From Candidatus Thermosaccharophagus tengchongensis (lineage in GTDB: Bacteria; Armatimonadota; Fervidibacteria; Fervidibacterales; Thermosaccharophagaceae): a stretch of DNA of 19,141 nt. Shown here piece after piece: positions 1 through 19,141 of this stretch. The translations under genes and the position numbers were made by a program. The DNA lies in the NCBI GenBank assembly GCA_032161105.1, contig JAVHTD010000034.1; one strand, written 5' to 3'. The first letter of the stretch is position 1. The number at the start of each line of letters is the position of its first letter. The notes under the pieces were generated by a model, which saw only the letters and a program-made list of their open reading frames with translations, was not told the origin of the DNA and did no database searches.

Positions 1-1
1 T

Positions 2-388
2 GTCTTTTTCACCGACCCGACCGAGAGCTTTGTCGGCTTTAAAGCCTTCGTTGAGAGAGGCTTGAAATGCCTGAAGGGTGCAGGTTGCAGCGGTTACTTC
101 GGGCTTACGCATGTTGAATCGTCGCTGAAAAAGTGGCGCAACATACAGAGCTTTCTCATTGAGCGCGGCGCCGTCATAACCGACATAATTGACATGTTCA
201 ACCACTATGTCAACTGGGGCTACATTGAGAGCATGCGTTCTTGGGAATGGCTACCTGTAAAGGTTCTTCCGAAAGGGGTTTGGTATAAGTCGGCACTTTA
301 TAGGATTGAGTGGCTTGAGCCAGTTGAATTGGTGATGGAGCGGTATGAGGGCAACATCTTTGAGGATGAGGAGGCTGCTACTACATGA
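2..388 (+). CDS. bpsA: Branched-chain polyamine synthase (N4-bis(aminopropyl)spermidine synthase, DUF43 family), 3' part; 5' end lies outside the window
   Basis: The frame is open from position 2: VFFTDPTESFVGFKAFVERGLKCLKGAGCSGYFGLTHVESSLKKWRNIQ...ITDIIDMFNHYVNWGYIE...WYKSALYRIE...DEEAATT. The TDP, GYFG(L/I)T..ESS..KW..IQ, NxYVNWGY and WYKS motifs and the D-E-E-x-x-T-T end match Thermococcus-type BpsA as I recall it. It sits in a polyamine operon. Confidence 0.9.
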   Translation, partial: VFFTDPTESFVGFKAFVERGLKCLKGAGCSGYFGLTHVESSLKKWRNIQSFLIERGAVITDIIDMFNHYVNWGYIESMRSWEWLPVKVLPKGVWYKSALYRIEWLEPVELVMERYEGNIFEDEEAATT

Positions 389-858
389 GCCATTGTGCGT
401 TTGAACCGGTGAAGACAATTTACTTGGTCAGCGGTGCAGCGGAGGGTTGCACACCGCTAAACGCGTTTGACAATGCATTGATTGAAGCCGGCATAGGTGA
501 CCTTAACCTGATCAAGGTGAGCAGCATAGTTCCAAAGGGTGCTCGCCTGATCGAGGGCAAGCCCAACATACCGAAGGGAACAATAGTTCCGTGTGTGTAT
601 GTTGCTAAGGTGGGAACTGTTTCGGGGATGCAGCTTGCGGTTGGTCTTGGTATCGCAGTTGATGAGGATGGATTTGGGGTGATCATGGAAGCCGAGGGGG
701 AGGATGGAAAAGAGCTCAGGTCGCAAATCATGATGATGCTTGAGGAGGCATTTGAGGTGCGCGGGTTAAAGATCAACGATATGCGCATGGTCGTCTCCGA
801 GCACAAGGTTTGCAATACCGGTTGTGCTGTTGCTGCAGCCGTCTTTTGGAGGGAATAG
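385..858 (+). CDS. pdaD: Pyruvoyl-dependent arginine decarboxylase proenzyme
   Basis: G.AEG.TPLNAFDNALIEAGIGDLNLIKVSSIVP carries the Ser-Ser self-cleavage site, and the C-terminus reads GCAVAAAV. ATGA overlap with bpsA, with GAGGAGG SD upstream. Confidence 0.92.
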   Translation: MSHCAFEPVKTIYLVSGAAEGCTPLNAFDNALIEAGIGDLNLIKVSSIVPKGARLIEGKPNIPKGTIVPCVYVAKVGTVSGMQLAVGLGIAVDEDGFGVIMEAEGEDGKELRSQIMMMLEEAFEVRGLKINDMRMVVSEHKVCNTGCAVAAAVFWRE

Positions 859-948
859 TTTTTGCCGCATTGCCCTGCGGTGCTCAATGAGCAGTCTTTA
901 CCGTGATGGATCATGAAAGAGTGTCATCCGATGAAGGAGGTGATGGAG

Positions 949-1407
949 ATGGCGATGAAGGTCGCCGAAGTTCGCCGCACAAATAAGTTGCAGTTAAAGG
1001 AGCAAGTAAGGGACAAAGCAACGGAGCTCAAAGTGAGCCACTCCGAAGCCCCTCCGGATGGCAGGCCGGTTGGAAGGCAGCTCATCATGGAGTGTTGGGA
1101 ATGTAACGAGAGGATCTTTTCCCGAGAGGAAGTTGAGCGTGCTCTCCTTGAGGCAGTCAGGAGGGCAAATGCCAACTTGCTCGCAACGCATGTTCACGAG
1201 TTTCAGCCACAGGGTGTCAGTGCCGTTGCTGTGATTGCTGAGTCTCACATCTTCATCCACACATGGCCCGAGATGGGCTTCATAGCGTTTGATGCATTCA
1301 CATGCGGTGAGAAGGCGATACCAGAGGAAGCCGCAAAGGTTGTGAAGGAGATCTTTGAGCCGCGCCGAATCAAAATCTACGAGTTGCAGCGAGGTCGTTG
1401 GCCTTGA
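949..1407 (+). CDS. speH: S-adenosylmethionine decarboxylase proenzyme (class 1b, SpeH/SpeD)
   Basis: HEFQPQGVSAVAVIAESHIFIHTWPE..F.AFDAFTCG contains the ESH cleavage motif, and the protein ends ...RG. The start at 949 was chosen from AAGGAGGTGA at 934-943; the ORF track starts at 913. Confidence 0.9.
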   Translation: MAMKVAEVRRTNKLQLKEQVRDKATELKVSHSEAPPDGRPVGRQLIMECWECNERIFSREEVERALLEAVRRANANLLATHVHEFQPQGVSAVAVIAESHIFIHTWPEMGFIAFDAFTCGEKAIPEEAAKVVKEIFEPRRIKIYELQRGRWP

Positions 1408-2267
1408 CTCACATTGAGGATGAGTTCTTCACCGAAGAGCAAACTGATAATGTGCGCTTCTCGCTGCGCGTGAAGAGATGGCTCAGCCGCAGGATGACCA
1501 AATACCAGTTGCTTGAGATCGCTGAGACTTACGAGGTTGGAAAGCTGCTTGCGCTTGATGGGAAGGTCATGCTCACCGTGAGTGACGAACGATTCTATCA
1601 CGAGATGCTCGTTCATCCGCCAATGGTAATCCATGCGTGCCCGCGGAGTGTCCTTGTTATTGGTGGCGGTGATGGCGGGACATTGCGCGAAGTCTTGAGG
1701 CATCCCACTGTTGAGAGGGTCACCATAGTTGAGTTGGATGCCGAAGTGATTGAAGAATGCAGGCGATGGCTCCCGGAAATTTCACAAGGTGCATTTGAGG
1801 ATGAGAGGACAAACATCGTCATTGGCAGGGGAGAAGAGTTCGTTGAGCGGTGTGCCGGTGAGTTTGACATCATTATCGTTGATTCAACCGACCCTGTGGG
1901 GCATGCCGAACCGCTATTCAGTGAGCCATTTTACCGTGCCTGCAAAAAAGCATTAAAGGACGGCGGCATCCTTTGCACTCACTGTGGCACACCGTTCTAT
2001 TTCAAGGACAAGGTTAACGAAATCATCGGGCGCTTAAGGGCGGTCTTCAAGAATGTGCGCTTATACACCGGCTTTGTGCCAACCTATCCGAGCGGGCTGT
2101 GGGCATATTGCATTTCGTCGGATGGGAGTTTGGACTTGTGCTTGAAGGATTTGGAAAGGGTTTGCGAAGCGAGGGGGTTATCAGGTTGCTCCTACTACAC
2201 CCCGAAGGTGCACGAGGCTGCATTTGTGCTGCCGGCATTCATAGAGGCTTTGATTCAGGGCGGTTAA
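1398..2267 (+). CDS. speE: Polyamine aminopropyltransferase (spermidine synthase family)
   Basis: Motifs LDG..MLT..DE.FYHEMLVHP, VLVIGGGDGGTLRE, DIIIVDSTDPVG.A..LF, PTYPSG.W and YYTP.VH.AAFVLP. TTG start overlaps the speH end by 10 bp. Confidence 0.95.
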   Translation: MALTHIEDEFFTEEQTDNVRFSLRVKRWLSRRMTKYQLLEIAETYEVGKLLALDGKVMLTVSDERFYHEMLVHPPMVIHACPRSVLVIGGGDGGTLREVLRHPTVERVTIVELDAEVIEECRRWLPEISQGAFEDERTNIVIGRGEEFVERCAGEFDIIIVDSTDPVGHAEPLFSEPFYRACKKALKDGGILCTHCGTPFYFKDKVNEIIGRLRAVFKNVRLYTGFVPTYPSGLWAYCISSDGSLDLCLKDLERVCEARGLSGCSYYTPKVHEAAFVLPAFIEALIQGG

Positions 2268-2370
2268 GCTGTTGGCCACATCACCGTTGATATTGGCTTT
2301 CTCTCCCAGATGCCATCGGGAAGGGCAGCAACCATGTGCTAAGGGCGCGCGGCATGGCAGGACAACGCGA

Positions 2371-2376
2371 TATAAT
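2371..2376 (+). promoter_or_regulatory. Putative -10 element for rpsF-ssb-rpsR
   Basis: Perfect TATAAT 42 nt upstream of the rpsF ATG, embedded in a short inverted repeat GCGAT-ata-ATCGC (2367-2379). No recognisable -35. Confidence 0.45.
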
Positions 2377-2418
2377 CGCAGGATAGACATTCGGCAACTT
2401 GCGAAGGGGGCATGAAGC

Positions 2419-2991
2419 ATGGACGAACAAAAGCCTTTTGAAGCGGGGGAAATTGAAGAGCATGAATTGCGCGACTACGAGGAAGCTGGTGAAGAGGAGT
2501 ATCATGAAGTGAGAGCTGACGAATCAATTCAGGCTGAATCTGAAGGGCAGCAGGATGTGGAGGTTTCATACCAGAGGGGGCGCTCTGCGGTAGCCGAGCG
2601 CCAAAGGGCGCAAAGGGTGAGGAAGCGAGCGAGGAGAAAAATCCGTCAAGTGGTTCAGATCACGGAGGAAGAAATTCAAAAAGAGCGCCTTCGCTCCTAT
2701 GAGTTGCTGTTCCTTGTGGATGCCGCAATTGACCGTGAAGAGATAGATCGCACAGCTGCTGCCATAGTTCAGAGGATTGAGCAGGGTGGTGGACATGCTG
2801 AGAATGTGCGTGTCTCAGAGGCACGCCGGCTTGAATATCCGATTAAGAGACGCACACACGGGATTTATGTGCTCATAAATTTCAAGGCGCCGCCGAGCGT
2901 GGCAAGGGAATTAGGGACTATGCTGCGCTTCAACGAGAATGTGTTGCGTCATTTGCTCATCTTAACAAAGCACAAGACAGAACCCGAGTAG
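2419..2991 (+). CDS. rpsF: 30S ribosomal protein S6 with ~90-aa N-terminal extension
   Basis: The C-terminal half RSYELLFLVD...RRLEYPIKRRTHGIYVLINF.APP....EL..MLRFNENVLRHLLI is an S6 core. Canonical rpsF-ssb-rpsR order. SD-like AAGGGGG precedes ATG 2419. Confidence 0.9.
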   Translation: MDEQKPFEAGEIEEHELRDYEEAGEEEYHEVRADESIQAESEGQQDVEVSYQRGRSAVAERQRAQRVRKRARRKIRQVVQITEEEIQKERLRSYELLFLVDAAIDREEIDRTAAAIVQRIEQGGGHAENVRVSEARRLEYPIKRRTHGIYVLINFKAPPSVARELGTMLRFNENVLRHLLILTKHKTEPE

Positions 2992-3106
2992 GAGCTAATT
3001 AATCGCCCTTGACGGGGGTGAAGGCGTCATCAGATTGAGTGATAATCAGATTGGTGAGCAGTTCTGAGGGCGGCTTCTGGAAACTACTCGCATGAGGTGA
3101 AATGGA

Positions 3107-3604
3107 GTGGTTAATCAAGTTGTGATTGTCGGCAGGCTCACGAGGGATCCTCAATTGCGATATACAAGGGCTGGTGTGCCTGTCACATCGTTTGTAATAG
3201 CAGTTGACCGCTATAGGCGCAACGCGGTTGGAGAGCGAACCACCGATTTCATACCTTGCGTGGCATTTGATCAGCAGGCTGAATTCGTGGGGCAGTTTGG
3301 GCGGAAGGGGGCATTGGTCAGCGTTGAAGGCAGCTTGCAAACGAGGCGCAGGGTTATGCCAGATGGTCAGCAGCGTTGGATTGTTGAAGTTCGCGTTCGG
3401 CGAGTGCAGCTGCTTGAGCGCCGTCGTCCTGCAGCCTCAGAAGCTATGCCGCCTGTGGAAGCACCATCAACTAAAGCCGTGCCGCAGGTTGAAGATGAGC
3501 TTGCAGCGCCAATTGAGGATGAGTTCCCTATGGAGCTTGCCGATTTGGAAGAGCCAATAGAGGATTTTGACCTCGGCGAGGGTGAAGAGCAACTCCCAAT
3601 TTGA
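3107..3604 (+). CDS. ssb: Single-stranded DNA-binding protein
   Basis: NQVVIVGRLTRDPQLRYT..G..V..F.IAV.R...TDFIPCVAF...AE......KG.LVSVEGSLQTR is the OB-fold, followed by an acidic tail. GTG start with GAGGTGA SD. Confidence 0.96.
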   Translation: MVNQVVIVGRLTRDPQLRYTRAGVPVTSFVIAVDRYRRNAVGERTTDFIPCVAFDQQAEFVGQFGRKGALVSVEGSLQTRRRVMPDGQQRWIVEVRVRRVQLLERRRPAASEAMPPVEAPSTKAVPQVEDELAAPIEDEFPMELADLEEPIEDFDLGEGEEQLPI

Positions 3605-3677
3605 GGGCTAATTGAGTTCGCCCTCATCACGCCGAATGTTAACCGCATTGGATTGCACAACGGAGGTGCAAGTTATT

Positions 3678-3893
3678 ATGGCTCGCAAGAAGAAGCGTCC
3701 CTGTCCATGGTGCATGGAGAAAGTCAGCTACATTGACTACAAGAATGTGGCGCGCCTTCGCCGATTCATTTCCGAGAAGGGAAAGATACTTCCGAGGCGG
3801 CAAACTGGCGTTTGCGCAAGGCATCAGAGGCAACTTGCCGTTGCGATCAAGCGCGCAAGATACATGGCGCTGTTGCCGTATGTGGTCTATTGA
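3678..3893 (+). CDS. rpsR: 30S ribosomal protein S18 (zinc-binding C+ form)
   Basis: [12 protein letters not shown]...[59 protein letters not shown] at 3662-3668 places the start at ATG 3678. CxxC plus CxxH ligands are retained. Confidence 0.97.
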
Positions 3894-3990
3894 GTGCCTC
3901 ATTCCCATCCCTTACCCGAAGCTGCCTCAGAGTGGCAAGGTCTCTTGCCAACCCCACTGGCAAGGCATTGCGATGCGGGGTTGATCAAAA

Positions 3991-6900
3991 GTGCGCGGTC
4001 TGCTTGAGCGCATATTGAGCCACCGTGAATTTGAGCGCCTATTGGCGGAGCTTAACGGCGGCGCAAAGTGGTTAGCAGTTGACGGGGTGAGGGTTTGCGG
4101 GTGGAGCGTTGTGGTTGCAGCAATCGGATTGAGGCTCAAGCGAACTTTGCTCGTCATCGCACCAACACAACAGCATGCTGATAGGCTCTACGAAGATGTG
4201 AGGGTGCTTTGGGCAGGGGCTGATGAGGCAGTTGAGCTGCATCCGAGGCTTTACCGTTTTCCGAGCTTGGGTGATAGCATCATCGGGAGAGACCCAGATG
4301 AAGTTTCATCGCGTGAACGGCTTGCATGCTTACTCGCCATCGCGGGGCGCTCGGACTGCGTTGTCATTGCACCGGTTGAGGCGCTCATCCATCCGACTGC
4401 ATCAAGGGAGGCGATCAGAAAATGCAGCATCAAATTGCGGCGCGGCAGCCGCATGCCGATGGATGCGCTCATTGATGGGCTTCAAAGCGGCGGTTATAGG
4501 CATGCTGCCGAAGTCCAAATCGTTGGCGAGTTTAGCAAGCGCGGTGGCATCGTTGATGTCTTCACACCATCGCATGAACTCCCATTGCGGATTGAATTCT
4601 TCGGGGACGATGTTGAATCAATCAGGGAGTTTGACCCGCAAACGCAGCGTTCCATTCGCCAGATTGAGGAGGCGACTATAGCTCCGGCGCAGGAATTGCC
4701 ACTGCCACAGGATAGAAGCGCAGTTGCTTCAGCCATCATTGAGTCAGCCGAAAAGCAGGCACATATGTTGCGCCTATCCGGGAAAGGTGAGATTGCAAGG
4801 GCTTTGGTTGAGCAAGCCAAATTGGATGCCGAGAGGGTGATGCGCGGCAGCTCTTTTGAGGGTGCGAGTTGGTATTCGCTCTTTTCAAGCGCGCCGCTGC
4901 AGTATCTCACTGATCACCTCCCGGATGGGTCAATCATACTCTGGCTTGAACCTCACGATTGTATGGTCAACTGTGAGCAAACGCTCGCACGCTTGAACGA
5001 TGTGCTTAACGACCTTGCGAGCACTGGCGATGTCCTGCTTCCACCTCAAAGCCCATGGATTGACTTCGACGAGCTTTTGAGAAGGTGCAAGCACTTCCCA
5101 AACATGCTCTGTTCAATAGCTCACGAGTTTGGCGCGGCGAAGTTGAGCGGGCTTACTATCCCGATGCGTGATGGCGAAGTTAACATGCCGTTAATGCGTT
5201 TCTCCATTCCCATACACCATGTTGAATCCTTCTCCGGTCGGTTGAGGGCGCTCATTGGAAGGCTGTTGGAATGGCTTGATGGCGGCTTTTCCGTAACCAT
5301 CGTCTCAAAGCACTGTGAGCGCATCAGGGAGATGATTGAGGAGTTTTCATCCGACTGCCGGAGGGAGATACCGCTTGCGAGGTTGAGCCCCTATGAGGCG
5401 CCCCGAAGCGGTGTCGTGAGCCTCATCAAAGGGAGCTTGTCATACGGCTTTATCTTTCAAGGGACATCACTTGTTGTGCTCACCGATTCCGAACTGTTCG
5501 GCTACCCGCCGGTGAGGAGAGCCAAGAGACGATTCAAATACACCGCACCGATAGCTTCACCGAACGAGCTCAAATCCGGAGACTATGTCGTGCACATACA
5601 GCATGGCATAGGGATTTTCAGGGGCGTGGTCAGGCAGAAGATATTGGGTTCGGAAGGGGATTACCTGCTCATTGAGTATGCTGGTGGCAGCTTGCTTTAT
5701 GTGCCTGTGTCTCAGATTGACAGGGTGCAAAGGTATGTTGGTGCTGATGGTGGTGAGCCGGCACTAAGCTCTCTCACGGGCACAAGATGGGTAAGGCTGA
5801 GGCAGAGGGCGAAGCGCGGTGCTGACGAACTTGCAAGGGAGCTAATTGAGCTGAAGGCAATGAGGGAAGCCGGTGATGGGTTCGCATTCAGCGATGACTC
5901 GCCATGGCAGATTGAGATGGAAAGCGCCTTCCCATATGAGGAGACGGAAGACCAGCTGAGGGCGATTGAAGAAGTTAAGCGCGATATGATGTCGCCAAAG
6001 CCCATGGATAGGCTCATATGCGGCGATGTTGGTTTCGGGAAAACCGAAGTGGCTATAAGAGCGGCATTCAAAGCGGTTCAAGATGGGAAGCAAGTGGCGA
6101 TGCTTGTTCCGACGACTGTGCTCGCACAGCAGCACTTCAACACATTCAAGCAAAGGTTGGCACCGTATCCGGTTAACATCGCGATGTTGAGCCGCTTCCT
6201 GCCGCAGCATGAGCAAAGGAAAGTGATTGAGGGGCTTCGCATTGGCTCTGTTGACATTGTTATCGGGACACATCGCCTGCTATCGGATGATGTCAAATTC
6301 CGCGATCTCGGATTGCTGATCATTGACGAGGAACAGCGCTTCGGGGTTCGCCAGAAGGAGAAGTTGAAAAGGCTCAACCCGACCGTTGACATACTCGTGC
6401 TCTCCGCCACGCCAATTCCAAGGACACTTCACATTGCCCTGAGCGGTCTCACGGACATAAGCACGATAAACAGTCCACCAATTGGAAGGAGACCAGTCCG
6501 CACATTCCTGATGCAATATGACGAAGATGTCATAAGGCAGGCCATACTCAGGGAGCTTGAGAGGGGTGGGCAAGTCTATTATGTCTACAATCGCGTGGAT
6601 GGCATCAATCATGTTGCGGAGAAAGTTAAAAGGCTCGTGCCGCAGGCACGCGTTGCAGTGGCTCATGGGCAGCTCCCCGAAGAGCGCTTGGAGAGGGTCA
6701 TGATGGATTTTTATCAGCGCAAGTATGATGTGCTCGTTTGCACGACGATCATTGAGAACGGTTTGGATGTGCCAAACGCGAACACGCTTATAGTGGAAGG
6801 CTGTGAGCGTTTCGGGTTGGCACAGCTTTATCAGCTTCGCGGCAGGGTTGGGCGTTCCGACAGGCAGGCGTATGCTTACCTCTTCCACGAGCACCCGAGG

Positions 6901-7608
6901 CGCTTGAGCGAAGCCGCAAGAAAGCGTTTGGAAGCCCTGCGCGAGTTTACCGACTTGGGCTCAGGGTTGCGCTTGGCATTGAGAGACCTTGAGATAAGGG
7001 GCGCTGGCAATTTGCTTGGTCCTGAGCAACACGGCTTCATCAACGATGTCGGCTTTGACCTTTACATGCAAATGCTATCGGAGGCGATAAAGCGTCTCAA
7101 AGGTGAGCCGTTGCCAGAGCGCCCAAAGCTGCCCGAAGCTGACTTGCCAATACGAGCCTTCATACCGGAAAGCTATATTGCCGATGAGATGCAGCGCTTA
7201 AGCATCTACAGGAAGATGGCTGGTGTGCAGACCATTGAGGATGTGAACGCAATTGAGGCAGAGCTTGCCGACCGCTTCGGACGCATACCGATGGAAGTCC
7301 ACAACTTGCTCTCCGTCCTGCGAATCCGAATAAAGGCAAGGAGGGCACATGTGGCTTACATCACGCACGATGGAAGGGATGTGATCGTGAAGTTTTATGG
7401 GGTTAGGAGGCTATCGGATGTTTCGCTTGCGAGAATATACGCAGCAATGCGAAAGCAGTTCTCAGTGGCGACGCTCAATTCGGTCAAATTCCATCACGAT
7501 CAATTCACCGTTGAGTATGGCATGCTGACTGAGCAAACCATGCTCAAGCTGATTGAGAGTTTGCTTGACGCGCTTGCCGAGCATCCTCCAACGCCGCCTC
7601 AGGCGTAG
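3991..7608 (+). CDS. mfd: Transcription-repair coupling factor Mfd
   Basis: UvrB-like N-terminus (GEFSKRGGIVDVF...P.RIEFFGDDVESIREFD..TQRS), RID (GDYVVH..HGIG), DRLICGDVGFGKTEVA, DEEQRFGV, SATPIPRTL, QLRGRVGRS, DLEIRGAGNLLG and a C-terminal TRCF domain. Confidence 0.98.
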   Translation: MRGLLERILSHREFERLLAELNGGAKWLAVDGVRVCGWSVVVAAIGLRLKRTLLVIAPTQQHADRLYEDVRVLWAGADEAVELHPRLYRFPSLGDSIIGRDPDEVSSRERLACLLAIAGRSDCVVIAPVEALIHPTASREAIRKCSIKLRRGSRMPMDALIDGLQSGGYRHAAEVQIVGEFSKRGGIVDVFTPSHELPLRIEFFGDDVESIREFDPQTQRSIRQIEEATIAPAQELPLPQDRSAVASAIIESAEKQAHMLRLSGKGEIARALVEQAKLDAERVMRGSSFEGASWYSLFSSAPLQYLTDHLPDGSIILWLEPHDCMVNCEQTLARLNDVLNDLASTGDVLLPPQSPWIDFDELLRRCKHFPNMLCSIAHEFGAAKLSGLTIPMRDGEVNMPLMRFSIPIHHVESFSGRLRALIGRLLEWLDGGFSVTIVSKHCERIREMIEEFSSDCRREIPLARLSPYEAPRSGVVSLIKGSLSYGFIFQGTSLVVLTDSELFGYPPVRRAKRRFKYTAPIASPNELKSGDYVVHIQHGIGIFRGVVRQKILGSEGDYLLIEYAGGSLLYVPVSQIDRVQRYVGADGGEPALSSLTGTRWVRLRQRAKRGADELARELIELKAMREAGDGFAFSDDSPWQIEMESAFPYEETEDQLRAIEEVKRDMMSPKPMDRLICGDVGFGKTEVAIRAAFKAVQDGKQVAMLVPTTVLAQQHFNTFKQRLAPYPVNIAMLSRFLPQHEQRKVIEGLRIGSVDIVIGTHRLLSDDVKFRDLGLLIIDEEQRFGVRQKEKLKRLNPTVDILVLSATPIPRTLHIALSGLTDISTINSPPIGRRPVRTFLMQYDEDVIRQAILRELERGGQVYYVYNRVDGINHVAEKVKRLVPQARVAVAHGQLPEERLERVMMDFYQRKYDVLVCTTIIENGLDVPNANTLIVEGCERFGLAQLYQLRGRVGRSDRQAYAYLFHEHPRRLSEAARKRLEALREFTDLGSGLRLALRDLEIRGAGNLLGPEQHGFINDVGFDLYMQMLSEAIKRLKGEPLPERPKLPEADLPIRAFIPESYIADEMQRLSIYRKMAGVQTIEDVNAIEAELADRFGRIPMEVHNLLSVLRIRIKARRAHVAYITHDGRDVIVKFYGVRRLSDVSLARIYAAMRKQFSVATLNSVKFHHDQFTVEYGMLTEQTMLKLIESLLDALAEHPPTPPQA

Positions 7609-7737
7609 TTTACTTTGCGCTTTCAGGAGGCTCCAATTTGCCCCTCCCCAAAACCCCGCAAGCGGAATTGCTCAGACGAATGCAGGATTGCCTCTTCGCC
7701 CGCCAGTGAAGTTTGGGTGAGCATCATCCTCGGCGTC

Positions 7738-7765
7738 TTTACAATTGCTCAGAGCGAGCTATACT
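7738..7765 (+). promoter_or_regulatory. Putative sigma70 promoter of the cold-shock gene
   Basis: TTTACA (7738-7743), 16-bp spacer, TATACT (7760-7765). This implies a ~128-nt 5' UTR, and long leaders are typical of csp genes. Confidence 0.65.
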
Positions 7766-7771
7766 GTAAGC

Positions 7772-7902
7772 AGCTGCCGTAATGCAGCAGCACAAGTAGT
7801 TCGTGCCTTCCCCGATGTCATCAAACCGCGTCGGGCTTCCACAAAGCCGAGGCGGTGAAGATGCATTTGGGGCGGGTGGTAGAAAGGAGGTTCGACGCGG
7901 TG
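7772..7902 (+). promoter_or_regulatory. Structured csp 5' UTR with alternative anti-SD helix (candidate RNA thermoswitch)
   Basis: 7825-7840 is complementary to 7886-7901 (SD plus GU of the start codon; 16 bp including 3 G:U). The same segment can alternatively pair with 7844-7856 inside a long 7804-7878 hairpin. A 5' hairpin GCTGC/GCAGC lies at 7773-7788. Confidence 0.6.
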
Positions 7903-8106
7903 AAGAAAGGCACCGTCAAGTGGTTCAACGACCGCAAGGGTTTCGGCTTCATCGCCCAAGATGATGGCGGACAAGATGTGTTCGTGCACTTCTCCGCCAT
8001 TGAGGGTGAAGGTTACAAGACCCTGCGTGAGGGCGACAAAGTTGAGTTTGAGGTTGACTCAACGCCCAAGGGTCTGCGTGCGAAGCGTGTTCGTGTTGTC
8101 CGCTAA
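7900..8106 (+). CDS. Cold-shock protein (CspA family), 68 aa
   Basis: GTVKWFN..KGFGFI (RNP1) and DVFVHFSAI (RNP2), then GYKTL.EG.KVEFEV...KG..A..V. AGGAGG SD at 7885-7890, GTG at 7900. Confidence 0.97.
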
Positions 8107-8143
8107 AGTGATAACATGGTAGCTTTTGCACCGCCCAGGAGAT

Positions 8144-8184
8144 AAGTAACCCATCGCTGCTGCGTGCAGCGGTGGGTTACTTTT
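8144..8184. terminator. Intrinsic terminator hairpin between convergent csp and DUF4139 genes
   Basis: AAGTAACCCATCGCTGC-tgcgt-GCAGCGGTGGGTTACTT forms a 17-bp stem with one G:U on the + strand, ending in TTTT. Confidence 0.8.
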
Positions 8185-8209
8185 ACTATGCACACCTGCT
8201 GACGAAGCG

Positions 8210-9700
8210 CTACGGTAGAAGCCTTACCTTAGCTGTGAATGTGAGCGTTGCCTTGCCGGATGGTGGCACTGGTATCGTGAATTCGGCGGTCATGGCATCC
8301 CTTCTTTTCCATTCATGACTTGACTGCGTTATCTCCCACTCCAAGCCATATCCGAATGGTTGGCGGAGTTGCACGATTACCTCTTTCTCCTTCCCATTCG
8401 TGATGACCACCTCTACTGGCACTTCCCGTTCCTTTGCAGTTAAGGCTGTGAATTTGACCTGCCGCCAAGAGCCGATGATGTCAAATGCGCCGCCTATATC
8501 CAACTCAACCCTTTGTCCCTTGCCTATATGTGCAATTGGTGCCTCGCCGATGAAAATCGGTCTCCCATCAGAGCCGAGCTTATGCAGCTTAACTTTGCCG
8601 GCGGGCAATGGGACACCAAGCCCATGCTTTTCTTCGTTCACAAAGTTGATCATGATTCGCGTCGGGAGCCTTTCCTCTCTGGCTCTCACATCAAACACGA
8701 TTCCGGGTGCCGTAATGACAAACTGCTTCTCCACCTTTGCGCCCCTTGCAGATACGATTCCGAGCCTTAGAGAGCCCCTCCCCTCAAGCGTTACCTTCTG
8801 GGGTATGTCGTAAAGGTGATACTCAAAGAACGGCTCCTCGGTGACTATTCCTTCACCGGGTGCTGGTGCTGCGGCTCTTGCAAACTCAACTTGCCTGCGA
8901 AATTCAGCTCGGTCTCTCAACACCCTCAATACCCCGGCAACAAGTTGCAGCTTGGCATAAGGAAACGACATGTCGGTGTTGTTTTGCACATTTGCGTATC
9001 CAATGAGGTCCATGCTGCTATCCTCTTCGGAAATGGTGGCGATGTAATCGGTGCTCCAGTTCAAGCCGGATGTGATGTAGGTTAAGGAAAGGTTGTGCAT
9101 CCTCGTCTCCTTTGATTTGGCGAAGACGAGCAAGCGCGGCTTTAAGACCATATCCTCCGGCATCTCTGAGAGCACGACCATGCCGGGCGGATATAGCAGG
9201 AGCTTCTCTCCGGCTTTGACCGTTGCAGGGCGAGCGCCATCAACTGCGAGCAATTGCCCCTCAATCTTTTCGGCTATACTTCCATCCTCGGCATAGCGTA
9301 TGATCGTGATCGTTTTTCCAATGCTCTTTTCAAGCAGTGCTGATGGCGTTGGGCGATTGGCAAGCAGTTTGTGCATAGCCATTTGAATGGCTTCGGGCGC
9401 GCTCGTTGATGAAACTTCAACGGAATCAAAGTCCATGTTCGGGGAGACATCCGGGAAGTCAATCACAACTTCTCCCGCCGGAATTAAAGCGCGCCTCATG
9501 TCTCGCACAAGCGCAATGCCCTGATTGTAAATGACGAGCGATAGACCGATGCGTTCGCTTGCGCTCACTGTGCTTGGCTTAGCGGGCGGCTGTTCGGTGG
9601 CAACCTGTGCGTTGAGGGTGAGGCTGTTATGAGGGGGCGTTAGCATGCTCACAAGCATCACACCGACAAACGCCATTGTGAAGCGGTATAGCTTAACCAC
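8210..9700 (-). CDS. Secreted DUF4139/DUF4140-family protein
   Basis: N-terminal signal peptide; LVIYNQGIALVRD.R; LTYITSGLNW..DY; A.V.N.T...F..A.LQLVAG; FEYHLY; GLGVPLPAGKV; FIGE..I.H. AGGAGGTG SD before GTG 9700. Confidence 0.85.
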   Translation of the reverse strand: MVKLYRFTMAFVGVMLVSMLTPPHNSLTLNAQVATEQPPAKPSTVSASERIGLSLVIYNQGIALVRDMRRALIPAGEVVIDFPDVSPNMDFDSVEVSSTSAPEAIQMAMHKLLANRPTPSALLEKSIGKTITIIRYAEDGSIAEKIEGQLLAVDGARPATVKAGEKLLLYPPGMVVLSEMPEDMVLKPRLLVFAKSKETRMHNLSLTYITSGLNWSTDYIATISEEDSSMDLIGYANVQNNTDMSFPYAKLQLVAGVLRVLRDRAEFRRQVEFARAAAPAPGEGIVTEEPFFEYHLYDIPQKVTLEGRGSLRLGIVSARGAKVEKQFVITAPGIVFDVRAREERLPTRIMINFVNEEKHGLGVPLPAGKVKLHKLGSDGRPIFIGEAPIAHIGKGQRVELDIGGAFDIIGSWRQVKFTALTAKEREVPVEVVITNGKEKEVIVQLRQPFGYGLEWEITQSSHEWKRRDAMTAEFTIPVPPSGKATLTFTAKVRLLP

Positions 9701-9803
9701 CTCACTGCACCTCCTGTTGAGTTTGATGTGGCTTGAGTCCTACACTGAGCATGTCGTGCTGCGTTTTAGACGGACGACCGTCGTTCTCCGTTCCGCAGCT
9801 CAC

Positions 9804-10754
9804 TCAGCGCCAAGGTGGTGGATAGCCGGTTGCTTTCAAATCGGCTAAGTAACGCACAGCCATCATCGCGGCTTTGCAACCGGATGCGGCGGCTGTCACA
9901 GCTTGCCTAAAAGTTTTATCGGCTACATCACCGGCTGCAAACACCATTGGTATGTTGGTCCTTTGGAGTTCGTCCGTGACAATGTAACCTTCGCTGTCAA
10001 GCTCCAGTTGACCAGAGAACAGTGATGTGTTTGGCTGCCTGCCGATGGCAACAAACACACCGTCAACATTGAGCTCGTTTTCCAACCCGCTAATGACATC
10101 CTTCACTCTAACCCCGGTTACACGCTCATCGCCGAGTATATCAACAACGACGCTGTTCCAGATGAACTCGATCTTTTCGTTGGCGAAGGCTCTCTCTTGA
10201 AGCGCTTTGGTTGCACGCAGCTGATCTCGCCTGTGAATGAGAAAGACTTTCTTTGCATGCGCTGTCAGGTGCAATGCCTCTTCAACTGCCGTATTTCCGC
10301 CACCGACAACGCACACAACTTTGTCACGGTATAGAAAGCCATCACATGTTGCACATGTGGAAATTCCTCTCCCGATGAATTTCTCCTCGGATGGCAAGCC
10401 GAGCATTTTTGGCGATGCACCGGTAGCCACGATCAGAGCAGTGCACGAATATTCATCACTGCCCGTGCGCACGCTGAATGGATGCCCTTTGAGATCAACC
10501 TCAACTGCGCTCTCTCGGGCAATGCTTGCACCAAACCTCTCAGCCTGTTGCATCATCCGCATCATCAGCTCGTATCCATTTATGCCCTCTGGAAAGCCGG
10601 GGAAGTTTTCAACTGTGGTTGTGAGCGTTAGTGCGCCTCCGGGCAAGTTGCCCGTGAGGATGAGCGTATCAACTCCATCCCTTGCAGCATACATGGCTGC
10701 AGTTAAGCCAGCAGGACCTGAACCGATTATGAGCAGCTCAACTTCTTTCATCAT
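9804..10754 (-). CDS. trxB: Thioredoxin reductase
   Basis: IIGSGPAGLTAA.YAAR, GG.L.....VENFPGFP, G.STCATCDG redox CxxC, VVGGGNTAVEEA, HRR..LRA, FAAGDV....RQA.TAA. The start is at the ATG-ATG overlapping the ispG stop; the ORF-track extension to 10946 is spurious. Confidence 0.96.
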   Translation of the reverse strand: MMKEVELLIIGSGPAGLTAAMYAARDGVDTLILTGNLPGGALTLTTTVENFPGFPEGINGYELMMRMMQQAERFGASIARESAVEVDLKGHPFSVRTGSDEYSCTALIVATGASPKMLGLPSEEKFIGRGISTCATCDGFLYRDKVVCVVGGGNTAVEEALHLTAHAKKVFLIHRRDQLRATKALQERAFANEKIEFIWNSVVVDILGDERVTGVRVKDVISGLENELNVDGVFVAIGRQPNTSLFSGQLELDSEGYIVTDELQRTNIPMVFAAGDVADKTFRQAVTAAASGCKAAMMAVRYLADLKATGYPPPWR

Positions 10755-11880
10755 CACCCACCACACCAATGCCCATGTTGTCCTCAATTTGCCTTGCAAG
10801 CTTCGCGGCAAGCAACACCAGCTCATCAAGAGCGCTTTCCTTTGGCACAACTTTGATAACTTCGCCGCGCACGAAGATGGCAGCTTTGTTCCTTGTAGGG
10901 GCAATCCCCAAATCTGCCATTCTCGCTTCCCCCGGTCCGTTGACATGGCATCCCATCACAGCGATTGTGAGCGGTGCATCAATTTGCTCGGTGGCAGCTT
11001 TCACTCTCTCGGCAAATTCTTGAACATCAATTTCGTGTCTACCGCACATTGGACAAGCTATGACGCGCACACCGCTGCAGCGCAACCTGAGCGAACGAAG
11101 TATCATGCGGGCTACCTTCACTTCCTTAACTGGATCTCCGGTGAGGGAGACGCGTATGGTGTCTCCTATGCCGAGCGAGAGCAAGCTTCCTATCCCGATT
11201 GCGGATGCGATGATGCCCTCTTCGCCAAGCCCAGCTTCAGTCACCCCAACATGCAACGGGTATTCAAACCTGCGTGCGAAGGCTATGTATGCCGAGATGG
11301 TGTCCAGCACATCTGATGACTTTAACGAGACGACGATGTCATGAAATCCGAGCCGCTCAAGCTCGGCGATTTCCATAGCGGCGCTTTCAACCATTGCCTC
11401 AGGCGTCGGACCACCATGCTTGCGCAATAGCTCCGGGTGGAGTGAACCGGCGTTAACTCCTATGCGTATCGGTATTGATCGTTCCAATGCTGCCCTTACG
11501 ACATCAGCGAGTTTTTCTCTGTCCTTAATGTTGCCCGGGTTGAGCCTGACTTTGTCCGCTCCAGCTTCAATTGCCTTTATGGCGAGCCTCGCGCTGAAAT
11601 GTATGTCTGCTACGATTGGCACATTAACCTGCCTCTTAATTTCCGTCAGCGCTCCTGCTGCCCTTTCGTTTGGCACTGCCAAACGCACTATGTCGCAACC
11701 CGCATCTTGAAGTTCTCTTATCTGCCTGACAGTCGCATCCACATCATCTGTTCTCGTCCTCGTCATTGATTGGACCGATATCGGAGAGCCCCCTCCTATT
11801 GCTATTCTCCCGACATGGACTCGCCTCGTCTTTTCCCTTGTGGTTATTTCGCCTCTCAGAAGATGAATCAACCCGTCCAA
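10738..11880 (-). CDS. ispG: 4-hydroxy-3-methylbut-2-en-1-yl diphosphate synthase (flavodoxin/ferredoxin)
   Basis: IGG.SPISVQSMT, GCDIVRLAVP, P.VADIHF, R.NPGNI, IRIGVNAGSL, YPLHVGVTEAG, GIGDTIRVSLT, CPMCGR and AVMGC.VNGPGEA ([4Fe-4S] ligands). The likely TTG start at 11880 has an AGGAG SD 7 nt upstream; ATG 11943 is the alternative. Confidence 0.96.
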   Translation of the reverse strand: MDGLIHLLRGEITTREKTRRVHVGRIAIGGGSPISVQSMTRTRTDDVDATVRQIRELQDAGCDIVRLAVPNERAAGALTEIKRQVNVPIVADIHFSARLAIKAIEAGADKVRLNPGNIKDREKLADVVRAALERSIPIRIGVNAGSLHPELLRKHGGPTPEAMVESAAMEIAELERLGFHDIVVSLKSSDVLDTISAYIAFARRFEYPLHVGVTEAGLGEEGIIASAIGIGSLLSLGIGDTIRVSLTGDPVKEVKVARMILRSLRLRCSGVRVIACPMCGRHEIDVQEFAERVKAATEQIDAPLTIAVMGCHVNGPGEARMADLGIAPTRNKAAIFVRGEVIKVVPKESALDELVLLAAKLARQIEDNMGIGVVGDDERS

Positions 11881-12049
11881 CCTCTGTCTCCTCTCTTTCT
11901 GGACATCTTTTATTTTCGGATCCGCTGCAGTATGATAGCGCATTGGTCGTGAGTATCGTCGCTTGGGAAAGCTCGCTCAATTGAGCTGATAGTTTGTTAG
12001 GCGGTGAGTGACATCCCGATGCGTAGAAGGATTGTGGAGGCGAAAGCGG

Positions 12050-14038
12050 ATGAGGCATCGTGATGATATGGATGCCAATGCGAATGTGGCTTTAAAGCCA
12101 CCGGAGGTGATGGTTCGGTCTGAGGGATTGACATGGCGGGCGTTCATCATTGGCTGTCTTATTTGCATCGGCTTTTCGGTGGTTGGTGCCATTGGTGCGC
12201 TCCTCCGCTACGAAATCATCGGGACTGGATATCTGCCTCGCGGTGCCATATTCATCATGCTCATTTTGCTGCCGCTCAATGCCGTTGTGGGGCGGTTATT
12301 TCCGGCGCTCAAACTCAGGAGTAGCGAGTTGCTTTTCGTCTTTTGCATGCTTATGGCGATGGCAGCCATACCGGGGCAGGAATATGCCAACCACTTTTAC
12401 CTGAACTTGCTTGGCTTGGTCTACTACAGTGCACCGGGAACACAGTGGGAGGGAATGTTCGTTAAGCACATCCCAGAATGGCTTTTGCCATCAACCGACC
12501 CGCGCTCAATCGTCGTTAAGGGGTTCTTTGAGGGGTTGCCCGAGGGCGCTTCAATACCTTGGTTAGCGTGGCTTGTTCCACTCGCCATATGGACCATCTA
12601 TTTCTTCCTCGTCTATGCCCTCATCGCGTTTCTTGGCGGATTGCTTTCAAGGCAATGGGAGGAAAGGGAAAGGCTCCTTTATCCATTGACTCAAGTGCCG
12701 CTCGAAATGGTTGGAAGCACAACAGCAATGCGTTATCTCTTCCTTAACCCGTTAATGTGGGTTTGCTTTATCTTCAGCGCTGGGCTTTATCTCGTGCGCG
12801 GTCTCCATGCGTATTTTCCATCCCTTCCTGATGTGAACTTGCAACGGCAAACTGAGGTGCTATTCCCTACAGGGCCGTTCTCCGTGTTCAACTACATGCC
12901 GATACACATCTATCCCGAGATGATTGGGATAGCCTATTTGCTCTCACGGGAAGTGGCTTTCAGCTTTTGGTTCTTCTTTCTCCTCCGCAGGTTGCAGCAG
13001 GCGCTCCGCATATGGCTCGGCATAAACATAGAGCACGAACAATTCTTCACGATGCAAACCATAGGCGGTTACACTGTCCTCGCTTTCAGCTTGCTTTACA
13101 CAGCTCGCCATTACATTGCGGATGTCCTCAGGCTTGCAATTCGCGGCGCAAATGGTGAGAAGGCAGAACGAACAATGGGAGACAATCCCGTTGGCTCCGC
13201 GAGGCTGCTCATTTTTGGAGCTGCCATGTGCTTCATCGGAATATGGGTTTGGTATCGCATTGTCGGGATTGATTGGTTCTATGGGCTGTTGACACTTATC
13301 GGTCTCCTGATAACGAGCATTGTCGTTTCAAGGGTGGTGTGCGAGGCTGGCATATTCGTCTACTCAAGCCCCTTCAGGGTTAACCAAGCTCTGTTTGACA
13401 TTTTCGGCACGGACAGAATCGGCGCAAGGAATACAGTTATGCTCACAGCGGTCAGTTGGGTTCAGATAAGGAGCACCGCAACGATGGCAATGCCATATCT
13501 CATGCAGGCATTCAAGATCGGCAGCGTTGCCAACCTGAATAGAAGGCACCTGCTATATGCAATGCTTGCATCCATTTGCATTGCAATACTTGCCTGCCAT
13601 GTCTTGTATCCATACATCATCTACACGCATGGTGTGGGCAAATTGGGTTGGTGGCCGAGCAGGTCGGCTTTCAACACCGCGAATTTGCTCGGGAACAATT
13701 TGCTATCGCCGAGGCATATGACGGTGGGAAACTTCACAGCGTTGTTATGGGGAGCTGCCTTCACATGGTTTCTCGTGAAGATGCGTTTGACATTCCTTTC
13801 ATTCCCATTTCATCCATTGGGCTTTGTGGCATGGCTTGGGTGGCCGATAGACCGCTACTGGCTTTCAATCCTCATCGGGTGGGCTATAAAGGTGGCAGTG
13901 TTGCGCTTTGCCGGATACAAGGCATGGTATGAACTTCGTCCGGCTGCATATGGTTTGATCCTTGGCATATGCCTCATCATCACCGTTTGGATGATCGTGC
14001 ACCTCTTTTACCCAGCCCCACCAGTCATCATTGAGTGA
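12050..14038 (+). CDS. Large polytopic membrane protein, DUF6785/DUF6784 type (putative transporter, function unknown)
   Basis: Many hydrophobic segments, with motifs W..W..PL..W, RQW.E.ERL.YPL.Q.P, IG.AYLL...V.FS.WFF, SR...EAG and FPFHPLGF, as I recall for this family. GGAGG SD at 12036-12040 before ATG 12050. Confidence 0.75.
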   Translation: MRHRDDMDANANVALKPPEVMVRSEGLTWRAFIIGCLICIGFSVVGAIGALLRYEIIGTGYLPRGAIFIMLILLPLNAVVGRLFPALKLRSSELLFVFCMLMAMAAIPGQEYANHFYLNLLGLVYYSAPGTQWEGMFVKHIPEWLLPSTDPRSIVVKGFFEGLPEGASIPWLAWLVPLAIWTIYFFLVYALIAFLGGLLSRQWEERERLLYPLTQVPLEMVGSTTAMRYLFLNPLMWVCFIFSAGLYLVRGLHAYFPSLPDVNLQRQTEVLFPTGPFSVFNYMPIHIYPEMIGIAYLLSREVAFSFWFFFLLRRLQQALRIWLGINIEHEQFFTMQTIGGYTVLAFSLLYTARHYIADVLRLAIRGANGEKAERTMGDNPVGSARLLIFGAAMCFIGIWVWYRIVGIDWFYGLLTLIGLLITSIVVSRVVCEAGIFVYSSPFRVNQALFDIFGTDRIGARNTVMLTAVSWVQIRSTATMAMPYLMQAFKIGSVANLNRRHLLYAMLASICIAILACHVLYPYIIYTHGVGKLGWWPSRSAFNTANLLGNNLLSPRHMTVGNFTALLWGAAFTWFLVKMRLTFLSFPFHPLGFVAWLGWPIDRYWLSILIGWAIKVAVLRFAGYKAWYELRPAAYGLILGICLIITVWMIVHLFYPAPPVIIE

Positions 14039-15080
14039 GCAGGATACTTTTCAAGCCCTCCTCAAACGGCGGCTTGACTATACCGCGCTCAGTTATGATT
14101 GCCTCCACAAGTTCATGGGGTGTAACATCAAAAGCCGGGTTAAAGACCGGGACATCGTATGGGACTATCCGCATGCCCAAGATTGTGCGCACCTCTTCAC
14201 CATCCCTTTGCTCAATTGGTATCTCGTCGCCTTTGCGGCAGCTTAGGTCAATCGTTGAAGTCGGCGCAGCTACATAAAACGGTATCCCATGATGCTTCGC
14301 AAGCACGGCGAGAGAATATGTGCCGATCTTGTTTGCCACATCTCCATTTGCTGCAATTCTGTCGGCACCGACAATCACCAAGTCAACCATTTTGGAGCGC
14401 ATCAGCATTCCAGCTGCGTTGTCGGAGATGAGCGTGAATGGTATCCCGTCCTGTTGCAGCTCCCAAGCGGTCAACCTCGCCCCCTGAAGGAATGGTCTTG
14501 TTTCGTCAACCCACACATGCACCTTTTTTCCTTGCTCGTGAGCAGCCCTTATCACACCGAGTGCGGTCCCGTAGCCGGCTGTGGCGAGTGCGCCGGCGTT
14601 GCAGTGCGTGAGAATATTTGCACGCTCTGGAATTAACTTCGCACCGAACATCCCCATTCGCATGTTGGCTTCAAAGTCATCGCGCGCTATGGAGATGGCT
14701 TCCGCCTCAAGCGCTGACACCAATTCGCTTGCGCTCCCTTCAAACATCGCTGCAACCTTCATCATCCTGTCAAGCGCCCAAAACAGGTTAACGGCAGTTG
14801 GGCGAGTTGAAGAGAGCATTTCCCTCGCACGGTTCAACGCATTAAGCATCTCCGATAGTTCACGCGCTTTATCCGAGGCTGCCTTCGCTGCGAGCACCAT
14901 TCCGAATGCAGCAACGCATCCGATAGCTGGTGCGCCACGCACCTTCATTGATTTAATCGCTTCAGCTACATCCTCAACAGTTCGGCATGTGATGTAACGC
15001 TCCTCAAGCGGCAGCACAGTTTGGTCTATTATTCGGAGCGCATCACCAAGCCACTCAAATGGCGAAAGATGGTGCATCAT
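14028..15080 (-). CDS. mtnA: S-methyl-5-thioribose-1-phosphate isomerase
   Basis: IDQT.LP, AIKSMKVRGAPAIG, RPTAVNLFWA, LTHCNAGALAT.GYGTALG, ETRP.LQGARLTAWEL, GADRIAANGD.ANKIGTY, NPAFDVTP. The GGAGG SD places the start at ATG 15080. Confidence 0.97.
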   Translation of the reverse strand: MMHHLSPFEWLGDALRIIDQTVLPLEERYITCRTVEDVAEAIKSMKVRGAPAIGCVAAFGMVLAAKAASDKARELSEMLNALNRAREMLSSTRPTAVNLFWALDRMMKVAAMFEGSASELVSALEAEAISIARDDFEANMRMGMFGAKLIPERANILTHCNAGALATAGYGTALGVIRAAHEQGKKVHVWVDETRPFLQGARLTAWELQQDGIPFTLISDNAAGMLMRSKMVDLVIVGADRIAANGDVANKIGTYSLAVLAKHHGIPFYVAAPTSTIDLSCRKGDEIPIEQRDGEEVRTILGMRIVPYDVPVFNPAFDVTPHELVEAIITERGIVKPPFEEGLKSILLTQ

Positions 15081-15166
15081 TGGCTGCACCTCCGCAGAGC
15101 AGTTGAATGGCTCTCATCCTTTTCATTCTGTCGCTGCCGTGATTGGTGCGATGTGCATCTGGCATT

Positions 15167-15175
15167 TGCTACAAT
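15167..15175 (+). promoter_or_regulatory. Putative extended -10 promoter for the secreted protein gene
   Basis: TGcTACAAT (TGn plus TACAAT) in the divergent mtnA/15250 intergenic region. Confidence 0.45.
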
Positions 15176-15249
15176 ATTGGTTAGGGTGAAACAGAGCGCA
15201 TGATGATGCTCGCCATCTCAAACCAAAAACATCACGAGTGGTGAGGGAA

Positions 15250-16323
15250 ATGAAATCGCTATGTGCATTCGCAAGCTACCTTATGGTGATGTTGCCGTTT
15301 GTGTTGCTATCTGAAGTGCAAGCAGAGCAGGCTGAGCAGAAGAAGGCATATACAGAGGTCGTCATTTACGATGGCGACTTAAACAATTCTCCGGTTGGGT
15401 TAGCCCTTGGACAGTGGGGAACAGGTTTGGTTGAGGAGGTTGAAGAAAGTGGATATATGTTTCGCAGGAAGACATTGCGGTTGACCTTATACAGCCTTGT
15501 TGAGGGAGGATGTTTCATCTTCAGCAAACCGATTGAAATTGCTTGGAGGCAATCCTCCCTCTACCTTGTGATGTGGGTGAAGTTTGTTGGTGCTCCGCCC
15601 GAGCGCATCCGTGAGGAAACAATCCCGTATGGGACTGCGCCAGAGGTTGGTGGTGCTGCTGAATATCAAATCGGTGTTGGAGTTGGTGTTCCCGGAAGCC
15701 CGCCTGCCGCTCCTACAACCACTGTGGGCAAGGTGAGTGCCAATTTAACCAAGCTGCGTTTAGTGCTTGACTTTGGGAGAGGTTGGAGTGAGGTCAACTA
15801 TGAAGTCCCGTTCGGCATTTTGAAACCGGATCAGACTGGTTGGGTGCGCTTGCCAATACCTTTGGCTAACGCTCGCGGGCTTCCAATTGAGCCGGGTGTA
15901 AAGCTGCAGCGCATGTTAATCGGGGCTGACAAATCCGATGAGTTATTCGTCGGGCGGATGATGCTTGTGCATGATGATGAGCCGCTGAGCGTCAACATCA
16001 AAAGTTCGTGGCGTGAGGAATACGACTTTGATGTTTCGCGCAACATTGAGGAGGTGCGTCATCTCCCCAAAGTCTTCATCGGCACGTTCGCAATGCCAAT
16101 TGATTTCCTTGTTGAGGTTAACGAGGGTGCGTCAATAACGGAGGTGCTTTGGGACTTTGATAAATCAGACGGTGTTAACTGGGAGAAGCCAAACGCAAAA
16201 GGAAATGCAGTTCGCTGGTTCTATCCTAAACCGGCAACTTACATTATGACCATAATGGTGAGAGACCTGCTTGGGTTGAAAGAGTCACTCGTGATTGAGC
16301 GGAAGGTGAAGGTGGTTAAGTAG
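15250..16323 (+). CDS. Hypothetical secreted protein: probable beta-sandwich (carbohydrate-binding-like) domain plus C-terminal PKD-like domain
   Basis: Signal peptide MKSLCAFASYLMVMLPFVLLSEVQA; a Pro/Thr/Gly-rich insert; GWVRLPIPL; and C-terminal WDFD..DG...Y.KP.TY..T..V.D, which resembles PKD repeats. Confidence 0.6.
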   Translation: MKSLCAFASYLMVMLPFVLLSEVQAEQAEQKKAYTEVVIYDGDLNNSPVGLALGQWGTGLVEEVEESGYMFRRKTLRLTLYSLVEGGCFIFSKPIEIAWRQSSLYLVMWVKFVGAPPERIREETIPYGTAPEVGGAAEYQIGVGVGVPGSPPAAPTTTVGKVSANLTKLRLVLDFGRGWSEVNYEVPFGILKPDQTGWVRLPIPLANARGLPIEPGVKLQRMLIGADKSDELFVGRMMLVHDDEPLSVNIKSSWREEYDFDVSRNIEEVRHLPKVFIGTFAMPIDFLVEVNEGASITEVLWDFDKSDGVNWEKPNAKGNAVRWFYPKPATYIMTIMVRDLLGLKESLVIERKVKVVK

Positions 16324-16339
16324 CGCTTAAGGTTGAGGT

Positions 16340-16367
16340 TTGCTCTCAGGATGAAATGCGACATACT
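16340..16367 (+). promoter_or_regulatory. Putative promoter of the pyrB leader
   Basis: TTGCTC (16340-16345), 16-bp spacer, CATACT (16362-16367). Confidence 0.4.
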
Positions 16368-16531
16368 AAATGCCTTTGGATATCTTAAAGGCGGGTGAGC
16401 ATATCGGTGAACGGCTCAAAGAATTCAAAGGTTAACCCTCACATGCATAAGGGTGTGGTGAGCAGTGTTCAGAGTATGTGAATTTAAAGGGCGACTAAAA
16501 CATCTCAAAGCAAGTTTGCCCTTGCTTTGGA

Positions 16532-16566
16532 GAAAGCCTTCCCATTTTGGGAAGGCTTTCTTTTTT
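16532..16566 (+). terminator. Intrinsic terminator/attenuator upstream of pyrB
   Basis: GAAAGCCTTCCCA-ttt-TGGGAAGGCTTTC is a perfect 13-bp stem followed by TTTTTT, ending ~45 nt before the pyrB start. Confidence 0.9.
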
Positions 16567-16609
16567 GTGTGTATCGCATGGCTCACCGCAGTTGAGGAGG
16601 GTGGATGAA

Positions 16610-17620
16610 ATGGATTTGCCAATGCAGGTGGAGGGAGCCAATCACTGTGGTTTTAGTGCGGGATTGCCATCAGTTCTTGAAAGGCTGCACCAATTTGGGA
16701 GGCTCCCGAGAAAGGATTTGCTCGGGATGCGTGATTTGTCTGCGGATGAGATTGAACTCATTTTAGATGTCGCCGATTTCATGAAGGAAGCCCTCGCGAA
16801 AGATCTTAAAGCCCTGTCTGAATGCCTGAAGGGGAAATCTCTGGCTACAGCGTTCTATGAGCCAAGCACACGCACAAGGACTTCATTTGAGAGGGCTGGG
16901 AAGGCGCTCGGAATGAGTGTTACCAATTTGCCAATTGATGTGAGCAGCGTTGCGAAGGGAGAATCGCTTAAGGACACCGCATTGACTCTTCAGGCGGTTG
17001 GATATGATGCCATCGTGATACGCCACTGGGCATCTGGTGCTCCGCATTTCGTTGCGAGGTATGTTTCGGCTTCAGTCATCAATGCTGGCGATGGGATGCA
17101 TGAACATCCAACACAAGCGCTGCTTGACCTTTACACGATGCGCAAGTTTAAGGGCAGATTGCACGGTCTAAAGGTCGCCATCATTGGGGATATACTCCAC
17201 AGCCGTGTGGCACGCTCAATCGTCTTTGCACTGAGCAAATTCAGCTCCGACATCGTCGTGTGTGGTCCGCCGACAATGCTCCCGGAAGCGTTTTCAGAAT
17301 TCGGCGTTAAGGTCACAAGGCGAACCGAGGAAGCAATTGAGGGTGCAGATATCATTTACATGTTGCGCATGCAGCTTGAAAGACAACGGGTTGGTCTATT
17401 CCCATCAATAGGTGAGTATGCGAAGTTGTATGGGATGGATCTTGAGAAATTGCGCTTCGCTCCTGAGGATGCGATTATCATGCATCCGGGACCGATGAAC
17501 CGAGGCGTTGAAATTTCATCGGATATCGCTGACAGTGATAAAGCGCGCATCCTTGACCAAGTGACCAACGGCGTCGCCGTCAGGATGGCAGTTTTGTGGC
17601 TGCTTTTGAGCGAACATTAG
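16610..17620 (+). CDS. pyrB: Aspartate carbamoyltransferase catalytic subunit
   Basis: FYEPSTRTRTSFE, SSVAKGESLKDT, IRH, NAGDGMHEHPTQALLD, GDILHSRVARS, LR.Q.ER, MHPGPMNRGVEI, QVTNGVAVRMA. GAGGAGG SD at 16594-16600. Confidence 0.97.
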   Translation: MDLPMQVEGANHCGFSAGLPSVLERLHQFGRLPRKDLLGMRDLSADEIELILDVADFMKEALAKDLKALSECLKGKSLATAFYEPSTRTRTSFERAGKALGMSVTNLPIDVSSVAKGESLKDTALTLQAVGYDAIVIRHWASGAPHFVARYVSASVINAGDGMHEHPTQALLDLYTMRKFKGRLHGLKVAIIGDILHSRVARSIVFALSKFSSDIVVCGPPTMLPEAFSEFGVKVTRRTEEAIEGADIIYMLRMQLERQRVGLFPSIGEYAKLYGMDLEKLRFAPEDAIIMHPGPMNRGVEISSDIADSDKARILDQVTNGVAVRMAVLWLLLSEH

Positions 17621-17634
17621 GGAAGGTGCTCGTG

Positions 17635-18417
17635 ATGACAGCGACCGATTGGAAAACTCAAGTTGTTGACCATGAACTGCGCCAATACATAGAAGCGAAC
17701 TGGCAACGCATTTTGGAGTTGTTTGCACCACAACATTTGATTGTTTTCGGCTCTCGTGTCAACGGTTCGGCAAGACCAGACAGCGACATTGACTTAATTG
17801 TCGTTTCTGACACCTTTGAGGGCATACCGTTTTTTGAGCGCTCTCGCAGATTCAACGGGCAAATCCCTTGGCACTTGCGAGTGGATGCGTGGTGCTACAC
17901 TGTCAAGGAATTTGAGCAATTGCGACGGCAAATTGGGATAGTTGCCGATGCTTGTCGGGAAGGGTTGTGGCTCATCAAAGGTGAGTTGCTCTCCGATGAA
18001 GAGGTGGGCAGTGTGATGACGCCCGAAGAACAAGCACGAAGATGGATAGCGCAGGGAGACCATGACTTAAACCTTGCCCGCGTTGCTCACGAAAATAACA
18101 GTTACGAGTGGGCTGCAGCCATTGCACAACAGGCTGCTGAGAAGTTTCTCAAAGCCCTATACATTGTCCGCTTCCAAGCAACACCACCACGAACGCGTGA
18201 CCTTGTGATGTTAGCGAACGCTTTAGGTGCACCACCTGAACTGGCAGCCGTCGGACGACCGTTGACCGAAGATTATTTGCGTGCTCGCTACCCTGACATT
18301 GCTGGTGGCATCCCACATGAGGTTTTTGATACAACTACGGCTCAAGAGCGAATCGCCCAAGCAGAAAAAATTCGCGATTGGGTTATTCAGCAACTTGAGC
18401 AAGGTGGTTCACCATGA
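17635..18417 (+). CDS. Fused minimal nucleotidyltransferase (MNT) - HEPN domain protein
   Basis: N-terminal half FGSRVNGSARPDSDIDL (GSx10DxD). C-terminal half W..Q...DL..A.......YEWA...AQQAAEK.LKA...Y..ARYPD...A......A is a HEPN of the COG2250-like type. No stop between the halves. Confidence 0.88.
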   Translation: MTATDWKTQVVDHELRQYIEANWQRILELFAPQHLIVFGSRVNGSARPDSDIDLIVVSDTFEGIPFFERSRRFNGQIPWHLRVDAWCYTVKEFEQLRRQIGIVADACREGLWLIKGELLSDEEVGSVMTPEEQARRWIAQGDHDLNLARVAHENNSYEWAAAIAQQAAEKFLKALYIVRFQATPPRTRDLVMLANALGAPPELAAVGRPLTEDYLRARYPDIAGGIPHEVFDTTTAQERIAQAEKIRDWVIQQLEQGGSP

Positions 18418-19141
18418 GCGAATTAAAGCAACAAATCATCAGCATGAGGGAAGTGACTTGGCAGGAATACGAAGAGTTCCTGCGCCAAAGGGGTGAAGTC
18501 GTAATTGAGGATGTTCACATCCCGCTGACAGGGCGCAAGCAAATTGCCGCTTTGCAACCCGCCGAGTTTGAAATGGAGCAGACAACGGTTTGGTCGTTTC
18601 CCGACCGAGGGGCATGGGCGACCCATCAAGGCAATTACCGAGGCAATTGGGCGCCGCAAATTCCTCGCAACTTAATTTTGCGCTACACGCAGCCTGGTGA
18701 ATGGGTGCTTGACCCAATGGTTGGCAGTGGCACGACATTGGTGGAGTGCAAATTGCTCGGGCGTAACGGCATCGGCGTTGACATAAACTATGAAGCGCTT
18801 ATGCTCACCTTTGACCGCTTGAACTTTGAACCGGGTAACCTTTACGAAACGCTCCCACCGGCAGAAATTCGGCTTTACCACGGCGATGCCCGTAACCTTA
18901 ACAAAATCCCTGACGAAAGCGTTGATTTAATTGCGACGCACCCACCTTATGCCAACATCATCGCCTACTCCAAAGGCGAAACAGTGAACGGAGACCTCTC
19001 ACGAATGCGGTCGCTGGATGAATACATAGAAGCCATGACAGAAGTTGCAAAAGAGTGCTACCGGGTGCTCAAACCAGGGCGCCACTGTGCCATTCTTGTC
19101 GGTGACACTCGCCGCCATAAGCACTATGTTCCGATTGCTTT
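18414..19141 (+). CDS. Site-specific DNA amino-methyltransferase (N4-C/N6-A family, HPPY motif); truncated by window end
   Basis: Not in the ORF track because it has no stop in the window. My translation: MSELKQQIISMREVTWQEYEEFL...TTVWSFPDRGAWATHQGNYRGNWAPQIPRNLILRYTQPGEWVLDPMVGSGTTLVECKLLGRNGIGVDIN...GDARNLNKIPDESVDLIATHPPYANII...RVLKPGRHCAILVGDTRRHKHYVPIA. Motif I (DPxxGSGT) and motif IV (HPPY) are present. ATGA overlap with the HEPN stop. Confidence 0.92.
   Translation, partial: MSELKQQIISMREVTWQEYEEFLRQRGEVVIEDVHIPLTGRKQIAALQPAEFEMEQTTVWSFPDRGAWATHQGNYRGNWAPQIPRNLILRYTQPGEWVLDPMVGSGTTLVECKLLGRNGIGVDINYEALMLTFDRLNFEPGNLYETLPPAEIRLYHGDARNLNKIPDESVDLIATHPPYANIIAYSKGETVNGDLSRMRSLDEYIEAMTEVAKECYRVLKPGRHCAILVGDTRRHKHYVPIA

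Follow-up and report, generated by a model that had tools for sequence, protein, structure and literature searches.

The leader of a cold-shock (csp) gene of Candidatus Thermosaccharophagus tengchongensis, located in a stretch of 19,141 nucleotides (the window), has two alternative folds, one that leaves the Shine-Dalgarno sequence (SD) free (ON) and one that pairs it with an upstream anti-SD strand (OFF). We are nearly certain that this two-state structure is real and under selection. Judging from folding models, it probably serves as a cis-acting translational switch of the csp mRNA that is ON in the cold, retuned for a hot-spring host and possibly assisted by Csp.

The csp transcript and its two folds

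The features of the locus are listed in Table 1. The csp product scored below the cut-offs of the named CspA-CspE equivalogs, and its gene is flanked by mfd and by a convergent DUF4139-like gene. The promoter is kept in three congeners (L002-L004), with similar boxes at an equal distance, and places the likely transcription start site (TSS) near 7772, that is, 5' of the anti-SD strand. Terminator-like hairpins were also found 3' of csp in L002-L004, and promoter and terminator together suggest a monocistronic csp mRNA of about 410 nt. The short 5'-terminal hairpin has counterparts of different sequence at the equivalent place in L003 and L004 and likely protects the 5' end. A strain contig differed from the window by 13 substitutions across 7400-8367, with none within 7698-8103. 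A search of the leader revealed no terminator inside it; a leader peptide or attenuator was rejected on this ground and also because the upstream AUGs of the group C leaders described below are not kept in frame, as judged by eye.

Table 1. Features of the csp locus and their coordinates in the window
Feature	Position	Strand	Remarks
Sigma-70-like promoter TTTACA-16-TATACT	7738..7765	+	10/12 matches; 0.3 expected in shuffles
Short 5'-terminal hairpin	7773..7791	+	z -2.1
ON hairpin, long irregular stem sequestering the anti-SD	7804..7878	+	From folding, z = -4.4
Anti-SD strand	7825..7840	+	Pairs with 7886-7901; anti-GGAGG part 7836-7840 at hairpin tip
Decoy strand (3' arm of ON tip)	7844..7861	+	Direct repeat (family D2, spacing 45)
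In-frame upstream AUG	7861..7863	+	39 nt 5' of main start, buried when ON forms; shared by 4/4 genus leaders
SD GGAGGU, spacer and GUG start (3' strand of OFF helix)	7886..7902	+	Complementary to the genome's 16S 3' end
Weak local hairpin over start codon	7897..7916	+	z -1.3, not significant alone
csp gene	7900..8106	+	68 aa, one cold-shock domain; PF00313, 100 bits
Intrinsic terminator	8144..8186	+	17-bp stem, U tract (inverted repeat I1)

The host is a thermophile, as the first-pass annotation of the window had supposed: a reverse gyrase well above its cut-off is encoded, and hot-spring metagenomes account for 18 of the 19 runs containing the stretch. The 16S G+C content is 62.6%, and the class has two named families according to the accessible part of PMC11535203. 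Sister-family proteins bear the name Fervidibacter and the Csp of the congener the label Armatimonadota, which probably puts the genus of the window in Thermosaccharophagaceae. The sole RNA run (share 0.07) held csp pieces of other organisms only, with no coverage of the leader. Elsewhere in the window, 385-2267 is a polyamine cluster of a kind typical of thermophiles, with a pyruvoyl arginine decarboxylase (PF01862), an AdoMet decarboxylase (PF02675) and one further ORF, which we take to be spermidine-synthase-like. A single ORF at 17596-18417 combines a nucleotidyltransferase (PF01909) with a HEPN domain (PF05168) and resembles an MNT-HEPN toxin-antitoxin pair in fused form. A 361-aa ORF at 15238-16323 matched neither Pfam nor NCBIfam; its N terminus is like a signal peptide.

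The OFF helix is the one described in the first-pass annotation, all of whose quoted strings were found in place: it is gapless, with 16 bp of which three are G:U (7834, 7835 and 7837), spans GGAGG and the GU of the GUG start, and was recovered also as inverted repeat I2. The tip pairing that had been given for ON is present but gapped, since it consists of ACCGC/GCGGU, a 1x1 mismatch, UCGG/CCGA, a bulge and CUU/AAG. The ON hairpin itself (7805-7877) was the minimum-energy fold from 37 to 75 °C and left the SD free as proposed, but the start codon is covered in it by a weak 6-bp hairpin (7897-7902 with 7911-7916). Opening the SD alone in ON was computed to cost about 2 kcal/mol, and opening the whole footprint 4-10 kcal/mol. 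Only 1 of 200 shuffles gave a hairpin as stable as ON, and folding supported the claim that ON and OFF are mutually exclusive. Within the decoy, 7848-7861 repeats the spacer/start region 7893-7906 at 13 of 14 positions.

Comparison with chance and with related leaders

The duplex that the ribosome-binding site (RBS) forms with the region upstream of it has an energy of -31.8 kcal/mol. This value was equalled by none of 504 other ORFs of the genome (long ORFs with GGAGG; mean -12.1, best -25.6), by none of 5000 dinucleotide shuffles, and none of 154 distinct csp leaders of other lineages reached even -20. The 154 leaders were derived from 165 loci, 6 of which were dropped (short flank or no start) and 5 of which were duplicate or unmatched; scans of metagenomes and of a genome collection with the Csp protein yielded mostly distant csp genes, which were used as background and not as homologues. 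The second-strongest RBS-sequestering duplex of the genome (-25.6 kcal/mol) lies near 29018 (+) of G000:C13, 5' of a long ORF, and could mark another regulated leader.

The competing fold was examined in 12 of 37 leaders by keeping anti-SD, RBS and coding sequence fixed while the flanks were shuffled. OFF then dominated in all 12, with a median probability, P(OFF), of 0.92-1.0 at 30 °C, and none of 40 flank shuffles was as low in OFF as the window leader; the natural leaders are ON. The ON competitor is thus specific and built for its job.

The csp genes in 24 genomes of the Fervidibacter order fall into four groups, A1, A2, B and C. A1, to which the window gene belongs, adjoins mfd and is present in 4/4 genomes of the genus, and A2 is present in 19 of 20 genomes of the sister family; 13 B leaders were used and 8 C leaders examined. 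An ungapped anti-SD helix of 9-17 bp in the same register was found in 36/36 A1, A2 and B leaders (35 of them distinct), representing 23 of the 24 genomes, with the anti-SD 47-68 nt 5' of the SD. At SD positions 4-11, 287 of 288 cells were paired, though the kin among these 36 leaders are not independent. Changes that preserve pairing were seen at position 10 (U-A/U-G/C-G) and position 11 (G-C/G-U/A-U/U-A), and by eye one pair is missing from either strand in L120 and L123. In all homologous leaders the helix is opposed by a long upstream hairpin with the anti-SD at its tip, equivalent ON hairpins being present in all 4 genus leaders and in those of the sister family. The genus hairpins were compared by eye only, because MAFFT misaligned the ON tip.

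Pairing in all groups was far above that in slid registers, although kinship inflates the counts. Covariation across orthologous leaders, proposed as a check in the first-pass annotation, went beyond shuffles in B, where OFF was 98% paired and 1 and 5 of 500 shuffles were as high. It was modest in A2 (OFF 99% paired, 40/500 shuffles as high) and uninformative in A1, where 64/64 OFF cells were paired in four sequences with no two-sided change. The A2 ON fold, 89% paired, was not beyond shuffles (35-476 of 500 as high).

A covariance model of the A2 leaders (R1) detected the B leaders (E 4e-4 per genome). On the window leader it scored 7.8 bits (E 4.3) through the SD part only, and on L003 and L004 it gave E 0.022; no homologous ON hairpin was detected by it. 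Among the 121 genomes searched, R1 gave one doubtful match in other genomes, in G051 (E 0.028), which was rejected since it lies 5' of a non-csp ORF and looks like chance. An A1 model (R2), searched against 101 genomes, matched the 4 leaders of the genus alone, each in a single copy, and no sister-family leader. Outside the class the models of the leader gave nothing. Sequence and register of the anti-SD/SD helix are nevertheless shared between the window leader and the A2 and B csp leaders of Fervidibacteraceae. Since the models do not detect each other's ON hairpins, the helix is common to the class and the ON hairpin has been rebuilt in the genus. A Csp tree (75 columns) set A2 and B apart from the rest; it provides neither a root nor proof of a single origin.

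In group C, 7 of the 8 leaders, including that of the second csp gene of this genome, are without a strong anti-SD helix, and these seven are left out of the counts for helix, temperature and hairpin tip; the 37 leaders are the 36 above plus L027. This remaining group C leader (L027:1353-1494, in G016) has the same two-state design in unrelated sequence: a 16-bp anti-SD helix, the anti-SD in the loop of a long hairpin and a decoy copy of the spacer, with P(OFF) predicted to increase from 0.00 to 0.92 between 30 and 80 °C. No A2 or B gene was found in G016, a genome 83% complete. The sequences suggest that the switch of L027 had an independent origin.

Two further kinds of csp leader were noticed. 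That of the second csp of this genome, L031 (G000:C15), and those of L117-L119 are long and highly structured with conserved helices; the L031 leader has short strings in common with the window leader, and another regulatory RNA may sit there. The csp leaders of L018, L024 and L025, from other families of the phylum, have several CC(U)UCGG(U)-like repeats and no anti-SD helix; the repeats may be bound by protein or may form another conserved leader motif.

The hairpin tip was analyzed in nascent RNA that ends before the SD. The anti-GGAGG part was less paired than the anti-spacer part in 30 of 37 leaders (all 23 of A1 and A2, 6 of 13 B, and L027) and was fully looped out in L003 and L004. The apical loop is UCCAC in the window leader and ACUUCC in L003 and L004. 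Positions 7836-7840 are therefore a candidate toehold, and the looped anti-GGAGG together with the decoy suggests the layout of toehold-initiated strand displacement. In many A2 leaders (e.g. L007:1386-1491) the ON fold presents GGAGG in a small hairpin loop, and the A2 decoy arm has a GGAGG of its own with no start codon following.

Predicted response to temperature and competing explanations

The predicted OFF share increased between 30 and 70 °C in 35 of 37 leaders, and the median ON/OFF free-energy gap (ddG) fell from 3.5 kcal/mol at 30 °C to 0.0 at 70 °C, so that the median balance lies near 70 °C. P(OFF) exceeded 0.5 in 6 leaders at 30 °C, 18 at 70 °C and 21 at 80 °C, at which 12 of the 13 B leaders were mostly OFF. 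L003 and L004 never switched (P(OFF) at most 0.015), and L120 and L123 were predicted OFF at all temperatures. The gain of rare folds with heat is partly a generic effect.

With default parameters P(OFF) of the window leader was 0.00-0.03 at 30-50 °C; with 30 nt added it rose from 0.00 at 30-45 °C to 0.08 at 70-80 °C. The claim that heat shifts the leader toward OFF agrees in direction with the prediction for nearly all leaders. The window leader itself never switched with default parameters: P(OFF) was at most 0.24 for any 3' end and at most 0.01 for the full mRNA, ON being favoured by 2-3 kcal/mol even at 60-80 °C. The best single ON and OFF folds were equal in energy at 65-75 °C, and the middle ON stem, 0.98 paired at 45 °C, was 0.40 paired at 80 °C. 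With the leader taken to 7910, P(OFF) at 70-80 °C was 0.60-0.73 with Turner 1999 (0.73 at 80 °C) and 0.47-0.67 with Andronescu 2007 (0.67 at 80 °C), whereas Langdon 2018 gave the opposite, a falling trend, for this shortest construct; for one construct at 80 °C the values ranged from 0.02 to 0.73 according to the parameter set. The full window mRNA remained below 0.3 in all four sets. The predicted direction fits a cold-ON switch near growth temperature, and the size of the effect in the window leader lies within model error.

Transcripts with a 3' end at 7860, before the SD exists, had P(ON) of 0.87-0.99 at 45-70 °C, in line with the view of the first-pass annotation that ON forms first during transcription. 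The further assumption that ON is kinetically trapped in the cold was not supported: in the default model ON is the equilibrium fold at 30-50 °C, and therefore no trap is needed. If anything, the kinetic problem would be the ON-to-OFF step at high temperature. The findpath barriers were 30 kcal/mol at 45 °C and 19-20 at 70 °C, values that are upper bounds, as the paths exclude loop-toehold (pseudoknotted) intermediates; barriers of this height suggest that a chaperone could matter.

In the cold-ON switch that we favour, the transcribed leader is computed to fold into the long ON hairpin, the anti-SD being tied up before the SD exists. Below growth temperature ON is predicted to be stable with the SD open, and Csp would be made. 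Around growth temperature, fraying of the basal and middle stems, which are rich in mismatches, would give the SD slack to reach the tip pyrimidines, whereupon the SD/spacer/start strand would displace the decoy, its near-copy, giving the continuous 16-bp OFF helix that would block the 30S subunit. Csp or another RNA chaperone probably assists this displacement, by analogy with S. aureus. In the genus of the window it likely works by graded damping and not by tight locking. A more specific version is tentative and in our judgement doubtful: a protein-independent toehold strand-displacement thermoswitch set at about 65-75 °C, with the RBS copy as decoy, the toehold gated by fraying of the lower stem, and the set points of paralogues tuned by OFF-helix length, evolved at least twice in the class (L027 being the other case). 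The OFF helix has 11 bp in A2, abundant at 80 °C, and 14-17 bp in most B leaders, which appear repressed.

The expression data available are from F. sacchari, grown routinely at 80 °C with a range of 65-87.5 °C (PMC11535203, accessible part). Its three csp mRNAs had similar means (3206, 2237 and 2036; Supplementary Data 4 and 5), and its Csp proteins averaged 21.5, 20.3 and 15.9, apparently on a log2 scale. RNA was from mid-exponential and protein from early stationary cultures, chilled at harvest, at a single temperature. The low-protein Csp is of B type (accession common to P0020); its mRNA was like that of its paralogues and its protein signal 21-50-fold less, intensities not being comparable between proteins. 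This fits repression of the B leaders, predicted mostly OFF at 80 °C. No locus in our set encodes the F. sacchari B protein exactly, and its leader was judged from those of relatives. The A2 protein is, by elimination, one of the two abundant at 80 °C, so the A2 leader does not close tightly; L017, the product of which is identical to a protein named from that species, was predicted ON (P(OFF) 0.03 at 80 °C). The data at 80 °C thus fit repression for one paralogue and not for the other.

Among the competing explanations, temperature alone might do little, and Csp, from its own or the second gene, might melt ON and drive OFF, making the system a negative autoregulation by Csp level or growth phase. 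A helper may indeed be needed, given the default-model preference for ON at 60-80 °C and the high barrier; CspA is required for the locked fold of the S. aureus leaders at 37 °C (PMC8034633, accessible part), the second csp of this genome lacks a helix of this kind, and the B-type protein varied about 7-fold with carbon source at one temperature. On the other hand, the UCCAC loop of the window leader has no U-rich tract such as the UUUGUUU site of S. aureus, the predicted balance points cluster near growth temperature across leaders, and Listeria cspA switches without protein in vitro according to the accessible part of PMC8722363. We regard such feedback as unlikely, and it and the cold-ON switch are not mutually exclusive. 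In the kinetic timer of the first-pass annotation OFF is the ground state and ON a trap entered during transcription, which lasts long in the cold and briefly in the heat, and its duration sets the number of proteins per mRNA. This model would draw on the formation of ON before the SD is transcribed, on a barrier of 30 kcal/mol at 45 °C that has dropped to 19 at 70 °C and on the 6 of 37 homologues predicted OFF at equilibrium even at 30 °C; with the window ON fold having the lower free energy at 30-55 °C under three of the four parameter sets, it is improbable.

There might also be no regulated switch in the genus, ON being formed almost always and OFF being a small constant damper, or a decay or Rho-termination signal for mRNAs in which the hairpin has failed. 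P(OFF) was low in 3 of the 4 genus leaders, A2-type Csp is abundant in F. sacchari at 80 °C and Rho is encoded; yet the genus OFF helix, 16 bp with every cell paired, is longer than that of A2 and covers spacer bases under no other evident constraint, where a purposeless helix should decay, and we hold this possibility to be very improbable. Riboswitches typically have two-state expression platforms, a likeness that might point to a ligand riboswitch. The three groups share sequence only in the anti-SD and SD strands, and because of this and of ON hairpins that are not mutually detectable there is no conserved aptamer; chance complementarity is excluded by the genome ORFs, the shuffles, the csp leaders and the 36/36 homologues. 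A riboswitch, a small-RNA target or chance is accordingly an extremely improbable origin of the pairing. As to the upstream AUG, it is less likely that in the genus OFF exposes a second SD-like site and this AUG, yielding a Csp 13 residues longer. The AUG is in frame with no stops to the main start in 4/4 genus leaders and is preceded by an SD-like GGUG, and no in-frame upstream AUG was seen by eye in the sister-family alignments. Since it costs 6-8 kcal/mol to open in OFF and has a weaker SD, a switch of start site is only a minor possibility, and the AUG is probably structural.

Relation to known cold-shock leaders

The window gave no Rfam match at gathering score, in agreement with the statement of the first-pass annotation that no described family was recognised. 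Membership in RF01766 was rejected, as its match reached 46.9 bits where the gathering score is 78 and was due to coding region and terminator rather than to the leader; apart from this cspA match, a scan by E-value returned four chance matches only. No account of csp leaders in this class was found in the open-access literature (subscription journals lay outside the scope), and the accessible parts of PMC9411577, PMC3965559 and PMC13594980 hold nothing on this leader. For the ttcsp2 5' UTR of Thermus thermophilus (Mega et al. 2010, as cited in the accessible part of PMC9800685) a structure change on temperature downshift is described as predicted only.

In the open-access literature covered, probing of RNA switches activated by cold is confined to mesophiles, with set points near 30 °C, and the one case from a thermophile is predicted. 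The present family comprises dozens of natural variants, its design of two helices is clean, and a hyperthermophilic relative, F. sacchari, is in culture; therefore both the retuning by some 40 degrees and the contributions of heat alone and of Csp are testable. Should the leader work as naked RNA, thermophile engineering would also gain from it a compact control part that is inducible by cold.

The leader has the architecture of the csp alternative-fold class: it is the 5' UTR of a csp gene, with the TSS placed from the promoter, and computation and comparison give it an anti-RBS hairpin and an anti-RBS:RBS helix that exclude each other. The first-pass annotation had taken E. coli cspA as the nearest model, a place that belongs rather to S. 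aureus cspB/cspC and L. monocytogenes cspA, which have the same architecture (PMC8034633 and PMC8722363, accessible parts); the mechanism is thus less new than had been implied. In E. coli cspA and cspB/cspG/cspI, as far as the accessible part of PMC13271884 describes them, the cold fold frees the RBS and start codon and the warm fold sequesters them, as here; cspG, cspB and cspI shift register between a shorter hairpin within the UTR and a longer one, and the warm folds take in coding sequence, whereas OFF of the window leader is confined to UTR and start codon. The cspA 5' UTR of L. monocytogenes likewise has open and closed folds, the closed one hiding the SD at higher temperature, an architecture established by probing and mutants, but switches near 30 °C in vitro and protein-free (PMC8722363, accessible part); its sequence was compared via Rfam only.

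The closest likeness is to S. aureus cspB/cspC, for which the accessible part of PMC8034633 reports two exclusive folds demonstrated by probing and mutants. There too, an open fold with a long 5' hairpin hides the anti-RBS in the csp 5' UTR and a locked fold pairs anti-RBS with RBS, the hairpin tip joins the locked pairing, and two paralogues have the switch in common, like A2 and B of the sister family. The S. aureus family is reportedly limited by sequence to Staphylococcus; it is rich in U, has UUUGUUU as its CspA site and switches between 22 and 37 °C. The window leader, by contrast, has about 60% G+C and no U-rich CspA site in its apical loop; its 16-bp helix extends to the start codon, an SD-mimic decoy is present, and the balance is predicted near 65-75 °C. 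The authors of that study propose that such switches are widespread without sequence similarity (PMC8034633, same part). The two-fold design of csp leaders is itself already known from Staphylococcus and Listeria and is no new regulatory principle; what is new is an unrelated GC-rich family with comparative support, whose loop toehold and SD-mimic decoy suggest strand displacement.
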